From sequence record PZ171035.1: 64,000 nucleotides of DNA; one strand, given 5' to 3'. Source of the DNA: a phage. The notes beneath the pieces were generated by a model that saw nothing but the letters and a program-made list of their open reading frames with translations, searched no databases and was not told the DNA's origin. Shown one piece after another: positions 1 through 64,000 of this stretch. The position numbers and the translations under genes are program-made. Numbering within the stretch: the first letter of the stretch is position 1; each line of letters opens with the position of its first letter.

Positions 1-11
1 AGGAAATTGAT

Positions 12-242
12 ATGCCAACTTTAAAAGTAGGTTTTAACAAAACCACTAATGTTGCAACTGTACTGGATGCCAGTGGCTCTATCCCAGGTGGTTCCGTAGA
101 AGTAGGAACCTTTGTACATCCAGATGCCACTTATCCAGATAGCTTAGTTATTTTTCATGGTGTTCGTGACCTGCTGTATAAACGTTCTGCTAAAGACCCA
201 AGTAAAGCAGGCTTCTGGCCTAACAACATCGTGGATATGTAG
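12..242 (+). CDS. hypothetical protein
   Basis: 76-aa ORF; ATG at 12 preceded by AGGAA; reading frame is open to the window edge so the true start could lie upstream. Confidence 0.35.
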   Translation: MPTLKVGFNKTTNVATVLDASGSIPGGSVEVGTFVHPDATYPDSLVIFHGVRDLLYKRSAKDPSKAGFWPNNIVDM

Positions 243-257
243 TCTATCTCTATTGAT

Positions 258-845
258 ATGAAAGCTACTCCACGACTGACTATTGCTACCAAACTGTCTC
301 GTGTAGTCTCTGCTATCGAAGGTGAAGACATTAACTGGCATGTTGATGTAGCAGGTGGTAAAGCACCATTTACTTATAAATGGCAATTCAAAGCTAATAC
401 TGCTGGTGCAGCATTCGCTGATATTAGCTCCAGTACTAACCCATCTGCTGCTACTGCAACATTGACCCTTAATAATGTAACAGCTGCTTCTGCTGGCACT
501 TATAAGGTGATTGTTACTGATGCTAATGGAACCACTGTAGAAGATACGTCTTTGCTGGCTGTAGGCTACTACGAAGCAAGTTCACTGGTAGCTACTCCTG
601 CTTCACTGGCTCTGTCTGTTGCTGCTGATACTACTGATGGCAAGAGCGTAACAATTGCTGCTATGCCTGTTGGTTCTTCTGCTGGTGCTTTATCTATCAA
701 GACTGCTCCAGATTCTGCTCGTGCTACGGCTACCATTGCTGGTAATGTACTTACAGTTAAGCCAGTAGCTGCTGGTAATGCTACTTCTGTAGTAGTTACC
801 AACGGTACGGTCGATGTAACCATCGCCATTACTGTTGCAGAATAA
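258..845 (+). CDS. Ig-like domain protein (I-set-like plus BIG2-like repeats), probable capsid decoration or virion surface protein
   Basis: 195 aa; motifs FTYKWQF and AGTYKVIVTD typical of Ig folds; Ala/Thr/Val-rich second half resembles bacterial Ig-like group 2; followed by a strong intrinsic terminator. Confidence 0.55.
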   Translation: MKATPRLTIATKLSRVVSAIEGEDINWHVDVAGGKAPFTYKWQFKANTAGAAFADISSSTNPSAATATLTLNNVTAASAGTYKVIVTDANGTTVEDTSLLAVGYYEASSLVATPASLALSVAADTTDGKSVTIAAMPVGSSAGALSIKTAPDSARATATIAGNVLTVKPVAAGNATSVVVTNGTVDVTIAITVAE

Positions 846-895
846 GAGTATCCTTTGTTTGGGGTTATAAACCCCAATATGAAACTCCCAAGTTT

Positions 896-926
896 GACCT
901 CCCCATCGAAGGGAGGTCTTTTTTTG
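896..926 (+). terminator. rho-independent terminator
   Basis: GACCTCCC-N7-GGGAGGTC stem followed by a T7 run. Confidence 0.7.
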
Positions 927-950
927 GTTTAAACATCCTGGAGCCAGAAA

Positions 951-1139
951 ATGTATAAAGAGATTGCATTTTTCTCATTCTTACTGGGTGGTTTAATAGG
1001 TGCAGGATTTGTAGCTATTTCCAATACCTACTTTGGTTCTACTCCAAACTCTGTAACACAAACTCTCAAGCATGAATGTGAATTAAATATCCCTCGTAAT
1101 CAAAACTGTGTAATGCAGTTCGTACCGGAGAAGAAATGA
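951..1139 (+). CDS. small membrane protein
   Basis: 62 aa with hydrophobic segment FFSFLLGGLIGAGFVAI. Confidence 0.4.
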   Translation: MYKEIAFFSFLLGGLIGAGFVAISNTYFGSTPNSVTQTLKHECELNIPRNQNCVMQFVPEKK

Positions 1140-1345
1140 AAGTAATAAATCGTTCTGAGAACAATGAGGTAACTTTCGGTGATGTACAACCTGCTAATGG
1201 TTTTATTTATAACCAGACAGTGTGCTTAAAGATTCACTTACCTGATGGTAAACCTGCTGCTGTTGCTGTAGAGACGGGAAAATCATTCTGTCTATCTGCA
1301 AGTACATTCGTAACACCAATAAACCTGGAAGGATATTACCTTTGA
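1136..1345 (+). CDS. hypothetical protein
   Basis: 69-aa ORF, ATGA overlap with upstream gene. Confidence 0.4.
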   Translation: MKVINRSENNEVTFGDVQPANGFIYNQTVCLKIHLPDGKPAAVAVETGKSFCLSASTFVTPINLEGYYL

Positions 1346-1527
1346 AATTAACCCAGTCCCAAGCAATCTTCCTTCGTATGGTTCAAGGTGGTTCTGCCAC
1401 CAGCAACCGTAATAACAAAACCGCACAGTCTCTTAAGAAACTGGGCTTAGTTCAGTTCAATACTGGTCTTGGGTGGTCATTAACCCCTATCGGTGTACTT
1501 CAACTCAATGAAATGAAAGGTAACTAA
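1342..1527 (+). CDS. hypothetical protein (TTG start)
   Basis: 61-aa ORF; TTGA overlap with upstream stop; GGAAGGA 8 nt upstream. Confidence 0.35.
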   Translation: MKLTQSQAIFLRMVQGGSATSNRNNKTAQSLKKLGLVQFNTGLGWSLTPIGVLQLNEMKGN

Positions 1528-1857
1528 ATGAAAACTTTACTTAAAGGTATTGCAGTAGCTGCACTGATAGCTTTGGTTTCAAATGCACAGGCAATTGAAC
1601 CTGAACCAATTCTGGAAGGTGCTCAGGCTTACCTGGATGACACCCGTGATGCGTTCGGGCAAGGATTCTTCATGGGCAGTATGATCTCTTATATCGAGAG
1701 TATAAATAATTGCGTTCCCGAAGGTGTTAAGTATTCAGTCATTCTGCCTAAGATTGCCAAAGTAGTTATTTATGATTCTGCAATCCTCAAGATGAAGAAT
1801 ACATCTCAAATTGTTGTGTACTCAGTACACAAGGCATATCCCTGCACTAAATCTTAA
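1528..1857 (+). CDS. secreted/periplasmic protein with N-terminal signal peptide
   Basis: MKTLLKGIAVAALIALVSNAQA signal-peptide-like N-terminus; RBS GAAAGG. Confidence 0.5.
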   Translation: MKTLLKGIAVAALIALVSNAQAIEPEPILEGAQAYLDDTRDAFGQGFFMGSMISYIESINNCVPEGVKYSVILPKIAKVVIYDSAILKMKNTSQIVVYSVHKAYPCTKS

Positions 1858-1891
1858 TCAGCAATCCCATTAGCTTTAGGAGAGTAAGTAA

Positions 1892-2205
1892 ATGGCAAGC
1901 ATCGACTCCTTGACTGTATGTAATTCACGTCAAGCTCGTAACTTTATTATCCGTGCCCTGAAAGCAGGTAACGTACCGTTCCTGACTTCATCACCTGGCA
2001 TGGGTAAATCTGCAATCATTCGTTCTATTGCAGAAGAATTTGGTATGAAGTTAATTGACCACCGTCTATCTACTTCTGCCCCGGAAGACCTGTCTGGCTT
2101 ACCTTTCCGTAATGGTGACCGTGCAGAGTTTATTCCATTCGCTGACTTATTCCCCATTGAGGGAGACGAAGTACCAGAAGGCTATAATGGCTGGCTCTTA
2201 TTCCT
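1892..2205 (+). CDS. AAA+ ATPase (MoxR/AAA_5-like), exon 1
   Basis: Walker A SPGMGKS; ORF ends in LLFL followed by stop; joining to 3088 restores Walker B LLFLDEFN. Confidence 0.6.
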
Positions 2206-3087
2206 TAACTAACGGGGCTTCATGAGAGCAATCTCATGTCGAAAGTTACCTAAACAGGGAACCTCTTCTAAACTGGTTGGCTCAAGTGTATACTTGAGTT
2301 TTAATCAATTGGAGACAATCCTGTGCTAAATAATGAAATTTGGAAAGATGTGCCCGGCTTACCGTATGAAGTTTCCAACTTTGGCGTAGTACGCCGAAAG
2401 GAAGGAAAGTATAAATACAAAAACAGGACACATATAAAACCGTATCTTAATAACAAAGGATACTACTGCGTGAACCTGTACATGAATAGTAAAGTGTACA
2501 AATACCAAGTTCACCGTCTGGTAGGATTAGCCTTTGTACCAAACCCTAATAACTATCCTGTTATTAATCATATAGATGGAAACCCTCTTAATAACCACGA
2601 GAGTAACCTGGAATGGTGTACCCAGTCTCATAACATGAAACATGCTTGGGATACTGGACTGCAAACAAACAGGCACGCTAATGCTAGTAATAAAAATCGT
2701 GGAGGCTCCTCCAAATATGTAGGCGTATCCTGGAGTGAGCAAAGACAAAGATGGTGTGCCCATATAAGGGTTAACAAGAAATCTATTGGTTTGGGACGTT
2801 ACAAAACAGAGGAAGAAGCTGCTAAAGCTTACGACTCCTACGTAACTAATAACAATCTTACACAGATTGGGTACAGTACCAATTTCATTTAAACGCCAAA
2901 CGACTATCGAAAACACACAGAAATGTGGAAGTGAGTAGAGTAGGGTGCAAGCCAATGGCACTCGAAACGGTAACAGCCCTAGCAATAGGGCTTTGATATA
3001 GTCTCCTCTGCATGGTGACATGCAGCAGTCAGTATTCACTGAGTGTACTGACGGCATTAGTAGTTGCGAACTAATGTGAAGATAATG
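2206..3087 (+). mobile_element. group I intron with embedded HNH homing endonuclease gene
   Basis: Interrupts the ATPase ORF inside Walker B; exon 1 ends in U (2205) able to G-U pair with GGGG at 2214-2217 (P1); intron ends in G (3087); P7-like pairing GACTAT(2902-2907)/ATAGTC(2998-3003); GATATAGTCTCC resembles the S element; several stem-loops incl. CTGCATG-GTGA-CATGCAG (GNRA loop). Confidence 0.6.
2323..2892 (+). CDS. HNH homing endonuclease with NUMOD4-like N-terminus and AP2-like DNA-binding domain
   Basis: GTG start with GGAGA RBS; EIWKDVPGLPYEVSNFGVVRR (NUMOD4-like); HIDGNPLNNHESNLEW (HNH); YVGVSW...RWCAHIRV...GRYKTEEEAAKAYD (AP2-like). Confidence 0.75.
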   Translation: MLNNEIWKDVPGLPYEVSNFGVVRRKEGKYKYKNRTHIKPYLNNKGYYCVNLYMNSKVYKYQVHRLVGLAFVPNPNNYPVINHIDGNPLNNHESNLEWCTQSHNMKHAWDTGLQTNRHANASNKNRGGSSKYVGVSWSEQRQRWCAHIRVNKKSIGLGRYKTEEEAAKAYDSYVTNNNLTQIGYSTNFI

Positions 3088-3826
3088 CGATGAGTTTAAC
3101 TCAGCTAAGAAAGAAGTAGTAGCTGCTGCATACAAACTAATTCTCGACCGTATGACTGGTCAGAAAAAACTCCATCCTAATGTGATGATTGTCTGTGCTG
3201 GTAACAAAGCTACCGACCGTGCCATTGTTAACCCACTGGGTACTGCAATGCAGTCTCGTGTGATTCACTTCGAGATGGAACTCAACTTCGACATCTTTGT
3301 TGAAGACGTAATGATTCCTCAGCAATGGGATGAACGTCTGGTTGCATTCTTACATGCTAACCCAGGTTATCTGCATGACTTCGACCCAGCCCATAAGAAC
3401 AAAACATTCTGTTGTCCACGTACTTGGGACTTTGTTAACAAAGACCTCAAGAATCAGCCGGAAGGTGCTCTGCCTGATGAAGATTCTATCTACTATGCAG
3501 GTCACGTTACTGCCGGTAAAGCTACAGAATTTGTTCAGTTTACTCAGGTATATAATCGTATCATTACGATTGAGAAGGTAGTCAAAGACCCACTGGGCTG
3601 TGCATTACCGGAAGATAACAACCTGTGCTGGGCTACCGTTAACCATCTGGCTAACAAAACTACTGAAGAGAATTTCGCTGAAGTTCTTCAGTACATTGAA
3701 CGCTTTAAAACGTTCACCCATAAGATTCTGTACTTCCGCACAGTAGGCAAAGCATTACCAGAAATTCAGGCTACACCTGAATGGCGTAAGGCTGCTGCTA
3801 ATGTCTCTCGTTACATTCACGGGTAA
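3088..3826 (+). CDS. AAA+ ATPase, exon 2
   Basis: Frame open from 3086; reads DEFNSAKKEVVAAAYKL...VMIVCAGN (sensor-1-like); the ORF-track start at 3152 is an internal Met. Confidence 0.6.
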
Positions 3827-5009
3827 TCACAAAATGAACCAATTTCCTCAGCACACACTTAGTGATGAACAACTCATGCGTGAGTATGACCGTATTCAGG
3901 CCCAAGCCTTCCTGGGCAAGTCTGCTGCGTTCTTTGGTTCATTACTGTGTAGCCTTAAATTCTCATGGAAACGTGAGGATTGTCCCACTGCATGTACCGA
4001 TGGGATAGAACTCCATTTCAACCCAGATTTCTTTATCTGGATGTGTCCAGATGCAAGAGAAACAGTGTTAATGCACGAATTATGGCATGTGGCATATCTA
4101 CATGACATCCGTCGTGGAAGCCGTGACCCAGAAGTCTGGAACCAGGCATGTGACCACTTCATTAACCTTCAGTTAGAAGAGGATGGTTATAAGTTCACTG
4201 GTATTGATGAAGGCATTTGCAAAGACCCCCAATATAAAGGATGGGTCGAAGAAGACATCTACGATGACCTGATGAAGAACCCTCAGAAAAGGCAGAAGCC
4301 GTCAGGGGGTGCTGGAGCAGGTCTTGCTGGCGACATGAAATCCCCCACTTCGGGGCAGTCCCAGGGTGCTGTTGTCAACAACGTAGTACGTGCAATGCAG
4401 AGCCAGAAGATGGCAGGTGGAACAATGCCCGGTAAAGGTGCTGGTCGTATGGAAGAGGTTATTACCCAATTCCTTAAACCAGTGGTTCCATGGCAGGAAG
4501 TCCTTATGAACTTCTTTACCGACATTGATGACACTCATTATACGTGGGCCAGACCTAACCGTCGTTACACTGACATCTATCTACCTTCTTTAGAAGATGA
4601 TGAAGGGCGTTTACGACACTTAGCCTACTTTGAGGATGTATCTGGTTCCATCAGTAGTGCTGACTCTCTGCGTTTTAACTCAGAGGTTGCCTACGTTAAG
4701 AGCCAGTTTAATCCTAAGAAGATGTCATTAATTACCTTCGACGATATTATCCAAGAAGAGATAGACATCACTGAAGAAGATACTTTTGAGGAGATTAAGA
4801 TTACTGGTCGTGGTGGTACAAACCTGGAACCAGTGCGTGATTGGATTATTAAGAATAAGCCAACCGCTGCAATCATATTCTCCGATATGTATGTTCGTCC
4901 AATGGAAGAATTGCCATTTGATATTCCTATCATCTGGTGTGTTCTGAATAATCCCAATGCTACCGTACCTTTTGGGGAGGTAGTTCATATCCCTAAAGGA
5001 ATGAAATAA
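3801..5009 (+). CDS. vWA-domain protein with metallopeptidase-like HExxH motif
   Basis: 402 aa; HELWH motif in N-terminal half; C-terminal half vWA-like; alternative in-frame start at 3834 just after ATPase stop. Confidence 0.55.
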   Translation: MSLVTFTGNHKMNQFPQHTLSDEQLMREYDRIQAQAFLGKSAAFFGSLLCSLKFSWKREDCPTACTDGIELHFNPDFFIWMCPDARETVLMHELWHVAYLHDIRRGSRDPEVWNQACDHFINLQLEEDGYKFTGIDEGICKDPQYKGWVEEDIYDDLMKNPQKRQKPSGGAGAGLAGDMKSPTSGQSQGAVVNNVVRAMQSQKMAGGTMPGKGAGRMEEVITQFLKPVVPWQEVLMNFFTDIDDTHYTWARPNRRYTDIYLPSLEDDEGRLRHLAYFEDVSGSISSADSLRFNSEVAYVKSQFNPKKMSLITFDDIIQEEIDITEEDTFEEIKITGRGGTNLEPVRDWIIKNKPTAAIIFSDMYVRPMEELPFDIPIIWCVLNNPNATVPFGEVVHIPKGMK

Positions 5010-5515
5010 TGGTTGTTAATGGTAATTCTCTATATCGCTCATCTCAGTTGCTGGATGTACCAGACCGTAAGGTATCCAAGCATGGTGTAAGCTATGGGTT
5101 GGGTGAAGCTGGTTATGATATTCGTATCAAACAGGATATTACCTTCTATCGCTTATTTGGGTTGATTCCAATGGTGAAGGTCGTTGATGGAAATCAAGTA
5201 TCACGCCATCTCGGTAAGTTCACATTGGCTTCGGCAATCGAGAAGTTCAACATGTCTCCTTCCTGTGTAGCAATCGTTCACGATAAATCTACATGGGCAA
5301 GACGTGCATTATCAGTGTTCAATACCGTAATAGAACCAGGATGGAAAGGGTATCTCACCCTTGAACTGGTCTACCATGGTCGTAAGAAATTGCATATCCC
5401 GGCTGGTTCTGGGATAGCTCAAGTATTATTTCATCTGGTTCAAGAACCTGCTAATTACAATGGCAAGTATCAGAACCAGGAAAACCAACCAGTAGCTGCT
5501 AGACCTTCAAAATAA
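5009..5515 (+). CDS. dcd: dCTP deaminase / dUTPase-fold protein
   Basis: 168 aa; GYDIR and PGWKGYLTLEL motifs resemble the dCTP deaminase family. Confidence 0.55.
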   Translation: MVVNGNSLYRSSQLLDVPDRKVSKHGVSYGLGEAGYDIRIKQDITFYRLFGLIPMVKVVDGNQVSRHLGKFTLASAIEKFNMSPSCVAIVHDKSTWARRALSVFNTVIEPGWKGYLTLELVYHGRKKLHIPAGSGIAQVLFHLVQEPANYNGKYQNQENQPVAARPSK

Positions 5516-5545
5516 AAGGCTATCCGGCTTAATTAAGGAAACAAC

Positions 5546-5755
5546 ATGTCAGTATTTCAAGTAACTCATGCAACCTCAGATGTACGCTTAACCATTAATG
5601 CTGTAAATGTAATTGCAGTAGAACAGATTCCACAGTCTGACCATGCACGCGTAATATTTGTAGATAAGAACTATATAGAAACCAAAGAAACCTATCGTTC
5701 TGTACGTAATTACCTGAAAAAAGCTCTTGCTCCTGCAAATAAAGATGCTGAGTAA
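5546..5755 (+). CDS. hypothetical protein
   Basis: 69-aa ORF followed by a 12-bp perfect hairpin. Confidence 0.4.
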   Translation: MSVFQVTHATSDVRLTINAVNVIAVEQIPQSDHARVIFVDKNYIETKETYRSVRNYLKKALAPANKDAE

Positions 5756-5766
5756 GTAGCTGCCTA

Positions 5767-5793
5767 AATAGCCCAACATAGTTGGGCTATTTG
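5767..5793 (+). terminator. hairpin, terminator-like
   Basis: AAATAGCCCAAC-ATA-GTTGGGCTATTT perfect 12-bp stem; weak T tract. Confidence 0.4.
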
Positions 5794-5828
5794 TGAAGAA
5801 ACTAACTCAACCTCACATAGGAACCATC

Positions 5829-6071
5829 ATGGAATCTTTAGCAGCAATCCTTGTTATGTTGTTTGTATTAGCGGTATACCTTATCCCTACTATCATTGCT
5901 TTTTCACGAGGCCATGCCTCTAAGTGGGGCATTGGTGTGCTCAATATCGTATTAGGCTGGTCACTAGTATTTTGGGTAGTAGCACTGATTTGGTCACTGT
6001 CCAACAAAGGTCAGAACCAGGTTACGAATGTAACTGTTGTTCAAACCAATGGTGGCAGTAAAGCAGAGTAA
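5829..6071 (+). CDS. superinfection-immunity-like small membrane protein (Imm-family-like)
   Basis: PTIIAFSRGHASKWGIGVLNIVLGWSLVFWVVALIWSL; ORF-track GTG start at 5793 lies inside the upstream hairpin, so ATG 5829 with AGGA RBS is preferred. Confidence 0.45.
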   Translation: MESLAAILVMLFVLAVYLIPTIIAFSRGHASKWGIGVLNIVLGWSLVFWVVALIWSLSNKGQNQVTNVTVVQTNGGSKAE

Positions 6072-6145
6072 CTAATCTAAGCATCATTACATAGTGGTGC
6101 TTGTGGAAGTTGCTTCCAGCTCATTGCTTATCCATCTCCTAACCC

Positions 6146-6172
6146 AAGCCCACCTAACCCGTGGGCTTTTTT
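6146..6172 (+). terminator. rho-independent terminator
   Basis: AGCCCAC-CTAACCC-GTGGGCT followed by T6. Confidence 0.7.
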
Positions 6173-6188
6173 AATTATAGGTACTCTT

Positions 6189-6569
6189 ATGACAAACAGA
6201 CAAAATGGTAAGTCTATCCTACAAGGACTGGACTTCGGTAAGCTGGAACAAACTGCAATGCTTGCTTTGGGTAAAGCTATACATGACCAAGTGGATAATG
6301 AAATTGAAGCAGATCTTTATGCAACAATGCAGGCTCTTATTCAGAAAAAATGGACTACTACCAGAGCTTTTCCTTCATACATTCCTTCAGAACCCCATCT
6401 GAAATCTAAGGTAGACAGAATCATAGATAAGTTCTGGCTTAGCCCCCATTATGACGAAATGCATCTTTACTTGGCTCAAATACAAAAGAATCCTTATACC
6501 AAGGATGTGTTCAAAGGAAAGAGCACTACCCACCACTACCCCTGGTATAGAAGAGGTAGTAAATACTAA
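6189..6569 (+). CDS. hypothetical protein
   Basis: 126-aa ORF. Confidence 0.45.
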   Translation: MTNRQNGKSILQGLDFGKLEQTAMLALGKAIHDQVDNEIEADLYATMQALIQKKWTTTRAFPSYIPSEPHLKSKVDRIIDKFWLSPHYDEMHLYLAQIQKNPYTKDVFKGKSTTHHYPWYRRGSKY

Positions 6570-7012
6570 TGCGTATCCCATTCCTAAGAAAAAGAGAGCA
6601 AAGGCGTGTTCTTTATAAGAAGGACATAGAGGATGAGTATGAACTCAACCGTAAAGCCCGTTCCTACACAGCAAAATTATTCATGGGGACTAGCAACCCT
6701 GATAGATTACTGGACTTTGTTTTCGAACAAGTCTTTATAATATACAGCTTAGCTATGTCTGCTGGTTCACAAGAAGTAAGTGATAAGGCAAGAGATGCTC
6801 TCTGTATGCTCCGTAAAGAGTATGAAGCCCTCATGTATGAAGACTTGTACTCCTTTAAAAAAGAAACCGCTGTAGCGTGTTCTGTGGCTCTTACTGAAGG
6901 TATAGCAGTATTACAGGAACTACCCCGTAGTGAGTTTAAGCTGGTATATGTTCAGGCCAAGAAGATTACAGAAAGCCGTAGTGGTATCACCAACTATCTA
7001 AGGTCATTCTAA
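6569..7012 (+). CDS. hypothetical protein
   Basis: 147-aa ORF; start/stop overlaps with both neighbours. Confidence 0.45.
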   Translation: MRIPFLRKREQRRVLYKKDIEDEYELNRKARSYTAKLFMGTSNPDRLLDFVFEQVFIIYSLAMSAGSQEVSDKARDALCMLRKEYEALMYEDLYSFKKETAVACSVALTEGIAVLQELPRSEFKLVYVQAKKITESRSGITNYLRSF

Positions 7013-7956
7013 TGATTAAGGCAACTGTCATTGCAGATTCCGTGCATCATGCAACAGGTACTCGTATTACTACCTTTGAATTGGTTTACCCCCGATTCAT
7101 TCACAGTGAATTTATGACCCACCGTGTATTCAACCGTAATGCTTCAAGTAGCCGTGCTATTCCCACTGCTAAGTTCATCGAACAGGTTCGTAATGAACCA
7201 GTGATGCCAAGTCACTGGGGCAAGAACCAGAAAGGTATGCAAGCAGAGGAAGAACTCACTCCTATGGAGATTGAGGATGCTAAGTTTATCTGGGATAACG
7301 CTGCTTCTGCTGCTGCTGTGTATGCTGAACAACTACGTCGTGGGCAAGTACATAAGCAGATTGTTAACCGTATCTTGGAACCATTCACACATATTCGTGT
7401 AGTGGTAACTTCAACTAGCTGGGCTAACTTCTATGGACTGCGTGACCACAAAGATGCACAACCAGAGATTCGTGAACTGGCTCAAGCAATGCGTAAGGCA
7501 CAGGAAGAAAGTACACCAAGAGCATTACCATATGGGCAATGGCATATGCCGTACATTACTCATATTGACCGTGTTGGGGCTTACAATTTCTGCAAACGCA
7601 ATCGAATTACACGCGATGAACCAAGTGATGCAGAAGTGCATGGATTACTTCTCAAGATAAGTGCTGCACGCTGTGCTCGTGCTTCCTATAACAACTTTGA
7701 AGGACGTCCATCTACTATCGAAGAAGACCTTGGCTTATTCGCTAAGTTAGTGGAAAACCAACCTATACATGCTTCGCCAACGGAACATCAGGCTACACCT
7801 ATGAACCTTGGTGAGAAGTATGTAAATAACATGAACCCAGTTACTTGGGAACAAGGTGTTACATCCATGGATAAAGAAGGGAATCTGTACTCAGGCAACC
7901 TACTTCACTTTATCCAATTACGTAAATTAATCCCTGGTGAGACTATTACTGAATGA
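7012..7956 (+). CDS. thyX: flavin-dependent thymidylate synthase (ThyX-like)
   Basis: 314 aa; THRVFNRNASSSR resembles the ThyX RHR-x7-S signature. Confidence 0.5.
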   Translation: MIKATVIADSVHHATGTRITTFELVYPRFIHSEFMTHRVFNRNASSSRAIPTAKFIEQVRNEPVMPSHWGKNQKGMQAEEELTPMEIEDAKFIWDNAASAAAVYAEQLRRGQVHKQIVNRILEPFTHIRVVVTSTSWANFYGLRDHKDAQPEIRELAQAMRKAQEESTPRALPYGQWHMPYITHIDRVGAYNFCKRNRITRDEPSDAEVHGLLLKISAARCARASYNNFEGRPSTIEEDLGLFAKLVENQPIHASPTEHQATPMNLGEKYVNNMNPVTWEQGVTSMDKEGNLYSGNLLHFIQLRKLIPGETITE

Positions 7957-8192
7957 AAAAACTAGCTCTATATGCAATGCTAACTAGTGGCTTACTCACA
8001 TTAATCTTCGCATACAAAGTCGCCTTTGTATTAGAAACAGATATGCAGTTCATTCGAGCCAGTATTCTGTTCTTCGTAAGTGAGATTGGTTTGTGGTGTC
8101 TTTATTATATTGCTCGCGACTATGAAGCAATTCGAGAACACGATGAAGCAAAGGAACGTATGAGACGCTTCATTGAAGAAAATAGTAAGTAA
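7953..8192 (+). CDS. small membrane protein
   Basis: 79 aa, two hydrophobic segments; followed by terminator. Confidence 0.45.
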   Translation: MKKLALYAMLTSGLLTLIFAYKVAFVLETDMQFIRASILFFVSEIGLWCLYYIARDYEAIREHDEAKERMRRFIEENSK

Positions 8193-8198
8193 ACCTAA

Positions 8199-8223
8199 GA
8201 CCTCCTCCGGGAGGTCTTTTTTT
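8199..8223 (+). terminator. rho-independent terminator
   Basis: GACCTCC-TCCG-GGAGGTC followed by T7. Confidence 0.7.
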
Positions 8224-8252
8224 GGTTTCAACTAACTCTTTTAGGAGGGTTT

Positions 8253-8465
8253 ATGCCTGCTAAATACCGTATCAAAGACACCCCAGTAATGTGTGAGGGT
8301 GAGAAGGGTGACATTGTATATGCCTGTGTTCAGGATGATTTCAATGCTGCCCAAATGCTAACCCAAATGACAAATACACTGCATGTATCAGTAACACTGG
8401 ACCCTACCGGTGACTATCCATGCTTCCCTATTCCTGCCCATAACCTGGAGCAAATTCATGATTAA
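8253..8465 (+). CDS. hypothetical protein
   Basis: 70-aa ORF with upstream GGAGGG. Confidence 0.4.
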   Translation: MPAKYRIKDTPVMCEGEKGDIVYACVQDDFNAAQMLTQMTNTLHVSVTLDPTGDYPCFPIPAHNLEQIHD

Positions 8466-8772
8466 CCCTGAAGTAATACATAGTAAAACCGGTAAGGCTG
8501 TCCCACTTAGTGAGATTGCAGTTACAGGTGATATTGCTACTTGTCCAGCAAACATTGCCTCCCTGTGTATGTGCATTGCTGCACTAGCAGAAGAACGTAA
8601 GTTATGGTTGGAGCCAAGTAAAGAAATGGTACTGGCTGGTATGGCTGAACTGAATGCACTATTGAAAGAAATGTATGACGAAAATGGTCAATTAGTTGAA
8701 CCAACTGATGAACAAATTTCAGACGCTGTAGTATTTGTACTACAAGCAATGGCGGAGAAACGAAATGGCTAA
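8458..8772 (+). CDS. hypothetical protein
   Basis: ATGA overlap with upstream stop; ORF-track start at 8410 judged too far upstream. Confidence 0.4.
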   Translation: MINPEVIHSKTGKAVPLSEIAVTGDIATCPANIASLCMCIAALAEERKLWLEPSKEMVLAGMAELNALLKEMYDENGQLVEPTDEQISDAVVFVLQAMAEKRNG

Positions 8773-8959
8773 TGCTACAGTAAAAAGCAAAAACCAATAC
8801 TCCATCTCTATTGATGGCCTATCTAAAGAAGATTTACTAATTCTAGCTAGTTTTATGCAAAACAGTCCTTTTGGTTACAGTCCCCATGAGGAACCAGAAA
8901 AAGAACGAGAATTGCGTAAAGAAATCTTTGAAGCCTGTAAATCAGCATTAGATTCTTAA
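8765..8959 (+). CDS. hypothetical protein
   Basis: ATGGCTAA overlap start; 64 aa. Confidence 0.3.
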   Translation: MANATVKSKNQYSISIDGLSKEDLLILASFMQNSPFGYSPHEEPEKERELRKEIFEACKSALDS

Positions 8960-9002
8960 TAGTCATAACCAAGAAGCAACATTTAATCTGGAGAGTAAAT
9001 AA

Positions 9003-11570
9003 ATGTTAGTTGCAGATACCAATGAAGTAGCTACCTCAGCGACACTGGGTGGCAAAGAAACAATTGCCTTTGGCATCTCTGATGACCCGGCATTCTTCCA
9101 TGTATTAAGTACTTCCCTGTATAACAATCCTACTCTGGCAGTAGTCCGTGAGACTATCTGTAATAGTTGGGATGCTCACATTGAAGCAGGTAAGACTGAT
9201 ACTTCTATTCGTATCACTATTGATACAGACAACTTTATTACCTTCCGTGACTACGGTAATGGAATCCCGGATGAACTCATTGGTTCCATTTATGGTGTCT
9301 ATGGTGCATCTACTAAAAAGTCTAACAGTAGTGTTACCGGTGGCTTTGGTCTGGGATGTAAATCCCCATTCGCTTATACAGATAGCTTCCAGGTTACTTC
9401 GTGGAACCAGGGAAAGATGTCAGTGTATAACGTAGCCAAAGCTGCGATTGAGAATGACGGTAAGCCGGGCATTGTTCCTATTGTTACTGGTATTCCTACT
9501 GAGGAATCTGGTCTGGAAGTTAAATTCCAGTTAGGCAAACATGATTTAAATACCTTTATTCATTACATCACATCAATCGTATTTAACGGTGAGATTAAAG
9601 CCGAGCTTAGTATCCCTAAACTCGTTAAAACGGAAGAAGGTAATAGTATTCAACAAGGTGACTACACCCTACTGAGTACACTAGGTATGTCATTTGAACC
9701 TGGTTCATATGATATGTCTGATAGCTGGTATAAAGGCTATATGGGCAACAGTAACATATTCGTTCGTTACGGTAACGTAATGTACCCAATTGTAACCAGC
9801 CCAGCTAGTGAAGAGGCTGTAGGTCTTATCCTCAATTTTATGAATATCATTGATGCTGACAATTTAGTAGTTCAGGCTGCACCGGATACTCTAGCTATTG
9901 CTCCTAGTCGTGAAACGCTGTCTAACCAGAAGTTAACAGACGACGGTATTACTACTCTATGCGTAGATTTAGTAGACCGTATGGAGAAAGAGATTAAGGC
10001 TAAGATTCCTGAAGCTATTAAGCAGGTTGAAGAATACGCCTCTAAATCCTCTACTTGCTTTTGGACCTATCCGTCTTTCTTGCTTGCTGTTACAGACCCA
10101 ATTGTTCAACGCTATATGTCCTCTAGTTTGTGGGCTAAGCAGCGTAAGCATCACATCAAGCATTGGCGTAATCTATCCAATAAAGCATTGTTAGCTCGTC
10201 CTGAATATGCAGGTCTTAAAAAACTGTATGGTAAGGCTATGCGTGCTCTTAAGGATACTCGTGAAGAAAGTACATACTCCCCATTCCATGAATTAGTATA
10301 TCGCCATCTGCACTTGCCTCAGCTTGCTGCTTTAAAAGCCTCTGGTGTTAAGTGGTCTGGTTACATAATGAACCAAGGTAATTCTGTAGACTTGGTGAAA
10401 GGTAAACTTACAGACTACTTTAAGATGTACCATACCTCACATCAGGGTATCGGCATATTCACTACCAAGAACGTTGTAGTTACTCGACGTTTATCTGATT
10501 GTGCAGACTCTTTCTCATACTTCCCTGAATACAACCGAGGTGACCTGGAGCGTACAGCTTTTGTTCACGTCGTTGGACCTAAAAAGGGGGCAGCAGAGGA
10601 AGCTGTAGCTAAGTTCACTGCCATGGGCTATCGGGTAATTGACCTTACTCAATATAATGAGTGGGACAAACCAACCAACTACCGTAGAGAACAAACTAAG
10701 ATAGCTGCCGAGAAACGTGCTAAGACAATAGCTGCCAATAAAACCAAAGCAGGAGGTAAAACTAATGCACTGGTTTCATTGAATGCAGTTATTGATACTA
10801 CCCGGGTACGGTATAAAAATGGTGATTGGGAACTCAAGCCATATATCCAGAAGGAATTTGCTGACCCAAGTCGCCATGAGAAGTACGGTTTCGTCGAAGT
10901 GGAGCAACCTAAGTACTACGTACTGGCTAATCAGATTAGTTCTGGTAGTCCTGTGACTGCTCGAATTGGAACCATGTGGAAATGGTATGAGTTATCTGAT
11001 GAGATGAAAGCAGAGACTGTTGTCTGCCGTAATCAAATAGAAGCTAACAAGGCCAAACGACGTGGTGCTATCCACATTGATGATGTTCGCTTTATGGAAC
11101 TGATGTCTGTTATTACCAGCAAAGGATTCAAGAAATATGTTACTGAACATCGCATCGGTATTCTGGAATATATAGAACTGGATGACAGAGAATACTGGGA
11201 AATTCTAGACATACTGGGTCTAACATTCAAACCATTACAGAATCTGATTTTTAAACCAGAGTATGAATGGGCATATGACTTTTTACGAAATCGACCACAT
11301 GACAACAAAGAAAAACTTGTTGAAATGGGTTGTATTAAGTCAGTGGATGACTTAGAGCCATATACAATGATGGTTAATCCCCGTAACCATAAGTACTTTA
11401 AAATACTTAATGATTACAAAGGATTATTCAGTTATAGCTGGGATAAGAATGACATTCTACAGACGCTGGACTTAGGTAGTTTGGTCAAACACCTTAAGAA
11501 GAATCCAGAGGATATTCCTGGGTTTAAGTCCCTCTACCGTAATCGTCTAAATAAACTGAAAGGTAACTAA
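9003..11570 (+). CDS. rIIA: rIIA-like protein with N-terminal GHKL (histidine-kinase-like) ATPase domain
   Basis: 855 aa; N-box ETICNSWDAH, G1 RDYGNGIP, G2 TGGFGLGCKS; size and position match the rIIA/rIIB pair of N4-like phages. Confidence 0.5.
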   Translation: MLVADTNEVATSATLGGKETIAFGISDDPAFFHVLSTSLYNNPTLAVVRETICNSWDAHIEAGKTDTSIRITIDTDNFITFRDYGNGIPDELIGSIYGVYGASTKKSNSSVTGGFGLGCKSPFAYTDSFQVTSWNQGKMSVYNVAKAAIENDGKPGIVPIVTGIPTEESGLEVKFQLGKHDLNTFIHYITSIVFNGEIKAELSIPKLVKTEEGNSIQQGDYTLLSTLGMSFEPGSYDMSDSWYKGYMGNSNIFVRYGNVMYPIVTSPASEEAVGLILNFMNIIDADNLVVQAAPDTLAIAPSRETLSNQKLTDDGITTLCVDLVDRMEKEIKAKIPEAIKQVEEYASKSSTCFWTYPSFLLAVTDPIVQRYMSSSLWAKQRKHHIKHWRNLSNKALLARPEYAGLKKLYGKAMRALKDTREESTYSPFHELVYRHLHLPQLAALKASGVKWSGYIMNQGNSVDLVKGKLTDYFKMYHTSHQGIGIFTTKNVVVTRRLSDCADSFSYFPEYNRGDLERTAFVHVVGPKKGAAEEAVAKFTAMGYRVIDLTQYNEWDKPTNYRREQTKIAAEKRAKTIAANKTKAGGKTNALVSLNAVIDTTRVRYKNGDWELKPYIQKEFADPSRHEKYGFVEVEQPKYYVLANQISSGSPVTARIGTMWKWYELSDEMKAETVVCRNQIEANKAKRRGAIHIDDVRFMELMSVITSKGFKKYVTEHRIGILEYIELDDREYWEILDILGLTFKPLQNLIFKPEYEWAYDFLRNRPHDNKEKLVEMGCIKSVDDLEPYTMMVNPRNHKYFKILNDYKGLFSYSWDKNDILQTLDLGSLVKHLKKNPEDIPGFKSLYRNRLNKLKGN

Positions 11571-11574
11571 TCTG

Positions 11575-13626
11575 ATGAAAATCGAACTGATTTCTATCAT
11601 CGCACTGGCAGTTGACAGTCGTAACCTTACACTGTGGAAGCCTGATGGCTCCACAATTGTATATCCACAGAGCGACCCACGGGTTGCTCGTATTGTATCT
11701 GAAGCACAAACCAAAGGTCTGGGAACTACCAAAGATCAAATAGAAGTAAACATTGCACCAGAAGTAAACCTGCGTACTGAATATCTGGAAGCAGAGAAGA
11801 ACACTAACGGATTCGTCCGTTTCTTCAAGGTAGCTAAAGCTAAACTTAAAGAGTTCTTCCAGGATGGCACGGGTACTCAACCTAACCGTATTATTTCTGA
11901 TATTAAGCTAGGCAACCCTACTAAAACATTAGTATCTAAAGCTATGGATACCTTCCTGGCTGTACAGGCTAATGAACCAGAAGTAACTGTAACAGATGGT
12001 TGTTATGACAGACGTGACAACCTGATGTGGGTTACTGGCTGGGACAAAGACCATAACCATCCTGCACTGGTTCGTTTTATCAATGACGTATTGCGTTGTG
12101 GTTATGACCATACCAACCGTACTCTTGCACAAGAATGGCCTATTGCAATTCGTGCGGTATCCGATGATGAAATGGGTGAGTTTGTTAAACAAGCTCAGCA
12201 CATCAAAGGGGTACACGTTGTATTTACCAGTCGTGATGTAACGCCATTTCCTTACATAGAAGTGGCTAAAACTACGAACCAGGATAAGCTGGCTGCTGCT
12301 TCTGAGAAGTTAGCTGCATTGGGTGCTATTAGTACTGATGATGCTAACTTCCACACTGAAGTGAAAGAAGATGAAGTGGTTGTTGCCGTTACCAACAATG
12401 GGGTTATCCCTGGAGTTGAGAACCTGCAGCGTCACCTGCGTCAGTCTGCCAAGCTGAAAGACTACAAGGGCTTTACCAAGTTCCTTGAGCGTCTGGCTCC
12501 AGTTATTAAAGACCGTCTGCACTCAGTGGAAGACCTGATGAAGTTCATGGAAACTGCTGAACTGCCTATCGCTGATGATGGCTCTATTCTATTCCTGAAA
12601 CGCCTTAAGTTCCATGGCACAGAAGATGGAAAACGTGTATTCGTTGACTGTCACTCAGGTAACATCCGTCAGTGGGTAGGCTGTAAAGTACAGGTACGAG
12701 AAGACCTGGTAGACCCTGACCGTCGTCAGGACTGCTCTAATGGTCTACACGTAGCATCCATGAGTTACATTCGTCACTTCGGTGGTAACGTAACTATCCT
12801 TGGTAAAGTAGCACCAGAAGATGTATTTGCTGTTCCTGAGTACAACACTAATAAGATGCGTGTAGCTGCGTATCACATTATTGCTGAACTACCAGAAGAG
12901 GAACGTTGCAACGTTAACAGTGGTATCTACCTGTCTAAGACAGAAGTAGGTAAAAAGTTACTTAATGATGCCATCGTTGGGAACCATAGTTCACCTACCA
13001 CACTTGTTATGGTTGGCGGTCACTATGGTACTAACCTCAAATACACTAATCTCTCATCTGGTTCTGTAGAACAATTCCGTACAGTTGCTAATAAAGAAGC
13101 ACTGAACATGGAAGAGTCACTGAATGAAGCTGTAGCTGCTGAACCAGTAAAAGCTACTGACCTTAAACCTGTTATTAAGAAGGCTCCTACTGTGAAAGAA
13201 CAAATCCAGGAACTGGTTAAAGAGTTCCTCAATGCAACAACACCAGAAGATAAGTTAGCTGCTGCTGATTTACTTGTGGAAATGCGAGGTAAGGCTCGTA
13301 AGCCATGGGCTGCTTTAGGTGTTGGATCCGATGTGGTGGCTAAGATTGCTGATGTACGTACAACTTACACAGCTAAACCTATCGGCAAACCAAAATCAGT
13401 GAAGCAGACTAAGGTTCACCGTTCGGCTACTGCCACTAAGGTAGCACCGTCTGGTAAACACGCTGATAATCTGCGTAGCATCCTGAATGATACGACGTAC
13501 TCCGACTATCAGAAAGGCCATGCTCTGCAAGACTATAAGCGTTATGCTAAGAAGTCATTCACTGCAATGGGTCTGACTGAGGAAGAAGCTAAGTTAGCTA
13601 CCAAGCTGGTCAAGGCTGCTAAGTAA
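11575..13626 (+). CDS. rIIB: rIIB-like protein
   Basis: 683-aa ORF immediately downstream of the rIIA-like gene; assigned by synteny only. Confidence 0.35.
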   Translation: MKIELISIIALAVDSRNLTLWKPDGSTIVYPQSDPRVARIVSEAQTKGLGTTKDQIEVNIAPEVNLRTEYLEAEKNTNGFVRFFKVAKAKLKEFFQDGTGTQPNRIISDIKLGNPTKTLVSKAMDTFLAVQANEPEVTVTDGCYDRRDNLMWVTGWDKDHNHPALVRFINDVLRCGYDHTNRTLAQEWPIAIRAVSDDEMGEFVKQAQHIKGVHVVFTSRDVTPFPYIEVAKTTNQDKLAAASEKLAALGAISTDDANFHTEVKEDEVVVAVTNNGVIPGVENLQRHLRQSAKLKDYKGFTKFLERLAPVIKDRLHSVEDLMKFMETAELPIADDGSILFLKRLKFHGTEDGKRVFVDCHSGNIRQWVGCKVQVREDLVDPDRRQDCSNGLHVASMSYIRHFGGNVTILGKVAPEDVFAVPEYNTNKMRVAAYHIIAELPEEERCNVNSGIYLSKTEVGKKLLNDAIVGNHSSPTTLVMVGGHYGTNLKYTNLSSGSVEQFRTVANKEALNMEESLNEAVAAEPVKATDLKPVIKKAPTVKEQIQELVKEFLNATTPEDKLAAADLLVEMRGKARKPWAALGVGSDVVAKIADVRTTYTAKPIGKPKSVKQTKVHRSATATKVAPSGKHADNLRSILNDTTYSDYQKGHALQDYKRYAKKSFTAMGLTEEEAKLATKLVKAAK

Positions 13627-13641
13627 TAGCCTGTTCAAATG

Positions 13642-13672
13642 CCCTCACTTGTAATAAAGTGAGGGTAAATTT
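13642..13672 (+). terminator. hairpin, weak terminator
   Basis: CCCTCACTT-GTAATA-AAGTGAGGG 9-bp stem followed by TAAATTT. Confidence 0.4.
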
Positions 13673-13688
13673 GAAGAGGAAATGTACT

Positions 13689-14084
13689 ATGAGTAAAGTT
13701 TACAGAGTTAATCGCAAAGCAACTGATGAAGACATCATTCGTATGAATGCTGTTGGTTTGTCCCTCGCAACTATCGCTAAGACGCTGGGGGTTCACCCCA
13801 CTACGGTTACTTTGCGATTGCGTTCTTTAAACATTGAACCAGCCGACACACGTCGGACGTTCATGGAGAGTGTACTCCGTCCATTACCAACCCATGTGGC
13901 AGATTGGCTATCAGAGCAAGTTGGTCCTGCTTATGAGATTCGTTCATATGTAAGGGACTTGATTCTGGAGGCATATAATAATCGCCACCTTAACCAAGAG
14001 AGTGAACATGACAAGTTCATCCGTTTGTACGCTGGCAAATACGGAAGCCTGGTTCCGGAAAGCAGTACCAAATCCAACGAGTAA
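13689..14084 (+). CDS. putative DNA-binding protein (HTH)
   Basis: ATG 13689 with GAGGAA RBS; HTH-like LSLATIAKTLGVHPTTVTLRL. Confidence 0.4.
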   Translation: MSKVYRVNRKATDEDIIRMNAVGLSLATIAKTLGVHPTTVTLRLRSLNIEPADTRRTFMESVLRPLPTHVADWLSEQVGPAYEIRSYVRDLILEAYNNRHLNQESEHDKFIRLYAGKYGSLVPESSTKSNE

Positions 14085-14463
14085 GAACATTAGTACCCAG
14101 ATGGGTTGCCATCTGGAAGAAGTAGAAGAAATGCTTCAAACCATTTACCCAAATGGTAACTACGATGCAGAATTGCTACAACGTGCACAAGATGCTCTTA
14201 CAAATCTGGCTAACCATATGAAACGTAATGACGATGCCTATCGCATTGACGTTAGTACCAACTTGTTGGATTCACTGGCAGACCAGATTGTTACAGCAAC
14301 TGGCGTCGGTACTTTCCTTGGGATGAATGTCCCTGGAGCATTGGCTGAAGTCAATCGCTCAAACTATTCTAAGTTTGAAGATGGTGAACCCGTCTTCAAT
14401 GAGAATATGAAAGTTATGAAAGGGAAAGACTATACTCCCCCAGATTTAACCCCATACATCTAA
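14002..14463 (+). CDS. MazG-like nucleotide pyrophosphohydrolase (putative)
   Basis: EEVEEM...LLDSLADQIV resembles the MazG EExxE/helical pattern; overlaps upstream ORF by 83 nt so the start is uncertain. Confidence 0.35.
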   Translation: MNMTSSSVCTLANTEAWFRKAVPNPTSKNISTQMGCHLEEVEEMLQTIYPNGNYDAELLQRAQDALTNLANHMKRNDDAYRIDVSTNLLDSLADQIVTATGVGTFLGMNVPGALAEVNRSNYSKFEDGEPVFNENMKVMKGKDYTPPDLTPYI

Positions 14464-14485
14464 CCCTCTACGGAGGGGTTTTTTA
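14464..14485 (+). terminator. rho-independent terminator
   Basis: CCCTC-TACG-GAGGG followed by GTTTTTT. Confidence 0.6.
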
Positions 14486-14497
14486 CTGGAGATTTTA

Positions 14498-15808
14498 ATG
14501 TTTTCCAAACCTACCAAAGCCCCACTGAACAAGGGGCAAGAAGCGGTTGCGAAGGAGTTCTTCGACTTCCTGCTCAACCCTAATGCTACCGAATTCAATA
14601 TTAGTGGCCCAGGGGGAACTGGCAAGACATTCCTGATGTCGCACCTCATTGATGACACAATGCCTGCATATATGGAAACTTGCTCCCTTATGGGAACCAA
14701 GCCCCTGTATAACGAAGTTGTTATGACTGCGACCACGAACAAAGCTGCTGAAGTTCTGGCTCAAGCCACAGGTCGTCCAACATCTACCTATCATTCCTTC
14801 CAGGGATTGATTGTTAAGAATGACTTTAAGACAGGTGAGGCTAACGTCGTACCATCTAAATCATTCAATATTAAGAAGAATAAAATCATCTTCGTAGATG
14901 AAGCATCCATGATTGACCGTCAGTTACTTAAGTATGCTCGTGAAGGTACTCACCAGTGCAAACTGGTATTCGTAGGGGATGCTTCTCAGCTTCTGCCTGT
15001 TAAAGAGAATAAATCTCCGGTATATGCAGGTAATATCCCAACACACTATCTGACTGAACAGATGCGTACCGATGCACCGGAACTCAAAGCATTGCACCAG
15101 CAATTGCGTGATACGGTAGAAGGTAAGACGGGCTTCCTGCCTATTAAGTGTATTCCAGGCATCATTGACTGGGTACAAGAGGAGGAGATGGAGAAACTGG
15201 TTCTCAGTCACTTCACTCAACCTACCAACAGCCGTATTGTTGCTTACACAAATGACCGGGTTATTAATTACAATAACTACATTCGTGAAGCTAATGGCTA
15301 TGTAGGTGAATACTCTATTGGTGAACAGCTAGTCTCTAACTCTGCCGTTCGCTTGGGTGTGGATAATCGTCTGTCTATCGAGCAGGACGTAAAGCTCATC
15401 GACCAGGATAACAGTACTCGCATGATTAAGGTTACAGGTGACCTGGAACTGGAAGTTCGTGATAGTACTCTGGACCTTGGTTATGGTGGTATTGTAAGTG
15501 AAGTTCCAGTACCTACTGACCCAGACTACTTCAACCGTTTGGTTAAGTGGCTTGGTAAAGAAAAGAACTGGGAACCTTACTTCCGTCTTAAAGAAACCAT
15601 TCCAGACCTGCGTGCTACTCATGCATGTACTGTCCATAAATCACAAGGCTCTACTTACGACACAATCTTCATTGATGCAAATGACCTCTCAAGCTGTCGC
15701 CAACCTGATATGGTTGCCCGTCTGCTTTACGTCGCTGTGTCTCGTGCCCGTAAGCGAGTAGTGTTCTATGGCAATCTTGCCAGTAAGTATGGTGGTCTAA
15801 CTTTCTAA
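14498..15808 (+). CDS. SF1 DNA helicase (Dda/RecD-like)
   Basis: Walker A GPGGTGKT, Walker B FVDEASMI, C-terminal TVHKSQGSTYD motif. Confidence 0.7.
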   Translation: MFSKPTKAPLNKGQEAVAKEFFDFLLNPNATEFNISGPGGTGKTFLMSHLIDDTMPAYMETCSLMGTKPLYNEVVMTATTNKAAEVLAQATGRPTSTYHSFQGLIVKNDFKTGEANVVPSKSFNIKKNKIIFVDEASMIDRQLLKYAREGTHQCKLVFVGDASQLLPVKENKSPVYAGNIPTHYLTEQMRTDAPELKALHQQLRDTVEGKTGFLPIKCIPGIIDWVQEEEMEKLVLSHFTQPTNSRIVAYTNDRVINYNNYIREANGYVGEYSIGEQLVSNSAVRLGVDNRLSIEQDVKLIDQDNSTRMIKVTGDLELEVRDSTLDLGYGGIVSEVPVPTDPDYFNRLVKWLGKEKNWEPYFRLKETIPDLRATHACTVHKSQGSTYDTIFIDANDLSSCRQPDMVARLLYVAVSRARKRVVFYGNLASKYGGLTF

Positions 15809-15818
15809 GGGAGGATAT

Positions 15819-16349
15819 ATGCCTCAGATTGGTTCAGCGACTATTGGTCAAGTTGCCAATAGCAGTGAGATAGTCAAGCATCTGTTCTTAGCAGAACTGG
15901 TTCGTCTTGATAGTGTGTTAAACGGTATCATTGATAAGAACGACCGTATCAATGGTATTGATGTATCGGCTGGATTCCTTTATCAGGGTGAGTTCTATCA
16001 GCGTTCTAATGCTGCCAGACCTCCAACCTACGGTGAACGATTAACACTTAATCCAGAACTTTGGCCTGCAATGGACAAGTATCTGAAAGCCTCCAGTCGT
16101 TTGATTATGGAAGTACACCTAGTGAACCAGACTGTATATCGCCTGGTTCGTGGTTGTATGTCCTATCAGGATGTACGTGATGCTTTGCCTGAGTGCCTGG
16201 TAGCCCAAGACCAGACTGGTAAGTATAAGGAACTGCCACGTACTCGTGAAGCAGCCTGGACACTTGCTGGTGATCCCATGGCAATAAAACAGTATGAGAA
16301 GATTCTTCCCTCTATTGAGTATTATGCAGCTTCCCATCTGATTTTCTAA
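15819..16349 (+). CDS. hypothetical protein
   Basis: 176-aa ORF with GGGAGG RBS. Confidence 0.45.
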   Translation: MPQIGSATIGQVANSSEIVKHLFLAELVRLDSVLNGIIDKNDRINGIDVSAGFLYQGEFYQRSNAARPPTYGERLTLNPELWPAMDKYLKASSRLIMEVHLVNQTVYRLVRGCMSYQDVRDALPECLVAQDQTGKYKELPRTREAAWTLAGDPMAIKQYEKILPSIEYYAASHLIF

Positions 16350-16358
16350 GGTAAAGCT

Positions 16359-18938
16359 ATGCGTTACATCACCTCTCAAAATACGGGTAAGTATCCTATT
16401 GCTATCCTCGGTCATCAAATCCGAAGGGAGGAGATGATTAAAACCTACCTGCTGCCTAATGACCTAAGCATGGAAGATTTTATCTTCATTGAACTTCATT
16501 CTGCCCCGGGCAAGAAGAAGACTCCTGCAAGGGAGATTAAAGAGTTCATACAGCAGGAACTGCAACAGGTACTGGATGATGCAGAGACTCAGTACATCAT
16601 TTGTACCGATTCTGACTACTTCAAGATACTGACTAAAGAAGCTAAAGCAGAGGCTAACCTCGGCTATGTTTGCGACTCAGTATGGGGTAAGCAGAAGGTT
16701 ATCTATGCACCTAGCTACAGACAGGTCTTTTATGACCCACCTGTAGTGAAATCCAAGATTGCTCAGGGTATGGATGCATTACTTAACCACATACGTGGGC
16801 AGTATGCTGAACCAGGTCATGGAATCATTGAGTTTGAAGCCTACCCAGATACTCCAGAAAAGATTAAAGCCTGGCTAGACCAGTTGCTTGAGATGAATAA
16901 GCCCCTGGCTATAGACATTGAAGCATTCGGTTTAAAGCACTATAACGCCGGTATAGGGACAATTACATTCTGTTGGAGTAAGACACAGGGCATAGCCTTT
17001 AATGTGGACTACGAGCCGATTCCTGGAGCTACTGAAGCACCTTACGGGCGTATCAACAGAAATGATATTGTTCGAAATCTTCTGCGTGAGTTCTTCATTA
17101 AGTACACTCAACGGCAGATGTATCACAACATTAGCTATGACGTGTATGTGCTTATCTATCAGTTATTCATGGATAACCTGATTGATACAAAAGGCTTACT
17201 GCACGGCATGGAAATCATGCTGCGTAATTGGGATTGCACTAAGTTAATCACCTACTTAGCTACTAACAGTTGTGCTGGCAATCACCTTAGTCTGAAAGAC
17301 CAGGCCCAGGAGTATGCTGGTAACTATGCCCAGGATGATATTAAAGACATTCGTCTTATTCCTAATGAGCAACTGTTACGCTACAACCTCATTGATGGTT
17401 TGTGTACGTGGTACACCTACGAGAAGCACTGGGATACTCTCATTGCTGACGACCAACTGGATGTTTACAACAATATCTTTAAACCAGCTTGTGAAGATAT
17501 TATCCAGATGCAGTTAACCGGTATGCCCATGAATATGGATACCGTTAACCAAGTAGCTAAGGAGATGGAAACTGACAGGAACCAGGCTCTGAAAACTATT
17601 CGTGAGTCTAAGCTCATGAAGAACTTCACCCTGATGCTTCGTCAGGAATGGGTAGATGATAAGAATGCTAAGCTCAAGAAGAAGCAAGTAACACTTGCTG
17701 ATTGTGACATAGAGTTTAATCCTAACTCTGGTCCACAACTACAGAAGCTGTTATTTGACTATATTGGCTTACCGGTTCTTGGTCTTACTAAGAGCAAGCA
17801 ACCTGCTACTGACGGTGACACTATTAAAGCACTGCGTACACATACGCAGAGTGAAGATGTTAAGGAACTGCTCAATGCACTTATCGACTATAAGCTCGTG
17901 GATAAGATTATCACTAGCTTTATACCAGCTTTCAGGAATGCCCAACCGGGACCGGATGGCTGGCACTACCTGTTCGGCAACCTCAATCTGGGAGGCACAG
18001 TCTCCGGTAGGCTATCGGCTTCAGAGCCAAATCTACAAACAATTCCATCCGGCTCTAAATATGCCAAGAAGATTAAGAAGTGCTTCGAAGCCCCTCCAGG
18101 CTGGGTATTTTGCGGCTTGGATTTCGCCTCGCTGGAAGACAGAATATCTGCACTGACTACTAAAGACCCTCAGAAGCTTAAGGTATATACCGATGGTTAT
18201 GATGGTCACAGTCTCCGTGCATATGCTTATTTTGGTGAGCAGATGCCAGACATAGAAGACACAGTAGAATCCATTAACTCCATTCAGCATAAGTACAAAT
18301 CATTGCGTAGTGACTCAAAGGCTCCAACCTTCTTGCTTACCTATGGTGGTACGTATATGGGCTTAATGAAAAACTGTGGCTTCTCTGAAGAGAAGGCTAA
18401 AACTACAGAGAAACGTTATCACGACCTCTACGTAGTTAGTGACAGATGGGTTCAGGCTAAGCTGGACGAAGCTGCCAAAACTGGCTATGTTACTGCCGCA
18501 TTCGGATTGAGAGTGCGTACTCCTTTACTGGCTCAGGTATTACGTGGGACATGTAAGACTCCGTATGAAGCAGAAGCAGAAGGCAGAACTGCTGGTAATG
18601 CTTTAGGGCAAAGCTGGTGTCTACTGAATAACCGTGCTGGTTCAGAGTTTATGCGTAAAGTCAGAGCCAGTGAGTTCAGGTTAGATATTCGTCCTAGTAT
18701 TCACATTCATGATGCTCAGTACTTCATGATTCGTGACAACATGGATACCTTACAGTTTACGAACAAGCACTTGGTTGAAGCCGTTAACTGGCAAGATCAT
18801 CCTGATATTGCCCATCCAGAAGTTGGTTTGGGTGGGGAACTATCCTTGTTCTACCCAACGTGGGCTAACGAGATTGAAATTCCAAATCACGCTACCCCAG
18901 AAGAAGTTCATCAAATAATTCAAAAGGCATTCGCATGA
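16359..18938 (+). CDS. family A DNA polymerase with 3'-5' exonuclease domain
   Basis: 859 aa; exo I DIEAFGL; motif B-like RSDSKAPTFLLTYGG; motif C-like IHIHDAQY. Confidence 0.8.
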   Translation: MRYITSQNTGKYPIAILGHQIRREEMIKTYLLPNDLSMEDFIFIELHSAPGKKKTPAREIKEFIQQELQQVLDDAETQYIICTDSDYFKILTKEAKAEANLGYVCDSVWGKQKVIYAPSYRQVFYDPPVVKSKIAQGMDALLNHIRGQYAEPGHGIIEFEAYPDTPEKIKAWLDQLLEMNKPLAIDIEAFGLKHYNAGIGTITFCWSKTQGIAFNVDYEPIPGATEAPYGRINRNDIVRNLLREFFIKYTQRQMYHNISYDVYVLIYQLFMDNLIDTKGLLHGMEIMLRNWDCTKLITYLATNSCAGNHLSLKDQAQEYAGNYAQDDIKDIRLIPNEQLLRYNLIDGLCTWYTYEKHWDTLIADDQLDVYNNIFKPACEDIIQMQLTGMPMNMDTVNQVAKEMETDRNQALKTIRESKLMKNFTLMLRQEWVDDKNAKLKKKQVTLADCDIEFNPNSGPQLQKLLFDYIGLPVLGLTKSKQPATDGDTIKALRTHTQSEDVKELLNALIDYKLVDKIITSFIPAFRNAQPGPDGWHYLFGNLNLGGTVSGRLSASEPNLQTIPSGSKYAKKIKKCFEAPPGWVFCGLDFASLEDRISALTTKDPQKLKVYTDGYDGHSLRAYAYFGEQMPDIEDTVESINSIQHKYKSLRSDSKAPTFLLTYGGTYMGLMKNCGFSEEKAKTTEKRYHDLYVVSDRWVQAKLDEAAKTGYVTAAFGLRVRTPLLAQVLRGTCKTPYEAEAEGRTAGNALGQSWCLLNNRAGSEFMRKVRASEFRLDIRPSIHIHDAQYFMIRDNMDTLQFTNKHLVEAVNWQDHPDIAHPEVGLGGELSLFYPTWANEIEIPNHATPEEVHQIIQKAFA

Positions 18939-19240
18939 CCAAAAGTACTAAAGAAACTGTAGTCAGAAAATATCATTGGATGGTAGCAGCACAGGTAGTA
19001 TTCCAACTTCCTAAAGTGGATGATGGTTCCCTGCTTACCATGAACACAATGCTGCTCACTGATGAACCTTATGTGACCTATAAAGATTTGGCTCGTGCCA
19101 ATCACTCCCTGAAGATTAGTCTGGACCAACGTTTCGATACCTCGGTTGACCTGAAAGACATTGTTTACCTATCTATTAACAACCTGGGTCTAATGTCTGA
19201 ACCAGAGTTCCAGGCAAACATGATTCCCAAGGGGGAATAA
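18935..19240 (+). CDS. hypothetical protein
   Basis: 101-aa ORF, ATGA overlap with polymerase stop. Confidence 0.4.
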   Translation: MTKSTKETVVRKYHWMVAAQVVFQLPKVDDGSLLTMNTMLLTDEPYVTYKDLARANHSLKISLDQRFDTSVDLKDIVYLSINNLGLMSEPEFQANMIPKGE

Positions 19241-19524
19241 TGACTAAGCTCTCCGGTGGCCTTAATAACTACTATGTAGTTTCAATTAAGAATCCCCAAC
19301 GGAAAGAGCAAGAGCCATATCAAGCAGAGTGTGAGGATATTATCCAAGCACTGGGCATGACCTTCGATGAAGGTTGTGCCTTTAAAGCCCTATGGCGAAA
19401 TGCTGCTGCCCGTATGGGTAATGGTAAACCTGGAAACTCTTCAGTGTACGATGCAGAGAAGATTGTGCACTACGCCAATCGCATATTGAAAAAGGCTTAT
19501 AATGAAGATAACCAACAATCATGA
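19240..19524 (+). CDS. hypothetical protein
   Basis: 94-aa ORF. Confidence 0.4.
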   Translation: MTKLSGGLNNYYVVSIKNPQRKEQEPYQAECEDIIQALGMTFDEGCAFKALWRNAAARMGNGKPGNSSVYDAEKIVHYANRILKKAYNEDNQQS

Positions 19525-20482
19525 TGTCTCACTGGCTCTGGCTGTATGGCTACTACATGACGAGTATGATTACGTAGACAATTCTAAGTACCTGTCTGTT
19601 ACTACATTGCTTAAGCCAATTAAGCAAATCGTCATGAAACATCGTGTAGATCTTAGTGACCAGTCAATTGATGTTATGGATTTTGTCTCCACATCAATGG
19701 GCACTGGTTTACATGATTCTATCGAGAAAGCCTGGAAGCTAGGTCATAAGACTGCATTGAAGAAGCTAGGTTATCCTCAGCGTGTAATTGATGCAGTAGT
19801 CATTAACCCAACCAAAGCAGACTTTGATGCTAACCCTGACCTTATCCCAATCTACATTGAACAGCGTGGAACCAGGGTAGTTAAGGGTTGGACTATCGGT
19901 GGTAAGTTCGACATCGTAATAGAAGGTCTGTTACAAGACTTCAAGTCTACCTCAACCTATTCTTGGGTTGCTGGTTCCCGTGATGATGAACACAAGATGC
20001 AAGGTAGCTTGTACCGTTGGATTCACAACGACATCATTACCGAGGATGTAATCCGTATTAACTACATCTTCACTGACTTCATGAAGCACATGGCTAATAG
20101 CAATCCCAACTATCCTTCTAATCGTATTATGCATAAGGATATTCCACTGCTATCCGTCGAGAAGACTGAGCGTTGGGTAGAAGAGAAGATTCACCACATT
20201 GAGAAGTACTGGAATGCACCAGAAGAGGAAATTCCTGAATGTACTGACGAGGAGTTGTGGCGAACAGAACCACAGTTCAAATACTTCTCTGATGCTTCTA
20301 AGGTAGATGTACCTGGAGCCAGAAGTACTAAAAACTTTGACGATATGGCATCTGCTCGTATCTTCATGGCTGAAAAAGGTGGCAAGGGTGCTATCAAGGT
20401 CGTGGAGGGGCAGGTTAAGCGTTGTCTGTACTGCCCTGTCGCATCCATTTGCAAACAAAGAGAGAGATATTTTCCATCATGA
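19502..20482 (+). CDS. PD-(D/E)xK family exonuclease (Cas4/RecB-like) with C-terminal Cys cluster
   Basis: GKFDIVIEG...DFK motif; C-terminal CLYCPVASIC. Confidence 0.45.
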   Translation: MKITNNHDVSLALAVWLLHDEYDYVDNSKYLSVTTLLKPIKQIVMKHRVDLSDQSIDVMDFVSTSMGTGLHDSIEKAWKLGHKTALKKLGYPQRVIDAVVINPTKADFDANPDLIPIYIEQRGTRVVKGWTIGGKFDIVIEGLLQDFKSTSTYSWVAGSRDDEHKMQGSLYRWIHNDIITEDVIRINYIFTDFMKHMANSNPNYPSNRIMHKDIPLLSVEKTERWVEEKIHHIEKYWNAPEEEIPECTDEELWRTEPQFKYFSDASKVDVPGARSTKNFDDMASARIFMAEKGGKGAIKVVEGQVKRCLYCPVASICKQRERYFPS

Positions 20483-22632
20483 GTATTGACCTGACCGGAG
20501 TCACTCACCACCCTGCAATTGAAGAAATTGTAGACGTGCTGTGTAACAAGACACAAAACAACGACAGAGGATTCTTCCGTGTCGAAGTAGCCTACTTCCT
20601 GGCTAAAATGGCATCCTGCATGGGTGCAACCATTGTCACTAAAGACCGTGGTGACTTACCAGTCAACATTTACGCTATGGCATTAGCAACGTCTGGCTTC
20701 GGTAAAGGTCACTCGGTAAATATTATTGAAGATGGGTTCATGACTGGCTTCCGTAAACGTTTTATGGAAGACACCATGCCCGTCATTGCAAATGACCGTT
20801 TATGGAAGATTGCTAACGAACGTGCTGCTCGTCAGGGTACAGACCAGAATGATGAGTTTGATAAAGTCGAAGCAGAGTATAAACGTGCCGGGGCATATCC
20901 GTTTACGTTTGACTCTGGTACTCCACCAGCAGTTAAACAGCTACGTCATAAGCTGTTAATGGCTGGGTGTGGTTCAATCAACCTTCAGATTGATGAGATT
21001 GGTTCAAACCTGTTGGCTAACACAGATGTATTAACTCTGTTCCTGGAGCTGTATGACCAGGGTAAGGTTAAGCAGAAGCTAACCAAGAACACTGCTGAAA
21101 GTGTTCGTGGTGAAGAACTGGATGGTAAGACTCCAGCTAACCTGTTGCTGTTTGGTACACCAAGTAAGCTACTGGATGGTGGTCAGACCGAAGACCAGTT
21201 CTATGACTTCCTCGATACAGGGTATGCACGTCGCTGTCTGTTTGCCATTGGTCACTTGGACAAACGAGCACATGCAACAATGTCTCCGGAAGAAATCTAC
21301 CGTAACCTGATTAAGCAGGATAACGTACAGTCTCTGGGTAAGTGGGCTAATCATTTCCATAGTCTGGCTGACCCAAACCTGTTTGGCTTTAAGATGGTTG
21401 TGGAAGATGCAGTGGGTATTGCTTTGATTACTTACAAGATTGATTGTGAGAAACAAGCAGAAGCTATGGCTGACCACGAAGAGATTCGTAAGGCTGAAAT
21501 TTCCCACCGTTATTTCAAAGCACTTAAACTGGCTGGAGCACTGGCATTTGTTGACCAGAGTTCATTCATTGAGATGTCTCACCTCAAACAAGCAATCCTG
21601 CTTGTAGAGGAATCTGGGGCAGCATTCCAGGGTATTCTCAATCGTGAGAAAGCCTATGTGAAGCTGGCTAAGTATATCGCTTCTGTAGGTAAAGAAGTGA
21701 CTCATGCTGACTTATTGGAATCATTGCCGTTCTATAAGAGTGGTAATGCAGCTCGTAATGAGATGATGACCCTGGCTACAGCATGGGGCTACAAACAGCA
21801 CATCATCATTAAGAAAACCTTCAACGAAGGCATTGAGTTCTTCCGTGGGGAAACTCTGAAAGAAACTGACATCAATGAGATGATAGTGGCATATAGTGAT
21901 AGCTTTGCTTATGACTACATTGGTGAACGTGTACCGTTCGACCAGTTGCATGTATTAACCCAAGCTCCCGGTATGCACTGGGTAAACCATCACATGAAGA
22001 ATGGACATCGTTCTGAAGAGAACGTTATTCCAGGATTTAACATGATTGTTATCGACTGTGATGGTGGAGTACCACTGCATACGTGCCATGAACTGATGAA
22101 GGAATATAAGTTCATGACTTATACCACTAAGCGTCATTCTGATGAACAGAATCGCTTCCGTCTGATTATTCCAATGAACTATGAGTTACACCTCGATACT
22201 GAGGAATACAAAGAGTTCATGAATAACGTTATGTCCTGGCTACCATTCGAAACGGATGAATCTGCTAACCAACGAGCCAAGAAGTGGATGTCCTGCGAGA
22301 CTGGTTCCTATCATTACAATCTTGAAGCAAATCTGTTGGACGTGCGTGACTTTATTCCTCGTACTAGTAAGAACGAGCAGTTCCAGAACCAGATGAAGGA
22401 AGTACAGTCGTTGGATAATCTGGAGCGTTGGTTCGCTAGTCGTATTGCTACCGGTAATCGTAATAATCAAATGATTAAGTACGCACTGGCATTGGTTGAT
22501 AGTGGTTGGGATTTTGCCCAAATACAGCAAGCCGTCCACTCATTCAATAAGAAACTGGCTAACCCATTGCCAGATGATGAGTTGAATGCAACCGTAATGG
22601 TCACCGTGGCTAAACGCTTCGCTGGCAAGTAA
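20479..22632 (+). CDS. DNA primase (N4-type, with primase C-terminal domain)
   Basis: ATGA overlap start at 20479; MIVIDCDGG acidic motif; C-terminal PriCT-like NKKLANPLPDDELNATV. Confidence 0.45.
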   Translation: MSIDLTGVTHHPAIEEIVDVLCNKTQNNDRGFFRVEVAYFLAKMASCMGATIVTKDRGDLPVNIYAMALATSGFGKGHSVNIIEDGFMTGFRKRFMEDTMPVIANDRLWKIANERAARQGTDQNDEFDKVEAEYKRAGAYPFTFDSGTPPAVKQLRHKLLMAGCGSINLQIDEIGSNLLANTDVLTLFLELYDQGKVKQKLTKNTAESVRGEELDGKTPANLLLFGTPSKLLDGGQTEDQFYDFLDTGYARRCLFAIGHLDKRAHATMSPEEIYRNLIKQDNVQSLGKWANHFHSLADPNLFGFKMVVEDAVGIALITYKIDCEKQAEAMADHEEIRKAEISHRYFKALKLAGALAFVDQSSFIEMSHLKQAILLVEESGAAFQGILNREKAYVKLAKYIASVGKEVTHADLLESLPFYKSGNAARNEMMTLATAWGYKQHIIIKKTFNEGIEFFRGETLKETDINEMIVAYSDSFAYDYIGERVPFDQLHVLTQAPGMHWVNHHMKNGHRSEENVIPGFNMIVIDCDGGVPLHTCHELMKEYKFMTYTTKRHSDEQNRFRLIIPMNYELHLDTEEYKEFMNNVMSWLPFETDESANQRAKKWMSCETGSYHYNLEANLLDVRDFIPRTSKNEQFQNQMKEVQSLDNLERWFASRIATGNRNNQMIKYALALVDSGWDFAQIQQAVHSFNKKLANPLPDDELNATVMVTVAKRFAGK

Positions 22633-22688
22633 GCAAACAGGAGTCTTTCTTTGGTTTGAAGGACTCCTAAATTAAATGAGGAAAAATA

Positions 22689-23441
22689 ATGTCCGAAGTA
22701 ATTCCCAATGATATGAACACTCAGCTGATCCTGATTGCAGGATTCTCAGCGAGTGGTAAATCAGCATCACTGCGTAACATCCGGAACCAGGAACGCTGGC
22801 TCTATCTGAATACTGAAGCAGGTAAACGTCTGCCTTTCCGTAACAAGTTCAATACCTACAACATTGAAGACCCATACCAGATTTGGGAAGCATTTGATGT
22901 TGCATCTCCTGGTGGAGAAATGGCAGATGATGTTGATGGTATCATCATTGACTCAGCAACCTTTATGATGGATATGCTGGAATCCCAGTACGTATTGCCT
23001 TCTGCAAATACGCAAAAGGCATGGGGTGACTTTGCACAGTTCTTTAAGATACTGCTGCAACAAAAAGTCGTTAAGTTTGGTAAGCCAGTAATCATTACTG
23101 CACATGCTAAAGACGAACTTGATGAAGCTGCTGGTGTGATGAAAACATTCATCCCAGTGAAAGGCTCTCTTAAGAATAACGGGCTTGAAGCCTACTTCTC
23201 TACAGTTGTTTACGCAGAACGTGTAGACATTAAAGAACTGGAGAAGTATGGGAACAAGATGTTAGAAATTACGGAGGAAGAACGTGATTTAGGCTATAAA
23301 CACGTATTCCAGACCCGTCCAACCAAGAAGTCAGTTGGTAAACGACTTCGTTCCCCAATGGGTATGTTCGATAAGTCCGAGACTTACATTGATAACGATG
23401 CCCAGAAACTCTTAGACCATCTGGCTGAATACTACGCTTAA
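22689..23441 (+). CDS. P-loop NTPase, RecA-like (Sak4/AAA_24-like)
   Basis: Walker A GFSASGKS, Walker B IIIDS; 250 aa. Confidence 0.4.
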   Translation: MSEVIPNDMNTQLILIAGFSASGKSASLRNIRNQERWLYLNTEAGKRLPFRNKFNTYNIEDPYQIWEAFDVASPGGEMADDVDGIIIDSATFMMDMLESQYVLPSANTQKAWGDFAQFFKILLQQKVVKFGKPVIITAHAKDELDEAAGVMKTFIPVKGSLKNNGLEAYFSTVVYAERVDIKELEKYGNKMLEITEEERDLGYKHVFQTRPTKKSVGKRLRSPMGMFDKSETYIDNDAQKLLDHLAEYYA

Positions 23442-23480
23442 GCGTTTGCCTGGTTGTTAATCACTTGTTAGGAAAATCAT

Positions 23481-24284
23481 ATGTCATTGTTCAGTAATCT
23501 GAAAGAAAAAACCAAAAACGTTGAAGCTGTTAAAGACTCCCTTGGTGGCGGTGGCTTCGGTGCAAAAGAGTCCGATATCTACACTGGTACTGTAAAAGTA
23601 GCCTATGTAGGTAAAGCTGACTCTGGTGCAGACTGGATGCAGTTAATCATTGAAGACCTGAAGAATTCTGATGGAGTACCTGCTGGTGAGTTCCGTGCTC
23701 AGGTGTACTTCACTTCTGGTAATGCTAAAGGCAATAAGCCGACTTACGAGAAGAACGGTAAAGAATACTTCCTGCCTGGCTACACTGTCATTAATGACAT
23801 GATGCTGATGGCTACCGGTACGGAACTGCCTGAAGCTGACTTCGAAGAGAAGATCGTTAAAGTCTATGACTTCGATACTAAAGCAGAAGTTAATAAATCT
23901 GTCATGGTTCCAGTTGACCTGGTAGGCCAGACTGTTACCTTCGCTCTGGAAAAAGTTCTGGAAAACAAGCAGGTTAAAGGTGACAACGGTTACGTTGACT
24001 CCGGCGAAACTCGTGAAGTAAACGAGATTCAGAAAGTGTTTCATCCGGAACTGCTGGTCACAGTTGTCGAGGCTCAGGAAGCAGAGAAGGCTGAGAAAGA
24101 ACTGACTCCGGAACTAGCTGTATTCTATGCAGCATGGTTGGAAAAGAACAAAGGTAAAACCCGTGATAAGACCAAGGGTTCTGCTGGTGGTAATGGTAAA
24201 GGTGGCTTGCCTCCTAAACCAGGTGCAGGTGCTGGCACAGGTACTACTCCAGCCGGTGGTAAATCTCTGTTCGGTAAACGTTAA
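23481..24284 (+). CDS. ssb: single-stranded DNA-binding protein (N4-type SSB)
   Basis: 267 aa, close to the 265 aa recalled for N4 SSB; Gly-rich C-terminal tail; position between primase region and resolvase. Confidence 0.5.
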   Translation: MSLFSNLKEKTKNVEAVKDSLGGGGFGAKESDIYTGTVKVAYVGKADSGADWMQLIIEDLKNSDGVPAGEFRAQVYFTSGNAKGNKPTYEKNGKEYFLPGYTVINDMMLMATGTELPEADFEEKIVKVYDFDTKAEVNKSVMVPVDLVGQTVTFALEKVLENKQVKGDNGYVDSGETREVNEIQKVFHPELLVTVVEAQEAEKAEKELTPELAVFYAAWLEKNKGKTRDKTKGSAGGNGKGGLPPKPGAGAGTGTTPAGGKSLFGKR

Positions 24285-24838
24285 TGAAAATCCCAATTGT
24301 TGGTGCAGACATTAGCCTCCGCAATTGGGGATTAGCTCGTGGGATGCTGGACATTGAGTCCGGCGTCTTCGAGCAGGTCGAACTTAAACTGGTTCAAACT
24401 GAAGTTGACCACAACAAACAAGTTCGAACCAACTCCAAAGATATACAAGCTGCCCATGATTTGTTTCTTGGTTGTGAGGAATGGTTACGGCCTGCTAAAG
24501 CAGTATTCGTAGAAGTACCAGTAGGCTCTCAGTCTGCTAATGGTATGAAATCCTATGGAGTATGCGTAGGATTAATAGGTGCATTTCGTGCATTGGGTTG
24601 TCCAATCTTTGAAGTATCCCCAATTGAAAACAAACTTGCACTGGTCGGTGATAAAACTGCATCTAAAGACACGATGATTCGTGCTGCTCATGCCATCTAT
24701 CCCGAAGCCAACTGGCTCACGGATAAGAAAGGCAAACTTCTGAATAAGAATGAGCACTTAGCAGATGCAATCGGTGCAATCCATGCTGGTGTAAATCTCC
24801 CAGCTTTCCAGAACCTCATTAAGTTATTAAAGGCGTAA
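24284..24838 (+). CDS. RuvC-like Holliday junction resolvase
   Basis: N-terminal IVGADIS, FVEVP, C-terminal EHLADAIGAIHA matching the RuvC D/E/D/D layout. Confidence 0.5.
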   Translation: MKIPIVGADISLRNWGLARGMLDIESGVFEQVELKLVQTEVDHNKQVRTNSKDIQAAHDLFLGCEEWLRPAKAVFVEVPVGSQSANGMKSYGVCVGLIGAFRALGCPIFEVSPIENKLALVGDKTASKDTMIRAAHAIYPEANWLTDKKGKLLNKNEHLADAIGAIHAGVNLPAFQNLIKLLKA

Positions 24839-24839
24839 T

Positions 24840-25292
24840 ATGCAAATCATTTTGAACCAGTCCGAAGTAGAAGCTGCTGTACAGGCTTATGTTGATGATC
24901 AAATCAATCTTGCTGGTGACATTAATATTGTCATCAATGCAGATGGTACTGCCTCCGTTGGTATCAACGAAGAGGTGAGTCATGAAGATGACACTCCACC
25001 CTTGGTAGAGAAGAAAACTCGTCGTTCCCGTAAAAACCCTCAAGAAGCTAAGCATCGTCCGGTAGAACCGGAGCCAGAAGAAGTAGTTGAAGAGGCAAAG
25101 GTAGAAGAAACCCAGACCTCTACTGGTGGTCCGAACGGGAATTCTACGCCGGAACCTGAAGAAGCAGTAGCTGAACCAGAAGCACAAGAAGAAGTTGTGC
25201 AGGAAGAGGATATGAAAGAAGACCGTGAGCTTCCTCCGGAAGAACGACCGGTAACGAAGCCTTCACTGTTCGCTGGCCTTAAACGTAGTTAA
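24840..25292 (+). CDS. acidic hypothetical protein
   Basis: 150 aa, Glu-rich C-terminal half. Confidence 0.45.
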   Translation: MQIILNQSEVEAAVQAYVDDQINLAGDINIVINADGTASVGINEEVSHEDDTPPLVEKKTRRSRKNPQEAKHRPVEPEPEEVVEEAKVEETQTSTGGPNGNSTPEPEEAVAEPEAQEEVVQEEDMKEDRELPPEERPVTKPSLFAGLKRS

Positions 25293-25300
25293 TCTGGTAG

Positions 25301-25462
25301 GTGGCTCAGAAGCTGCTGCTATTTGTGGTAGTGTTCGTAATTCTGATGCTATTGCTTATCAGGATTCTGGACGTGTCGGCTCCATACATAGCATTTATCA
25401 TCACTGTGCTTATACTTTGGAAACTCAGTGATAAAAACGGTGGTGACAAGCCGCCAGAGTAA
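25301..25462 (+). CDS. candidate small hydrophobic membrane peptide (below ORF-track length cut-off)
   Basis: GTG 25301 (or ATG 25346) to TAA 25460-25462; predicted ...LLLFVVVFVILMLLLIRILDVSAPYIAFIITVLILWKLSDKNGGDKPPE; followed 12 nt later by a 14-bp perfect hairpin. Confidence 0.3.
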   Translation: MAQKLLLFVVVFVILMLLLIRILDVSAPYIAFIITVLILWKLSDKNGGDKPPE

Positions 25463-25473
25463 CAACAACAACC

Positions 25474-25513
25474 GAACCAGTGGACTTTATTACTCCCCGA
25501 AGTCCACTGGTTC
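25474..25513 (+). repeat. 14-bp perfect inverted repeat (hairpin), 12-nt loop
   Basis: GAACCAGTGGACTT-TATTACTCCCCG-AAGTCCACTGGTTC. Confidence 0.8.
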
Positions 25514-26557
25514 AATCTAAACTAAGCGGAAAAGTTAGCTTTTTCTTGGGTGTAGAACCTGTTGAAGGAAACAAAGAATTTCACATTGAATAGTTAATAT
25601 CGTGAAGGGTTCTGTTAGAATCCTTTGAGATAGGAACTCCTATCATAACTATTCTTAACTTAATCATTGCCGTATGGCACTGACGCTAGGGGTGGCCCCC
25701 CCATCCGTCAGGTAGACTATTTTAAGAATGGATTATCACAGCAAATGTAAAGCAACATTCGGGTTAATCAATGGCCTCTCCCTATAGGGGCCATTTCTGA
25801 ATCTTAGGCTATATCCCAAAGGTTAGTATCTTTGGGATAAGGCTTCAGATCCCTTATCAACTAACGCTCGTGTTGAGCATTTTAATCACATAAGCCCCTA
25901 TATGGGCTGGGTTAAATGTCGGATAGCAAAGCTACCTACAGCATCGAATTGTTAGGTCTTACATGTAATATAGGGTATAAAGGGAGGACTCGTCCCCTCC
26001 CTCCTATTATGACATCCTATCAATGAGTACATTAAGCTAACGTGCGGAGGTTTACACTGTAGCCGGTGTAGGTGGAGAAGACGGCAGGGTAGCTACCTGT
26101 GCTTAGTGTACTCTTTGATAGTTTTCGTAAGCGATTATGCGGTTTTTTAGAAACGAACCAATAACATAAATGCAAACGATGATGTTGTTCTGATGGCGGC
26201 GTAATAGCCTGTAAGTCAGCAAGGTCTTCCGACTCCTTGTAAGCAAATTCGGCGCAGTGGCCCGCTGTGATTAATAATGGGCACACAACAGGTAAGAGCA
26301 TTTAGGCTACTGAGAAATCATCCGAGGCAATCAGACCTATCTTCTGTTAAGTGCTCTTTCCGTTGTGGTGAATGCGCAGGCTGATGCGCAGTGGGACGTG
26401 GCTGACTCACGAGGATGGCTCAAGCGAATAAGCAAGCTCGACGCCGCCGAATAAGCGCCTTATGCCGGAGATCAGCACCGGCCACCACAACAAGTCCAGA
26501 CGATATCTGAGTGACTATAAAAACAGATGGAGCCAGGTGGAATCCCTGGCAACTAAT

Positions 26558-26623
26558 TCCGGTGTAGGTACTAGTGTCGTGCACGGCATGAGCATTCTGG
26601 TTCGAGTCCAGACGCCGGAACCA
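26558..26623 (+). ncRNA. tRNA-like element (T-arm plus acceptor minihelix with encoded CCA)
   Basis: Acceptor TCCGGTG/CGCCGGA, T-arm TCTGG-TTCGAGT-CCAGA, discriminator A, CCA; only 63 nt before CCA and no canonical D/anticodon arms found. Confidence 0.3.
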
Positions 26624-26625
26624 AT

Positions 26626-26749
26626 TACCAGTTGCACGAGATGGCTTGACATGTTCAAGTTTGGACTAAGTGTGACACCGCTAGATTGGAGGGCTGCTGC
26701 GGTAAGCTATAGACTCCAACCGGAGGTTCGAATCCTTCACTGGTAACCA
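26626..26749 (+). ncRNA. tRNA-like element with ~48-nt extra internal sequence
   Basis: Perfect 7-bp acceptor TACCAGT/ACTGGTA, T-arm GGAGG-TTCGAAT-CCTTC, discriminator A, CCA; 121 nt between acceptor strands. Confidence 0.3.
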
Positions 26750-27332
26750 ATTCAAAGTAGCACTCGTTTATACTTCCCGGTATTCAAAGACACATTCTTG
26801 TGTGAGTGTTACTCTGAATTGTAAGAATTATGGGGGTAAGTCGTAAATACGACAGCGTAAGTACCAGATGAAACCTCTGGACGCCCCTACCATATTTGAG
26901 ATGTAACAGTTAAATCCGTACCCGGAAGTGCTATTCTAGATACGCTGCCAATGTGGAGACGGTAAGGCTGTACAGGACTCGGACTCCCACCTCAAACCAA
27001 AGTCGCCAGATACTTATGGCAAACGGGTAGTAACGAACTAGTCATTCGTCAAACGCCCACCCTATTATGAGTCAGCAAGAACGCCTTCACTTAAACTTAA
27101 ACAAAAAAGCTTAACGCAATAATTATGTAGGGGTATGTAAGGATTGCGAAGAAGGAGCCAGTTAAAGTCTGGCATGACTCACCTAATTGAGGCTGTACTT
27201 ATGTTCTACAGTAGGTGCACAACACTGGGCTGCTACACCCAGAGGTACAGCCTCACCCTATTATGGGTAGCCTATACTAGTTATAGGGCAGATAATCTGT
27301 GGCAGTGTAAGGCTGCACTACCCTTTCATTAA

Positions 27333-27408
27333 TACCCGGTAGGCTTAGTGGTAAAGCCCCACTAGTAAACCAACTAGGACGCAGGTTCGAATCCTGTCCG
27401 GGTAGCCA
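27333..27408 (+). tRNA. tRNA (anticodon not resolved)
   Basis: Acceptor TACCCGG/CCGGGTA, D-arm GGCT-TAGTGGTAA-AGCC, T-arm GCAGG-TTCGAAT-CCTGT, discriminator G plus CCA; anticodon arm pairs only with a shifted, non-canonical register. Confidence 0.55.
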
Positions 27409-27413
27409 TTTAT

Positions 27414-27498
27414 GCCCACTTAGCTCAGTGGTAGAGCGCAGGAAAGCTTCGAGAGAACAAGGTGTCTGTGGTCACTGGTTCAAATCCAGTAGTGGGTA
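27414..27498 (+). tRNA. tRNA, 85 nt, probably long-variable-arm type (anticodon not resolved)
   Basis: Acceptor GCCCACT/AGTGGGT, D-arm GCTC-AGTGGTA-GAGC, T-arm ACTGG-TTCAAAT-CCAGT; no CCA encoded; no canonical anticodon stem found by eye. Confidence 0.5.
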
Positions 27499-27813
27499 CT
27501 TATTTGCTGCAATATTCCCATAGGGAATGGTGTCGTATACGCCACCTAGTTTCTGGTGAAACTCCAGATGCAGCAATCCATTCAGCAGTAACATAGTCCT
27601 GATTGCATTGCACTCTAAAGACAACACTGGTAAGACAGTCCAGTGGCTGCTATTGTATTGATATTCCCCTCGACGGGAATTTCGCTAGTGAAGGTAACAC
27701 TTAAAAATCCAAACCCACGTCTTACTGCTATCGGGCTATCAACCCACAGTCGCTTAACACACTAGTGGTAGTAGTTTGACGACCTAGCCTCGTTAGCTGC
27801 GTTAAAGCTACTA

Positions 27814-27850
27814 AGTCCCCTAGAGCCGCCCCTCTAGGGGACTTTTTTAT
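27814..27850 (+). terminator. rho-independent terminator (12-bp perfect stem)
   Basis: AGTCCCCTAGAG-CCGCCC-CTCTAGGGGACT followed by T6. Confidence 0.75.
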
Positions 27851-27877
27851 TTGAGTATTAATAACCGGATAATCAAT

Positions 27878-28036
27878 ATGATTGACCTAATCTCAACCCC
27901 GTATGCCTATGAGGTAACGGACAACCGAGGGCATAAGTACTTGGTATTTGTAGGTAGCGTAGCCTATAACAACGCAGTCATGTTTAAGTACAAACTCAAA
28001 CCACTCTATGAGGCTAATAATGGCAACAGTAAGTAA
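27878..28036 (+). CDS. hypothetical small protein
   Basis: ATG 27878; ORF-track start at 27851 is TTG inside the terminator tail. Confidence 0.35.
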   Translation: MIDLISTPYAYEVTDNRGHKYLVFVGSVAYNNAVMFKYKLKPLYEANNGNSK

Positions 28037-28400
28037 AGAAGCAATCGAAGCTAAGATTAAGAGCGTCTACTATTTCAATGGATCGGATGCAGTGAAGTCT
28101 GCATTCGTTGACCCATCTGCACTTCCAGCAGATGATTTGGCTAACCTGGGTCTGACAACCCATTGTGTAATCATTCTGGAAAACAACTTTAAAGTTGAAG
28201 GTGTATCTGCTTGCGTAGACCCAACTATCTATGATGAACAGAAGGGTCGTCAATATGCATATGAAAATGCATTCAATAAGATTTGGGAATTAGAGGGTTA
28301 CCTACTACGTCAGGCACTGCACGAGAAAGAAGAGACCGCTAAAGCTCTGGCTTCCTTTGCAGAAAACAATACCTGTGATGGTGGTGGTTGTACAATCTGA
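28020..28400 (+). CDS. hypothetical protein
   Basis: ATG 28020 with GAGG RBS (ORF-track 28008 also possible); 126 aa. Confidence 0.45.
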   Translation: MATVSKEAIEAKIKSVYYFNGSDAVKSAFVDPSALPADDLANLGLTTHCVIILENNFKVEGVSACVDPTIYDEQKGRQYAYENAFNKIWELEGYLLRQALHEKEETAKALASFAENNTCDGGGCTI

Positions 28401-28482
28401 TCCAAAGGTGTAAGGTAGTTTTTACCGAAAGGTACTGAACTACCCGACAAAGTAGTAAGGCTCTAGAAGCCGAAACAAAACA

Positions 28483-28510
28483 AGCCCTCCTAGCGAGGGC
28501 TTTATCATTT
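28483..28510 (+). terminator. rho-independent terminator
   Basis: AGCCCTC-CTAGC-GAGGGCT followed by TTATCATTT. Confidence 0.55.
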
Positions 28511-28519
28511 GAGGTAGTT

Positions 28520-29008
28520 ATGTCAGAAGAAATTAAAGTCCATTTCACCAACTACATTGGAACCAAGTGTGTAAATGGTTTCCGAATGAACAAAGAAACA
28601 TACTGCAAACTTCGTGGCTGGGATGTACCAGCAAATGAAGACCCGCTAGAAGTAGGTTACTTAGTCGAGTACCCAGACTCTAAGTCCAACCAACCTCAAT
28701 TCCGTGGCTATATTAGCTGGTCACCTAAAGCTGCATTTGAAGCTGCATATCGTGACGTAGAAAAGGGTTGTACCTTTGGTCATGCAGTAGAACTTATGAA
28801 AACAGGCTTCAGAATGACCCGTAAAGGTTGGAACGGAAAAGGAATGTATATCACCTTAGTATCCGGTGAAAATTGGGCCATGGATAAACATGAAAATACC
28901 GTTTGTGAGAAACGGGATTGGCTAGGCATTAAAACCGTTGATAACCAGTTTATGCCTTGGGTTCCATCCCAATCGGATGTATTAGCCGAAGACTGGGTAA
29001 TTCTATAG
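28520..29008 (+). CDS. DUF2829-like protein, possible Tad2-type anti-Thoeris sponge with N-terminal extension
   Basis: C-terminal half carries RKGWNGKGMYITLV and PWVPSQSDVLAEDWVI, which match my recollection of DUF2829/Tad2 hallmarks; not verified by search. Confidence 0.35.
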   Translation: MSEEIKVHFTNYIGTKCVNGFRMNKETYCKLRGWDVPANEDPLEVGYLVEYPDSKSNQPQFRGYISWSPKAAFEAAYRDVEKGCTFGHAVELMKTGFRMTRKGWNGKGMYITLVSGENWAMDKHENTVCEKRDWLGIKTVDNQFMPWVPSQSDVLAEDWVIL

Positions 29009-29016
29009 GAAACTAT

Positions 29017-29310
29017 ATGGAACTCTTTAAGAAGGGTCAGCTTATATCAAAGCGTATTGGTGGTTTATATGTTCATCGTAAAGCCAGACACCGTTTAACC
29101 TTTGGTTGTGATGTACAAATTGATGGTAACAATTGGATTGCTGTGCCAGATACTGGAAATTCAATGGTTCATTGTAAGAAGTTAGGTATTCGCAGAAACA
29201 ACGGTACTTACCAAAAGGTACATGCTGATTTTGTAGATATTTACTTTAATGCCAACAAGATTGATTATGTAATCAAAACTGACCGAAAAGCTCTTGTAGT
29301 TAAGAAATAA
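29017..29310 (+). CDS. hypothetical protein
   Basis: ATG 29017 with AGGAAA RBS preferred over ORF-track 28957; last + strand gene before the convergent late operon. Confidence 0.4.
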   Translation: MELFKKGQLISKRIGGLYVHRKARHRLTFGCDVQIDGNNWIAVPDTGNSMVHCKKLGIRRNNGTYQKVHADFVDIYFNANKIDYVIKTDRKALVVKK

Positions 29311-29315
29311 AATAG

Positions 29316-29345
29316 AAGCCCCTCATTAGAGGGGCTTTTTCATTT
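29316..29345. terminator. bidirectional rho-independent terminator between convergent operons
   Basis: AAGCCCCTC-ATTA-GAGGGGCTT with T-rich tracts on both strands; sits between + strand stop (29310) and vRNAP stop (29344). Confidence 0.7.
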
Positions 29346-32300
29346 AGTTAGTAAGATTGAGCCACGGGTTCAGGGTATGAGCACGTAAGCCTTGACCGAA
29401 ACCGAAGGAGTAACCAAGATTGCCCTGTGCAGCAATACTAAAGATGTTGTCCTGAATAGGCAGGCCAACGTTACCAAACATGGTAGGGGTTGGGGCCAAC
29501 ATAGCCATAGCAGCATGAACTGGGTTATTACGAATCATGGACACTGCAACTTTTGCAGAACGAATCTTAAAGTTGTAGAACCACATCAGACCAACGCTTT
29601 CCATATACCCACGGAAACGACCAGGCAGACGGTCATAGTTAATGAACTCTTCCGTTACACGTCCCAGTGCTTCTTCGCGAGTCTTACCTTTACGCTGAGT
29701 TAGTTCATCATAGATGATTGCTTTAGCAATAAAGTCAGAGTACTCAACCGTCTTCTGGATACTCTGGAACAAAGCAGTATCCTTAGTGATAAGTGCATAA
29801 CGACCTGCGTTACGTACAGACTTAGGCAGCTTATCGGCTAGCTTATCCATATATTCGTGAAGTTTACCTTCAGTAATCAGAATGTCATCACGCCCAATAC
29901 CAGCATCTGCAATTGAAGAGAACTCACCAGCTTCCAATAGAGGCCAGATACTCAAACGCTTATGGCTATCCGTAATGGACTGAATCTCAGCCTTAAGTTT
30001 ACGAATCTGGTTCGGGTTAGTAGCTGCACGTAATTCTGCTTCTGCATCTACCTGACGCAGGCGAGATTTCAGGTACTGGTTAATCTCAGCAGTCTTCTGT
30101 GGAATGCTCTTAGCAATGTTCTTAACCGGTACACCACGAGCAACCATCTGGTAAAGGTTAGCCAGGAAGTTAACAGCAGGTACAACTACTGACTTAACCA
30201 CAATCAGAGTCTTAGCTTCTTTAACTAAGTTTTGAACCAGGTTCTCTCCACCCATTACATATTTATAAGCACGGTTACCGAAGACACCCAACATAGCTTT
30301 CTTGAAGGTATCCAGTGTTTCTGGGGACCAACGAGAATTACCAGACCAGGCATCACCAACGGAAGCTGCACGATAACCTAAGGCATCATTAAGCATGTCA
30401 CGACGTACCCACAACTCACCTGGACCAAACAGACTTTCTGCTTTCTGACGAGTTTCACTATTCATCAGCTTAAGTGCATCGGCAGTTACTGGGTCCAGTT
30501 TAGAACCAAGAAGGTTAACGTACTGGGACTTATTAGAAGCAGACATCTTAATGTCGTTCTCATACATGCTATGCAGGTTCTCAATTAGCATATCGTTGAA
30601 ACGCTGAGCCTTAGCCTCTTCTACCTGACGACCACGCCATACACCGATTGCACGAGCAAGATGGTTCTCACCTTCAATGTGCTTCAGCATGTTAGGGTCA
30701 ATAGATTGCTCGTAAGCAACTACATTACCATTAGCATCATATACAGGCAGCAGAGGTTCATTACCACGTTCACCACGAGCAAGTGCTTTAGTGATACGGT
30801 CTACAGAAGGCTTGTCAGTGATACGACCCGCTACCATGGTTCCCATCGTAAAGCCTGTACCAAGGTCTACACCACCAGCAGTATTTCGAACGTTCTGTAA
30901 GATACCCTGTGAGAATGGGGCCTGTGCCTGTACTGGTGCGAAGTAGTAGCTACGTGCTGGACCACGGTTAGCAGAGCTACCTTGATAAGTACCCAGACGT
31001 ACATAGGACTTCTCAATCAAATCACCAAACTGGCTATCTTCAGCAACAATCAGATTAACACCCTGTTTAGTCTCACTAGGGATATGCCCTTTGTACTGGT
31101 TCAGGGTTGCACGCATATCAGATTTGGCTTTAGCCATTTCATCTTTACGCTGACCAACCAGGTAAGAGGTGGCAAAGTCCATCCCATCAACTTCTGTCTG
31201 AGCCAGTGAAGATAACATCTCACGGTCGGACTTGTTCATTGCTTCCAGTGCATACAGGGTAATCAGTTTATCCAGTTGAGCTACATCTACAGTAGAGCGT
31301 GCAGCCTGACGTTCACCCAGCATACGGGAGATTGCAGTAGCATTACGCAGCAGGTTTTTACCGACAGTACCATTAATCATGTACTGAGCCAGTTGCTTAG
31401 ATTTACGGTTAATCAGAGGCCAGTTACGACCAGCTTGTTTCTGCAAATCTGCTTCCAGCTTATTCACTTCACGGTCAACAATCTTCTGGTCAGTCAGTAA
31501 GTCACGGATTTCAGCCAGTGACATAGTGTCACGCAGGACAGCTAAATCTGTTTTACCCATACCAGTATGCATTACTTTCCACTCATCATTAGTCAGCTTA
31601 CGGCTGAACTTAGATGCGATAGTAGTAGGCAGATGTTCACGGAACTGCTGACGGTCTGCCTGCACCTGTGCACGTACTGCTTTAATCAAATCGTATACAG
31701 AAGCATTGCTCTTAGTACGACCGGTTAAGTCATTAACCAGGTCATGGAAAGGTTGCCATACCTTACCCTGGTTCATTGCAGCCATAACACCTTCAGCTAC
31801 GATTGCACCATTCTTCTCTGTAGCAATAGCAGCTACCAGTTGTGCAGCATGAGCAGCACCTTTAACCAATGGATTATTGGTATTGGCTGCAACTTCACGA
31901 GCACCTTCCAAAGCACGGGTAGATAGTACATCAATAGAATCCACCAGATACTGGTTAGCACGGTCAATAGCATTACCAGTAGGAGTAGCAACGGAATCAT
32001 AGAAGGATTCTGCATTAAGACTGGTCTGCATAATCGTCTGAGCCAGTGCATCCATACCTTCCTGTACGTTAGTAGCTTTAGTATCACCTGCTACACGAGC
32101 ATTCAGACTAGCCATTGCAGCAGTACCAATGTTAGTCAGCATTGCATCAACGGTATTACCTGATTTCTTATCTGCTTTCATGACAGGAATGTCAGCCAGT
32201 ACTTTACGTACTTCTTCACTTACCATTGCCAGACCAACAAAGGTAGGCAGTAAAGAAGATCGACCTTGTGCATCAAACTCAATGTTGTTAGCACCCATGA

Positions 32301-35300
32301 TGGTATCGAACTTCTGCTGTGCATAATAACGATCAGCAGGGTTAGTACTATCTGGGTCAGCCATAAATGCTTCGACGGTCAGATTCTTAGTAACATGCGT
32401 GTAGTATTCCTGTGCACGAGCCATAGCAGCAGGGTTAACAGCAGCCTCGGTAGCCAGTGCAGCAACAATATTGGTAAAGAGACGCTGTTCCTGCATATTC
32501 ATGGTGAAGCCATGAGCCTGAACATCACGAGTTACTTTAGTTGCATTTACTACTGCATCAGAGAACTTACCTTTGCGAATTACTTGCTGTACTGGTTCTG
32601 AACCAATGTAGTTAGTAATTAGCTTATCAAAGGTTTTCCCTAGCTCTTCCAGACGAGTATTTTCACCATACGCTTTGTTATGGAACAGAGTAGTATCTTT
32701 GGCTACAGCAGCAGTAGGAGCTTGCCCACGCATTACTACAGCAGAGTTAAACAGTAAGCCAGAGAACATATCTTCTGCATTAGCAGGAGCTTTCTTACGT
32801 CCAAATACCAGACGTTTGATTGCTTCATATACAGCCTGAACCATAGTTTTAAGTGCAGTGGTTTTCTTCTGCTTACTAATCAGTTCTCGGTTGGTTAAAC
32901 CCCAAGCCATGTACTCGTTCAGTGCAGCAGCTTTAGCCATTGCTGGTTCAATAAAGCCATTGGATAGGTGACCATTAATGGTATTCAGTGCATCAGCATA
33001 TGCTTCTCGTACTGCCGGAGATTCATCCCTAACATCCAGAGCACGGAACTGATTCATCAGGTCTTCGATGTTCTGGACTGCTTCATTAGGAGTGCCTTCA
33101 TAGTGAGCCAGTACAGATTCAAAAGTAGAAGCATGTACCAATTCATGAACCAGAGTCTCTAAGGAAGGGGTAACTAAGTAGATGGTTTTATCTTCAAAGT
33201 TAGTCCAGCCGTATGCATTACCAGCTTCAGCAGCTTCAATATCTTCCGGTGCTGGGCGAGTAATGTTCTTCTCAATAGCATAGGCATCCAATTGAGCAGG
33301 TGTACCGTAAACAACTTTATAGTCTTTAGCAGCAAGGGATTTCTGTATTTCTTTCAATACTTCTTGCTGTTCAGGAGACATCTCTTTAGCCAGTTTAGTA
33401 ATGGCAGTGTTAGACAGCAGACGTACACCAGACTTCAGTACACGACCAACCTGTTCCATCGCCGGTACTTCTTCCACTGGTTCTGCTTTAGTAGCACGTA
33501 CTGCTTCACGACGCTTATTTAATTCAGCATCAAACAGTTCGTTCAGCTTAGCTACTTGCTGGTCTACAGTAAGACCTTCCAGAGAGATTTTACCGTTGTT
33601 CACATAAGGAGCACCTACGGCAGCCATCTGGTCAACAGTGACTTGTACCTGGTCCATTACCTTGTGACGAATATCTACACCCAGAGCAATGTTACGCAGG
33701 TTACGTTCAATCTGCTCAGCACCGACACGTAACAGGTCATCAGTAGCACCCTCACGTTGGTCATACTCCAGAGCAGACTTAGCGATAGCCTGTTTGGTTT
33801 CATCAGACAGTTTACTGAAGTCTACGTTCTTCATGAACTTAGCGTAGGAGTCATAAACATTCTTGATAGGGTTACCCTGCCAGGAAGTATATACAGCCTC
33901 ATTAGCTTTGCGACTTGCATCAGTGATGTCATTGATACCAATGTTCATACCATCAAAGATTTTCAGGGTATTCTTCGGAGCACCTTTCATAGTAGAAAGT
34001 GTCTGCATCATCATGCCATCACCAGTACCGATGGTCATAAATGGAATACCTGCAACACCTGCCTGTGAAGGAGCATAAATGCTCATTGGCACACGCATAC
34101 GGTCATCTAAGTTAGTAGCCAGTACTTGGTTAGCAACATCAGTATTCTCACTACCAGCAATGTAGAAAGTCTGTGAACCAGTCTCAATCATTGGAGCCAG
34201 TGAAGATAATGATTCCTGGATTTCATTCAGTTCTTTCTGCGTTAAGAAATCACCTTTCTTCCAGGTTGGGTCTTTTTCTTTTTCTGCCAGCTTAGCCTGT
34301 ACTGCTTGCTGGAACATATCCTGCAATACCAGAGATTGAATCTGGGTAGCCTTCTGCAAGTTCTCGGTAGAGTGCATCAGACCTTCACCAACAGTATTAC
34401 GGATACCAGTACGCATTGGTTCAACGAACAGGTGGAGCATGTTCTCTTGTAAGTTCTTCAGGGCATTACCGGATACGGTAAATTTCTGGGGGTCTAACTT
34501 ACCAGTCAGAGCACCATCTACTTGCTGAATAGACAACTCACCTTTACGCATAACTGGAACATTACCAGTCAGTGCTTCCATAGAAGTAAGGAAAGTATCC
34601 AACATAGCCTGAGCATCAGCTTCAGACGCAGCCTCCTTACCAAACATTGCCATAGCTGGGGAAATGCTAGGGTCAGCAGCTCGTGCTTGCAGAACGTCAC
34701 TGAAGCGTTCGTAGATGGTATCAGTAATTGCACTGACCATCTTGCCAGCAATACCACGAGCACCAGAACCATAGATGGTAATGGTCAGTGGGTTTTTAGC
34801 AATACCACGTTTCAGGTCCAGAGTACCGTCTTCATTCAGGTTAAAGTCTTTAATGAACAAGTCCATTAACTTCTGGAGATGATTCATCTGGCTCATAACT
34901 GGAACGTTGTTACGGTAAGTAGTACGTAACTCATTCAGTGCTTGTTGAAGACCATTGGTAGATGCTTCATACAAGTCAACATTATCGTCGATAGAACAAT
35001 GTTCGTTCATCGTTTTACCAGCACGACCAAAGAACAAACCACCTTTGGCAGTGTTCTTAATCCAGTCTGGAGTGAACTTACCACCAGTCATTAATACCAT
35101 TGCGTTGATTGGGCCGTTGGTTACACCATCAGCTTCAACGTACAGTGGAGTAGTAAAATTAGCACGGTCATCACTGTTCAGGTAACGGGCATATTCCATC
35201 AGAGCCATGAGAGCTACGAAGGATTTATCACTACCCAGAGAGGTCTTCAGGATGTCTACTGCATCTGTCGGTAAGTGACCAGACTTATCAAACTCAACCA

Positions 35301-38300
35301 TCATATCAACAGCAGGTTTCAGTTTACCTTCCAGAGCTTTAGTTAACTCTTCAGACATAACTTCACGGGACATTTTATGTACCTTGATGCCTAATGCCTG
35401 AGCCAGACCTAACTGGAAGTCAGAGAACGCTTGGCTGTTTTCATTACTCAAGTCGATAGTAGAGAAGGTTGGTAGGATTGCTTCACGAACCAGCTTACTG
35501 GATTGTGGGTTGTTCTTACCAAGCATCTGCATACGACCTACACGGGTCATGTTATAACCGTAGTGGATAGGTGTATCCAGACCATTCTCTTGTTCTCGTA
35601 TCTGATTAATTACACCGAACAGAGAATCATATGCCATAGACACGGACAGGTTTTTACCTTCCAAAGATTTAGCAGTGTTCGCGTTCAGTAATTCTGGATT
35701 AAGAGTACCAGCACCCATCAGTTCCAGAATGTTGTCACGCCCCAATGCTTCATAGAAGTTAACCATTGGCATATGTACACGGAACTCGGTAGCCTGTTCA
35801 GCTTTCAGTGCAGCTTTCTGTTCAGGGGTATTCTTAACAGCAGGGTTACGCAACTGAGTCTGAGCCACAGAAGGAATGTCATCACCAAAGTACATTTTCT
35901 CTTCTGGTTCTAAGAGGACAGCTTCCTCAATAGCAGTAGGGAATTTATTAATGGCATCATTGTCATCCAACTTCTCAATGGTATACAGACCAACAGTCTT
36001 ATTGGAGTCTGGGTCAATCTCAGACACATCCAACATAGACTCTTTAACTTCACCCATCTCAATGAGAGAAGACAGAATCTCTGTAGCCATTGCCATTGGG
36101 ATACCTTTGGTATAACCCAGCGGTGCATTAGGATTACGATTCAAACCCCAGTAGGATTCAATCTTCTGAGCCAGTGAGTTAGTAGCTTCAACCAGGGTCT
36201 GGGCATTCTCGAACTCAGCCAGAATACCTTCTGGTAACAGAGATGCTTCTACGCCTGTAATAGCAGCTACGTCTTTCATATCTTTAATGGCAGCATTCTG
36301 TGTAGTAGTCAGTCGCCATTGCAAACCAGCAAGCACAGCAGTCTCTAACAACTGGTCGTTGAACTTAAAGGTATCCCCATCTTGTTCAACTATATTCAGC
36401 AGTTTGCCACCTACCCAACGGTTAGCTTCAGTACCTTCTGCAAAACGTTTACCAACGTTCTTATTAGCAAGGAACTTAGCCAGACGTTCAGACAAAGTAG
36501 TCTTCAGAGTTTCACCAAAGTCCATTAAGTCCTGATAACGCTTAATCACATCACTAGTGAGAGCGTTATTTTCTTTTTGAGTGAATGCCTCAAAGCGAGC
36601 AGCAGAAGACAGTGCTTGCTTAATATCAGTCAAAGGAGATTCTGAACCAATGGTACGGGACTTAGGTTCTTCCGGTAAGGTAAATGCTTTCAGGAACTGG
36701 TTCGGTGTCTTTTCATTGTTATAGACAGGGAACACTGTTTCCATTTCTGTTTTGGTTTCAGCTACTTCCTGGATGGTATCCTCATTCTTGAGAATAGCAT
36801 CTACTGTTTCAGGCTTAGTAGTAGAGACTTCTTCTGTTTTTGGACTAGTCTCCTTAGTAGGAGCAGTCTTATTTTCTACCACAGGTTTAGCTTTAGGCTG
36901 TACAGTAGTAGTGTCCTCTTGCACTGGTGCAGGAGATTCATCAACCTGATTCACTGGTTCATTAGTCTGTTGAGACTGAGTGGCATCAAGACCACCTTGA
37001 CGGAACTCTTTAACTACCTGGGCAGCAGGCTTGTTCAGACGTGAATCCAACGAGGTAACTTTCACATGAGAAACATTAAGCTCCGGGTAAGCCGTAGCAA
37101 GTGCATTAGCAATATCAGCTACGGTTTTGGCTTCCAGTCCTACTTGCTGGGCAAACTTAACAGACTTGGTATCGTAAGGATTGACACCGAGGCCAGTACG
37201 ACTACGTACCCATTCACGGGAAGGCGAGAGAGCCTGATAATGAACAGACTTATTCTTATCCGCATTCCCCGAAATCAGATGCTCATTCAACGCTCCGACC
37301 TTATTCTGCATGTGCTGGGCGAACTTCATAAAGTCGCTCAGATAAGCGGAGGCCAAATCGAAGTTACCAGAGTTATACGCAGAACGAATGCGTTTCGCAT
37401 GTTGCAACGCAGAGTACTGTCCTTCATTAGAACGAGACTCGTCGGTTTTAATCTGTTTACTAACAATGTCTTGAGGACGTAAGCCTAGTTCTTCTGCTTT
37501 AGCGTCGAACTCACGTGCACCCTGTAACAAGGCAGCAGCAGATTGCAGGGCAGCACGTTGACGATTACCCAATGTAATCTTACCTTCACTTGCATGTTTC
37601 AGAACCATGTTCACTGAATCCGCATCCAGTACTTCTGGAGATACATCAGCAGCCATAGCAATATTGTTTGCTTGGGCTTGGTTAGCTTCTTCAGTAGCTT
37701 TCAGCTTACCTGCTTCAGCCTGTTCCTGAATCATGGAATGGATAGCACGGAATGCACGAAGTACTTTCGGGGTATTCTGTACGTTAGCCATCAGGCCGGA
37801 GAATTGGTCTACGATTGCAGCAGCAGGAGAACCCTGTTCAAGATTAGCCAGAGCACCTGGGTCACGGTTAATGAAGCTATCCATAGACATGATGTTGTCA
37901 TACATCTGGATTGCAGCTTCCATTTGAACGTTAGGGTCTTCGGCAGTATTAACCAGGTCAGCCATCTTCTGAATAGCTTCAACACGGTTAGTGGAACCAG
38001 AAACAGCTTCACGGATTGCCGGGTTAGCTTGTTCCAATTCTACCGGGTCAAACTTCATTGCCTGAGTTAAGTCAGCAGCATACTGGGTAGCAGCAGCTTT
38101 CTCTTCTGGAGTGATGTCCATTGCATCCACTGCTTCTTGTACAGTTGCCTGTGCTTGTTCTGCCTGAGCAGCAGCTTCCTGTGCAGCAGCATTAACCGTA
38201 GCATCAGCTACAGGGGATGCTTGTTCATTACGCTTAGCAACTTCTTCACCACGTTGAATCAGGATGTTAGTAAGAGGGGATGCAGCTTTTGCTAATGTTT

Positions 38301-39714
38301 TGCCAACCAGAGAAGCACCAGCCATGGTAGTACGAAGAGCAGGGCCAGCAGAAGCACCAACTGCTTTAACAGTTGTACCAGGAGCTTGAGCAACCCCAGC
38401 ACTACCGAATCCATAAAGTGCACCCAGACCTGCTTGCTCACCAACCCCTTTGAGGGTGTCACGGGATGCATCAACGTTTTCTTTGATTGCAGTATTCTGT
38501 GCGAACTGACCAAAGCCGGATTGAATACCTTCTTCGACTGTTTCACGTAGCATATTAGAACCAGCACCTGCCAGTGAACCTACCTTAAGTGGGTTAAGTT
38601 CAAAGCGAGATACCAGTGGACCGGTAGCAGCAGCAACTGGAGCAGTTAAGCCAGCAGCAATGATACCTGTTTCAGATGCAGTCTGACGACGTGCTTCATC
38701 AGGAGATAAACCATCAGCAATATGTTGTTGGTAAACAGGAGACTTACTTGCCAATTCTTGATGGGACATCTTCATGATTTCAGAAGCAGTCTGTTGGTAT
38801 GCACCACCAGCTTCCATACCACCGATTGCAATAGCAGGTGCAGCAACACGACCGGCAGACAATGCAACCTGTGCAGGACGTGAACCTAACCCAGCAGCTA
38901 AGGTAATACCCTTAACAGCTTTATCACCACCTACCATTACTTTACCAAGTGCAGATACACCACGAATAAGAGGACCACCAGTAAAGAGAGAACCAACACC
39001 TTCACTCAGTCCGTCAGAGGCAGCCATACCATTATCAAGTGTGTTAGCAACAGAATCGAAAGCGTCACGACCAATACGAGACAGGGAGGCAACCAAATCG
39101 CTGTCCCCATTTTTGATATCTTGTTCATAAAGTTTCTGGTTCTTTTGAGCAGAAATCTGGTTCTGATTCTGAACAACTTTACGGGTAGCATTCAGTGCAT
39201 CAGACTGTAGATTGTGTACACCTTCATTCAACCAATCCATCCCGGAAGCAATGGATGCCCCGGCATTATCATTGACCAGACCTGTGCCAAGAGCAGCAAT
39301 GCCCCCAAGGGTATTAGCAACACCAAGACCAACACCAGAAAGAGTATCGCCAAATGCTTCTGCGTTAGTACGCTGTTTAGATAAGTCCTGACGTACAACA
39401 TCAGCAGCATTAGCTCGGCTATTAATAATCTGTAGACCTTGTTCATTACCGTACTTATTAATGATTTCTAAAGGGGAGGCTTGAGTGAAATCTGCCTGAA
39501 GTGAACCTGGTTCGAATGCACCGATTCCAAGATTACCTACTCGTCCGGTCTGGAGATTGTAAGCATTCTCTGGGGTTAATTGGAAAGGGCTTTGCCCTTG
39601 TGCAGCTTGCTTCTGAGAGGTTGCAGTAGAGACATCGACTTGCTTAGCATTAGTGATGCTGTCTGCGAAACCTGCCAGACGGTCAAATGTTGACATAGCA
39701 TGTTTCCTGTTCAA
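29344..39714 (-). CDS. virion-encapsidated giant RNA polymerase (N4 vRNAP-like)
   Basis: Single 3456-aa ORF at the distal end of the late operon; size and position are the hallmark of N4-like phages (N4 vRNAP is ~3500 aa). Confidence 0.8.
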   Translation of the reverse strand: MNRKHAMSTFDRLAGFADSITNAKQVDVSTATSQKQAAQGQSPFQLTPENAYNLQTGRVGNLGIGAFEPGSLQADFTQASPLEIINKYGNEQGLQIINSRANAADVVRQDLSKQRTNAEAFGDTLSGVGLGVANTLGGIAALGTGLVNDNAGASIASGMDWLNEGVHNLQSDALNATRKVVQNQNQISAQKNQKLYEQDIKNGDSDLVASLSRIGRDAFDSVANTLDNGMAASDGLSEGVGSLFTGGPLIRGVSALGKVMVGGDKAVKGITLAAGLGSRPAQVALSAGRVAAPAIAIGGMEAGGAYQQTASEIMKMSHQELASKSPVYQQHIADGLSPDEARRQTASETGIIAAGLTAPVAAATGPLVSRFELNPLKVGSLAGAGSNMLRETVEEGIQSGFGQFAQNTAIKENVDASRDTLKGVGEQAGLGALYGFGSAGVAQAPGTTVKAVGASAGPALRTTMAGASLVGKTLAKAASPLTNILIQRGEEVAKRNEQASPVADATVNAAAQEAAAQAEQAQATVQEAVDAMDITPEEKAAATQYAADLTQAMKFDPVELEQANPAIREAVSGSTNRVEAIQKMADLVNTAEDPNVQMEAAIQMYDNIMSMDSFINRDPGALANLEQGSPAAAIVDQFSGLMANVQNTPKVLRAFRAIHSMIQEQAEAGKLKATEEANQAQANNIAMAADVSPEVLDADSVNMVLKHASEGKITLGNRQRAALQSAAALLQGAREFDAKAEELGLRPQDIVSKQIKTDESRSNEGQYSALQHAKRIRSAYNSGNFDLASAYLSDFMKFAQHMQNKVGALNEHLISGNADKNKSVHYQALSPSREWVRSRTGLGVNPYDTKSVKFAQQVGLEAKTVADIANALATAYPELNVSHVKVTSLDSRLNKPAAQVVKEFRQGGLDATQSQQTNEPVNQVDESPAPVQEDTTTVQPKAKPVVENKTAPTKETSPKTEEVSTTKPETVDAILKNEDTIQEVAETKTEMETVFPVYNNEKTPNQFLKAFTLPEEPKSRTIGSESPLTDIKQALSSAARFEAFTQKENNALTSDVIKRYQDLMDFGETLKTTLSERLAKFLANKNVGKRFAEGTEANRWVGGKLLNIVEQDGDTFKFNDQLLETAVLAGLQWRLTTTQNAAIKDMKDVAAITGVEASLLPEGILAEFENAQTLVEATNSLAQKIESYWGLNRNPNAPLGYTKGIPMAMATEILSSLIEMGEVKESMLDVSEIDPDSNKTVGLYTIEKLDDNDAINKFPTAIEEAVLLEPEEKMYFGDDIPSVAQTQLRNPAVKNTPEQKAALKAEQATEFRVHMPMVNFYEALGRDNILELMGAGTLNPELLNANTAKSLEGKNLSVSMAYDSLFGVINQIREQENGLDTPIHYGYNMTRVGRMQMLGKNNPQSSKLVREAILPTFSTIDLSNENSQAFSDFQLGLAQALGIKVHKMSREVMSEELTKALEGKLKPAVDMMVEFDKSGHLPTDAVDILKTSLGSDKSFVALMALMEYARYLNSDDRANFTTPLYVEADGVTNGPINAMVLMTGGKFTPDWIKNTAKGGLFFGRAGKTMNEHCSIDDNVDLYEASTNGLQQALNELRTTYRNNVPVMSQMNHLQKLMDLFIKDFNLNEDGTLDLKRGIAKNPLTITIYGSGARGIAGKMVSAITDTIYERFSDVLQARAADPSISPAMAMFGKEAASEADAQAMLDTFLTSMEALTGNVPVMRKGELSIQQVDGALTGKLDPQKFTVSGNALKNLQENMLHLFVEPMRTGIRNTVGEGLMHSTENLQKATQIQSLVLQDMFQQAVQAKLAEKEKDPTWKKGDFLTQKELNEIQESLSSLAPMIETGSQTFYIAGSENTDVANQVLATNLDDRMRVPMSIYAPSQAGVAGIPFMTIGTGDGMMMQTLSTMKGAPKNTLKIFDGMNIGINDITDASRKANEAVYTSWQGNPIKNVYDSYAKFMKNVDFSKLSDETKQAIAKSALEYDQREGATDDLLRVGAEQIERNLRNIALGVDIRHKVMDQVQVTVDQMAAVGAPYVNNGKISLEGLTVDQQVAKLNELFDAELNKRREAVRATKAEPVEEVPAMEQVGRVLKSGVRLLSNTAITKLAKEMSPEQQEVLKEIQKSLAAKDYKVVYGTPAQLDAYAIEKNITRPAPEDIEAAEAGNAYGWTNFEDKTIYLVTPSLETLVHELVHASTFESVLAHYEGTPNEAVQNIEDLMNQFRALDVRDESPAVREAYADALNTINGHLSNGFIEPAMAKAAALNEYMAWGLTNRELISKQKKTTALKTMVQAVYEAIKRLVFGRKKAPANAEDMFSGLLFNSAVVMRGQAPTAAVAKDTTLFHNKAYGENTRLEELGKTFDKLITNYIGSEPVQQVIRKGKFSDAVVNATKVTRDVQAHGFTMNMQEQRLFTNIVAALATEAAVNPAAMARAQEYYTHVTKNLTVEAFMADPDSTNPADRYYAQQKFDTIMGANNIEFDAQGRSSLLPTFVGLAMVSEEVRKVLADIPVMKADKKSGNTVDAMLTNIGTAAMASLNARVAGDTKATNVQEGMDALAQTIMQTSLNAESFYDSVATPTGNAIDRANQYLVDSIDVLSTRALEGAREVAANTNNPLVKGAAHAAQLVAAIATEKNGAIVAEGVMAAMNQGKVWQPFHDLVNDLTGRTKSNASVYDLIKAVRAQVQADRQQFREHLPTTIASKFSRKLTNDEWKVMHTGMGKTDLAVLRDTMSLAEIRDLLTDQKIVDREVNKLEADLQKQAGRNWPLINRKSKQLAQYMINGTVGKNLLRNATAISRMLGERQAARSTVDVAQLDKLITLYALEAMNKSDREMLSSLAQTEVDGMDFATSYLVGQRKDEMAKAKSDMRATLNQYKGHIPSETKQGVNLIVAEDSQFGDLIEKSYVRLGTYQGSSANRGPARSYYFAPVQAQAPFSQGILQNVRNTAGGVDLGTGFTMGTMVAGRITDKPSVDRITKALARGERGNEPLLPVYDANGNVVAYEQSIDPNMLKHIEGENHLARAIGVWRGRQVEEAKAQRFNDMLIENLHSMYENDIKMSASNKSQYVNLLGSKLDPVTADALKLMNSETRQKAESLFGPGELWVRRDMLNDALGYRAASVGDAWSGNSRWSPETLDTFKKAMLGVFGNRAYKYVMGGENLVQNLVKEAKTLIVVKSVVVPAVNFLANLYQMVARGVPVKNIAKSIPQKTAEINQYLKSRLRQVDAEAELRAATNPNQIRKLKAEIQSITDSHKRLSIWPLLEAGEFSSIADAGIGRDDILITEGKLHEYMDKLADKLPKSVRNAGRYALITKDTALFQSIQKTVEYSDFIAKAIIYDELTQRKGKTREEALGRVTEEFINYDRLPGRFRGYMESVGLMWFYNFKIRSAKVAVSMIRNNPVHAAMAMLAPTPTMFGNVGLPIQDNIFSIAAQGNLGYSFGFGQGLRAHTLNPWLNLTN

Positions 39715-39790
39715 ACTTATATCGTATATAGGTAACTTACTCTACAGTAAGCCAGTTAAAGAAAAAAGCCCCGTAGGGCTTTTATTAGTA

Positions 39791-41755
39791 TTACCGATTT
39801 TGTCTTGGTTGCATATACTCAGGCAGTCCTTGTGCCTGACGTAAGTACCGTGCAGCACGTTCTTCATCTTCCTTGGCTCGTGCCCTGTCCACACTAGCCT
39901 GTGACTGAAAACCTCTTGGAGCCAGGTTAGCTGGGTCAGCTTGTACTTGTGCCTGTGCAGCTTGGAGCATTGCAGCAGCTTTAGTAACAGCCTCCTGTCG
40001 TGCAGGTAACAGTGCAGTAAGACCACTTTGTCCGGTGTTAATCTTATTCTGGGTATTTGCCAGTGCAGCTACAGCAGCATCATATGCAGTCTGTGCTGCC
40101 TGAATGTTCTGCATAGCCTGAGCACGACCTAGGTTACGAACACTACCTTCTAATGGTTCACCTCGTTTTACACCCTCAATTAACTGTTCTACCTGACGGT
40201 CATTAAGACGCATACCATTACCGGCTTCATTGGTAATGAATGGGTTAACTGCATCAATAGCACGACTAATATAACCTTCCGGTACACCAGTCTGTGCACG
40301 TTGCATAACAGCAGCAGCCATAGCTGGTGACATATTCCCACGTTGGGAAATATCATTCAGTCGGTTCAGTACCCAGTTACGGTCAGCACCTTTAAAGTCA
40401 CCCTCCAACAGACGGTTAGCAATCTCACCTACTGGGGTATTATCGGTGACAGTACCAAGGAAGTCAGTGTTAAGACTACCGGTGTTATCCTGCATAGAGC
40501 GAGTACCAATCATACCTTGAGCCAGAGTAGATACTGCCTGATTGCCCTGATTATTCTGAACCATAGCGAGAGGGTCAGCCCCCACTTCTGCTTGAGCAAT
40601 AACAGGTTTAATCTGTTCCCAAGTCATATCCTTATAAGCACCTGGAGCAGAGTTAGGGAGTGCAGCCCAAGTATCTTTAAGGTTACCGTTCTTACGGGCC
40701 TCGAAGATAGCCTTACCAATCTTATCCTGGTTCTCAGGAGAAAGAGGCTGGCTTTGCCAATCTGAACCAAGAACTTTAGGAGCGAAGTCTTTCAGAGTAG
40801 CTTGGTTAATCTGGAATGCACCAACAGGTGAAGCACCTTGGTTCTTCTTCATACCATCCTGGTGTTTAATTACATCACCAATACTCATTTGAGTAATAGG
40901 AGTAGATGTACTGGCAAACTGGTAAGTAACATCATAAGGAGAACCCTGACGAGTACCAGCAGTACCTGGAGCAGATGTAGCACCAACATTATTACCGTAA
41001 ACACCCGGGTATGCTCGTGCAAGCATTTCCTGCAAACGTGCCTGTGCAACCGGGGACAGGTTCTTACTATATGCTTCTGCCAACAGACGGGCATCATTAG
41101 GGTTCTCAGCACCACGAGTAATCTGTGACATTACACCCATAGCTGCCTGACTATCAGCATCATTACGTTGGGCAACACCTAAATCAAAACGGTTCTGTGC
41201 CTGATTAATAGCCTGACCACCCTGACCTTGAAGACGACCCAACATGTCCAATTGTTGGTCAGCAGGGAGTGCAGACAGTGCATCACGGGTCTGACTTAAT
41301 GCAGCATTAATACGGTTCTGGTCGCCGGACTGATAAGCCTCAGACAGCAAACGAATAGCTGGGGAAGCATTATCTAATGCAGTGTTAGTATCCTGTAAAC
41401 GACCAAAGCGATATGCATTGTAGTCATTGGTTCCCTGCTGACCTTGTTGGGTCAGTAATGTACCTGCTCGCTCATCCAGATTCTGGAGAGTACGTTGGTT
41501 TACCAATGAGGGGTCAACCCCCTGAAACAGTGCACCGGATGCTAAAGCATTACGGTACTCATTCGGGTCTTGATACTGCATAGCATTCATCATGACGGCA
41601 TTGCCAGCCTCCTGCTTGGCAGCGTTCTGGAAATTACCCAGTGCATCACTTAAGCCGGAGGTGGCGTTACCAATCATGCTGCCAAATGTGCGAATGCTGT
41701 CACCAACTCCAGAGAAGTTAGGTGCATCAACATTTCTCCACGTTATCTGAGCCAT
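39791..41755 (-). CDS. virion structural / internal protein
   Basis: 654-aa ORF adjacent to vRNAP in the late operon. Confidence 0.45.
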   Translation of the reverse strand: MAQITWRNVDAPNFSGVGDSIRTFGSMIGNATSGLSDALGNFQNAAKQEAGNAVMMNAMQYQDPNEYRNALASGALFQGVDPSLVNQRTLQNLDERAGTLLTQQGQQGTNDYNAYRFGRLQDTNTALDNASPAIRLLSEAYQSGDQNRINAALSQTRDALSALPADQQLDMLGRLQGQGGQAINQAQNRFDLGVAQRNDADSQAAMGVMSQITRGAENPNDARLLAEAYSKNLSPVAQARLQEMLARAYPGVYGNNVGATSAPGTAGTRQGSPYDVTYQFASTSTPITQMSIGDVIKHQDGMKKNQGASPVGAFQINQATLKDFAPKVLGSDWQSQPLSPENQDKIGKAIFEARKNGNLKDTWAALPNSAPGAYKDMTWEQIKPVIAQAEVGADPLAMVQNNQGNQAVSTLAQGMIGTRSMQDNTGSLNTDFLGTVTDNTPVGEIANRLLEGDFKGADRNWVLNRLNDISQRGNMSPAMAAAVMQRAQTGVPEGYISRAIDAVNPFITNEAGNGMRLNDRQVEQLIEGVKRGEPLEGSVRNLGRAQAMQNIQAAQTAYDAAVAALANTQNKINTGQSGLTALLPARQEAVTKAAAMLQAAQAQVQADPANLAPRGFQSQASVDRARAKEDEERAARYLRQAQGLPEYMQPRQNR

Positions 41756-41767
41756 GATGGTTTCCTA

Positions 41768-42232
41768 TTAACGAGTTAGTTTATTAGCAGCAATGTAAGC
41801 ATCAGCCGAAGACTGGTCACGGTTCTCTGCTGTAGCACGGCTACGAGCACGGTCTTCCAGTGCAGTGTTATAAGACTTAATCTGGTTATTCAGGTTAGTG
41901 TTAGTAACACTCTTAGTAAAGTTCAACTGGTCTTTGGCTAACTTGTTAGCCTGGAAACCACTATAGATACCAGCTAAGGAACCAAGTGCACCAAGTCCTA
42001 GTTGAAAGGTGGGTACGTTCATACCCAACTGATTAGCTGAACCAGATAAGAAGGAAGTTGGGGAAGCCACTCCTGTACCTGCATTCATACCAATAGCTGC
42101 ACCAGGGGTATAGTTCATAGCTGGGGTATTAAAGTTCTGATTGTTATTAGACATCCAAGACATAGCAGCTGGCTGTGGGGTTTGGTTGCCTGTTAAGAAT
42201 GACAAATCCATGAGGATTCTCCTGTTAAACAA
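41768..42232 (-). CDS. virion structural protein
   Basis: 154-aa ORF in the late operon. Confidence 0.4.
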   Translation of the reverse strand: MFNRRILMDLSFLTGNQTPQPAAMSWMSNNNQNFNTPAMNYTPGAAIGMNAGTGVASPTSFLSGSANQLGMNVPTFQLGLGALGSLAGIYSGFQANKLAKDQLNFTKSVTNTNLNNQIKSYNTALEDRARSRATAENRDQSSADAYIAANKLTR

Positions 42233-44879
42233 GGTCTGTATTAAGAGTCATATCAGAGTAGCTTCCAATCATGTTTAAAGACATGTCAGCTATATCTGAA
42301 CCAGTCATGAGAGTACGTGAGAGGAAAGAATCCATCGACTCCATTGACACAAATTGCATAGGGTCAATTACACCCTGCCCAGCAGTACCAAACATTTCTT
42401 CATACTGCTTATTGATTGCCATCATATCAGTATTGTACTGCTGCATTACATTCTCTGCTTTCTGAATAGTAGCAGCCGTAGATGCATTAATATACTGACT
42501 AATACCATTACCCACTGAACTGGTAAGTTGCATTATGTTCTGAGCATTCATCATTTCACTGGCTAAGGTAGATAAAGATGTACCAGTAGATAAAGCAGTA
42601 CCAACATTCATAGCTACCATTGAAGCAACAGCAGCAATGATAAAACCTAGCTTATCACCAAACAGTGAAGTAGATACTTTAGTGACAATAGATATCATAA
42701 TCATTGCAGCAATGGCGTTTGCTACAGCACCCACTATTACAGCAGCTAATCCAACAAAACCAAGTGATGCGCCAACTGCACTGTAAGCCCCAAGAATACC
42801 TGCACCACCAGCACCCATAGTGAATACAGATACAACGACAGCAACTACAACGACCACTATCTTAAAGACAGAAGTTTGATACCACTTCTTCTTAACCTTC
42901 TTATACGAGTTCATTACTAAGTAGGAACAGGCAGTAGACAGTTGAGTACTACGAGTCAGTGACATTGAACGGTAGATGTTAGTGTGTAGTGGAATAATGA
43001 ATCCACTCTCTTCTGCATCACCCATTGCTTCAGCAACATCAATGTTCACTGATTTATTTTTATATACTCTATTGTTGTGGTTTAGGCCCAATACCCTAAG
43101 TTTACGATAAGTGTTATTACCATCCTGCCAAAGCAACTCATACTCCTGCATGGAATAAAACGTAGTGGTAACTTCCAGTTTCTTAGTAGAACCAGAGTTA
43201 CTGGCAGTACGTATGTTCTTACGGGTAAGAGTTATATCCCCTGCATATCTGGCTCGAAGTTGTCCTTGTTTAGCACCAGTCCATGCTTCACCTGAATGGG
43301 TAGTTTCAGACACATAGTTCCAACCAATAGTCATGTCATACTTATATTGCTTATTACTATGTACCCTAAACTCTCGCTTAGGTATGACAGGGTATTCTGG
43401 CAAGGGTGGAGGTGTTCCAACAGTTTGTCCTTCATACCTGTTCCACCATTCCACATATGCATCAACTGCATCATTTGCTGCCTGATAACCTGCAATCACT
43501 GCTTCCAGTGTAGGGTAGGTTGGATCAGGTGGGAATGCTTCAGTAGCCATCTGAAAGAAACGGTAGATGTATTCCTTAGCAGTATCTTCTGGAGTATTAA
43601 GAGATACACCGAATGTGCCATAGATGTATTGAATATCACCTATGTCGTCATTCTTCTTAAGCTCAGTCACTACTTTATCAAGCTTACCACCAGTAGCTTT
43701 ATAGAGTGCCTTCTTACAGTGAGGGTAGATTGGGTCATTCTCTACCCATTGTTTATCATTCCTGATTGGAATGAATGGATAGAATCGGTTATCGGTAGCT
43801 TCAGTCTCAAACAGTGAATCAAGTACAACGTTACCTGAGTTATGCTTATAGATAAGCATCTTAGGTGTACCAACAGCAGTCATCTCAGTATCAGTGCGAG
43901 TAGTCTGGGATGAGTACTTACGAACCAGTGTCTCTGTAGTTGTAGTGATTGTATCTGTGCGAGTAACACCACCACCTAAATCAACAACATTGGTAGTTAC
44001 AGTAGTACTGGATTGAACCTCACCAAACTTTGTATGAGTCATTACCCTATCAGATACAACCACAGTTACATCATCAGGTTTCTCAGTAAATCCTCTACGG
44101 TAAACCTTAACGTAAGAGTTCCAGTTATCCACACTTGGTTCAGTAACAGTACTGTCTTCATCCGGCCTACCATCAGAGTAAACAGAATGAGTCTGTATAG
44201 TCTTAGTAAGATTGGTTGTATTAGCTGTCGTATCACTTGAGATGGTAGTCCATAGCAGGGTAGATGGTAAGTCATCCTCGTCATCGTAGACAGTAGTCGG
44301 CCCTACTACAGGTGGATTAGTAGTAGGGGACTTATAGAATGTGTAATCAGCATAGAGATACAAAGCACCTGGTTCAAAGTTAGTAGGTGTGAATGTAATA
44401 GTAGAACCTCCATCCAGGGAGGTCATAGTAATTTCATTGGTATCTTCATCAATGTCTACGTCGAATCGTTCCATGATTCGACTTGGGGCATTCTCATAAA
44501 GATACTGGTCACACCATTGCTCAAAATCAGCAAAGCCAATCTCTGCTGCCTGAACATAGACTGATTCTCCAGCAGGTGGGATAATTTGACCCTCTATAAC
44601 AGTAGGGTCAATCTTAGCCAGTACACCTAATGAAGAACCTGCCATACCAACTTCTGAATCATAGTGATTCTTACTCCAGCTAGAGAACAGTCGCATACGA
44701 ATACCCGGTCCGTTCAGATAACTATCAGAGATAGTGTCTGCCATAGTGAAGCCTGTATCAGCAACAATCTTACCGATGACTACAGTCTTCATATAGTTTG
44801 GACGTTTGTGTATATCCCCTGCCATGTTATAGACAGAAGATGCTACGTATACTTTGGTCTTCCCACTGAATAAGCCCAT
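42225..44879 (-). CDS. large virion protein with C-terminal multi-pass hydrophobic region
   Basis: 884 aa; segment VVVVVAVVVSVFTMGAGGAGILGAYSAVGASLGFVGLAAVIVGAVANAIAAMIMISIV. Confidence 0.45.
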   Translation of the reverse strand: MGLFSGKTKVYVASSVYNMAGDIHKRPNYMKTVVIGKIVADTGFTMADTISDSYLNGPGIRMRLFSSWSKNHYDSEVGMAGSSLGVLAKIDPTVIEGQIIPPAGESVYVQAAEIGFADFEQWCDQYLYENAPSRIMERFDVDIDEDTNEITMTSLDGGSTITFTPTNFEPGALYLYADYTFYKSPTTNPPVVGPTTVYDDEDDLPSTLLWTTISSDTTANTTNLTKTIQTHSVYSDGRPDEDSTVTEPSVDNWNSYVKVYRRGFTEKPDDVTVVVSDRVMTHTKFGEVQSSTTVTTNVVDLGGGVTRTDTITTTTETLVRKYSSQTTRTDTEMTAVGTPKMLIYKHNSGNVVLDSLFETEATDNRFYPFIPIRNDKQWVENDPIYPHCKKALYKATGGKLDKVVTELKKNDDIGDIQYIYGTFGVSLNTPEDTAKEYIYRFFQMATEAFPPDPTYPTLEAVIAGYQAANDAVDAYVEWWNRYEGQTVGTPPPLPEYPVIPKREFRVHSNKQYKYDMTIGWNYVSETTHSGEAWTGAKQGQLRARYAGDITLTRKNIRTASNSGSTKKLEVTTTFYSMQEYELLWQDGNNTYRKLRVLGLNHNNRVYKNKSVNIDVAEAMGDAEESGFIIPLHTNIYRSMSLTRSTQLSTACSYLVMNSYKKVKKKWYQTSVFKIVVVVVAVVVSVFTMGAGGAGILGAYSAVGASLGFVGLAAVIVGAVANAIAAMIMISIVTKVSTSLFGDKLGFIIAAVASMVAMNVGTALSTGTSLSTLASEMMNAQNIMQLTSSVGNGISQYINASTAATIQKAENVMQQYNTDMMAINKQYEEMFGTAGQGVIDPMQFVSMESMDSFLSRTLMTGSDIADMSLNMIGSYSDMTLNTDLV

Positions 44880-44880
44880 A

Positions 44881-45723
44881 TTAGTTCAGCCCGTTGTTAG
44901 TCTTCAGCTTGGTCAGAATGGTATCAATACTTGCATTAGTAAAACCATTAGGTGGGTTCAAGCCTTCATCAATAGTTTTCTGTGTAATCCATGCATCAGT
45001 GAACAGCTTAGCTGCTTTAACCTCTGCATCACGCTGGTAAGAAGTAATCTGTTGGGAATACAATTCTTTCTGCTTACCAATAGATCCAAGAATAGGTAAT
45101 GCATCAGAACGGGTTTCTTGGGTCTGTGCACGTTGTACTTCATATTGTTCCTGTATCAAACGTTCTTGTGCAGGAAGAATTTTTTCTGAAGTATATAGTG
45201 CAGCACAGTATGTTTCAGACTCAGTAGCAATCTTCATCTTAGTGAGAGCATATTCACTCTTAGCAGCCAGTGCCTGAATCTTAGCCAGTACAAACTGTGC
45301 CTTAGAGGTTGCCAGTTGAACACGTGCAGTAACTGCCTGAATCTGTGCCATAGCAGCAGCCCAGTATGCTTGGTCACGACCAAGTAAGAACTGAACAGCA
45401 TTACTCATGCACGATTCCATCATAGCAATGTATGCTTTGGTGTATTCACCACCGGTAATACGGTTAGCTTTAAACTCAGCTTTAAGGTGATTGTGTGCAG
45501 ATTCCATTAATGCATCAAACGTACCACTACCACCTACTTCACGCGTAGTAAGTGATTCATTTGTTACTTTAGTAATAGCATCAAAGATTAGGGAATTATC
45601 ACCACCAGGGATATCCCATTCAGGGCCAGACATATCAATGTCAGGAAGGGTAAAGTCATCACCCTTAGTTAACTCTTCTAGGAGTCGGTTAGCTTCTACC
45701 TCAGCAGAACAAGACATAATCAT
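44881..45723 (-). CDS. virion structural protein
   Basis: 280-aa ORF in the late operon. Confidence 0.4.
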
Positions 45724-45793
45724 TCCTCTTGGTTCAAAAAGAAACGGCCCACGGAGTTACCCCAGTGAGCCGTGTTGAACTGTAGCTTATACG

Positions 45794-46432
45794 TTAATCG
45801 TTAAGGCTACCAGCAGCAATCTGTGCTTGAGCCAGTTGAGCCAATTCAGCTTCCGTCAACGGAGGCAGTACTTCAATGGAGAACTCACGTGCTTCTGTTG
45901 CACGGATGTCTGGTAAGCCATTCTTACCTTTACGAGTCGTAATGTTGATGAACTTACGCTCTTTAAGAAACTCATAGATACAATACGGAATATGATAACC
46001 ATTGTCGGTTACTTCACCGAACGGAACAAACTTACGTACAGTACCCATATATTCGTTAGCTACGGTGATAATCTCACCCGGCAGGTCTTTCTTCTTAGGG
46101 TCAAGGTTCTGGATACGTACACGAATCAGTCGAGTCTGTTCTGCACGAATCTTCTGACCCAGGGTCATCTTCTTAACACCAGCTTCTTGTTTTTCACCAA
46201 GCGGGTTAACAGTAGCTTCTACTACTGGTTCATCTTTTACTTGTGCAGCTTCAATCTTCTCACGAAGCTTCTCAACGGAAATGTTGTTAGAGAACTTGAT
46301 ATTCATCAACGTTGCACGTTGCTTAAGAACTTCAAGTTCGCTAGGCATTGCAATATCGTTAACGGTATCTTCGTTGCCCTGTACGTTCACTTCTACGTCA
46401 GTGGTCGGTTTATCGTTAATGCTCATGTTCAT
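45794..46432 (-). CDS. structural protein
   Basis: 212-aa ORF immediately downstream of the capsid gene. Confidence 0.4.
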   Translation of the reverse strand: MNMSINDKPTTDVEVNVQGNEDTVNDIAMPSELEVLKQRATLMNIKFSNNISVEKLREKIEAAQVKDEPVVEATVNPLGEKQEAGVKKMTLGQKIRAEQTRLIRVRIQNLDPKKKDLPGEIITVANEYMGTVRKFVPFGEVTDNGYHIPYCIYEFLKERKFINITTRKGKNGLPDIRATEAREFSIEVLPPLTEAELAQLAQAQIAAGSLND

Positions 46433-46462
46433 ATTTCCTGTGGTTCATTTAGTTTTATTAAG

Positions 46463-46490
46463 AGGGGGACATAAGTCCCCCTTGTTTTAT
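46463..46490 (+). terminator. hairpin with T-run on the + strand, inside the – strand operon
   Basis: AGGGGGAC-ATAA-GTCCCCCT followed by TGTTTTATTT on +; A-rich on the – strand side. Confidence 0.4.
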
Positions 46491-46499
46491 TTCGGACTA

Positions 46500-47702
46500 T
46501 TACAGAGGAGCAACAGTCTTAATCAGAGCCAGACGTTCTGGGCGTTTAACCAGGATACCATAGTACCACTTGATAGAACTGAATCCAGTTTCACCATACG
46601 GGTCATTACGGTCAGCAGTTTCTTTACCAGGCATCTTAGTCATGATGGTGAACTTAACAGACTTACCATCAGTCTGGAAGCCAATGGTAGAGAAGGAATC
46701 ATCACCAACTACCAGCATCGGGAATACGTCGTAGTGCTCCTGACCAGATACCATAGAGGTACGATAACCTGGGTTAGTACCAACCTGAGCACCAGCACCT
46801 GCCCAATGCAGCATCTCAGGAACCTGGATAATACGGAACTTATCAATACAACCGATTTCACCATTCATCAGTGTACCAGCATCAGCATAGTGCTGAACTT
46901 CGATGAATGCTTTGTTACCAAACAGGTCCTTCATCGCTTTCAGTTCTGGAACCAGTTCAGAACCAACGTACATTACACGAGTACCACCGAGCACTTTGGT
47001 ATCAGTAAGTTTAGAACCAGTGATGATAGTAGTCTGAGTCGGAGTACGGTTCTCAGTAAGAATCTGGTCAAGACGCATCAGGTTCTTATAAGAAACTACA
47101 GACGGGGTAGCACCTTCACCAGTGATGGTAGCATCGGAGGTAGCAGCACCTGCATACAGTACAGTACCAGCAGCAGCCAACAGGTCTTTCTGGAGAACAG
47201 CTTCAGTCAACTGTACAGCACCGTTCATCAGTTCACGAGACAGGTGTTCTTTCAGTTGATCATCAGAATCAAAGTCCAGAGACTCTTGAGTAAATTCATA
47301 GAAGAAACCGAACTTATGGATGGAACCTTCACGAGACAGACGGGTAAAGCCTACACGGTTAACACGACCACCGTTCTCTGTCAGCAGAGGCAGTTTAGAG
47401 GTGATATTACCAACGTCTCTGGAAGAACCATACAGGTTACCGTTAACGATGGTAGCACCATTAGCATCAATACCCTGGTCGTTGATGTTCTTATAGTCAA
47501 GCAGCGGAACGTACTCATACACCTTAACAGTCTTACCGTAGTTCTTCGGCATGTTAATGGTGTTGGCCAGTGGCATGAAGTACTGGTCTTTACGGGACTG
47601 AATAATAGCTTTCTTCAGCCAGTAATAGGTATTCATCTGGTCGGAACCAGCACCATCAATGCTAGATTTCTGGCCGTCAATTGGGGCGTTATAGTTTAAC
47701 AT
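46500..47702 (-). CDS. major capsid protein
   Basis: 400 aa (N4 major capsid protein is ~401 aa); position between portal and vRNAP block. Confidence 0.6.
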
Positions 47703-47718
47703 ATCATCTTATTCCTGT

Positions 47719-48939
47719 TTAAAGACTACCCGGTACTGGGAGTTTAGCGAAATCTTCATCACTCATAGCGAGTGGGTTTACAATAGGCGTTGCTTTACGT
47801 GTAGCAGCCCGATTAAGGGAAGCTGCTTTAGCTTGCTCACTATTAGCCAGAGTCTGCTTAGGTTGTGCTACACGCACTACCGGCTGAACTACTGGTTTAA
47901 CTGCTTGTACCGGTTCTGGCTTAGCCACTCGGTTAAATGCCCCTTGTTGTGCAAGGAGGTTACCGACGTGGTTATATGCCTGAATGAACGGAGTACCTAC
48001 CGGAATCTGGCCTAACATCTGAAGACGGTTCACTTCGTTTGCAATGGTGTCATAAATACCATTCTCACGTTGTTCGTGAATAGTCTGGAGTAGGCCACGA
48101 TTCTGGTAAAGAGCATCTTTACTGGCAGCATCCCATGTCGAGCCGATAACACCTAATGTAGCTTGTCCTTCTTGAGTAGACTTTAAGTCGTCAATTTCGG
48201 TTGCAAAATCTGCTTCGGTGTCGGTAACACGGTGATTGCCACCCTGGTAGTTAATTTCCTCATCTGGGTTAAAGTCCAGAGGATCTGTACCAGAGTCTTT
48301 GAGCAACTTCTTAATGGCTTCAGGATTCTTTTTATCCAGGTCAATCAGGAAAGAAAGTTTGTCCTCATCCATTAAACCGTTGTTCTGTAACATCAGCATT
48401 ACCTTACGGTAAGGCTTTAGTTCTTGCATCTTACGAGTATAGTTAGCACCCATCTGCATCAGGCTAATGGCCTCCTCCGGTGAACGGGGAGTAATCACTT
48501 TGCCGTTAGCTTTAAAAGGAGCCATCAACTTTTCGTAACTTTCCTTATAGTTGAAGTCAGCAGGCAGACCTTCAGACTGTTTGCCTTCTTCTTCCTGTTC
48601 CTGGCCTGGTTCAGTAGTAGAAGGTTCAGCTTTAGTAATCGGCTCGCCGTTACTATCAACTTCTGTGTCAACAACTTTATCATCAACTTTATCAGAAGTT
48701 AAAGGATTTGCTGAATCTTCTTCGTCAGGTTCGGCTTCTGGGGAGGTTTCTTCGGTTGGTAGGTCTTCAACAGCAGGGGTGTTAACTTCTTCATCAGGAG
48801 TCTGTACGCCGTTGGTTTCTGGGTTGTTCTGAGTGGAAGTATCTTCCTCAGCAATAATAGCTGGGGCTTCCATATTCAGAATCTCATCATCCGACATTGC
48901 GAGAATGTCGGAAGCTGTGGTTGCAGCTTCCGTAGTCAT
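47719..48939 (-). CDS. assembly/scaffold-like protein with acidic N-terminal region
   Basis: 406 aa; highly acidic, Glu/Pro/Thr-rich N-terminal third. Confidence 0.4.
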   Translation of the reverse strand: MTTEAATTASDILAMSDDEILNMEAPAIIAEEDTSTQNNPETNGVQTPDEEVNTPAVEDLPTEETSPEAEPDEEDSANPLTSDKVDDKVVDTEVDSNGEPITKAEPSTTEPGQEQEEEGKQSEGLPADFNYKESYEKLMAPFKANGKVITPRSPEEAISLMQMGANYTRKMQELKPYRKVMLMLQNNGLMDEDKLSFLIDLDKKNPEAIKKLLKDSGTDPLDFNPDEEINYQGGNHRVTDTEADFATEIDDLKSTQEGQATLGVIGSTWDAASKDALYQNRGLLQTIHEQRENGIYDTIANEVNRLQMLGQIPVGTPFIQAYNHVGNLLAQQGAFNRVAKPEPVQAVKPVVQPVVRVAQPKQTLANSEQAKAASLNRAATRKATPIVNPLAMSDEDFAKLPVPGSL

Positions 48940-48958
48940 AGGAAATATCTCCGGTTAA

Positions 48959-49303
48959 TTATTCGTCTTCAGGTTCAGCACGAACTGCGTCGAGTTCTTC
49001 TTCCACCTGTAGAATAACGTCAGCTTCGTTTTCGCCCATACGAATAGCGAGATCGAGCCAACGACGTAAGTGACCAGCAGCTTGAGCCATGTTCAATGCA
49101 TCTGCACGGTTATTGGCTTCAAGCAGTGGGTCACCAGACTCCTGCACGTAACGTGCACAATCTTCCGTACAGAACTGGCGAAGGATTACTTTACGGAACA
49201 GTGGATTCTCCAGAAGTTTACGTACATCTTCTGCGTGTGCAACTGCACCTTTAGCAGCTTCCAGTCGATGTTCCAGTCCAGCGATTGTTGATTCTTTACT
49301 CAT
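48959..49303 (-). CDS. hypothetical structural-module protein
   Basis: 114-aa ORF between scaffold-like and portal genes. Confidence 0.4.
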   Translation of the reverse strand: MSKESTIAGLEHRLEAAKGAVAHAEDVRKLLENPLFRKVILRQFCTEDCARYVQESGDPLLEANNRADALNMAQAAGHLRRWLDLAIRMGENEADVILQVEEELDAVRAEPEDE

Positions 49304-49316
49304 GTGAAGGTCTGCC

Positions 49317-51587
49317 TTACAGGTTCATGCCAAGAGCCGATGCTGGGTCTTGGCTAGGGTCATAGTATTGAGAACTGAGTGAATAAGCCGGGTCTTGCTG
49401 AGCAGCTAAATCACGTTCTGGTATAGAGTTCCCGTTAGTCAAAGTATTATATCCAACAGCTGCAGATATGTTGGGGGTAGTTTCCCCTTCTTTAATAGGT
49501 GTTGTCAATGCCTTAGTTATCTGAAGGTTCTGGTTTCCTTGAGATTGTGCTTTTTGTTTTTCCATATCACGAGCATGTTTAGTACCAGATTCCTGTTCCA
49601 GATAATCCAGGTCTTTAAGGTCACCAGCAGAAGCAGCCTCTTTAGCCTTAGCCATATTGAGTGTAATCTTGCTTTGTAACTCTTCATTCTCAAGCTGTGC
49701 TTTCTGAATCGCCAATTGTTTAAGCTGTTCTTCCATAGGGTCCGGTTGTGGTTGCCAAGTACGTAACTCATGAGCCAGGTCAGGCATACGTTTAAGTTCT
49801 GCAATTTTAGCTACGAGAGATAACGTAATAGTCTGGTCAACCGTATTACCAAGTGTTTGAACCATGAAGCTCAAGTCCTGAGACTTCTGGTTATCAATTT
49901 CAGCAGTGTTAATATCAACCTCAATATCGAAGTTACCTTTAAGGTCTTCTCGGTTAATTTCTACATACTGCTCGTTAGTAATACGTACTACTTCCTTCTC
50001 AGATAAGAACACAGCATTCATTGCACAAATCTTAGTACCAATGTCTGCCATGCCTTTAGCTAATCGACGAAGGATTGCCATCTCACGTTTGGATGCTGCA
50101 TCAAGTGCACCACGAATACCAGCAGCCACATCTCCATAAGCTGAACCAGTTACACCACCTGAGAATGCTTTAACACCAGTTAGTGATTCTGCTTCCTGGT
50201 TTTGCATCTGGGTCATTACTATTGCCGACTGAGGTAATTCAGGGAACTTATGTTCCATAATGGCCTGACTAGGATTGCCCTGCATTGGGTTGTATTCATA
50301 GTCCTGCCCATCATCGTATCGACGACGGTTCAGTGTATCCAGCATTCCTTTAGGATAACCACGTTGACCATTTGCACTTCGACCCAACAGGTCAATCATC
50401 CCACGCATAGTTGCACCAAGAATTGCTTGGTTATCCCCTAACAGTTCAGCATCAGCTTCACCAAAGAGTTCACGTTTACGTGGCATGTAAGGAACAACTA
50501 CCAAAGGCAACTTACCATCCGGGAATGGGTTCTTCTCCATACGAATAAGGGTAGAACCAATCCAGGTAGCAACAATTGGTTCCAGAGAACCATCATCATT
50601 GATGTCGTAAAATCCCCAGTATTCATAGGCAACAACTTTCTTACGAAGTGCATCCTTAAACTGGAAGTCACTTGGAGTTTTACTTTCATGGTCTGGGTCA
50701 GTCATAGGACTGGAACTTTCCCAGTCAATCTTATCTAAATTGTGATAACGGTCCTTGTTCTTCATGAGGTCTGCTTTACATGTCTCAAAGGAGATAACTG
50801 CATACAGAGCCTTATCCAAATCACCATTACAACTTGGGTCAATGACTACGTTATTAGGGTTAAGCATTTCAACAGTAGGTCTGTTAACCAGTGCTTTCTC
50901 TACTTCTACTTCTGTAACTCCAGTCTGGATTGCATAGGTAGCTTCTCCAGTTTCATTGAAGTAGTTAACAGCTTCCTTAATATCTTCCGGCATTGTTTCA
51001 TCGTACTCACGAGGATTCTCTGCCTGAAGCTGTAAAGCTTGTTGGAGAACATCTGCCTGTTCCTGGTTCTCAATTGGATACAACTGGAAGACTGGTGTTT
51101 CTGTTTTAATCTTAACAGTCTTACGTTCCCAACCAATACGAGCGATACCAGTACCGTCATCTACGACACTGTGTACGTAATCATCTATCAGTTTCACTTT
51201 ATTAAGCTGGGTACGGAATTGGTAGTTAAGAACTAATTCATTCTGACGTGCAGCTAACTCATCTTCATAAGTAACAGGAGTTACTTTAAAGAGCTTATTA
51301 GACGATAGGAATGGTTCAGACAATGGAGCATATCGCCACTCTGCCTGACGGCGAACCAGTCTGGGTTGGACTTGTGAACGTCCCTTAACCTTTGGGGGTT
51401 TAGCCTTACCTTTGACTTCCATCAGGTCATTCCACTCACGAATCTGAGCCATGATTGCATCATGAGCAGGTTTAGCTGATTCCAAATCACCTTTCAGTAA
51501 TTGGATACTTGGTTCCTTCTTCCAGTCCGTTAATTTCTCTGATTGAGCCGGGTCTGGTAAAGGCTTAAAAGTGTCTTGGTGTTCCAT
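49317..51587 (-). CDS. portal protein
   Basis: 756 aa (N4 portal ~763 aa); synteny. Confidence 0.6.
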
Positions 51588-51589
51588 AG

Positions 51590-52096
51590 TTATTCCTGTT
51601 CAAAAAGTTTACGGTCAGCCTGAATCTGTTTACCCAACTCAATTAGTTGGCTGTCACGGAGTCTAACAGTTGCCCGGAGTTCTTCAACCAAACGTCTGCC
51701 TTCTTCAAGACTGTTGTCGAGTCTGGCTGCATGGCTTGCAAGACTTCTGCACTCAAAGGTTCCGGCTTCGGCTTGACGTTTATATACCGATGCTCGTCTT
51801 TCAGACTGTTGCATCCGGCTGTCGTAATCACTGCTAACGCGAGCAAGCTCGCTTGCGTAATTACTCTCAGCCGTCTGCAACCGGGAAGTGAGTAACCCGA
51901 CTTCATAACTATGGTTTCTTTGGAGAGCATTGTATTTGTCCTGTAATTTTTGTGTTGCCTTTTGGTCTTCAATCTTTTGGTCATCCCATTTCTTTTGAAC
52001 AGTAGACTGTCCATTGGAGTTACCCCAAAAGTAAATGGTGGCCCCGAGGACCACCACCAGAAGATAAGGCCAACCCTTAGAGATTAGCATCTTCAT
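51590..52096 (-). CDS. i-spanin (Rz-like)
   Basis: N-terminal [18 protein letters not shown] followed by a long coiled-coil-like region; overlaps endolysin 3' end. Confidence 0.5.
51643..51906 (-). CDS. o-spanin (Rz1-like lipoprotein) embedded in the i-spanin gene in another frame
   Basis: [32 protein letters not shown] lipoprotein signal; short Pro-rich mature region CNSLK...PKPEP. Confidence 0.45.
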   Translation of the reverse strand: MKSGYSLPGCRRLRVITQASLLALAVITTAGCNSLKDEHRYINVKPKPEPLSAEVLQAMQPDSTTVLKKADVWLKNSGQLLDSVTAN

Positions 52097-52697
52097 TACA
52101 TGCCTCCAGTGGCACATTGCCTATTCGGTTAGCTACCCAACCATACGTAAAGTCTGGCATGTTTAATGAGGTGTAGTGGTTCAGTTGTTTGGCATCAAGT
52201 AGCTTAATCATTACCTGACATGCTGCAACTTTGCCTCGTTTTTTCTGTAATGCTTTATATGCATTAACAGTACTTACACCGACTTTACCATCAACCTGTA
52301 TTTTAGGGTAGTCTTTGCCATTGCGAGACATCTGCAACCACTTAGCCGGGCGAGTTACACCAGTGTTAACACCAGCGTCAACCAGCTTATGTGTTACAGC
52401 AGGAGATATATCAGCGAAGGCTACGAAGTTAGGCTTAAGAACGTAGTCATCAATGTATATCTCAGCAGCCATCTCTTTGGATAAACCTTTCATAGAACCA
52501 TCCCAACCATACTCAGTAGCCAAAACTTCTTTATGAGATTTAGCTACCGATTGGGTAATACCATGATTGGTTTCGCCACCTGGGTCACGGGGATTGTTTA
52601 CATAACCCCCTTCCATATAGAACACTGCCCCCAGGATAGCAGCGATAACCCCTCCCACTGCACCACCTTTCGCAGCAAGTTTCTGTTTAGCTTTCAT
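52077..52697 (-). CDS. N-acetylmuramidase endolysin (GH108 plus peptidoglycan-binding domain), SAR-type N-terminus
   Basis: MEGGYVNNPRDPGGETNHGIT (GH108 signature); N-terminal Gly/Ala-rich weakly hydrophobic segment; 206 aa. Confidence 0.7.
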   Translation of the reverse strand: MKAKQKLAAKGGAVGGVIAAILGAVFYMEGGYVNNPRDPGGETNHGITQSVAKSHKEVLATEYGWDGSMKGLSKEMAAEIYIDDYVLKPNFVAFADISPAVTHKLVDAGVNTGVTRPAKWLQMSRNGKDYPKIQVDGKVGVSTVNAYKALQKKRGKVAACQVMIKLLDAKQLNHYTSLNMPDFTYGWVANRIGNVPLEACNEDANL

Positions 52698-52947
52698 GTG
52701 AATCTTCCTTTGGTCGGAATCGTACCAATCTGCCTACGATGTTTAAGGCAAACAGTGCAATTGCAATATTGGAACCATGGGGAATATCTTCCAGGATGTG
52801 ACGGGGTAATCCTGTCAGCATTGGTTGGATAATATCTATAGCAGAAAACAAAATTAAACCTAATGTACTAATCTGAACGGATGCCCACTTCCAGCATCTT
52901 TTCCAGTTAGGTACTAACTCTACTTTTCTTTTTAGCCTGCGAACCAT
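52687..52947 (-). CDS. holin-like membrane protein
   Basis: Two hydrophobic segments (ISTLGLILFSAIDII, IAIALFALNIVGRLV); start uncertain (ORF track extends to 53013). Confidence 0.4.
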   Translation of the reverse strand: MVRRLKRKVELVPNWKRCWKWASVQISTLGLILFSAIDIIQPMLTGLPRHILEDIPHGSNIAIALFALNIVGRLVRFRPKEDSHES

Positions 52948-53261
52948 GCGAATATCTCCCGTCTTGCAGCAGCTAATACACCAATAATTGCACCTGTCCC
53001 AGCCCACACCCACTTACCGAAAATTCCAGCACCAACAACTTTATGCTTAATGGTGATGAACTCTTCAATAGTAGGTTCATTCTTAGCTAAGCTATCCTCC
53101 ACATTTTTTAGTCTATTACCTATGTCATTGATTGAATCCCGTAGTTCTGACAGAGTCTCCTCCAGTTTCTCACGGTCTTGTCTGTCTCTTGTCTGGTTCT
53201 CAAACAGAGTCTTCAATCGTTCCTCCAGTCTGACTAGGAGCAGTTCACCCGATTCATTCAT
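52932..53261 (-). CDS. lysis-cassette membrane protein (coiled coil plus C-terminal TM)
   Basis: 109 aa; C-terminal GAGIFGKWVWAGTGAIIGVLAA. Confidence 0.35.
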   Translation of the reverse strand: MNESGELLLVRLEERLKTLFENQTRDRQDREKLEETLSELRDSINDIGNRLKNVEDSLAKNEPTIEEFITIKHKVVGAGIFGKWVWAGTGAIIGVLAAARREIFAWFAG

Positions 53262-53469
53262 AATATTACCGTAGTTGTGTAGTTAGAATCCCCAATAGGG
53301 TCATATCATAAGATGACTCTTAGATAATACTTAGTAAGATGAGGTACATCCAGACATAGTGTCTGATATCAGCTCATGGTGGGTGGTATTCAGTTGGGTA
53401 TGTTTAATATATCCGAGTAAGTAATTACCCTAACAGCAGTATCAATTAGGGTAATGCAAACAGTAAACT

Positions 53470-53497
53470 CTATATAAGAAAAGGCCCGTTCGGGCCT
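53470..53497 (-). terminator. rho-independent terminator after tailspike 1
   Basis: AGGCCCG/CGGGCCT hairpin followed on the – strand by TTTTCTTATATA. Confidence 0.55.
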
Positions 53498-53502
53498 TTG
53501 TT

Positions 53503-55413
53503 TTAGTTAGAAATCTGATACGGAATGGTAACCCGCACACCAAACGTTGCTGCCTGGCTCCATGTGTTCGTCAAATGGACTCGCAGTTTATTGCTTGATA
53601 TTTGTTCTAATTGTATCTGGCATTGAGCTGTAGCAGCACTTCTTGTTGTAACAAAGGCCAGTGCTTCTGATATTTTTACAGGGTCAGTATACGTTATATC
53701 TTGGTAGGTATTCACACCAGCTACTACCGATGAAAACGTCAATGTATCGTTTTTAACGTTATTAAACGCCACAGACCGCTTACCCGGAACCACCATAAAC
53801 CCGGATGCCACGGTAGACGTTATTTCAGTGTTATTTGGAGTCAGAAAAGGGCAGCTCAATACACCGGAACCAGCAGTAGTATTATAATGAGTATCTATGA
53901 TCGAAATCGTAGTTATACGAAGAACAGATAATGGAACTTGATGTGATAACCAGTCAGACTCCATCAGCTTCGCTTTGAACTCAAGGTGATTAACAGCCCA
54001 CGCATCAATGGCGATGACGACGTTTTCTAAACCTTTCAGGTATATAGTACATGACGAATCGAAAAGTAAAGACCAGGCTGTTCCGGATACGATACGAGCG
54101 TAAGCGTACTTATTGTAATACGGATCACTTGGGGTTGCAGCATTTCCGCGTGGAGTTAAACCGTCGTATATTGACTGCGTATCAAAGTTCTCAAAGTAAC
54201 ACCCGTGGAACCCAAAGTTCTGATACCGCATATATGCAGCAGTATCTGAACCTACAATATAGTTCGTGAAGTTCTCGAAAGCGCAACCAAAGAAATTAAT
54301 TGGCCCATTACCAGCAGAGCCAGTCATCGGGAAAAATCTATTAAACGCTGCGGCACGACAACCAAAGAAGGAGGCGTTATAAGCTTGGTCAATTCCAACA
54401 CAATCTTTACATGCCAGCCATTCCGTCTGATGGAATTTACTATAAAAACCTCCTGCGACAGAAAATGGTAGGGCCAACCCCATAAATGTTACAAACGACG
54501 TCTGGATTGAACCGCCTGCACTGTATAACCCTTTTTGGGTTCCTATAACCCCCATAGAATAGGCTGGGATGCCTTTTACCAGTACATCCTTAAGGACAAT
54601 ATCCGCCTGTGTGCAAGAGATAGCATAATCATCGGCAACGTTACAGTATAATTGACTATGCGTGCTGGTGGGCACTTTGTTTGTCATGATTCCGGAATAA
54701 CCACGTATCTCTAACCGACGCCCTGTGAATGTGACTTGATTGTCAAGGCGCACAATACTTCCTGGTGGTATGGTTATGATAACGTGGGTAGCATCCGAGT
54801 TTAGTATTTGCTGGATGGCGGCGGAATCGTCTGCCACCCCGTCGCAAACTGCCCCGTACATTTGCGGGGTAACGGTAAAAATTCCATCCTGAACCGTTCC
54901 GCCCTGCGAAATACTAACCATAGACGCACCGGTGGAGGAAGCCAATTCATCTCTCAAATTGGGGTCGGTCTGTGGCTTCCAGTCCACATTACCAACAGGG
55001 TTGATTCCTGAGGTAATTGTTACAGGTAAAGAACCTAAGTAGGTGTAACCTATGCCATTATGGAACAATAACTCATTTCGTGTATTCACTACCAAACCAG
55101 TAGCAAACGAGTCGGATAGGCTCACGAACTCTCTACGTGTAGCAGCCAGTTCACCCAAATCAATTGTGCCTGCTGAATGATCCAGGACTGCATGTTCATT
55201 GAGGCTTACAGCAGTAGTTCCTGCCGGAAGTACAGGTAATGAGTAAGCACGCTGGGTAGATTTATCATAGATTACTTTGTAACCACCTAAGTCTACACCT
55301 ACAGAAAAGTAGACCACCTCATTCTGCTTAACACCAAACTTACGGGCAATTGCTTGCTTGTTGGTAAGAATACCAGTAGAGCCTTTACCACCTTGTGAGA
55401 ATAACTCGTTCAT
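53503..55413 (-). CDS. tailspike / depolymerase 1 (pectate-lyase-like beta-helix)
   Basis: 636 aa; MYGAVCDGVADDSAAIQQIL (pectate-lyase-type start); N-terminal attachment motif shared with the 1046-aa protein. Confidence 0.55.
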   Translation of the reverse strand: MNELFSQGGKGSTGILTNKQAIARKFGVKQNEVVYFSVGVDLGGYKVIYDKSTQRAYSLPVLPAGTTAVSLNEHAVLDHSAGTIDLGELAATRREFVSLSDSFATGLVVNTRNELLFHNGIGYTYLGSLPVTITSGINPVGNVDWKPQTDPNLRDELASSTGASMVSISQGGTVQDGIFTVTPQMYGAVCDGVADDSAAIQQILNSDATHVIITIPPGSIVRLDNQVTFTGRRLEIRGYSGIMTNKVPTSTHSQLYCNVADDYAISCTQADIVLKDVLVKGIPAYSMGVIGTQKGLYSAGGSIQTSFVTFMGLALPFSVAGGFYSKFHQTEWLACKDCVGIDQAYNASFFGCRAAAFNRFFPMTGSAGNGPINFFGCAFENFTNYIVGSDTAAYMRYQNFGFHGCYFENFDTQSIYDGLTPRGNAATPSDPYYNKYAYARIVSGTAWSLLFDSSCTIYLKGLENVVIAIDAWAVNHLEFKAKLMESDWLSHQVPLSVLRITTISIIDTHYNTTAGSGVLSCPFLTPNNTEITSTVASGFMVVPGKRSVAFNNVKNDTLTFSSVVAGVNTYQDITYTDPVKISEALAFVTTRSAATAQCQIQLEQISSNKLRVHLTNTWSQAATFGVRVTIPYQISN

Positions 55414-55433
55414 AAATACCTCTTTGTTTTTCT

Positions 55434-55457
55434 AGTAAAAACCCCTCCGGAGAGGGG
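55434..55457 (-). terminator. rho-independent terminator between the two tailspike genes
   Basis: CCCCTC-CGGA-GAGGGG followed on the – strand by TTTTACTAG. Confidence 0.5.
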
Positions 55458-55466
55458 AATATTTAA

Positions 55467-58400
55467 TTAGCTTGCAATATACACGCCTGCATTAGTATAT
55501 CCACTCAGTACTCTTGTTTTGAAAGTTGTATCAACAGTACTCGATGCAGGAGTAGTTCCAAGAACACAGGATTGAATTCGACCGACAACCTGAACACCGG
55601 AACCAAAGTCAGTACCCATAGTAGTATCAGGGGAAGCGATAGGTTTATCAGAATGCGAGTCCCAACGAAAAACACATCCAACAAAGTCAAACAAACCAGA
55701 TCGGTATGTAGCCCCTGATCCTCCCACACCAAATAACTCACAAGATGTGAATGTTATTTTATTGTACGAGGTGTTACCTGTACGTGTAACAGCATTATCA
55801 AAAAAACCCTTGTTCATACGTTGGTTACTAACAGCAATAGTCATATCAGTCCAAGCAGAAGTACATGGAATTACATGAGCACTGCGTTCAATATGAATTT
55901 CCTGTTTAGTACCATACGAAGTAAACTTGAATCCATCCACACGAGCAGCATTCAACGAATCCTGGTTAATACGTCCAAGACGTTCCAGCTCAATATTACT
56001 GACCTTCACAATATACCGGGAACCTGAACGGTTAATTGCGTTCATTTGAGCAGAAGTAATGCTGGTATAGTTGCGTTCGTTGTAGACAACACGATAATTA
56101 GTATTACCTAAATAGCGATTACTACCACCACCAAAAGTGACACCATCTACGGTATGGAACTGAGGAAGAACCTGATACTGCTCAAAATTACTTCCCCCAG
56201 ACACACCAAGGTTAATGGTGCGAATGTCCATGTTGGGATTGGTATTCGCAATATCGTACTCTACATTGTTTATAAAGATGTCCGGGCAATATCCCAGCAT
56301 TGCATGGTCTGCCTTAGGCTCCATGGCAGTAACAACACTGTGACCAGTACAACCAGAGTGTAGAGTTACCTTAAGGTTTTTAACAATAACCTTACCATCC
56401 CAGGAGTTATTATAATCATACTTAGTAGACCAGAAATCTTCCGATGCCTTATCTAAACTAAGGTTATGATGACAATCCAGGGCAGTCCATGTTCCCCAGC
56501 CCATACCATTACAATGGTTGGTTATAGTGCATCCTTGGATAAATACATCAGATACACCGCAGTGACCACCAACACTACGCAGTTTACTATCGCGTACGGT
56601 AAGCCCACGATAATAATTACCATCTATACCGGACCAACCAGACAGTGAGTTTATGCGTTCAGCTGTTACACTAGAGGCTTGGGTAAGCATTACGGTATAG
56701 CCTCCCCCATACGTTTCAGGGAAGTTTGCATCCAAACTATAATCAGTAATATAAGACCGAGCACAACGGTTAAATTCAATAAAGCTCATAGCAAAGCCAT
56801 TATTCTTAGAAGCAACATTATTACCAAGAATATTAACGTTATTGCGTTCGCAGAATATAACCCAACCAATACCAGCACCATCCAGGATAATGTTTGGAGC
56901 TTTAAATGTAAGTTCTTTAACAAATGGTTTGTAACTTACAGTTGGTGCAGAAGTAAAAGAATGGTAATGATTATAGCTTAATGCCCCTTTCTGGTCAGTC
57001 TCGTTAACCTCAATTTTGTATTGAGGTGAACCTGCTGCTGACGCATTTGCCTTACGCTGCAACCAAACATCTGTGGATTCAAAAGAAAGCCACCCGGATA
57101 GCCCAGTTACATCTATAGATTTTTTACCACGAGAAAAAGTTTCAGATGCAAACTGTGCGGTTACATCCCGAGATTCCTGAGGAATACGGAAAAGAATACT
57201 GGTATTGTTCCAGTTCTCACTATTGCCATCATTGGTAGTACAGATAATGGTTGCTGCACTAAAGTCAGCAGGTACTTCTATATCAATAGGGTCAGTAGGA
57301 TGAGCATCCAGTACATAAGTACCAGAGGCGCTAACGGAAAGTCCTTTGGCCTTAGCCTCTGCAAGCATAGCCTTAAAAACTGCTGTGTGGTTGGTTTCTG
57401 TACCATTACTAAACATTTCAGGGGTAAGAATAACACCCTTATTATTTAATAATTCATCGACTGAACCAGGTAACGGAACCAGGTCTACGGTGATGCTACC
57501 CGGATTGTAAGTAAGTTTCCCATTGGATACCGAACCAATGTAAATGTTGGTTGGTAATGGTGGCAAACCATAAGCCTTCTGGGCAGCTACGTCATAAATA
57601 ATCTTCTTGTCATTAAGGTACTGGGTAGTGTTAGTACTCAGAATGACGTCAGTATCTTTGACATTAGACGAGCGTGCCACTTCCTGAATGGTTCGGTCTG
57701 ACATAATTAATGTCTCAGACTCGCCACCAATAGTAATAATAAGACGATCATTGGTTGCCAATGGCTCGGTCAACATAATACGTTGGTTATCAGCATCAAC
57801 GGTATAAGAGTTTTCTGACAGACCAGCATAGTAACGAGCACCATTCTTATAAATAGCAGGTATAGACTGGAAGGTATAAGGAATCTGAATTACCTGTTCG
57901 CCCCCGGAAGCATAACCACCATTGTATAACCAGTTAATCTGAACCCAGTCATTAACATTAGGATTATCAGGTACAGCAGGAGTTCCAGTTAAAAGGATTA
58001 TTACTTCATCACCTTCCTCAAGAGGTTGAGCCAGGGTTACTGACAGACTATCCACGTTAAACTCAAAACCACGCCCTACATACTGCATATTGCCGTTAAT
58101 GACGATAAAAGGTACACCTACTGTTCCATCCGGTACGTTAATGGAAGTTTCACCACCAGTAGCAGAACCGTTTGCGTATACCCAAGGAATATAAGCACCC
58201 CCACCAGAGGAAGTATCACCACTATTGGAACCAGATGTAGCAACAGTGATCCATGAACCAGTTGCAGTAGTATCGTTAGGTATAATGCCGGTACGGTCAT
58301 CTTCTACATAAAGATAGTCAGTTACCTGACGGTCACTCGCACGGGAGAACCCGTAGATACGAGCATACTTAGCATTAGTAGTGAGGGCTTTAAGTTCTGT

Positions 58401-58607
58401 CTCAGACTGTACACCAATAACCATTCCATACTGATTCAGAAGATCATACAGAAGTTTAAGGTTACCCAAGTTACAGTAAACAGTACGAACCACATGGTAA
58501 GCATTACCAAGCAGTGCATCTACCATTGGATCATTAGAACTGTTCTGACAGTAAGGATTGGACCAATCCTGACTTGCATCAAAGGGGGTATGTGCGTTCA
58601 TCGCCAT
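55467..58607 (-). CDS. tailspike / receptor-binding protein 2 (virion-anchored, beta-helix)
   Basis: 1046 aa; internal KIIYDVAAQKAYGLPPLP motif shared with tailspike 1; repeated Asn/Gly-rich beta-strand pattern. Confidence 0.55.
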   Translation of the reverse strand: MAMNAHTPFDASQDWSNPYCQNSSNDPMVDALLGNAYHVVRTVYCNLGNLKLLYDLLNQYGMVIGVQSETELKALTTNAKYARIYGFSRASDRQVTDYLYVEDDRTGIIPNDTTATGSWITVATSGSNSGDTSSGGGAYIPWVYANGSATGGETSINVPDGTVGVPFIVINGNMQYVGRGFEFNVDSLSVTLAQPLEEGDEVIILLTGTPAVPDNPNVNDWVQINWLYNGGYASGGEQVIQIPYTFQSIPAIYKNGARYYAGLSENSYTVDADNQRIMLTEPLATNDRLIITIGGESETLIMSDRTIQEVARSSNVKDTDVILSTNTTQYLNDKKIIYDVAAQKAYGLPPLPTNIYIGSVSNGKLTYNPGSITVDLVPLPGSVDELLNNKGVILTPEMFSNGTETNHTAVFKAMLAEAKAKGLSVSASGTYVLDAHPTDPIDIEVPADFSAATIICTTNDGNSENWNNTSILFRIPQESRDVTAQFASETFSRGKKSIDVTGLSGWLSFESTDVWLQRKANASAAGSPQYKIEVNETDQKGALSYNHYHSFTSAPTVSYKPFVKELTFKAPNIILDGAGIGWVIFCERNNVNILGNNVASKNNGFAMSFIEFNRCARSYITDYSLDANFPETYGGGYTVMLTQASSVTAERINSLSGWSGIDGNYYRGLTVRDSKLRSVGGHCGVSDVFIQGCTITNHCNGMGWGTWTALDCHHNLSLDKASEDFWSTKYDYNNSWDGKVIVKNLKVTLHSGCTGHSVVTAMEPKADHAMLGYCPDIFINNVEYDIANTNPNMDIRTINLGVSGGSNFEQYQVLPQFHTVDGVTFGGGSNRYLGNTNYRVVYNERNYTSITSAQMNAINRSGSRYIVKVSNIELERLGRINQDSLNAARVDGFKFTSYGTKQEIHIERSAHVIPCTSAWTDMTIAVSNQRMNKGFFDNAVTRTGNTSYNKITFTSCELFGVGGSGATYRSGLFDFVGCVFRWDSHSDKPIASPDTTMGTDFGSGVQVVGRIQSCVLGTTPASSTVDTTFKTRVLSGYTNAGVYIAS

Positions 58608-59308
58608 CCTCGTTGTTCAAATTTAGTTTCGGTAATTGAAATACTTCCATTAGCCAGGTCGTAATCAACAACCTCACCACAGATGCTTTCATATGTTTGC
58701 AGATACTCTGCTGCTTTAGCGTTAGCTTCGGGAGTATTCAAACCAGTGTGGTAACGGTAACCCACCCAGTTATGAAGTGCCGTCATTAGCGTATCAGCTA
58801 AATCAACTTCCTGTTCTTCATCACCCGTAAGAACTGGGTGCTTAGCTTGATACGTTACGTTAAGTGCCTCAAAGTGTCGAGGTCGCATACACTGAATAGT
58901 ATCAGGCCGTGGAGTGAAAATAGCACGAGGGTCTGAGTCGTCGTTCAGTCTACGTCGATTCCCAGAGTTATCAAACACATTTAGGATTTTAATAACATCA
59001 TCCTGGAAAGGCTTCATGAACCCATCCATGATGTACGGATATTGAACCTCAAGGGTAGGCTTAGTAAATCTGGAGTAAGCATATTTGGATTGAAGAGGAT
59101 AATCAGTACGACCTTCCTTCATCTCCACAATGCAGCTATTTGTCTTAAGAGGGAAACGACTATACAGTCGTACCAGTCCTTCATTAATAGCTGCCAGTAT
59201 CTCCGGCTTACTATCTGGTTCAATATCCAGTCTGTCATCCGTGACTGAACCAGTACCTTTTAAGGTACTTAGTGCCAAGCCACGGTATACTTCCGATAAT
59301 TTCTGCAT
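58598..59308 (-). CDS. tail/structural protein
   Basis: 236-aa ORF between terminase and tailspike genes. Confidence 0.4.
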   Translation of the reverse strand: MQKLSEVYRGLALSTLKGTGSVTDDRLDIEPDSKPEILAAINEGLVRLYSRFPLKTNSCIVEMKEGRTDYPLQSKYAYSRFTKPTLEVQYPYIMDGFMKPFQDDVIKILNVFDNSGNRRRLNDDSDPRAIFTPRPDTIQCMRPRHFEALNVTYQAKHPVLTGDEEQEVDLADTLMTALHNWVGYRYHTGLNTPEANAKAAEYLQTYESICGEVVDYDLANGSISITETKFEQRGWR

Positions 59309-59314
59309 GGTTCC

Positions 59315-60925
59315 TCACACAATGTATGAACGTAGTGGATTAACACTATCTTCTTCTTCCTCATCCCACATTGGGTCACCCTTGTTATCCACCAAAGTCA
59401 TACCTGCTTGTGGTTTCCAAGGATTGAGATAACCCAGCATGGAGATAGTATCAATACAGTCATCCTTACCTTTAATCCCATTAATGGTAGCTAGTTTAAT
59501 CTGGCCCATGAACAGACCCATAATAGTCGTATCTCTCAACTCTTCTGGGAAGTACATCTTACCAGCTTTGAACCATGGAACTACCAGGTTAAAGCGTGAC
59601 AGTTTAGAGGTTACAGGACGGATGCCTGGCTTACCACCCTCAGAGGATGCAAAGTTAAAGAAGACATTACGGTTAATCATTTCTTTCTGAAGGAGTGAGA
59701 TAAATCCATTTTGTTGTCCTGTAATTTCGACACCAACGTTTTGTGGTTGGTATTCCTGAACCAGACGGAAGAGGTCGTCAAAGTTCTTATCCATAAGCTG
59801 ACGATTAGCCACACCATCAACCCAGAACCAATCTCCATTAGAACTATAAGCCCAAACTGATATGACACTGTAGTCACTGGTCTGTTTCTCCGAAGTAGCA
59901 AAGTCAGTTGTAATATAATAGTTGTAGCAGGACTTCATCCTTAACAGTTGCTGTCTGCTGTACCATTTAATCTCACTATCCTGAACAAGGCGTTCATCTT
60001 CAGAACTAATACGAAGCATAAGTTCCTGGTAGAAGCCAGCCAGCTTACCAGTCTTAACTGCCATGTCATATTGGGCTTTGATGTAGTCGTAGGAGAAACG
60101 GTCATCCCATGCACCCTGAAATTCTTCTCTACTACAGGGGAACTTCTCACATACAGGCCATACGTTTACATCCCATGCACCAGACTCTACTGCTTCAATG
60201 ATAATGTCTTCCTTATTAAAGGGAGTACCATTGAAGATTACTTTACGACGAGTAGGGTCAAGAGCATGGTTCACACCTTTATAAACAGTATCTTTAATAG
60301 CTTCCATGCTAGTCTTAGAGTTAGCATCACCATCACTAATCAAGTCATCCAGTACACAGAGTGTTGGACGTTTACCATATATCTTCGTACCACGAAGACC
60401 TGTCTTAGCACCAAACAACTTAACACCAAGTCGATGTCCTTCTACATTACGGAACTCCAGTAGGTTATCCGTAAAGGTAGCTTCAGGTATCCATTGCTGA
60501 AGGAACTCACTATTCTTGTAACGAAATTCAATGTTCTTACGTGCAGACTTAGCACCGTTATCCATTGAGTCAGATACGTAAATCATTCCTTCTACTTTAC
60601 CCAGGCTAGGTAAGTGACCAAACACTGCCAGAAACAAAGTAAAGTATTCCATGAATACAGCAGTCTTACCTGCACCACGGAAGCACAGGTTAACTACATA
60701 CTGGTTCGGACTAATCATCTTATCCAGCATCTTCAGGTGAACTGGAGGTGTTTTGTTGGATTCACCTTCTTTGCCATTAACCAACTTAATAAAGTTGGCA
60801 AAGGTAAGAGCAAACTGACTAGGAACATAGTTAGATGAATTAAGGTGGGAGTAATCCACCTGGTCCAGCCATTCATCTAGTTCCTGTTTAATTAACTCAG
60901 ACATCTGTAATGTCCTCATCTGCAC
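59315..60925 (-). CDS. terminase large subunit
   Basis: 536 aa; Walker A CFRGAGKT, Walker B LCVLDDL; first large gene of the late operon. Confidence 0.65.
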   Translation of the reverse strand: MQMRTLQMSELIKQELDEWLDQVDYSHLNSSNYVPSQFALTFANFIKLVNGKEGESNKTPPVHLKMLDKMISPNQYVVNLCFRGAGKTAVFMEYFTLFLAVFGHLPSLGKVEGMIYVSDSMDNGAKSARKNIEFRYKNSEFLQQWIPEATFTDNLLEFRNVEGHRLGVKLFGAKTGLRGTKIYGKRPTLCVLDDLISDGDANSKTSMEAIKDTVYKGVNHALDPTRRKVIFNGTPFNKEDIIIEAVESGAWDVNVWPVCEKFPCSREEFQGAWDDRFSYDYIKAQYDMAVKTGKLAGFYQELMLRISSEDERLVQDSEIKWYSRQQLLRMKSCYNYYITTDFATSEKQTSDYSVISVWAYSSNGDWFWVDGVANRQLMDKNFDDLFRLVQEYQPQNVGVEITGQQNGFISLLQKEMINRNVFFNFASSEGGKPGIRPVTSKLSRFNLVVPWFKAGKMYFPEELRDTTIMGLFMGQIKLATINGIKGKDDCIDTISMLGYLNPWKPQAGMTLVDNKGDPMWDEEEEDSVNPLRSYIV

Positions 60926-61586
60926 GAACTAGTTTAGAACCAGCAACCTCTTTGGTAGGTACACCACTATTGATTGCATTGATTTGCTGCTCAGCTAATG
61001 CAGCAAGTGTTGCCTTGAGGTCAGTTAATCCAGAGTTCTCTCTCAAGTCCAGATTGATATTTGTTACCTGGTCTTTCGGTTTAGCTAAGTGAGTAAGGAT
61101 AGAGTTAGCTGCATCACATCTTACTTTCTCACTCGCTGCTGTAGTCATTAGTTCAACCTGAACGTTGATAGCCTTCTGATAATTATCTTGGTTCACAATC
61201 CACACTGGAACCAAACTTTGTTCCATGATGAGGTTAACTAGCTTACCCCTGTGGTAAGCAGATACATAAGCACTAATATCTTTCTCACTGGTTCCTCGTG
61301 CTACGAGTTCTGCTTGTCGGTTGGGGAATGTCTTGAAGTAGGCTTCCTTATTTGAGTAGCCCATGTGCTTGTAAGTCACATACTGAACTGCATTCATGTA
61401 GTCCTGTGTCTTAAACTTACCTTCCTTCATTACACCAGAGTAGGAGATAAAGTTTTCACGGAAGGACTCAGCAACCAGTTGGTCTTGGGTTATGTTGTTA
61501 ATCGTGTCTACCAACTCCTGGGTCACACTGTTTTTGAAGTTAGCAGGTAGTGCATTAATAATCTGCTGCTTAGTTAGTTCACTCAT
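60897..61586 (-). CDS. putative terminase small subunit (by position)
   Basis: 229-aa ORF immediately upstream of, and overlapping, the large terminase gene. Confidence 0.3.
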   Translation of the reverse strand: MSELTKQQIINALPANFKNSVTQELVDTINNITQDQLVAESFRENFISYSGVMKEGKFKTQDYMNAVQYVTYKHMGYSNKEAYFKTFPNRQAELVARGTSEKDISAYVSAYHRGKLVNLIMEQSLVPVWIVNQDNYQKAINVQVELMTTAASEKVRCDAANSILTHLAKPKDQVTNINLDLRENSGLTDLKATLAALAEQQINAINSGVPTKEVAGSKLVRADEDITDV

Positions 61587-61633
61587 ACTTATCTCGCTAC
61601 AAAGTTATGTCTATTAAAGAAGATTCTTTTCTT

Positions 61634-61648
61634 GGGGTGAGTTACCCC
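61634..61648 (+). promoter_or_regulatory. short GC hairpin in divergent intergenic region (candidate hairpin promoter or regulatory element)
   Basis: GGGGT-GAGTT-ACCCC; no U-tract on either strand, so unlikely to be a terminator. Confidence 0.3.
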
Positions 61649-61757
61649 TTGAAGAAACGATACCATACAGTTACACTTTAGTCATGATATAGAAAAAGTT
61701 CATGATACTAAATAGTATGTAATGTTCCGATGACCCTATTCCCAAAAGGAGTAACAT

Positions 61758-62048
61758 TTGAGAATCTATATGAGAGTCCATGACTCTAAAGATGAATACG
61801 CAGAGGTAGACCACACCGAAGCTGGTATTCTTTCAGATGATATTATCATCACACATGATGAAGATACCTATCATGAATTAGCTGGGATGATGCTTTTAGA
61901 GAATCGTCCGGGCATTAACATCCTGGAACCAAGAGAAACTTACTCTTTAGAAAAACGTTTTTCAGCTCTCGTGTTCTTCACAAAATTACCTCATAGTGTC
62001 TCCGTCAGGCGAAGCAAAGACAGTGTTCGGATGACGGTGACGATGTGA
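61758..62048 (+). CDS. small protein, paralog family member A
   Basis: TTG start with AAGGAG RBS; YHELAGMMLLEN...INILEP core motif. Confidence 0.45.
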   Translation: MRIYMRVHDSKDEYAEVDHTEAGILSDDIIITHDEDTYHELAGMMLLENRPGINILEPRETYSLEKRFSALVFFTKLPHSVSVRRSKDSVRMTVTM

Positions 62049-62187
62049 TTAGTCATGCCGCCTAGTAGACAGTGGCGGTACTCGTAAAGAGTTAATAACT
62101 TCTACAGTCAGGGTTGCCCGGCTCCTTTCCTACCTAGTAGGCTAACGATACACATGTATCTAGGGTGATGAACTGGCCCGTGATAGA

Positions 62188-62230
62188 AAACGGTAAGGGG
62201 TAGAGTCGAGAGGCTCTACCCCATTTCTTT
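62188..62230 (+). terminator. rho-independent terminator
   Basis: GGGGTAGAG-TCGAGAGG-CTCTACCCC followed by ATTTCTTTTTT. Confidence 0.55.
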
Positions 62231-62248
62231 TTTAGGAGGTATGCAAAT

Positions 62249-62644
62249 ATGAGCATCTACGCTTTTGATATTGATATTACCGGTGTACTTCGTAAGCAGG
62301 AACCCTACTACCTAGGGGAACCAGAGATGGTAAGTAAGTTCTTATCTAAACATGCAGTCTTCCTACCAGACTGTGAAGAATCCCATGAGATAGTTGGTTC
62401 ATTCTTCTTAAGTAACCTGCAAATCAATACACGTATACTTACTGAACCAGTTGTGTATGACCTTACTGAGTATGCAGACTTCGAAACATTCTTCCCAGGA
62501 GTTAGGTTCTATAAAGTACCTGGCTGGGAAATGATTGTTGAACATAACCTCTTTAATAAAACACTTTCCATTTACTTCAGACCTATCCCTAAAGGAAGGA
62601 AAATCCATCATGAAATTCATACTGACCGCCCCCAGTTTTATTAA
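62249..62644 (+). CDS. small protein, paralog family member B
   Basis: AGGAGG RBS; AVFLPDCEESHEIVGSFFLSN...RILTEP. Confidence 0.5.
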   Translation: MSIYAFDIDITGVLRKQEPYYLGEPEMVSKFLSKHAVFLPDCEESHEIVGSFFLSNLQINTRILTEPVVYDLTEYADFETFFPGVRFYKVPGWEMIVEHNLFNKTLSIYFRPIPKGRKIHHEIHTDRPQFY

Positions 62645-62924
62645 AGGGGAATCCTTATACACAACAGACTTTACTTTAGAAGAAGTCATAGACAGCAACC
62701 CTCAGCATGTAATTCTGGTTCCTACCCTAGAGGACTACCATGAAGTAAGGGGTCAACTCTTCTTAGCAGGTAATGATCGTAAGGTTGTGTGTATCATTCC
62801 TCCTTCTGTCTATACCAATAGTGGTGCGTATGATGCTCTACCTTTTATGTTGGTATCCGAGGACTACCAATGGGATAGTCGCTACGAGAATGAGGAATAC
62901 CGCTACTACTATGTAAGGAAGTAA
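62610..62924 (+). CDS. small protein, paralog family member C
   Basis: ATG 62610 with GGAAGGA RBS; VILVPTLEDYHEVRGQLFLAGN...VVCIIPP. Confidence 0.5.
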   Translation: MKFILTAPSFIKGESLYTTDFTLEEVIDSNPQHVILVPTLEDYHEVRGQLFLAGNDRKVVCIIPPSVYTNSGAYDALPFMLVSEDYQWDSRYENEEYRYYYVRK

Positions 62925-62927
62925 GAT

Positions 62928-63245
62928 ATGCACTTCTATGGTTTGAGCTATCGTAGTACCAACCCCCTTAATCTGGGGGTAGGTAAATCCCATTGGATGA
63001 GAATAAGCACGCCTATGACCATGTACTACGAACAATGTGAAAAAGCGGATGAGTTCATCGGAACCTGTCTATTATTAGGCGTACCTATTACCTTTATTAA
63101 AATAGATACTTCCATTGAAGTTCCAGAGAATGTAGTTGTATACATCTACTCTTCCTGTGAACCTCTGATAGAAACTACCCTTACGGGTAGACTTATTACC
63201 CTCTACCCTTCTACCTCATATTTATCTAGCGACGAGAGTCTCTAA
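62928..63245 (+). CDS. small protein, divergent paralog D
   Basis: AAGGAAG RBS; EFIGTCLLLGVP weakly matches the family core. Confidence 0.4.
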   Translation: MHFYGLSYRSTNPLNLGVGKSHWMRISTPMTMYYEQCEKADEFIGTCLLLGVPITFIKIDTSIEVPENVVVYIYSSCEPLIETTLTGRLITLYPSTSYLSSDESL

Positions 63246-63529
63246 TGGTTATCAGTAAAATTTATCCAGAGCCTAATGAGGAAAATTACATCCTCCATAA
63301 AGAAATAGCTGACCTGAATGCTGATGTACTTATCCTGGTTCCAGATGAACAGTCTCTACATGTGATACAAGGATTACTCTTCCTATACAATAAGAATTCG
63401 GTAGTACATCTACTTGAACCAGAAACACCTATGTCCTGGCAGGGTAGCTTTAGTCCTTGGCATCTTAATACAGACAAGTACATCCTTTCATTCGAGGGTA
63501 ACACTCCCATCTATAAGGAAAGGAACTAA
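63245..63529 (+). CDS. small protein, paralog family member E
   Basis: LILVPDEQSLHVIQGLLFLYN...VVHLLEP. Confidence 0.5.
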   Translation: MVISKIYPEPNEENYILHKEIADLNADVLILVPDEQSLHVIQGLLFLYNKNSVVHLLEPETPMSWQGSFSPWHLNTDKYILSFEGNTPIYKERN

Positions 63530-63532
63530 AAC

Positions 63533-63871
63533 ATGAACGTTAAGCTCTTGGGAATGAGTGGTACTGACTTACTGCATTATTCCTCTGTACCAGAAAAAGC
63601 AATCATCCATATTATGACCTATGGGAGTTCTACACTAATAATGGAACCAGGAGAGTTAGCAGACTTTGCACAGGGGCATAAACTTATTACTAACAGTAAT
63701 GCAGAGATAGTTATCCTGCAAAACGGTGAGTCAGTCTCCATACCATTGGGAGATTATGCTCATGTGTTTATCAAAGATGCTACCGTAAGGAATAGTAGTG
63801 GTAACCCTAACCATCCTGACTATTACTCTGGCATAGCACGTATCATCACCAGAACCTCCCCTCCTATTTAA
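63533..63871 (+). CDS. small protein, possible distant paralog F
   Basis: AAGGAA RBS; 112 aa. Confidence 0.4.
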   Translation: MNVKLLGMSGTDLLHYSSVPEKAIIHIMTYGSSTLIMEPGELADFAQGHKLITNSNAEIVILQNGESVSIPLGDYAHVFIKDATVRNSSGNPNHPDYYSGIARIITRTSPPI

Positions 63872-63885
63872 CTGCTTATAAGTGA

Positions 63886-63928
63886 GATAGCTATGATATT
63901 TTTGCATGTCAAAATGTTGATAGCTATG
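63886..63928 (+). promoter_or_regulatory. paired palindromic operator-like sites flanking a promoter-like AT-rich segment
   Basis: GATAGCTATG at 63886-63895 and 63919-63928 (core ATAGCTAT is a perfect palindrome), 33 bp start-to-start; TTGCAT-N17-TATGTA between them. Confidence 0.35.
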
Positions 63929-63940
63929 TATGGCTACAGT

Positions 63941-63960
63941 GGTGTGGCTGGGGCTACACC
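63941..63960 (+). promoter_or_regulatory. 8-bp stem hairpin near window end
   Basis: GGTGTGGC-TGGG-GCTACACC (one G-U pair). Confidence 0.3.
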
Positions 63961-64000
63961 CTTACACTCAACCATCCCCCCCGGTATGTTGACGGTGTAG

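Follow-up and report, generated by a model that had tools for sequence, protein, structure and literature searches.

The closest described relatives of the gene pair considered here are found in other phages. In the N4-like phages (Schitoviridae), N4 gp24 is a putative AAA ATPase and N4 gp25 a member of the vWFA superfamily, and both have long been listed among the core genes of the group (PMC4193335, PMC2784036), where they are two of 14 (PMC4193335). The same architecture was described earlier for the jumbo phages of group 2.2, in which a MoxR AAA+ ATPase is encoded together with a vWA cochaperone that bears an N-terminal metallopeptidase domain, and a role in virion assembly was proposed for that pair from its gene context (PMC7824862). 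The NorQ/NorD and CbbQ/CbbO systems are likewise formed by a MoxR AAA+ hexamer and a vWA adaptor, while midasin (Rea1/Mdn1) couples AAA_5 modules to a substrate-gripping MIDAS domain within one giant eukaryotic polypeptide that has six AAA modules and no peptidase domain. The metalloproteases SPRTN and Wss1, together with p97/Cdc48, combine a zincin protease and an AAA+ unfoldase on DNA-bound proteins.

The window (the whole stretch of phage DNA analysed, 64,000 nucleotides of record PZ171035.1) comes from a Gamaleyavirus, an N4-like coliphage, and the region of interest is 92–94% identical to Gamaleyavirus genomes. Positions 1892-5009 encode homologues of N4 gp24 and gp25, to which the records of relatives also liken both genes; they are orthologous to the N4 pair, stand in the same order and are followed, as in N4, by a dCTP deaminase gene (N4 gp26). 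Each feature that the original prediction had described was found where it had been placed, and its interpretation is supported, the pairing itself being already catalogued and no new observation. In contrast to the N4-type homologues reviewed, gp24 of the window is interrupted by an intron in its Walker B motif. Compared with the jumbo phages, identity is only 22–27%, and the context here is one of DNA metabolism.

No experiments on gp24 or gp25 were found in the searchable literature, where their function is listed as unknown, and searches for DUF2201, for COG3864, for Schitoviridae with group I introns and for CRISPRi-ART with phage N4 yielded nothing useful. A transposon-mutagenesis preprint that names a gp24 was set aside, as it concerns phiKZ, and a proteomics paper on Gamaleyavirus particles was uninformative, being too permissive (44-56 proteins accepted per phage).

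The split ATPase gene and its intron

The first gene and the element that divides it comprise the following features:

1892..2205, + strand: exon 1 of the gp24-type AAA+ ATPase (residues 1-105, through the first two bases of codon 105)
2206..3087, + strand: group I intron of the T4 td type, 882 nt, missing in ECBP1, Bp4, L006 and L007 at this exact point
2323..2892, + strand: homing endonuclease ORF within the intron, 189 aa, GTG start, recognised by its Pfam domains
3088..3826, + strand: exon 2 of the ATPase (last base of codon 105 to the stop)

The boundary of exon 1 was set by alignment with the intronless ECBP1 allele and by the requirement of group I introns for a U at the end of the upstream exon. 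The ECBP1 allele aligns to window positions 1502-2206 and 3089-5600 and to nothing between, and ECBP1, Bp4, L006 and L007 are all continuous across 2206/3089 (a slash marks a junction here and below). Exon 1 contains the Walker A motif GMGKS (1997-2011), the conserved PEDLSGLP (2081-2104) and LLFL, with which Walker B begins; exon 2 provides Walker B D106 and E107 (3089-3094), the sensor-1 residue N144 (3203-3205) and R162 (3257-3259), as well as an all-alpha C-terminal half with a conserved KTFCCPRTW motif. Splicing rebuilds Walker B at the junction LLFL/DE and gives a protein of 350 aa (the predicted splicing thus stood, and the predicted length of about 351 aa did not), colinear from end to end (100% coverage) and at 96% identity with 350-aa homologues that have no interruption. 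The Walker A, Walker B and VCAGN motifs ascribed to the ATPase beforehand are all present. G38, K39, S40, D106 and E107 are invariant in 36 gp24 sequences; the invariant residues of exon 1 are G38, K39, S40, P64, D66, G69, L70 and P71. N144 of the VCAGN motif is invariant too, and so is R162 of the QSR sequence (an x[SD]R[FMV] box), for which a structural role is presumed.

Against the generic Pfam AAA profile gp24 scores 27.3 bits (cut-off 21.2), which upholds the AAA+ part of the earlier assignment; against AAA_5 it reaches 17.5 bits, below the cut-off of 22, and AAA_3 is undetected, so that "MoxR-like" is valid only broadly and gp24 cannot be placed in the sequence families of NorQ and CbbQ. 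An archaeal homologue with 29% identity passes AAA_5 with 27.9 bits. It further differs from NorQ and CbbQ, since gp24 has an additional C-terminal half, helical and conserved, of some 180 aa. In sequence searches of solved structures, the sole match at E <=0.01 is the AAA module of midasin, both with the single gp24 protein (E 3e-4) and with the family profile (E 7e-4), the latter finding nothing else. The structure was modelled from an uninterrupted homologue (P0121, 96% identical) instead of the spliced window protein, and the structures nearest to this model are dynein, midasin, CbbQ and NorQ, with clamp loaders only slightly behind the MoxR proteins in score. For the pre-sensor-1 beta-hairpin and the helix-2 insert of the clade, the model offers candidates only: a short hairpin at residues 127-133, immediately ahead of beta-4, and a conserved 41-residue segment between beta-2 and beta-3, modelled at pLDDT <50, in which PEDLSGLP aligns with DLMDLFG of midasin. 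Sequence and structural matches together place gp24, as a divergent member, in the dynein/midasin/MoxR clade of AAA+ ATPases.

The intron is predicted to be self-splicing. Its 5' splice site reads ...UUCCU/UAACUAAC GGGG and its 3' splice site ...AUAAUG/C, with U before the 5' site, a G-U wobble in P1 and G as the last intron base; P1 is formed by exon UCCU paired with intron GGGG. The layout of the T4 td intron, which we take to belong to subgroup IA2, matches it (GGGU/UAAUUGAG GCCU), with compensatory changes relative to the window intron. The core aligns with that of td, a stretch of 32-37 nt being 92–97% identical, and the 5' and 3' parts align too: the two introns correspond through the P3-P9 core, begin alike (UAAC versus UAAU), share the 3' end AUAAUG/ and have their internal guide sequences at corresponding offsets. 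Rfam Intron_gpI (RF00028) has a gathering score of 50, which the intron, at 22.2 bits (E 0.0055), does not reach. The window intron differs from td in that it lies in another host gene, its P1 is re-tuned to the new exon (UCCU/GGGG here, GGGU/GCCU in td), and its endonuclease is of the HNH-AP2 type whereas that of td is GIY-YIG (I-TevI). The endonuclease ORF is intact and matches NUMOD4 (2e-10), HNH_3 (1.6e-08) and AP2 (4.6e-10), all above their cut-offs, as well as PHROG 59 (E 2.5e-44), and the U1G record labels it "HNH homing endonuclease # Phage intron".

The earlier remark that an intron lies exactly in the catalytic motif is borne out by the intronless alleles, which confirm the point of insertion. 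Its carriers are the window phage, U1G and NAN33P5, and probably also PW8 (80% coverage, in four pieces), whereas the gp24 homologues reviewed, namely ECBP1 and the listed full-length 350-aa proteins, are uninterrupted. Other elements that relatives have at the same locus are a second gp24 intron, an intein within gp25 and a homing endonuclease gene standing on its own. The intron is distributed sporadically, and invariant sites harbour other homing elements as well; both facts point to selfish homing, and the notion that the intron regulates the ATPase was rejected on these grounds. Its position in Walker B reflects the biology of homing endonucleases and not the regulation of the ATPase, invariant motifs being the preferred sites of homing elements. 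In annotation, the two parts of the ATPase should be treated as a single intron-containing gene.

The zincin-like and vWA domains of gp25

The second gene has the following features:

3801..5009, + strand: gp25-type protein with a zincin-like N-terminal domain and a vWA/MIDAS C-terminal domain (ORF from ATG 3801)
4074..4088, + strand: HELWH in gp25, the predicted zinc-binding and catalytic motif (HExxH)
4635..4649, + strand: DVSGS, first MIDAS element of gp25 (further elements: T329 at 4818-4820 and D351 at 4884-4886)

The 402 aa attributed to this gene correspond to the ORF from ATG 3801. Homologues are about 390 aa long and cover 97% of the ORF, which makes ATG 3834 the more likely true start and 391 aa the likely length of the protein.

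Both halves of gp25 were recognised by profile searches, the Pfam matches being strong and well past chance. The N-terminal half, in which a metallopeptidase-like motif had been noticed, matches DUF2201_N (PF13203, "putative metallopeptidase") with 193 bits (cut-off 23.2, E 8.2e-57), and the C-terminal half, proposed to be vWA-like, matches the VWA-like domain DUF2201 (1.8e-33). Profile searches of the two proteins of the pair, the check suggested at the outset, thus found both the AAA+ and the vWA relationship. NCBIfam has no match to gp24 or gp25 and no model for their cellular homologues.

H81, E82 and H85 are invariant in 35 phage gp25 sequences and in a set of 23 phage and cellular sequences; the MIDAS residues D268, S270, G271, S272 and D351 are invariant in both sets, and T329 is invariant in the 35 phage sequences, with a conservation of 90% or more in the mixed set. 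HExxH, D107, the MIDAS D-x-S-G-S and D351 remain invariant down to 25% identity. N103, A105 and D107 are also invariant, and D107 is for this reason a candidate third zinc ligand; the intein of a gp25 homologue (P0078) is inserted exactly in this NxAC/D motif, at A105/C106.

A search of solved structures with the gp25 sequence gave no match. The N-terminal profile matches PDB entries weakly (HtpX, E 0.0044; MJ1213, a minigluzincin, E 0.018; an M48 peptidase, E 0.019), and these matches span only a strand and the HExxH helix. The C-terminal domain has a Rossmann-like vWA fold according to fold search, and every match listed in the two fold searches of gp25 was a chain that contains a vWA domain. 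Compared with NorD and CbbO, the vWA domain of gp25 is minimal (about 125 aa), and the zincin N-terminal domain is absent from those two proteins. These features suggest that gp25 is a putative peptidase of the zincin type (M48/minigluzincin-like) joined to a small vWA domain. Pfam finds no HNH domain in it, in disagreement with the label of PHROG 1314, and the annotation of gp25 homologues as "HNH endonuclease" is an error.

Genomic neighbours and distribution

The surroundings of the pair in the window include:

896..918, + strand: terminator-like hairpin upstream of the transcription unit (8-bp stem with 6 GC, followed by a T-run)
5009..5515, + strand: dCTP deaminase gene, so annotated in relatives
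6146..6168, + strand: terminator-like hairpin downstream of the transcription unit (8-bp stem with 5 GC, followed by a T-run)

The start of the dCTP deaminase gene overlaps the stop of gp25 (TAATG), which marks it as a co-transcribed neighbour. Between 918 and 6146 the + strand contains no terminator of comparable strength, only one weak 5-bp candidate at 2081-2097, within exon 1 of gp24. On this layout, gp24 and gp25 are co-transcribed with DNA-metabolism genes as part of the middle unit. The position in a "DNA metabolism" module is weak functional evidence.

Homologues of gp25 are present in 731 phage records, and some 30,000 clusters at 50% identity make up the cellular family. In the phage loci inspected, and in archaeal and bacterial operons too, the two genes again stand side by side, and the pair is found outside Schitoviridae in jumbo phages and rV5-like phages (Vequintavirinae). 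In jumbo phages such as K64-1 the gp25 homologue (tblastn, 24–27% identity) has the ATPase gene directly upstream; the K64-1 pair is near genes for thymidylate synthase and a DprA-like protein and is flanked by structural genes and Hsp70. In Rhizobium phage TM27B the pair is near DNA polymerase I, and in a Vequintavirus the homologue sits among small early genes. In every cellular locus with enough flank, the gene immediately before the gp25 homologue is a gp24 homologue (BLASTP 1e-23 to 1e-30); among metagenome loci the pairing holds in 74 of 80, the remaining six having <500 nt upstream.

In cellular operons, the pair is usually preceded by a UvrD-like helicase or by an unknown protein of 550-625 aa; the family of this third gene is without a Pfam match, and the window has no homologue of it. 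A UvrD/PcrA-like helicase stands directly before the pair in 9 of the 80 metagenome loci and in four others, all of one bacterial clade. With the thymidylate synthase, DprA-like and DNA polymerase I neighbours in phages, this helicase counts in favour of a tie to DNA metabolism, and its restriction to few loci of one clade counts against it. Other cellular neighbours encode SIR2, Macro, ADP-ribosylglycohydrolase, WYL and WYL-WCX regulators, phosphatases and LRAT. As a side observation, the SIR2, Macro, ADP-ribosylglycohydrolase, WYL and phosphatase neighbours suggest conflict systems and not replication, and as such count against a DNA-metabolism reading.

Proposed function and its alternatives

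The explanation preferred here, to which a probability of about 0.6 is assigned, is that gp24 and gp25 form a protein-remodelling machine of two components that is driven by ATP and has a protease built in; taken generically, as a remodelling and protease machine of some kind, the proposal is somewhat more secure. We infer a hexamer, docking, proteolysis and a target in the following sequence. The gp24 transcript would first be repaired, as the T4-td-like group I intron splices itself out and restores LLFL/DE. The gp24 protein would then build a hexameric ring, on which gp25 may dock by means of its small vWA domain, in the manner of NorD or CbbO on NorQ or CbbQ. The metal bound at the MIDAS of gp25 would capture an acidic side chain of the target, ATP hydrolysis would pull or loosen this target, and the tethered zincin-like HExxH domain would cut it. 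The mechanism described for MoxR-vWA pairs counts in favour of this scheme (PMC9976466). As for the class of target, a possible candidate, offered as a tentative guess, is a protein that works on DNA or sits on it in the middle phase, the phase of replication and nucleotide metabolism.

Another way of looking at the pair is to consider it a chaperone or protease of virion assembly, which would fold, assemble or process structural or ejected proteins such as the giant virion RNA polymerase or the capsid. Structural genes and Hsp70 do flank it in K64-1, it belongs to the core set as structural genes do, and among the few window genes examined, taken from outside the structural module, that of gp25 is the only protease domain. 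This reading is nonetheless unlikely: the genes lie in the middle, DNA-metabolism unit, away from the late structural genes (PMC4193335), the pair also occurs in cellular genomes that lack a virion context, and its presence in jumbo phages and Vequintavirinae, outside Schitoviridae, leaves no obvious tie to a virion RNA polymerase of the N4 type.

A protease for host takeover or anti-defence, with which the phage would destroy a host defence or stress factor early in infection, is less probable still. The WYL-WCX, SIR2, Macro, ADP-ribosylglycohydrolase and LRAT genes that adjoin cellular homologues are typical of conflict islands, pre-late expression is suggested by genome position, and the early-gene location in a Vequintavirus would suit such a role. 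Genes of this kind are usually variable accessories, however, whereas the pair is a strongly conserved core set throughout the family, and neither protein has a PADLOC match below E 0.001 (none for gp25; for gp24 only the chance-level DolB, E 0.0057, and IetA, E 0.061).

The characterised MoxR-vWA pairs of the NorQD, CbbQO and CobST type act as chaperones for metal-cofactor insertion or enzyme activation (PMC9976466; see also PMC13036017, PMC4660213). A gp24/gp25 pair of that type, whose HExxH would hold a metal without cutting peptides, would agree with the presence of NorQ, CbbQ and the vWA domain of NorD among the structural matches and with neighbours that are enzymes (dCTP deaminase and ThyX). 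It is very improbable, given that the characterised pairs are without a zincin domain and that the invariance of E82 in HExxH speaks for hydrolysis. To our knowledge, neither dCTP deaminase nor ThyX needs an inserted metal centre. Finally, the idea that gp24 is a clamp-loader-like or other replication AAA+ protein unrelated to gp25, or that the split gene is dead, is prompted by a weak match to the PHROG "clamp loader of DNA polymerase" (E 1.3e-05) and by the annotation of the interrupted gene as two ORFs in relatives, and is largely refuted by the scores (447 bits for the family-specific PHROG, 26 for the clamp-loader one), by dynein and midasin as top structural matches with midasin alone in sequence, by the tight pairing kept across the sampled archaeal, bacterial and phage genomes, and by a complete intron with every invariant residue kept in both exons.

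Returning to the remodelling machine with a built-in protease, a bolder version can be put forward as a long shot: gp24/gp25 and their cellular kin may be undescribed ATP-dependent, MIDAS-targeted zincin proteases that clear DNA of proteins, be they crosslinks or replication roadblocks. The likeness to SPRTN/Wss1 and p97 would be one of functional analogy and not of homology, and would fit the UvrD-linked operons and the position in a replication module. If this were true, prokaryotes and phages would possess in this pair their own equivalent of SPRTN/Wss1 and p97, which cells would combine with a UvrD-like helicase under WYL-type regulators and N4-like phages would use as a core replication accessory.

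The pair is part of the small set of genes common to all N4-like phages, and the conserved three-gene operons of cells provide a concrete experimental lead. If the substrate were found, one of the few gaps left in the N4 core genome would be closed and Pfam DUF2201 would gain a function.

Structure of the split ATPase gene and its intron

The ORFs, hairpins and homing elements of the locus are the following.

Features of the gp24/gp25 locus (window coordinates on the plus strand, unless a relative's locus is named)
896-918 and 6146-6168: strong terminator-like hairpins that bracket the transcription unit
1892-2212: 5' ORF of gp24, ending ...GWLLFLN and a stop codon (ORF list and sequence)
2323-2892: internal ORF (ORF list and sequence)
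3152-3826: 3' ORF of gp24; the same frame is open back to 3086, with DEFNSAKK... from 3089
3801-5009: ORF of gp25, 402 residues, HELWH at 4074-4088
L003 1592-2459: gp24 intron of Shigella phage pSb-1, td-like, with its own HNH endonuclease
L004 2596-2928: free-standing HNH-AP2-type ORF between gp24 and gp25 of phage Bp4

In the alignment, the intronless phage ECBP1 matches the window at 1502-2206 and 3089-5600 with nothing between, and the intron site is likewise unbroken in Bp4 and in two N4-like stretches of bacterial contigs. The junction is ambiguous by one base (T2206 or C3088, Leu either way), and the intron was placed at 2206-3087 on the basis of the group I rule, by which the exon ends in U and the intron in G, and of the alignment with the intron of the T4 gene td. 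These intronless alleles bear out the original prediction of a split ATPase gene, although the predicted length of about 351 residues becomes 350; the full length (100%) aligns with uninterrupted 350-residue homologues, the best of which is 96% identical and represents 685 member sequences.

By its domains (NUMOD4, HNH_3 and AP2, every one above the Pfam cut-off), the ORF at 2323-2892 is a standard phage homing endonuclease. The Rfam group I model matches the intron weakly (22.2 bits, E 0.0055; gathering score 50). Its 3' part matches 595 phage records and includes a stretch of 32–37 nt that is 92–97% identical to T4-like phages, and which is assigned to the td intron because in T4 it is located after I-TevI and before td exon 2. 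Both introns start with UAA(C/U), end identically in AUAAUG, and share a 5' part, CUAAAC(A/G)GGGAACCUCU, as well as the core segments GCC(A/U)AACGACUAUC, ACUCGAAACG and GAUAUAGUCU(C/G)CUCUGCAUGGUGACAUGCAGC. In both, a guide sequence complementary to the exon follows after 8 nt, with GGGU pairing with GCCU in td and UCCU with GGGG in the window's intron; since these exon/guide pairs differ by compensatory change, they support P1 and the splice site. The same intron occurs in U1G, NAN33P5 and probably PW8 (80% coverage, four pieces), and most Gamaleyaviruses are without it, a sporadic occurrence that makes it look like a mobile element.

The intron separates L105 from the invariant D106-E107 of Walker B, which places it within the catalytic motif, as had been noticed; further invariant positions in gp24 and gp25 are occupied by other homing elements. 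The pSb-1 intron has the same UAACUAA start as the window's and is 90% identical to it over part of the core, and it is found at a different site, where it splits the L67 codon in the invariant PEDLSGLP motif, with its P1 re-tuned to CCU/GGG. In P0078, a gp25 homologue of 700 residues from a JGI metagenome, an intein (PF14890) is placed exactly between A105 and C106, within the zincin domain's invariant NxACD motif. Homing elements persist at sequences that are unable to mutate and that are common to co-infecting relatives, and the position of the intron therefore implies that the Walker B motif is indispensable. That the intron regulates the ATPase is not implied by this position, which reflects homing at invariant sites. 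In the Bp4 record, gp24 and gp25 are each annotated in pieces, which look like frameshifts.

Conserved features of gp24 and gp25

Profile searches found both an AAA+ relationship for gp24 (generic Pfam AAA, 27.3 bits, cut-off 21.2) and a vWA relationship for gp25. The predicted Walker A, Walker B and sensor-1-like VCAGN of gp24 are upheld by conservation, given that Walker A, Walker B, N144, R162 and the PEDLSGLP segment are invariant in its homologues. The description of the ATPase as MoxR-like stands in part: it is AAA+ and is placed in the dynein/midasin/MoxR clade as a divergent branch, but MoxR proper was rejected because AAA_5 scores 17.5 bits, under its cut-off of 22, and midasin is the sole solved-structure sequence match at E ≤ 0.01. 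The PEDLSG segment aligns with DLMDLFG of midasin. The AlphaFold2 model of P0121, an uninterrupted homologue 96% identical to gp24, is confident (pLDDT 86, pTM 0.81). The KTFCCPRTW motif (window 3398-3424, residues 209-217), in the helical C-terminal half, is likewise invariant and has no assigned role.

The metallopeptidase-like motif and vWA-like half proposed for gp25 correspond to DUF2201_N (‘putative metallopeptidase’, 8.2e-57) and DUF2201 (‘VWA-like’, 1.8e-33) of Pfam. The 402-residue ORF with its HELWH is present as predicted, but the homologues have about 390 residues and the ATG at 3834 is therefore the likelier start. Residues H81-E82-x-x-H85 and N103/A105/D107, and those of the MIDAS (D268-x-S270-G271-S272, T329 and D351), are all invariant in 35 phage sequences; with archaeal and bacterial proteins added (25–31% identity), only T329 loses its invariance, staying at 90% conservation or more. 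A profile of the N-terminal 150 residues gives weak matches to HtpX (E 0.0044), the minigluzincin MJ1213 (0.018) and an M48 peptidase (0.019), spanning only the strand and helix that bear HExxH. On the strength of the invariant residues and these weak matches, the N-terminal domain is zincin-like in sequence, with its catalytic residues kept, and gp25 may act as a peptidase. The segment W..PNRR..YLPS (window 4470-4601, residues 213-256), just before the vWA domain, is also strongly conserved, with no role assigned, and in the gp25 model its pLDDT is below 50 over most of its length.

The label ‘HNH endonuclease’ (PHROG 1314), carried by window 3801-5009 and by the homologues in L001, L003, L004 and L022, was rejected; it has been copied onto gp25 homologues in many RefSeq and pharokka records, and is a propagated mis-annotation since Pfam finds only DUF2201_N and DUF2201.

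Occurrence and genomic setting of the pair

A megablast search with window 1500-5600 against phage genomes returned 67 records at 92–94% identity, all from N4-like podophages of the Gamaleyavirus (G7C-like) type that infect Escherichia, Shigella and Klebsiella; gp24 and gp25 are 93–99% identical to the genes of deposited genomes. The relatives' records liken the two genes to gp24 and gp25 of phage N4 and place dCTP deaminase (N4 gp26) after them. The unit between the hairpins comprises small ORFs, gp24, gp25, dCTP deaminase, whose start is overlapped by the gp25 stop, and an Imm-like gene; the sole other plus-strand terminator candidate is a weak 5-bp stem in gp24 exon 1. Just upstream of the ATPase, 1528-1857 encodes 109 residues with a signal-peptide-like start, MKTLLKGIAVAALIALVSNAQA, and is hypothetical in relatives. 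The Imm-like ORF, at 5793-6071 just before the second hairpin, encodes a small membrane protein; relatives' records annotate its counterpart as superinfection immunity.

A profile search yielded 30,405 cluster representatives at E ≤ 0.001, and tblastn found homologues in 731 phage records, among them Schitoviridae, Rak2/K64-1-type jumbo phages, a 288-kb Pseudomonas jumbo phage and Thermus phage phiFa; those of Vequintavirinae have the N-terminal domain only. In K64-1 the ATPase and gp25 homologues adjoin, with DprA-like, thymidylate synthase and structural genes nearby, and DNA polymerase I lies downstream of them in Rhizobium phage TM27B. The window's synteny at 1.9-14.7 kb (gp24, gp25, dCTP deaminase, ThyX and more) also occurs inside two large bacterial contigs, L007 (Mesorhizobium yinganensis CN2-181 contig2, 727 kb) and L006 (a Roseococcus MAG, 297 kb), and may reflect either an N4-like element, integrated or carried, or a chimeric assembly.

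Immediately upstream of the gp25-type gene in cellular genomes (marine group II archaea, Lentisphaerae and others) there is in every case a homologue of gp24 (BLASTP, 1e-23 to 1e-30), and the two genes often overlap by 4 nt. The same holds in 74 of 80 metagenome loci, the other six having less than 500 nt of upstream sequence. The third gene, upstream of the pair, is a UvrD/PcrA-like helicase (355 bits against the PcrA model) in nine of the 80 and in L013, L014, L017 and L020, and a family of 550–625 residues without a Pfam match in 33 of the 80 and five other loci; a homologue of the third gene was looked for in the phage window and was not found. Helicase, ATPase and DUF2201 protein form a three-gene operon in one bacterial clade (L013, L014, L017, L020, L029, L036, L039 and others), with a WYL-WCX regulator nearby in L013, L014 and L017. 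Frequent cellular neighbours are WYL-WCX regulators and SIR2, Macro, ADP-ribosylglycohydrolase, LRAT and phosphatase genes.

Proposed mechanism and significance

In characterised MoxR-vWA pairs, one adaptor docks by its vWA domain on a ring of six ATPase subunits, an acidic residue of the target coordinates the MIDAS metal, and ATP hydrolysis is next relayed to that target (PMC9976466). By analogy, a gp24 hexamer would bind one gp25 through the vWA domain, an acidic residue of the target would ligand the gp25 MIDAS metal, and the ATP hydrolysis of gp24 would be passed on to it, with the zincin domain, whose catalytic glutamate is intact, adding protease capacity. Given that added domain, the simplest reading is that the pair is an ATP-dependent, MIDAS-targeted protease or remodeller, to which we assign a probability of about 0.7. 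As to the target, we incline, tentatively, toward a protein from the phase of DNA replication and nucleotide metabolism, in view of the transcription unit, of the resemblance between neighbourhoods in unrelated phages and of the cellular operons linked to UvrD. A role in assembly, as proposed for jumbo phages (PMC7824862), seems rather unlikely, one in host takeover or anti-defence is more doubtful still, and metal insertion is very improbable.

The pair itself is already known, having appeared among N4-like core genes in published lists since 2009–2014: N4 gp24 was described as a ‘putative ATPase, AAA superfamily’ and gp25 as a ‘hypothetical protein, vWFA superfamily’, neither with a known function (PMC2784036), and both belong to the 14-gene core of N4-like phages (PMC4193335, Table 3). 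For jumbo phages, the combination of a MoxR ATPase and a metallopeptidase-vWA partner was published in 2021 (PMC7824862), and the intron is flagged in the U1G record. New here are the precise splice junction of the intron and its td-like character, the view of the gp24/gp25 locus as a hot spot of homing elements, the correction of the propagated gp25 mis-annotation, and the conserved three-gene operons in cellular genomes.

Follow-up and report, generated by a model that had tools for sequence, protein, structure and literature searches.

A predicted T4 td-like group I intron within the Walker B motif of an AAA ATPase gene of a Gamaleyavirus coliphage

The interrupted ATPase gene

The window analyzed here is a stretch of 64,000 nt from a Gamaleyavirus (N4-like, G7C group) coliphage. 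Near its start lies an AAA ATPase gene in two parts, separated by an insert that holds a homing endonuclease gene (Table 1). Exon 1 is colinear with nt 1-314 of the uninterrupted ATPase gene of ECBP1 and carries the Walker A motif (SSPGMGKS) together with the hydrophobic strand of Walker B (WLLFL); its reading frame, 1892-2212, ends in GWLLFLN and a stop, with U2205 as the final exon base. Exon 2 resumes at C3088 with C GAT GAG TTT AAC, that is (L)DEFN. An earlier note made from the sequence had placed both the break after GWLLFL and the in-frame resumption here, and they hold to the base: in silico removal of 2206-3087 gives a 1053-nt ORF of 350 aa with one terminal stop. The junction of 2205 with 3088 reads CT/C GAT, predicted in the ligated RNA as UUAUUCCU/CGAUGAG with a CTC codon, and it restores Walker B as LLFL/DEFN.

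Comparison with intron-less homologues, which the note had called for, agrees with this outline. Among the matches listed, the ATPase gene is uninterrupted at 1053 nt in at least 36 related phage records, and the window gene is exactly 882 nt longer than the intron-less genes. At the DNA level alone, the insert can equally be drawn as 2207-3088, then ending in C. That junction, 2206/3089, recreates the intron-less CTT codon exactly, but the intron would end in C3088; it was dropped in favor of 2205/3088, the sole frame-keeping junction with U at position -1 and an intron-terminal G (G3087, the final G reported earlier). The predicted spliced CTC codon differs from the CTT of all intron-less alleles examined, and both encode Leu. 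The intron so bounded starts with UAACUAAC and ends with AUAAUG.

After splicing, the protein aligns with phrog_1297 in a single stretch, residues 4-349 (E = 9e-134), and the Pfam AAA domain spans the junction (aa 31-146; 27.3 bits, cut-off 21.2). Walker A occupies aa 33-40 and conforms to GxxxxGK[ST]; Walker B (LLFLDE, aa 101-106) is complete after splicing only and conforms to hhhhDE. In an alignment with midasin AAA modules, LDE falls on LDE at the junction. By these motifs and profiles, the host gene encodes a predicted AAA+ ATPase of the MoxR / dynein-related type, with Walker A and Walker B in one AAA domain, and the predicted junction separates the hydrophobic strand of Walker B from its D-E.

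Table 1. Features in and around the insert, in order of position
Feature	Position	Strand	Details
AAA ATPase gene, interrupted	1892-3826		
ATPase exon 1	1892-2205	+	aa 1-104 and first two bases of Leu105 codon; from ORF list
P1	2202-2217	+	Exon UCCU 2202-2205 / internal guide GGGG 2214-2217; loop UAACUAAC
Predicted group I intron, subgroup IA2 (T4 td-like), 882 nt	2206-3087	+	Without counterpart in uninterrupted homologues; homology to td, AR9, KIL1, PaoP5; covariation
P2 hairpin	2221-2238	+	CAUGAGA-GCAA-UCUCAUG
P3 5' strand	2245-2250	+	GUUACC; pairs with 2969-2974
P4 5' strand	2254-2259	+	ACAGGG; pairs with 2319-2324; block conserved with T4 td
P5 domain	2263-2314	+	CUCU 2263-2266 / GGAG 2311-2314
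P5b hairpin inside P5	2281-2286 / 2293-2298		CUCAAG / CUUGAG
P4 3' strand, then P6 5' strand	2319-2326	+	UCCUGU 2319-2324; GC 2325-2326
Predicted homing endonuclease gene, 189 aa	2323-2892	+	GTG start; Pfam, PDB 1U3E, PHROG HNH families
P6a 5' strand	2332-2340	+	AAUGAAAUU; pairs with 2881-2889; closes ORF-holding loop
P6a 3' strand, stop codon, P6 3' strand	2881-2896	+	AAUUUCAUU 2881-2889; stop 2890-2892; GC 2895-2896
P7 5' strand, guanosine-binding helix	2902-2907	+	GACUAU; pairs with ATAGTC 2998-3003; P3-P7 pseudoknot
P7.1 hairpin, subgroup IA hallmark	2916-2927	+	CACA-GAAA-UGUG
P7.2 hairpin, subgroup IA hallmark	2943-2963	+	GGGUGC-AAGCCAAUG-GCACUC
P3 3' strand	2969-2974	+	GGUAAC; partner of 2245-2250
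P8 hairpin	2975-2992	+	AGCCCUA-GCAA-UAGGGCU; 4 pairs changed on both sides
J8/7 and P7 3' strand	2993-3003	+	UUGAU, AUAGUC; conserved GAUAUAGUC element
P9 hairpin	3008-3025	+	CUGCAUG-GUGA-CAUGCAG
Peripheral P9.1	3029-3034 / 3046-3051	+	UCAGUA / UACUGA
Peripheral P9.2	3055-3061 / 3070-3076	+	CAUUAGU / ACUAAUG
Terminal guanosine (omega-G), 3' splice site	3087	+	Within UGAAGAUAAUG/C
ATPase exon 2	3088-3826	+	Starts C/GAT GAG (Walker B D-E); stop codon 3824-3826

Relatives have two sister introns in this gene as well, each at a site of its own (types A and C; the window intron is type B). The three sites lie after nt 200, 314, and 648 of the ATPase CDS, and NAN33P5 carries two introns at once. Sister types A and C spliced in silico each give a 1053-nt ORF with a single stop, and the rule of U(-1) and terminal G is obeyed at all three independent sites. 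Such recurrence bears on a different reading, in which the HNH gene is free-standing, its flanking DNA holds no functional ribozyme, and the ATPase works as two assembling polypeptides (1892-2212 and 3152-3826). Genes split by homing endonuclease genes and working as two chains do occur in T-even-like phages, an ATG with an open frame is present at 3152, and U1G, pSb-1, and PW8 are annotated with two ATPase CDSs flanking the HNH gene, the two-polypeptide annotation of U1G being that of RefSeq. Yet two such fragments would be missing the Walker B D-E along with the 20 residues that follow; between 3088 and the ATG at 3152 there is no in-frame start codon, and TGA/TAA stops lie in frame just upstream. 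Nor are the 312 non-ORF bases neutral filler, as they show homology to td and other accepted introns and covariation that preserves helices. We regard the two-polypeptide arrangement as extremely unlikely.

Predicted ribozyme fold

Homology places the insert among phage group I introns. A blastn search with its 3' core against a 2.3-Gb phage database matched 595 phage records, with E values down to 1e-22; the matches examined all lie inside split genes (thyA, terL, DNA polymerase, portal, and rpoB), and for two the annotation already joins the CDS parts. By blastn, T4 td is found at E = 1.7e-9 and nrdB at E = 2e-7. Blocks shared with td include CUAAAC(A/G)GGGAACCUCU; GACAAUCC(U/C)GUGCUAAAU, in the region of the P4 3' strand and P6 5' strand; AACGACUAUC; GAUAUAGUCU; the 21-nt P9 sequence CUCUGCAUGGUGACAUGCAGC, which is the same in td; and the terminal AUAAUG, with a terminal block UGAA(G/C)AUAA(U/C)G common to td and the A-type intron. 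The insert is accordingly classed by comparison as a predicted subgroup IA2 group I intron homologous to T4 td, with helices P1 to P9.2 including P7.1 and P7.2.

Covariation was assessed in an alignment of nine sequences: the window intron, five sister introns, and three accepted phage introns. MAFFT misaligns P5, P6a, P9.1, P9.2, and the type-C P1, and those helices stand outside the formal count and were considered per sequence only. Pairing holds in 89.6% of alignment cells, compared with 29-40% in controls with partners slid; both partners have changed in 27 of the 55 pairs, and none of 500 shuffles reached the covariation score, which is well above chance. With the ORF deleted, minimum free energy folding of the intron arrives independently at P2, P3, P4, P5, P6a, P8, P9, P9.1, and P9.2 (z = -4.1). 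Each of the seven differences between the window and U1G ribozymes either falls in a loop or keeps pairing, by compensation or as a wobble.

At the 5' end, P1 is short, with 4 bp of which two are G-U, and its U2205-G2214 wobble marks the 5' splice site; the pairing of this U with GGGG at 2214-2217, proposed in the note, is present as UCCU/GGGG. Guide and exon change together among the sister introns: sites A and B have CCU/GGG, and site C has UCGU/GCGA. All seven P2 pairs are kept in the three intron types, five of them changed on both sides. P3 reads GUUACC/GGUAAC in type B, GCUAUC/GAUAGC in A, and GCUGCC/GGUAGC in C, while P4 occurs as ACAGGG/UCCUGU, AUGGGG/UCCCAU, and AACGGG/UCCGUU, and P6 changes from GC/GC to AC/GU in type C. 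P6a is a perfect 9-bp complement whose 3' strand forms the final ORF codons; its equivalents are AUUAAUGAAAG/CUUUCAAUAAU in type A and GGGAGUCAG/CUGACUUCC in type C. The P5b pairing is kept in U1G and NAN33P5 through an A-U to G-U change, and types A and C have helices of their own at the P5 position. The P5/P5a region thus seems type-specific and is the weakest part of the structure model; a P5a candidate (AAAC/GUUU) is lost in U1G and NAN33P5, clashes by one base with P5b, and is not claimed.

Both hallmarks of subgroup IA, lying between the P7 5' strand and the P3 3' strand, show compensatory changes. P7.1 is CACA/UGUG here, CGCA/UGCG in U1G, CGUA/UACG in type A, CAGA/UCUG in KIL1, and CGGC/GCCG in PaoP5, with GNRA loops throughout; it is paired in 92-100% of cells and in 8/9 sequences (AR9 misaligned, type C gapped). 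P7.2 is paired in 100% of counted cells (one row gapped), with five of six pairs changed on both sides, and reads CAACUC/GAGUUG in AR9 and GGGUC/GAC(U/C)C in KIL1 and PaoP5; comparison with these three led to GGGUGC/GCACUC in place of a first, bulged model (GAGU...ACUC). P9 is paired in 100% of cells, and three of its pairs change on both sides. Positions P9.1/P9.2 of types A and C hold type-specific helices (UAUAUG/CAUAUA, GUAGAG/CUCUAC, GUUC/GAAC, and GCGUAGU/ACUACGU).

The P7 5' strand is invariant in all nine aligned introns and the same in T4 td; because P7 never varies, it draws its support solely from homology. The predicted catalytic core P3-P8 and the P3-P7 pseudoknot are otherwise supported by covariation. 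The element formed by J8/7 and the P7 3' strand is invariant in the alignment and in T4 td and matches the RF00028 consensus GAUAUAGUC, with GATATAGTCTCC at 2995-3006. Features glimpsed in the earlier note fall into place here: its P7-like pairing, GACTAT with ATAGTC, is P7; its S-element-like sequence is J8/7 with the P7 3' strand; and its GNRA-capped hairpin is one of four, the caps being GCAA on P2, GAAA on P7.1, GCAA on P8, and GUGA on P9. As for P10, a search of the P1 loop gave no convincing complement to exon 2 (CGAUGA), and a possible ACUA/UAGU pairing is seen in the A-type intron only.

The covariance-model check suggested in the note fell short of its threshold. RF00028 on 2100-3200 scores 22.2 bits (E = 0.0038 on 1.1 kb), under the gathering score of 50, and whole-window Rfam scans returned no RF00028 match for the intron; ORF-less relatives score 72-102 bits, and ORF-bearing sisters 24-36 bits. 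The low score is most likely due to the 570-nt ORF in P6a. ORF-bearing phage introns of this kind are missed by standard scans at the Rfam gathering threshold. No second copy of the intron was found within the window by motif scans, by tblastn with three endonucleases, or by a permissive Rfam scan.

This sub-threshold score, the weak P1, and the failure to find a P10 would also suit a decayed group I intron, with genuine td homology but splicing lost and the ATPase a pseudogene in the window phage. However, all core helices are intact, the conserved J and P7 nucleotides are the same as in td, and the differences among the three intron copies are all structure-neutral. The reading frame across the exons is intact at 350 aa and fits the family profile over its whole length, the ATPase is found in every Gamaleyavirus record recovered, and the endonuclease ORF is under purifying selection (see “Endonuclease gene and intron mobility”). 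Decay is therefore judged very unlikely. We consider it highly probable that 2206-3087 is a mobile IA2 group I intron of the T4 td lineage in a Gamaleyavirus AAA ATPase gene; colinear intron-less homologues, td homology, and compensatory changes all favor the note's proposal of a group I intron within Walker B.

Boundaries, homology, structure with covariation, domains, and conservation and distribution come from sequence analysis; catalysis, the endonuclease target, and the interplay of translation with splicing are inferred from the anatomy. One pre-mRNA would be made from the whole gene, and the intron would fold into a ribozyme of helices P1-P9.2 that includes the P3-P7 pseudoknot as well as P7.1 and P7.2, both specific to IA. 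A free guanosine held by P7 would attack after U2205, held by its P1 wobble with G2214; the 3'-OH freed on U2205 would then attack after the terminal G3087. Ligation of the exons would yield CU/C GAU, encoding Leu105-Asp106 within LLFLDEFN, and a 350-aa ATPase.

Endonuclease gene and intron mobility

The intron ORF carries NUMOD4 (5-53; 41.1 bits, cut-off 23.4), HNH_3 (61-105; 34.5 bits, cut-off 24.8), and AP2 (130-174) domains, all above Pfam cut-offs. It matches I-HmuI (PDB 1U3E) at E = 5.9e-12, with NHIDGNPLNN aligned to DHKDGNKDNN, and is predicted to encode an I-HmuI-like HNH endonuclease with an AP2 domain. Synonymous and non-synonymous codon differences among the three copies stand at 17:5, 24:6, and 23:7, pointing to purifying selection.

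An HNH/AP2 gene with its own ribosome binding site had been recognized in the earlier note, and both the Pfam domains and a GGAG 8 nt upstream of the GTG bear this out; its location upstream of the P7-like pairing can be refined, as the ORF fills the P6a loop and its initiation region overlaps the P5 and P4 3' strands. Types A and B share this location of the initiation region, and the A-type intron has an ATG at the codon matching the window GTG. Because the ribosome binding site (2311-2314) lies in the P5 3' strand and the GUG (2323-2325) in the P4 3' strand, a folded ribozyme and a translation start on the endonuclease gene probably exclude each other. A scan for sigma-70-like promoters, with N4-type promoters outside its coverage, found none inside the intron. 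It is a tentative and rather doubtful extension that the ATPase gene hosts a small radiating family of td-like introns, with at least two site changes within the gene, and that types A and B contain an RNA switch permitting either splicing or endonuclease expression but not both.

In a mixed infection, the predicted target of the endonuclease is the intron-less ATPase allele of a related phage, to be nicked or cut close to the codons of Walker B; recombinational repair would then copy the intron into this allele. The intron occupies this ATPase site in only three phages, among which the ribozyme is 98-99% identical and the exons 90.7-92%. Since the intron is more alike than the exons (about 91%), this comparison indicates apparent recent homing between phages.

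Sites A and B share the CCU/GGG guide-exon pairing and the intron 5' end; their endonucleases are about 36% identical, and their ribozyme modules are mosaic. This combination could reflect a move between sites, through reverse splicing or illegitimate homing, after which the endonuclease was replaced and the introns recombined with each other.

The element is a real, previously undescribed example of a well-known kind, and no new mechanism is involved. Full-text literature searches yielded no description of introns in Gamaleyavirus; the single group I intron they found among N4-like phages belongs to the td gene of Vibrio phage pVa5. With the present element, N4-like coliphages join the hosts of td-type IA2 introns. 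Recognition of the intron also turns annotated fragments back into a single 350-aa ATPase. Public records of U1G, pSb-1, and PW8 show two ATPase fragments and the HNH gene, and across the ribozyme they even list spurious antisense ORFs; two PHROG families appear to be built from ATPase fragments. Three sister introns at three sites of the gene, together with a natural double-intron allele, make E. coli a convenient setting in which to study homing, intron site switching, and how splicing is coupled to translation.

Relation to known introns

The closest model is the T4 td intron (IA2, encoding I-TevI). Homology to the window intron extends over J3/4-P4-P5, P5'-P4'-P6, J6/7-P7, and J8/7-P7'; the helix set with P7.1 and P7.2 is the same, and the ORF is looped out of P6a in both. 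Each 5' exon ends in U, each intron starts with UAA, and each interrupts a phage enzyme gene within a conserved catalytic region. The settings differ, with an AAA ATPase here and thymidylate synthase in td, and an N4-like podovirus in place of a T-even myovirus. So do the endonucleases, HNH and I-HmuI-like with AP2 in the window versus GIY-YIG in td, and their starts: inside P4' with the ribosome binding site in P5' here, about 70 nt past P6 for I-TevI. The window intron also has an additional P5b hairpin in P5 and a shorter P1, and its splicing is predicted from sequence.

The 3' cores of introns in the RNA polymerase beta genes of Bacillus phages AR9/PBS1, and in KIL1 terL and PaoP5 DNA polymerase of Pseudomonas phages, can be aligned with the window base for base. 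In AR9, too, one gene holds several introns, and HNH and AP2 occur together in an intron ORF. Unlike the window intron, the aligned AR9, KIL1, and PaoP5 copies are ORF-less, with P1-P2 and P5 unalignable, and reside in other genes and hosts.

I-HmuI of SPO1 is encoded in a phage IA2 intron, as is the predicted window endonuclease. I-HmuI and I-HmuII come from the DNA polymerase genes of SPO1 and SP82; residues 3-106 of I-HmuI align with the N-terminal and HNH modules of the window protein, whereas the C-terminal DNA-binding module is AP2 in the window and helix-turn-helix in I-HmuI, and the target genes differ. Several group I introns per gene, as in the Gamaleyavirus ATPase, are also found in B. 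cereus nrdE and Staphylococcus phage Twort orf142, which differ in gene and family. Unlike those of nrdE and orf142, the Gamaleyavirus A and B sites have a common 5' exon triplet (CCU) and a common intron 5' end (UAACUAA).

Limits of the insert and the split Walker B motif

Searched by megablast against 50,697 phage records, the ATPase gene (1892-3826) matched 59 at 91-94% identity, all of them Gamaleyavirus (Schitoviridae; N4-like, G7C group) with E. coli, Shigella, or Klebsiella as hosts. Comparison with intron-less ATPases, proposed in an earlier note, found the gene uninterrupted in at least 36 of the records listed, with a match of 1052-1053 nt under one ATPase CDS; the gene in the window is 1935 nt long, and 882 bases are therefore extra. 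Window exons and ECBP1 are colinear through TTCCT(T) and again starting at (C)GATGAG. The frame is kept with the insert drawn as either 2206-3087 (T...G) or 2207-3088 (A...C). Of these, the first alone, with the limits that the note had proposed, combines U2205 just ahead of the 5' splice site with G3087 as final intron base; the second lacks that combination and was rejected. The predicted ligated exons read CU|C GAU (Leu-Asp), and the junction codon is CTT in every intron-less allele examined, synonymous with the predicted CTC.

Joining the exons (1892-2205 and 3088-3826) gives a 1053-nt ORF with a single stop, at its end. The 350-aa product matches phrog_1297, a phage ATPase family, in one stretch (residues 4-349, E = 9e-134), and its Pfam AAA match (residues 31-146) spans the junction at residue 105. 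The Walker B LDE of midasin AAA modules aligns with LDE 104-106, so the insert separates the hydrophobic strand of Walker B from its catalytic D-E, the location first read from the sequence. Codons 3088-3151 are untranslatable without splicing, because the first in-frame start is ATG 3152 and TGA and TAA lie just upstream of these codons. Current annotations imply instead an ATPase made as two chains, the endonuclease gene having inserted without a ribozyme; this would delete Walker B and leave the td homology and covariation described below unexplained, and we consider it very improbable.

In an examination of 1892-2212 and 3152-3826, the matches of phrog_16335 and phrog_21479 were confined to the ATPase N-terminal part; one of the two profiles has 68 residues, as many as the exon 1 fragment in the A-type allele (interrupted by sister intron A; see below). 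Both families seem to have been assembled from fragments of intron-split genes.

Ribozyme relatives and structure

Rfam at its gathering threshold gave no match. The covariance-model check that had been suggested, run permissively on 2100-3200, aligned RF00028 over P7, P8, GAUAUAGUC, and P9, but at 22.2 bits (E = 0.0038), below gathering. ORF-less relatives score 102, 95, and 72 bits and all ORF-bearing relatives, the window's sisters included, 24-39 bits; the simplest explanation of the low score is thus the 570-nt ORF, because the model cannot span it. Elsewhere in the window are two adjoining tRNA-like genes (27333-27498) and a weak tmRNA-like match at 26101-26204 (region 26101-26253; 31 bits, sub-gathering).

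A sensitive blastn search with the 3' non-coding part (2893-3087) gave matches in 595 phage records, the best at E = 1e-22. All five that were examined lie inside split genes: Dickeya phage JA29 thyA, with a GIY-YIG ORF; the Vibrio phage F100 portal gene, with an HNH ORF; Pseudomonas phage KIL1 terL, whose CDS is annotated as joined; the PaoP5 DNA polymerase gene; and the Bacillus phage AR9 gene for the virion RNA polymerase beta subunit, joined from six pieces. With td, the T4 IA2 intron encoding I-TevI, the window intron shares a UAA start right after the exon U, the J3/4-P4-P5 block CUAAAC(A/G)GGGAACCUCU, the P5'-J5/4-P4'-P6 block GACAAUCC(U/C)GUGCUAAAU, the J6/7-P7 block AACGACUAUC, the J8/7-P7' block GAUAUAGUCU, an identical 21-nt P9, CUCUGCAUGGUGACAUGCAGC, and terminal UGAA(G/C)AUAAUG.

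A td-style structure was mapped from the window sequence, against which its helix coordinates were verified (see table), onto an ORF-less alignment of six Gamaleyavirus introns with those of KIL1, AR9, and PaoP5. Standard pairs fill 89.6% of cells, versus 29-40% with 3' partners slid by 1-3 columns; both sides changed in 27 of 55 pairs, and the covariation score was reached by none of 500 shuffles. The crossing of P3 and P7 makes the pseudoknot that group I introns should have, and P7.1 and P7.2 assign the intron to subgroup IA, to which td also belongs. The nested-only MFE fold of the ORF-deleted intron (-109.7 kcal/mol, z = -4.1) yields P2, P3, P4, P5, P5b, P6a, P8, P9, P9.1, and P9.2 unprompted. 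Weak points are P1, just 4 bp with two G-U pairs, and the type-specific P5 region; no P10 was found in the window intron. Homology to td, matches inside split phage genes, and covarying helices together uphold the original assignment: 2206-3087 is, with high confidence, a group I intron splicing as described.

Coordinates of features (window positions unless a locus is named: L001, U1G; L002, pSb-1; L003, PW8; L004, NAN33P5; L008, Vibrio phage F100; L010, PaoP5)
Feature	Position	Strand	Remarks
ORF ending ...GWLLFLN*	1892-2212	+	exon 1 reading frame
P1	2202-05 / 2214-17		UCCU/GGGG; UCGU/GCGA at site C
P2	2221-27 / 2232-38		GCAA loop; A: UGUGGGG/CCUCACA; C: CAGGGGA/UUCCCUG
P3	2245-50 / 2969-74		GUUACC/GGUAAC; GCUAUC/GAUAGC; GCUGCC/GGUAGC
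P4	2254-59 / 2319-24
P5	2263-66 / 2311-14
P5b	2281-86 / 2293-98
P6	2325-26 / 2895-96
P6a	2332-40 / 2881-89
P7	2902-07 / 2998-3003		invariant
P7.1	2916-19 / 2924-27		CACA/UGUG; U1G: CGCA/UGCG; A: CGUA/UACG
P7.2	2943-48 / 2958-63		GGGUGC/GCACUC; AR9: CAACUC/GAGUUG; C: GAGCAU/AUGCUC by eye (out of register in alignment)
P8	2975-81 / 2986-92
P9	3008-14 / 3019-25
P9.1	3029-34 / 3046-51
P9.2	3055-61 / 3070-76
Endonuclease ORF	2323-2892		189 aa; NUMOD4 (5-53), HNH_3 (61-105), AP2 (130-174), all above Pfam cut-offs
Antisense ORF	2527-3135	-	202 aa
Antisense CDSs	L002 1554-1730; L008 1499-1708; L010 1649-1942	-	annotated hypothetical proteins
Type A intron	L002 701-1568; L003 701-1568		868 nt, after CDS nt 200
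Type C intron	L004 2031-2895		865 nt, after CDS nt 648
Extra HNH gene	L001 2443-2935; L002 2471-2921		free-standing
ECBP1 ATPase CDS	NC_018854 9906-10958		uninterrupted
tRNA-like gene 1	27333-27408		only one called by ARAGORN; anticodon not assigned by it
tRNA-like gene 2	27414-27498		85 nt; Rfam tRNA call; 24-nt stretch vs 11 in model

The endonuclease reading frame

The intron ORF product carries the HNH and AP2 domains recognized at first reading and aligns with the I-HmuI structure 1U3E (E = 5.9e-12); I-HmuI is a nicking HNH endonuclease from the SPO1 DNA-polymerase intron. GTG 2323, where the A-type intron has ATG, is the one canonical start ahead of the conserved N-terminus; GGAG lies before it at 2311-2314, in agreement with the RBS that had been proposed for this gene. 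This GGAG is the P5 3' strand, the GUG lies within the P4 3' strand, and the P6a 3' strand is made up of the final codons, which puts the ORF in the P6a loop, like that of I-TevI in td. Unlike in td, its start region lies deep inside the ribozyme core, and ribozyme folding and endonuclease initiation would thus probably be mutually exclusive. No sigma-70-like promoter was found inside the intron. Minus-strand CDSs are annotated over or beside the intron 3' non-coding part in pSb-1, F100, and PaoP5; these and the equivalent ORF in the window are most likely spurious.

Sister introns, probable mobility, and known systems

The 882-nt intron (type B) has three carriers only: the window, U1G, and NAN33P5. 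Sister introns, likewise td-like but distinct, occupy two other sites of the ATPase gene, type A in pSb-1 and PW8 and type C in NAN33P5, whose gene holds both B and C. Types A and C keep the U(-1) and terminal-G rule, and their excision restores 1053 nt. Each has its own NUMOD4-HNH-AP2 ORF; endonuclease identity among the three types is 33-37%, in line with distinct target sites. Types A and B have in common the 5' exon triplet CCU and intron start UAACUAA. The Ser right after the junction is AGT in A-type-intron alleles (CDS nt 201-206) and TCT in all others; exon 2 UAGU in these alleles could pair with ACUA in the type A P1 loop, P10-like.

When the window, pSb-1, and NAN33P5 introns are compared in the ORF-less alignment, ribozyme modules are mosaic: P7-P7.2 identity is 89% for B/A and 56% for B/C, P3'-P8 identity 76% for A/C and 41-48% with B, and P9 identity 96% for B/C and 65-70% with A. 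The mosaic suggests recombination between introns.

Type B ribozymes differ among carriers at 4-7 of 312 positions (98-99% identity), every difference being loop, compensatory, or wobble. The ATPase exons of these phages are 90.7-92.0% identical, no closer to each other than to intron-less phages (window versus ECBP1, 94.2%), and synonymous to non-synonymous differences among the endonuclease copies are 17:5, 24:6, and 23:7. Recent spread of a homing element whose endonuclease is active would be expected to leave this pattern, and type B may well be such an element. A dead intron that has lost splicing is unlikely, because core and exons are intact and substitutions structure-neutral.

In U1G and pSb-1, an extra HNH gene stands between the ATPase and DUF2201 metallopeptidase/VWA genes; it is absent from the window (3801-5009), where the ATPase stop overlaps the VWA-like gene start.

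A full-text literature search found no report on introns in Gamaleyavirus or in this ATPase gene; as listed by the search, the U1G paper does not use the word "intron", and the HNH gene in the U1G RefSeq record bears the pipeline note "Phage intron" and nothing further. An N4-like Vibrio phage is described as having a group I intron in its td gene (PMC5746245). The window's intron is useful in practice for annotation and of some use as a three-site model of intron site switching. It combines an IA2 intron of td type with an HNH endonuclease of I-HmuI type; such introns, such endonucleases, and their combination are already known from phages.

Follow-up and report, generated by a model that had tools for sequence, protein, structure and literature searches.

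A predicted Imm-family superinfection-immunity gene in the middle-gene cluster of a Gamaleyavirus

Does the short open reading frame (ORF) between a hairpin and a terminator in phage record PZ171035.1 encode a superinfection-immunity protein, and do the two flanking structures give it regulation of its own? We addressed both questions in a stretch of 64,000 nucleotides of this record (hereafter the window), to which all coordinates refer unless another genome is named. Megablast identified the window as a Gamaleyavirus (Schitoviridae, Enquatrovirinae), that is a G7C-like, N4-related E. coli podovirus, with ~93% identity over 25 kb to PE007, St11Ph5, PD205 and others. The original prediction had placed an 80-aa ORF between a 12-bp perfect hairpin and an intrinsic terminator; this arrangement was borne out (Table 1), and the span given for it, 5767-6172, is right to within one base. 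The ORF, hereafter imm, lies within a rightward cluster of middle genes for nucleotide metabolism and replication, with the local order gp25 (DUF2201), gp26 (dCTP deaminase), gp27, imm, gp28, gp29 and gp30 (ThyX). In N4, a middle RNA polymerase encoded by the phage itself transcribes the corresponding rightward cluster. The gp27 homologue, which occupies the same position in G7C, Bp4 and N4, has its stop codon 10 nt short of the hairpin, and the gp28 homologue starts 17 nt past the T-run of the terminator.

Table 1. Coordinates of the imm locus, its neighbours and the tRNA genes in the window
Feature	Coordinates	Strand	Description
gp27 homologue	5546-5755	+	69 aa; PHROG 7594, E = 3e-34
Hairpin U	5766-5792	+	Arms 5766-5777/5781-5792, 12 Watson-Crick bp, loop ATA, extra G.U 5765/5793
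5' leader	5793-5828	+	36 nt; Shine-Dalgarno AGGA; diversity 0.037 versus synonymous 0.196
imm	5829-6071	+	80-aa inner-membrane protein (predicted), Imm_superinfect family; G7C gp27.1 orthologue
SL1	6078-6103	+	Right after imm stop; structure conserved, sequence not
SL2	6105-6117	+	GGAAG-TTG-CTTCC; stem invariant save one G.U variant
Intrinsic terminator (predicted)	6146-6172	+	Stem 6146-6153/6161-6168 (8 bp, 5 GC), 7-nt loop, six-T run 6167-6172
gp28 homologue	6189-6569	+	126 aa; PHROG 12812; Bp4 note 'similar to N4 gp28'
Two adjacent tRNA genes	27333-27405 and 27414-27498	+	Rfam RF00005, 39.3 and 53.9 bits

The ORF runs from an ATG at 5829 to a TAA at 6069-6071, is preceded by a Shine-Dalgarno AGGA at 5819-5822, 6 nt 5' of the start, and encodes the product MESLAAILVMLFVLAVYLIPTIIAFSRGHASKWGIGVLNIVLGWSLVFWVVALIWSLSNKGQNQVTNVTVVQTNGGSKAE. 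It is a real gene under purifying selection: across 20 distinct homologues of the cassette taken from public phage records, pN/pS is 0.13, and variable sites fall on codon positions 1, 2 and 3 in a ratio of 12/2/29 (first 60 codons, 20 distinct relatives). A longer, 92-aa reading from a GTG at 5793 was rejected; it has no Shine-Dalgarno sequence, its start lies within the hairpin, and the codon is GAG in one relative.

As a gene, imm is ordinary and already annotated at this locus in dozens of public genomes. The PE007 protein is 100% identical, and the G7C record lists the orthologue as 'gp27.1, immunity to superinfection; similar to Imm of phage JS98' and annotates the upstream stem-loop too. 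An Imm annotation is likewise present in Bp4 (orf62), St11Ph5, SP5M (gp32), ECBP1, IME11 and others, and the downstream terminator is annotated in SP5M. Gene call itself therefore adds little, the locus having been annotated in G7C and many Gamaleyavirus genomes. G7C gp27.1 and the other Gamaleyavirus orthologues (84-100% identity) share the locus, the flanking hairpin and the terminator, and differ in nothing substantial apart from two alternative C-terminal tails among relatives. The gene occupies the same gp27/gp28 site in all Gamaleyavirus records examined, as well as in three more divergent uncultured relatives with the same imm architecture, whose DNA is ~77-78% identical to Moo19 and other Gamaleyavirus-type records and whose Imm proteins are 59-68% identical. 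In the searchable literature, we found no experimental test of Imm or of an exclusion phenotype for any N4-like phage.

Judging from profile and pairwise comparisons, the ORF product almost certainly belongs to the Imm_superinfect family (PF14373), of which T4 Imm is the characterised member. It scores 61.9 bits (E = 5.2e-17) against PF14373, with residues 16-57 aligned to profile positions 1-42 of 42, relative to a gathering cut-off of 27.9 bits; in the same search, T4 Imm scores slightly lower (58.2 bits). Complementarily, PHROG 1039, 'immunity to superinfection', is matched at E = 1.5e-29, BLASTP aligns the protein with T4 Imm at 30% identity over 61 aa (E = 4e-10), and tblastn finds T-even-type Imm genes at 44-46% identity. 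The Imm-type family call of the original prediction thus holds, and the profile search proposed along with it returned a match over the full length of the profile. Specific polar and aromatic residues are conserved (P20, R27, G28, W44, W49 and W55). Two of these, R27 and W44, align with R33 and W50 of T4 Imm, where R33A or W50A is reported to weaken exclusion (bioRxiv 10.64898/2026.03.06.709160). The equivalent of W44 is L in the Chaseviridae, the closest non-schitovirus clade, so this tryptophan is not universally required in the family. Other searches were uninformative: a PDB sequence search gave no match at E <= 1, no NCBIfam model matches either Imm or T4 Imm, and the best Foldseek hit of the AlphaFold2 (AF2) model in BFVD had an insignificant E = 0.96, a comparison that says little for a two-helix protein.

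Kyte-Doolittle peaks mark two hydrophobic segments at residues ~1-25 and 34-58, and the AF2 model (mean pLDDT 68.7, moderate confidence) has helices at 2-26 and 32-62 followed by a disordered tail. The GW...IWSL two-helix pattern on which the family call had first been based can be located precisely, with GW at residues 43-44 and IWSL at 54-57, in a protein with two hydrophobic segments. The core (residues 16-57) is conserved and the polar C-terminal tail (58-80) is variable, in fact the most variable part of the protein, with a diversity of 0.26. Residues 61-80 (6009-6071) occur as two unrelated alleles, ...NQVTNVTVVQTNGGSKAE and ...SQTTIVNVGSGNQYNVSQTSQSDK, and as recombinants (seven relatives noted, G7C among them); the window carries the ...NQVTNVTVVQTNGGSKAE form. 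In the Bp4 record, a 1-nt deletion shifts the frame within the tail and cuts the protein to 67 aa. From this pattern of variation, the C-terminal tail is a candidate specificity element.

Comparison with known systems places the protein close to T4 Imm (83 aa, UniProt P08986), the founder of PF14373, which has a similar length, two hydrophobic segments and the shared motifs P-x(2)-I-A-x(2)-R-G and G/N-W-S...W...I-W-S. T4 imm likewise resides in a virulent phage by nucleotide-metabolism and replication genes, between genes 42 and 43. The two proteins differ in that they are only 30% identical and that the polar C-terminal tail is different and variable; moreover, the carrier here is a short-tailed schitovirus that has no tape measure protein and whose cluster is, in N4, read by the phage's own middle polymerase. 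The nearest relatives of the protein are found in Chaseviridae and T-even-type myoviruses. Among these, the Imm of Chaseviridae coliphages (for example Mangalitsa gp34, Carltongylesvirus) is the closest outside the schitoviruses, with 56-61% identity and an SNKGQ...VNVGS-type tail; Chaseviridae are myoviruses that should have a tape measure protein, and they differ in genomic context and in the L at the W44 equivalent. In three Carltongylesvirus-like contigs (5000-6650), imm stands alone, with no called genes for ~1 kb upstream and 370 nt downstream. Named tblastn matches outside Gamaleyavirus include T-even-type and Acinetobacter myoviruses, small Salmonella and E. coli siphoviruses, and Mycobacterium and Gordonia phages. 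Functional analogues are HK97 gp15 and P22 SieA, small inner-membrane proteins reported to block entry of superinfecting genomes, of which HK97 gp15 is proposed to target the tape measure protein. Both are prophage-expressed, and they are likened to Imm by function, not by sequence.

Hairpin U, upstream of imm, is the longest short-loop inverted repeat in the 64-kb window and folds with an energy of -18.1 kcal/mol (z = -4.56; 0 of 200 shuffles as stable). It combines an A-rich 5' base, a GC core and a U-rich 3' base (UAUUUGUG). It has no uninterrupted U-run, the 3' tail being UAUUUGUG if the GC core alone pairs and GUGAAGAA if the full stem does, and a scan for terminator-like sites did not list it. 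Its basal 9 bp are invariant in 20 relatives (diversity 0), and the following GTGAAGAAAC is conserved as well. The apex varies within Gamaleyavirus, mostly in ways that remain G.U-compatible on the + strand, and divergent relatives have a different stem sequence with pairing retained. Overall, 95.6% of cells pair and six of 13 pairs are changed on both sides (0 of 500 shuffles), much of this being supplied by the N4 hairpin, whose equivalence to U or SL1 is uncertain. On the template strand, the G.U apex variants would read as A.C mismatches, a pattern of substitutions that suggests a role for hairpin U at the RNA level. Hairpin U is probably a weak terminator or attenuator, or an RNA-stability element, that ends the gp24-gp27 genes.

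Downstream of imm, SL1 exists in three sequence-unrelated variants among relatives, each of which folds as a hairpin, and of the eight pairs for which RNAalifold reported compensatory changes most lie within its stem. After SL2 comes a C-rich stretch (6118-6145), conserved and unpaired, in which CATTGCTTA is found; together, SL2 and this stretch have a diversity of 0.039. The element at 6146-6172, which begins 74 nt past the imm stop, fits an intrinsic (rho-independent type) terminator, with a predicted GC-rich stem followed by a U-run. On its own, it is moderately unusual (z = -2.8), with 16 terminator-like sites found in 12 kb versus 7.8 expected. Its stem is invariant in 20 relatives and its diversity is 0.02, and a homologous terminator is present in N4 and in divergent relatives. 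As a yardstick for the non-coding parts, we used the synonymous diversity of the imm coding sequence, 0.196; the base of hairpin U, the leader, SL2 with the C-rich stretch and the terminator all lie far below this value, which argues that they are under selection. On the - strand, 6174-6203 holds a sigma-70-like site (TTGTCT, 18 nt, TATAAT; 10 of 12 matches) directed leftward into the terminator, antisense to imm. It is probably due to chance, because the -10 element reads TGTAAT in most relatives.

None of these structures appears to be a known or dispersed RNA element. Pattern scans of IMG/VR for hairpin U and for the 3' UTR gave a single occurrence of each per genome, confined to one set of seven Gamaleyavirus contigs, which shows that neither is a dispersed repeat. 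Rfam gave no match to the hairpins or the 3' UTR, either in a permissive search of 5500-6400 or at the gathering threshold over the whole window, where the two tRNA genes were the sole matches. Elsewhere in the window, two GC-rich hairpins at 27813-27844 (13-bp stem) and 29314-29339 (11-bp stem) have T-runs readable on both strands and are, by this layout, probably bidirectional terminators.

Which of the surrounding elements belong to imm can be judged from N4, whose genome contains no Imm homologue: tblastn found nothing below E = 2, and a profile HMM of the Gamaleyavirus family had no match. The N4 gp27-gp28 intergenic region (113 nt) aligns with the window at ~6087 to 6190 and consists, in order, of a hairpin just after the gp27 stop, GGAAATTCC, CATTGCTTA, a C-rich stretch and the terminator GCCCAC...GTGGGC-T6-AATTA; the SL2 region is homologous to N4 GGAAATTCC...CATTGCTTA. 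The terminator and the sequence before it are therefore not features of an imm cassette, because N4 has both and lacks imm. Aligned in this way, 'imm plus one hairpin' is an indel inside a pre-existing operon-end region, and it would fit either a gain of imm in the G7C-like lineage or a loss in N4. Hairpin U and SL1 each come after a stop context of ...GAGTAA and have the loop motif ACATAGT and the tail TTGTG(G)AAG in common, and short collinear repeats surround imm (5747-5758/6063-6074 and 5776-5788/6089-6101). That the two hairpins are flanking direct repeats, suited to gain or loss by short-homology recombination, is a weak lead, their local alignment score being reached by 90 of 2,000 shuffles, a statistically weak similarity.

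Neighbouring junctions vary as well. G7C has no gp28 homologue and carries gp29 in its place (G7C 13619-13741), so the junction just past the terminator is also an indel hot spot. Farther off, between gp17 and gp24, N4 encodes gp18 (annotated 'superinfection exclusion, similar to P22 gp17'), the membrane protein gp19 and the lipoprotein gp20 (N4 7668-9092), and G7C has the unrelated small ORFs gp17.1-17.3 there. The N4 and G7C genera may carry alternative accessory sets.

On the second part of our question, independent regulation of imm had been suggested by the original prediction, and for this we see no support. The 36-nt leader contains no promoter-like site, the terminator is common to the imm-less N4, and similar hairpins occur at other junctions. 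A search of the + strand from 5700 to 5830 revealed no sigma-70-like site, and the rules for N4-type RNAPII middle promoters are too poorly defined for a scan. Hairpins of the same build as U (A-rich 5' base, GC core, U-rich 3' base, then GAAG or GAAA) stand at the ends of the gp17-like and rIIB genes. At the former, an AU-flanked hairpin at 859-877 (TTGGGGTTATAAACCCCAA, then TATGAAAC) precedes a strong terminator at 896-918 with T7; the same tandem thus follows the gp17-like gene and imm, and 'hairpin then terminator' appears to be a common way for operons to end in these phages. The hairpin between the rIIB stop at 13626 and an ATG at 13689 occupies 13640-13667 (AAATGCCCTCACTT...AAGTGAGGGTAAATTT, then GAAGAGGAAA) and has no U-run; its counterpart in G7C is annotated as a stem_loop. 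Genome-wide, the combination 'hairpin + TNTGRA' yields no convincing motif, occurring in 6 of 118 + strand hairpins, mostly intragenic, with three intergenic. Hairpin and terminator around imm should not be taken as evidence for a self-contained regulatory unit. Past the strong terminators in the 6174-6189 and 8223-8253 regions, the next start codon follows within ~15-35 nt, so read-through, or promoters that precede or overlap the terminators, must be general in this region.

Because no promoter is recognisable, we infer that imm is most likely not autonomous and would be the last gene of upstream middle transcripts that read through hairpin U, with its strong stem and broken U-tract. Such read-through may attenuate the expression of a potentially toxic membrane protein, and the transcripts would end, at least in part, at the terminator at 6146-6172. 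Over-expression of T4 Imm reportedly impaired growth (bioRxiv 10.64898/2026.03.06.709160). In the middle phase of infection, the protein would then become embedded in the inner membrane of its host cell and block entry of secondary phage genomes at the inner-membrane step, as T4 Imm does; it is by homology only that we infer this exclusion function. Taken together, we give family membership, exclusion function and read-through expression a probability of roughly 0.65.

Several other readings have to be weighed against this one. That the ORF encodes a holin-like or otherwise unrelated small membrane protein, resembling Imm merely in hydrophobic composition, is very improbable. A holin is indeed the top Foldseek match in BFVD, yet at the E = 0.96 given above, and weak Pfam matches extend to other transmembrane families, namely DUF3302 (E = 0.005) and DUF3810. 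Against these stand a PF14373 score twice the curated cut-off across the full profile, with conservation of specific polar and aromatic residues, and the location of the lysis genes elsewhere in N4-like genomes; by the Pfam and T4 Imm comparisons, the holin-like reading is effectively refuted. A true family member could also serve another role, such as protection of the membrane against adsorbing phages or ghosts, lysis timing, or membrane-associated transcription or replication. Such a role would sit well with the lack of a tape measure target in schitoviruses, with the location of imm, whose neighbours are genes for nucleotide metabolism and replication and not other exclusion genes, and with the reported membrane association of N4 middle transcription; in the literature searched, moreover, the family has experimental support in T-even phages only. 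We nonetheless consider it unlikely, as the protein matches the profile no less strongly than T4 Imm, both T4 functional residues are kept, and the family is an accessory gene in many unrelated virulent and temperate phages, a distribution that fits inter-phage competition.

As to expression, hairpin U could be not a terminator but a hairpin promoter for a phage RNA polymerase, of the type described in LUZ7, which would make imm autonomous after all. In LUZ7, middle transcription starts at a G that lies ~15 bp downstream of a GC-rich hairpin, whose loop measures 3-4 nt and whose stem has 6 bp or more (PMC9163698). In hairpin U, the loop is 3 nt long with its centre at 5779, and a G is found at both 5793 and 5795. 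Both the hairpin and the GTGAAGAAAC after it are conserved, and the next genes follow terminators so closely that promoters must overlap or precede structured elements. Gamaleyaviruses, however, have the N4-type cofactors gp1 and gp2, and N4 RNAPII promoters are described as AT-rich, unlike those of LUZ7 (PMC9163698). The common apex variants, G.U pairs on the + strand, would put A.C mismatches into a DNA hairpin of the template strand, and the loop (ATA/TAT) and 12-bp stem speak against this role as well. Nor does hairpin U resemble the promoters of the N4 virion RNA polymerase, which are defined by a stem of 5-7 bp, by G at loop positions -11 and -10 and by their place at the left genome end: its loop is ATA (+) or TAT (-), its stem has 12 bp and it lies ~13 kb into a ~72-kb genome. 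We therefore regard a promoter function as quite improbable and retain the reading of imm as an exclusion gene expressed by read-through.

If imm is such an exclusion gene, its target needs a different explanation than in T4. According to one preprint (bioRxiv 10.64898/2026.03.06.709160), T4 Imm binds gp29, the tape measure protein, at its membrane-inserting domain, and this reported binding is the family's sole mechanistic model. Schitoviruses eject gp50, gp51 and gp52 in place of a tape measure protein, so the model cannot apply literally to a podovirus, and the target should be either the schitovirus ejectosome or the tape measure proteins of long-tailed competitors. In self-exclusion, the protein would act on an inner-membrane part of the ejectosome, possibly the gp51 C-terminus or the gp50 N-terminal domain; in cross-exclusion, its partners would be the tape measure proteins of competing phages with long tails. 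Imm may exclude such competitors, its own kind via a different partner, or both. More tentatively still, we offer the idea that Gamaleyavirus Imm is a horizontally acquired, cross-morphotype weapon against long-tailed phages, or else a generic recogniser of ejection proteins including gp51 and gp50, with the tail tuning specificity.

The Imm orthologue of these phages is thus a cheap test case for what Imm proteins recognise where there is no tape measure protein. For the design of phage cocktails, cross-exclusion between N4-like and T-even phages would matter.

What the first reader, a model, noticed from the sequence alone, without database searches (positions are those of the whole stretch)
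25301..25513. Unannotated small hydrophobic peptide followed by a 14-bp perfect inverted repeat
A 38-53 codon ORF, below the ORF-track cut-off, encodes a strongly hydrophobic peptide with a charged C-terminal tail. It is followed 12 nt later by a 14-bp perfect hairpin with a 12-nt loop that is not followed by a U-tract, so it may be a protein-binding site or RNA processing element rather than a terminator.
Basis: seen in the sequence. Interest (0 to 1): 0.4.

Follow-up and report, generated by a model that had tools for sequence, protein, structure and literature searches.

The report
Missed membrane-protein gene plus conserved RNA hairpin
In this N4-like phage, a small membrane-protein gene that most annotations miss ends the DNA-replication operon and is followed by an evolutionarily maintained RNA hairpin with a fixed 10-base loop, whose binding partner and function are unknown.

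Summary
Both parts of the observation are real and under selection. The window is an N4-like coliphage of the genus Gamaleyavirus.

**The ORF (25301-25462, + strand, 53 codons)**
- It directly follows the SSB/gp46/gp47 replication genes.
- Its frame is intact in all 21 unique relatives, including N4. dN/dS is 0.23-0.37 against the more diverged relatives (up to about 0.67 for near-identical pairs).
- It belongs to a family of 44-69-residue hydrophobic proteins (central A-P-Y motif, charged tail) found after the gp47 homologue in several N4-like subfamilies.
- In 28 of 28 unique members the start codon lies -4 to +19 nt from the upstream stop, usually with no Shine-Dalgarno. That points to translational coupling.
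- It matches PHROGs 19025 and 23833 (function unknown). It is not annotated in N4 or G7C.

**The hairpin (25474-25513)**
- It is a 15-bp stem with a 10-nt loop, consensus AAUACUCUCC.
- Ten of 15 pairs covary, while 8 of 10 loop bases are invariant.
- There are 60 G·U cells against 4 A·C cells, so the + strand is the one that folds.
- It occurs once per genome, only in Enquatrovirinae, and has no Rfam match.
- It sits where other N4-like lineages carry a canonical terminator, but it lacks every terminator hallmark.

Most likely it is a 3'-UTR stem-loop that is recognised by sequence and marks or stabilises the operon's mRNA end. This is moderately interesting.

The parts
24840..25292 (+). gp47 homologue (150 aa, function unknown). 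It is the upstream cistron, and its stop codon lies 8 nt before the small ORF's start.
   Evidence: ORF list; PHROG 7641 at E = 1e-64; syntenic with N4 gp47 and G7C gp47; stop-to-start gap measured.
25301..25462 (+). Small membrane-protein gene: 53 codons with a GTG start (ATG-GTG in N4). The product has about 36 hydrophobic residues with an invariant central D-V-S-A-P-Y and a charged K-P-P-E tail. It is the last cistron of the replication (middle) operon.
   Evidence: Frame intact in 21 unique CDS variants; dN/dS 0.23-0.37 against the more diverged relatives; variable columns by codon position 15/5/21. N4-versus-window amino-acid identity is 62%, similar to SSB (61%) and far above gp47 (29%). 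Matches PHROG 19025 at E = 9e-10. Family HMM hits in other subfamilies. Met16 is not conserved (Ile in N4, Leu in L031), so the 38-codon form is not the conserved product.
25463..25473 (+). A/C-rich (CAA)n spacer between the stop codon and the hairpin. Its length differs among relatives (about 4-14 nt, often by CAA units).
   Evidence: The function is not established. It could be an unstructured spacer that lets the terminating ribosome clear the stem.
25474..25488 (+). 5' arm of the hairpin (15 nt, including the closing U).
25489..25498 (+). 10-nt loop ATTACTCCCC. The family consensus is A-[A/U/C]-U-A-C-U-C-[U/C]-C-C, with 8 of 10 positions invariant in 28 unique sequences. The window differs from the majority form at two positions.
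25499..25513 (+). 3' arm of the hairpin. Sequence homology with most relatives ends 1-3 nt beyond it.

Best explanation
**The ORF.** It is a genuine gene for a small inner-membrane protein, probably a helical hairpin of two short hydrophobic helices joined at the invariant A-P-Y turn. It is the last cistron of the rightward middle operon (primase, Sak4-like protein, SSB, gp46, gp47). It is translated by termination-reinitiation coupling to gp47, not from its own Shine-Dalgarno site.

**The inverted repeat.** It folds in the + strand transcript, in the 3' untranslated region of this gene, into a 15-bp stem with a 10-nt loop of fixed sequence. It occupies the position where other N4-like subfamilies have an ordinary intrinsic terminator. 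In the N4/G7C/KP8/Moo19 subfamily (Enquatrovirinae), more + strand genes lie downstream: tRNAs, a homing endonuclease, gp48 and gp49.

**Proposed mechanism.** The hairpin does not terminate transcription. It is recognised by an unidentified protein through its loop and through the invariant A-U / G.U step 9-10 bp below the loop. It marks and protects the 3' end of the replication-operon mRNA once that mRNA is cut away from the downstream tRNA/accessory RNA, acting as a barrier to 3' exonucleases or as a processing site.

**Shown:** conservation of the gene, its coding pattern and the coupling geometry; the RNA structure, its strand, its uniqueness in the genome and the loop conservation; the difference from the genomes' own terminators.

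**Inferred:** membrane topology, translation, the absence of termination, the 3'-end role, and the existence of a binding protein. The biochemical role of the small protein is unknown.
For: **Gene**
- The window is an N4-like Gamaleyavirus. The ORF follows SSB, gp46 and gp47 exactly as in N4 and G7C.
- The frame is open in all relatives. dN/dS is 0.23 against N4 (dS about 0.9) and 0.27-0.37 against the other diverged relatives. Second codon positions almost never vary.
- N4-versus-window conservation equals that of SSB and gp46 and far exceeds that of gp47.
- An HMM built from six members finds 46 small ORFs at the same syntenic position in 85 diverse N4-like loci. These include unannotated ORFs in Erwinia phage phiEaP8 and Achromobacter phage Axy24.
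- 18 of 25 aligned members match PHROG 19025 and 15 of 25 match PHROG 23833.
- In 28 of 28 unique members the start lies -4 to +19 nt from the upstream stop. Only 3 of 28 have an SD-like motif.

**Hairpin**
- 96.9% of cells are paired, 10 of 15 pairs show changes on both sides, and 0 of 500 shuffles reach the observed values. Slid-register controls collapse.
- Mean folding energy is -21.7 kcal/mol on the + strand against -16.2 on the - strand, and the + strand is more stable in 27 of 28 sequences.
- There are 60 G.U cells against 4 A.C cells, and the inner 11 pairs are 100% paired on the + strand.
- The loop is invariant at 8 of 10 positions.
- There is a single copy in the window (69 bits; the next unrelated site scores 19.9). 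There is none in 387 kb of non-Enquatrovirinae N4-like loci and none in LUZ7.
- There is no Rfam match.

**Not a terminator**
- The same genomes carry many canonical terminators on the + strand, with 6-13-bp GC-rich stems, 3-6-nt loops and a T-tract. In the window these are at 27813-27844, 28482-28502 and 29314-29339. N4's early and middle regions have nine or more.
- In 13-15 of 26 unique non-Enquatrovirinae loci, the small ORF is followed or overlapped by such a terminator.
Against: - There are no transcript-end, ribosome-profiling or proteomic data for any of these phages in this region, so translation and the 3'-end role are inferences.
- An exonuclease barrier needs no specific loop sequence. 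The strongest conserved feature (the loop and the A-U/G.U step) is therefore accounted for only by postulating an unknown binding partner.
- The AlphaFold single-sequence model gives one long helix (residues 2-46, pLDDT 87) rather than a helical hairpin. That model used no alignment and is not decisive.
- T7-like phage RNA polymerases could in principle respond to signals unlike canonical terminators.
Confidence: 0.55

Rival explanations
1. The hairpin is the transcription terminator of the middle operon. It would be an unusual, possibly factor-dependent, signal for the phage's T7-like RNA polymerase II.
For: It sits exactly where 13-15 of 26 other N4-like lineages have an intrinsic terminator after the same small ORF. 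It is very stable.
Against: It has no U-tract, a 10-nt loop and a 15-bp stem. Every recognisable terminator in the window and in N4's early and middle regions, which are transcribed by the phage polymerases, has a 3-6-nt loop and a T-tract. It is a single copy, so it is not a general terminator class. More + strand genes (tRNAs, gp48/gp49) lie downstream before the next canonical terminator.
Confidence: 0.12
2. The hairpin acts at the DNA level as a + strand single-stranded DNA hairpin or cruciform. Possible roles are a replication or primase signal, a recombination boundary, or the target site of the homing endonuclease that is often inserted next to it.
For: N4 biology already uses extruded DNA hairpins as promoters (PMC4496689). 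Homology between relatives breaks right at the 3' base of the stem, and an HNH gene starts 13 nt beyond it in many Gamaleyaviruses.
Against: Double-stranded protein-binding palindromes conserve arm sequence, whereas here the arms covary and the centre is fixed. The 60 G.U against 4 A.C cells show that only one strand is selected to fold, and G.T pairs are weak in DNA. The element is present and conserved in genomes that lack the endonuclease, such as N4, KP8, PW8 and the window. There is no composition-skew feature at this position.
Confidence: 0.1
3. The hairpin is a translational operator. A protein bound to it would occlude the ribosome-binding site of the gene immediately downstream, as in the T4 gene 43 or MS2 coat-protein operators.
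For: In most relatives an SD and ATG follow within 6-18 nt of the stem. A sequence-specific loop on a variable stem is the classic operator design.
Against: The downstream gene differs between phages (an HNH endonuclease, or unrelated small ORFs). It is absent in the window, PW8, EC1-UPM and N4, where the hairpin is equally conserved.
Confidence: 0.08
4. The hairpin is released as a small stable RNA. Its loop (UACUCUCC) would pair with GGAGAGUA-type ribosome-binding sites and modulate translation in trans.
For: The loop complements a recurrent RBS, GGAGAGTAA, found at window 1879 and 8990 and at N4 1516, 7653 and 9928. The syntenic intergenic region of the N4-like phage LUZ7 produces abundant small RNAs late in infection (PMC9163698).
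Against: The 8-mer count is not significant: 7 observed against 3.7 expected, and 5 of 100 shuffles reach it. The genes carrying this RBS are not orthologous between N4 and the window. The window's own loop has a U-to-C change that breaks the pairing while its RBSs remain GGAGAG.
Confidence: 0.07
5. The ORF is not translated, and its conservation reflects an RNA- or DNA-level function.
For: There is no Shine-Dalgarno and the start codon is GTG. A 17-nt stretch, GACGTGTCGGCTCCATA, is invariant even at synonymous sites. RNAalifold draws some structure through the ORF.
Against: Substitutions are concentrated at codon positions 1 and 3 (15/5/21) and dN/dS is well below 1. The hydrophobic profile and the A-P-Y motif persist at 18-36% amino-acid identity in other subfamilies. 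The stop/start juxtaposition is universal across the family. Pairs predicted inside the ORF are almost all invariant, so they are uninformative.
Confidence: 0.03

Closest known systems
Intercistronic or 3'-UTR mRNA-stabilising stem-loops (E. coli REP elements; hairpins left at phage T7 RNase III sites)
   Same: A stable stem-loop without a U-tract, placed just after a cistron at an operon or module boundary. It folds in the sense transcript. The expected role is to block 3' exonucleases or to define a processed 3' end.
   Different: It is a single copy rather than a repeated family. It is a perfect 15-bp helix with no internal loop. It has a 10-nt loop of conserved sequence plus a conserved A-U/G.U step, which a passive barrier does not need. 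No cleavage or stability data exist.
Intrinsic terminators that follow the same small ORF in other Schitoviridae subfamilies
   Same: The genomic position is identical, directly after (or overlapping) the stop codon of the homologous small membrane-protein gene.
   Different: Those have 6-14-bp GC-rich stems, 3-8-nt loops and a T-tract. In several of them the K-P-P-E codons form the 5' arm. The Enquatrovirinae element has none of these features and no sequence similarity to them.
Phage N4 virion-RNA-polymerase promoter hairpins
   Same: They come from the same phage family. They are hairpins whose stem identity is partly free while specific bases are recognised.
   Different: The promoters are DNA hairpins with a 5-7-bp stem and a 3-nt loop around a GC-rich heptamer, found at the left genome end (PMC4496689). 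Here the stem is 15 bp, the loop is 10 nt, the element is mid-genome and G.U pairs point to RNA.
Protein-binding RNA operators with a sequence-specific loop (MS2 coat-protein operator; T4 gene 43 operator, whose loop I recall as AAUAACUC)
   Same: A variable stem carries an invariant loop. In many relatives it is adjacent to a downstream ribosome-binding site.
   Different: The stem is much longer. The downstream gene is not conserved and is sometimes absent. No candidate binding protein has been identified. The resemblance to the T4 loop rests on memory, not on a test.
PHROG 19025 / PHROG 23833 (phage small proteins of unknown function) and small two-helix phage membrane proteins in general (class II holins, immunity proteins)
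   Same: Direct HMM membership in the PHROGs. The size, two hydrophobic segments and charged C-terminal tail resemble small holin-like proteins.
   Different: It is encoded in the middle-phase replication operon, not in the late lysis cassette. There is no sequence match to any named holin, immunity or defence family. The function is unknown.

Membership tests
PHROG 19025 / 23833 (unknown function) | Significant match to the family profile HMM | tested here: met
   The window protein matches phrog_19025 at E = 9.1e-10 over residues 1-42. 18 of 25 family members match 19025 (best 3e-37) and 15 of 25 match 23833 (best 1.5e-32).
Schitoviridae post-gp47 small membrane protein (family defined here) | 44-69 aa, about 36 contiguous hydrophobic residues with a central A-P-[Y/F/A]-x-A motif, encoded directly after the gp47 homologue with a stop/start gap of -4 to +19 nt | tested here: met
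   In the window the gap is 8 nt and the motif is S-A-P-Y-I-A.
Intrinsic (Rho-independent) terminator | GC-rich stem | tested here: met
   15-bp stem, -24.8 kcal/mol.
Intrinsic (Rho-independent) terminator | Short loop (3-8 nt) | tested here: not met
   The loop is 10 nt (12 nt if the U.G closing pair is not counted). The site is not reported by the terminator scan.
Intrinsic (Rho-independent) terminator | U-tract immediately 3' of the stem | tested here: not met
   The tail is AATCTAAAC in the window, and no relative has a T-tract. Canonical terminators in the same genomes do have one.
N4 vRNAP hairpin promoter | 5-7-bp stem and 3-nt loop centred on a purine within a conserved GC-rich heptamer, located at the left genome end | tested here: not met
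   15-bp stem, 10-nt pyrimidine-rich loop, mid-genome location. Promoter features are taken from PMC4496689.
Any Rfam family | Covariance-model match at or near the gathering score | tested here: not met
   No hit at 25463-25520 in gathering mode or at E <= 1.
REP-like mRNA stabiliser | Stable extragenic stem-loop in the sense transcript downstream of a cistron | tested here: met
   (+ strand folding).
REP-like mRNA stabiliser | Dispersed repeated family within the genome | tested here: not met
   Single copy in 64 kb. The next-best unrelated site scores 19.9 bits against 69.1.
RNase III processing site | Cleavage by RNase III; typically about two helical turns of duplex, or a stem with an internal loop | not testable with these tools
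   The stem is 15 bp (up to 19 bp in L041) with no internal loop. Cleavage cannot be assessed computationally here.
Translational operator of the downstream gene | Conserved linkage to the ribosome-binding site of one regulated gene | tested here: not met
   The downstream gene varies or is absent.
Holin (class II) or other lysis protein | Located in the lysis cassette, expressed late, homologous to a holin family | tested here: not met
   The gene lies at the end of the rightward replication operon. There are no Pfam, NCBIfam or PADLOC matches. Expression timing was not tested.

The most novel reading that the evidence does not exclude
The hairpin is a new cis-regulatory RNA specific to the N4/G7C/KP8 subfamily. 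It would be a docking site for a still-unknown phage or enterobacterial protein that reads the AAUACUCUCC loop and the A-U/G.U step one helical turn below it. That protein would decide the fate of the long middle transcript at the junction between the replication genes and the tRNA/accessory module, by regulated processing, read-through or decay. The coupled small membrane protein would be a near-universal N4-like factor, for example one that tethers the membrane-associated replication/transcription complex described for N4.
Probability: 0.25. Interest if true: 0.65.

Novelty: new member of a known kind. Interest (0 to 1): 0.45.

Why it matters
Phage N4 is a long-standing model for transcription and replication. 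Yet its reference record lacks this gene, which is as conserved as the essential SSB and is found across several N4-like subfamilies. The record also lacks the tRNAs next to it.

The gene adds a membrane component to the replication operon of a phage whose middle transcription and replication are known to be membrane-associated.

The hairpin is a clean, covariation-supported RNA motif with no Rfam family. Its fixed loop predicts a specific binding partner, so it gives a concrete handle (pull-down experiments, loop mutants) on post-transcriptional control in N4-like phages, about which little is known.

It also shows that an intrinsic terminator was replaced by a different element in one subfamily.

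Tried and rejected
- **Loop as a gene-specific anti-RBS.** GGAGAGTA sites lie before window ORFs 1892 and 9003 (the rIIA-like gene). N4's rIIA has a different RBS, the N4 genes that carry the motif are not orthologues of the window's, the 8-mer count is not significant, and the window's loop mutation breaks the pairing.
- **N4 vRNAP promoter or LUZ7-type hairpin middle promoter.** The stem and loop sizes are wrong.
- **AAGACCTG as a recalled middle-promoter motif.** It is enriched (12 against 2.5 expected) but lies in frame as E/K-D-L codons, so it is not a signal.
- **A - strand terminator for leftward transcription.** The - strand would have a U-rich tail, but 60 G.U against 4 A.C cells show that only the + strand is selected to fold.
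- **Replication origin from composition skew.** The only inflection is at about 29-30 kb, where gene orientation flips.
- **Homologue of the hairpin in LUZ7 or 66 other N4-like loci.** None was found.
- **Homologue in E. coli genomes.** None was found.
- **Distant protein relatives by whole-library searches.** These returned only truncated 38-aa calls, because gene callers miss this ORF.
- **AlphaFold single-sequence model.** It gives one long helix and says nothing useful about topology. I did not run a fold search, because a 53-residue helix would give meaningless matches.
- **Conserved RNA structure inside the ORF.** The predicted pairs are almost all invariant and therefore uninformative.
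- **Literature searches** for an N4 origin, N4 transcript maps or this gene found nothing that bears on the site.

Full report
**Context.** The window is an N4-like podophage. It carries a 3456-aa virion RNA polymerase gene on the - strand (29344-39714) and a rightward block of replication genes. Its closest relatives are Gamaleyavirus coliphages (G7C, EC1-UPM, PW8 and others) at 90-98% identity. The finding lies directly after the SSB (gp45, 23481-24284), the RuvC-like gp46 (24284-24838) and gp47 (24840-25292). This is the same order as in N4 and G7C.

**Checking the observation.** The ORF runs from GTG 25301 to TAA 25462 (53 codons), and an internal ATG at 25346 would give 38 codons.
- The perfect inverted repeat is 25474-25487 / 25500-25513, 11 nt after the stop codon.
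- A U.G pair extends the stem to 15 bp around a 10-nt loop. Folding energy is -24.8 kcal/mol, z = -9.1.
- It is the longest perfect short-range inverted repeat in the window. My estimate of the chance expectation is about 0.005 per 64 kb.
- No T-tract follows the stem.

**The ORF is a gene.**
- The frame is open in every relative retrieved: 21 unique coding sequences from annotated phages, IMG/VR and metagenomes, including N4 at about 70% nucleotide identity.
- Against N4, dS is about 0.9 and dN/dS is 0.23. Against the other diverged relatives dN/dS is 0.27-0.37.
- Variable alignment columns fall 15/5/21 on codon positions 1/2/3. This is the signature of a hydrophobic coding sequence.
- N4 and the window share 62% amino-acid identity here, like SSB (61%) and gp46 (69%) and unlike the neighbouring gp47 (29%).
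- Met16 is Ile in N4 and Leu in one metagenomic variant. N4 has ATG-GTG at the upstream start. The 53-55-residue form is therefore the conserved product, not the 38-residue one.

**The family is wider than the subfamily.**
- I found unannotated ORFs at the same position in Erwinia phage phiEaP8 (49 aa...VAPYAAIIIVIIVLGWYFDKTEKPPE) and Achromobacter phage Axy24 (59 aa...ASAPYIALAIIAFVLWKL...).
- A profile of six members then found 46 small ORFs of 44-69 aa (E < 0.01), about 1 kb downstream of the gp46 start, in 85 diverse N4-like loci.
- The shared features are a basic residue near the N-terminus, about 36 hydrophobic residues with a central A-P-[Y]-x-A, and a charged, often K-P-P-[E/D], tail.
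- Most members match PHROGs 19025 or 23833, both of unknown function.
- Nothing matches in Pfam, NCBIfam or PADLOC.
- Large protein collections hold almost only truncated 38-aa calls.
- The ORF is annotated in KP8, E20 and EC1-UPM but not in N4, G7C, PW8 or Moo19.

**How it is translated.** Only 3 of 28 unique members have an SD-like motif. In all 28, however, the start lies -4 to +19 nt from the stop of the long upstream ORF, with 11 overlaps of the ATGA/TGATG type. In the window the gap is 8 nt. The AlphaFold single-sequence model (one helix, residues 2-46) does not settle the topology. A 36-residue hydrophobic stretch with a central invariant proline suits a helical hairpin better than a single span, but that is inference.

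**The hairpin is a selected + strand structure.** In a gapless, loop-anchored alignment of 28 unique sequences:
- 96.9% of the 420 stem cells pair, and 10 of 15 pairs show changes on both sides.
- All five measures exceed every one of 500 shuffles, and all slid registers collapse.
- At least nine different inner-stem sequences occur.
- Eight of ten loop positions are invariant: A-[A/U/C]-U-A-C-U-C-[U/C]-C-C.
- The A11-U40 pair and the G12.U39 step, 9-10 bp below the loop, are also fixed, even in variants whose stem is longer (L041) or otherwise unrelated (L010).
- There are 60 G.U cells against 4 A.C cells. The inner 11 pairs are 100% paired on the + strand. The + strand fold is more stable in 27 of 28 sequences.

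This excludes a double-stranded DNA palindrome and a - strand element. It points to the sense transcript, or less likely to + strand single-stranded DNA.

**Distribution.** A covariance model finds one copy in the window (69 bits; the next unrelated site scores 19.9). It finds none in LUZ7 and none in 387 kb of other N4-like loci. There is no Rfam match and no E. coli match. The element always accompanies the small ORF in Enquatrovirinae (N4, Gamaleyavirus, Kaypoctavirus, Moovirus).

**What it is not, and what it replaces.** In 13-15 of 26 unique loci from other subfamilies, the small ORF is followed or overlapped by a textbook intrinsic terminator. In several of these the K-P-P-E codons form the 5' arm. 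The window itself has canonical + strand terminators at 27813-27844, 28482-28502 and 29314-29339. N4's early and middle regions, which the phage polymerases transcribe, contain at least nine. The element studied here differs from all of them in stem length, loop length and tail. More + strand genes follow it: tRNAs, an HNH endonuclease in many relatives and gp48/gp49. Homology between relatives breaks 1-3 nt after the stem, so the hairpin belongs to the upstream conserved block.

**Interpretation.** The best-supported reading is a 3'-UTR stem-loop that took the place of the operon terminator when downstream genes had to be co-transcribed. It would define or protect the 3' end of the replication mRNA and be recognised through its loop by an unidentified factor. 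The structure, the folding strand, the uniqueness and the non-terminator anatomy are shown. The 3'-end role and the binding partner are inferred.

Published long-read data for the N4-like phage LUZ7 show that middle transcripts read far rightward. They also show that the syntenic intergenic region yields abundant small RNAs (PMC9163698). That fits RNA-level activity at this junction, but LUZ7 lacks this motif.

**Rivals.** Unusual terminator, DNA-level hairpin, operator of the downstream gene, trans-acting anti-RBS loop and non-coding ORF are weighed in the rival list. Each has specific evidence against it.

**Verdict.** The gene is a new, mostly unannotated member of an uncharacterised phage protein family. 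The hairpin is a new RNA motif of a familiar general kind. Interest is moderate.

Noticed in passing
L001 3318-3997 (phage N4, about 32451-33130 of NC_008720): ARAGORN finds four tRNA genes (Asn, Ser, Thr, Pro) in the 1.5-kb gp47-gp48 gap of the N4 reference record. That record annotates only protein-coding genes.
   Followed up: partly
window 25514-28008; blocks 26493-26626, 26897-26989, 26096-26208: This is a 2.5-kb stretch without long ORFs. It holds blocks 91-96% identical to N4 or KP8, well above the roughly 70% nucleotide identity of the flanking genes. Block 26493-26626 ends in a tRNA-like 3' half (T-arm GGTTCGAGTCC, acceptor strand plus ACCA) that ARAGORN does not call. There is a sub-threshold Rfam tmRNA_permuted hit at 26101-26204 (31 bits; gathering score 47). 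These may be unrecognised structured RNAs.
   Followed up: partly
L002 3255-3752 (G7C gp47.1) and many IMG/VR and metagenome loci: In many Gamaleyaviruses an HNH homing-endonuclease gene starts 13 nt after the hairpin, and sequence homology among relatives ends at window ~25515. The 3' base of the hairpin is therefore a recurrent insertion and recombination boundary.
   Followed up: partly
L084, L083, L076, L114, L100, L053 (other N4-like subfamilies): The last codons of the small ORF (K-P-P-E plus the stop) form the 5' arm and loop of an intrinsic terminator, for example GCCCCCTGAGTAGGGGGC-TTTT. Protein tail and terminator are thus encoded by the same bases. Enquatrovirinae keep the K-P-P-E tail without the terminator.
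   Followed up: partly
window 25370-25386: GACGTGTCGGCTCCATA (codons D-V-S-A-P-Y) is invariant from N4 to Gamaleyavirus, including five synonymous sites, although dS is about 0.9 across the rest of the ORF. There may be an extra nucleotide-level constraint. This is unexplained.
   Followed up: no
window 25594-25621 (+): A sigma-70-like promoter match (TTAATA, 16-nt spacer, TAGAAT, with an upstream TG) lies about 80 nt downstream of the hairpin and could start a separate transcription unit for the non-coding/tRNA region. It is a consensus match only.
   Followed up: no
window 1879-1886 and 8990-8997; N4 (L051) 1516, 7653, 9928: GGAGAGTAA is a recurrent ribosome-binding site in these phages and is complementary to the hairpin loop. 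It sits on non-orthologous genes, and its count is not significant.
   Followed up: yes
window, 12 sites (e.g. 2085, 12530, 23653): AAGACCTG occurs 12 times against 2.5 expected. All sites inspected are in-frame Glu/Lys-Asp-Leu codons, so this is a codon-usage effect and not a signal.
   Followed up: yes
L050 2545-2942 (LUZ7 orf69-orf70 gap): The LUZ7 intergenic region that published long-read data report as a source of late small RNAs is syntenic with the region downstream of this finding: after the gp46-like gene and two small genes, and before the vRNAP gene. It has no homologue of the hairpin.
   Followed up: partly
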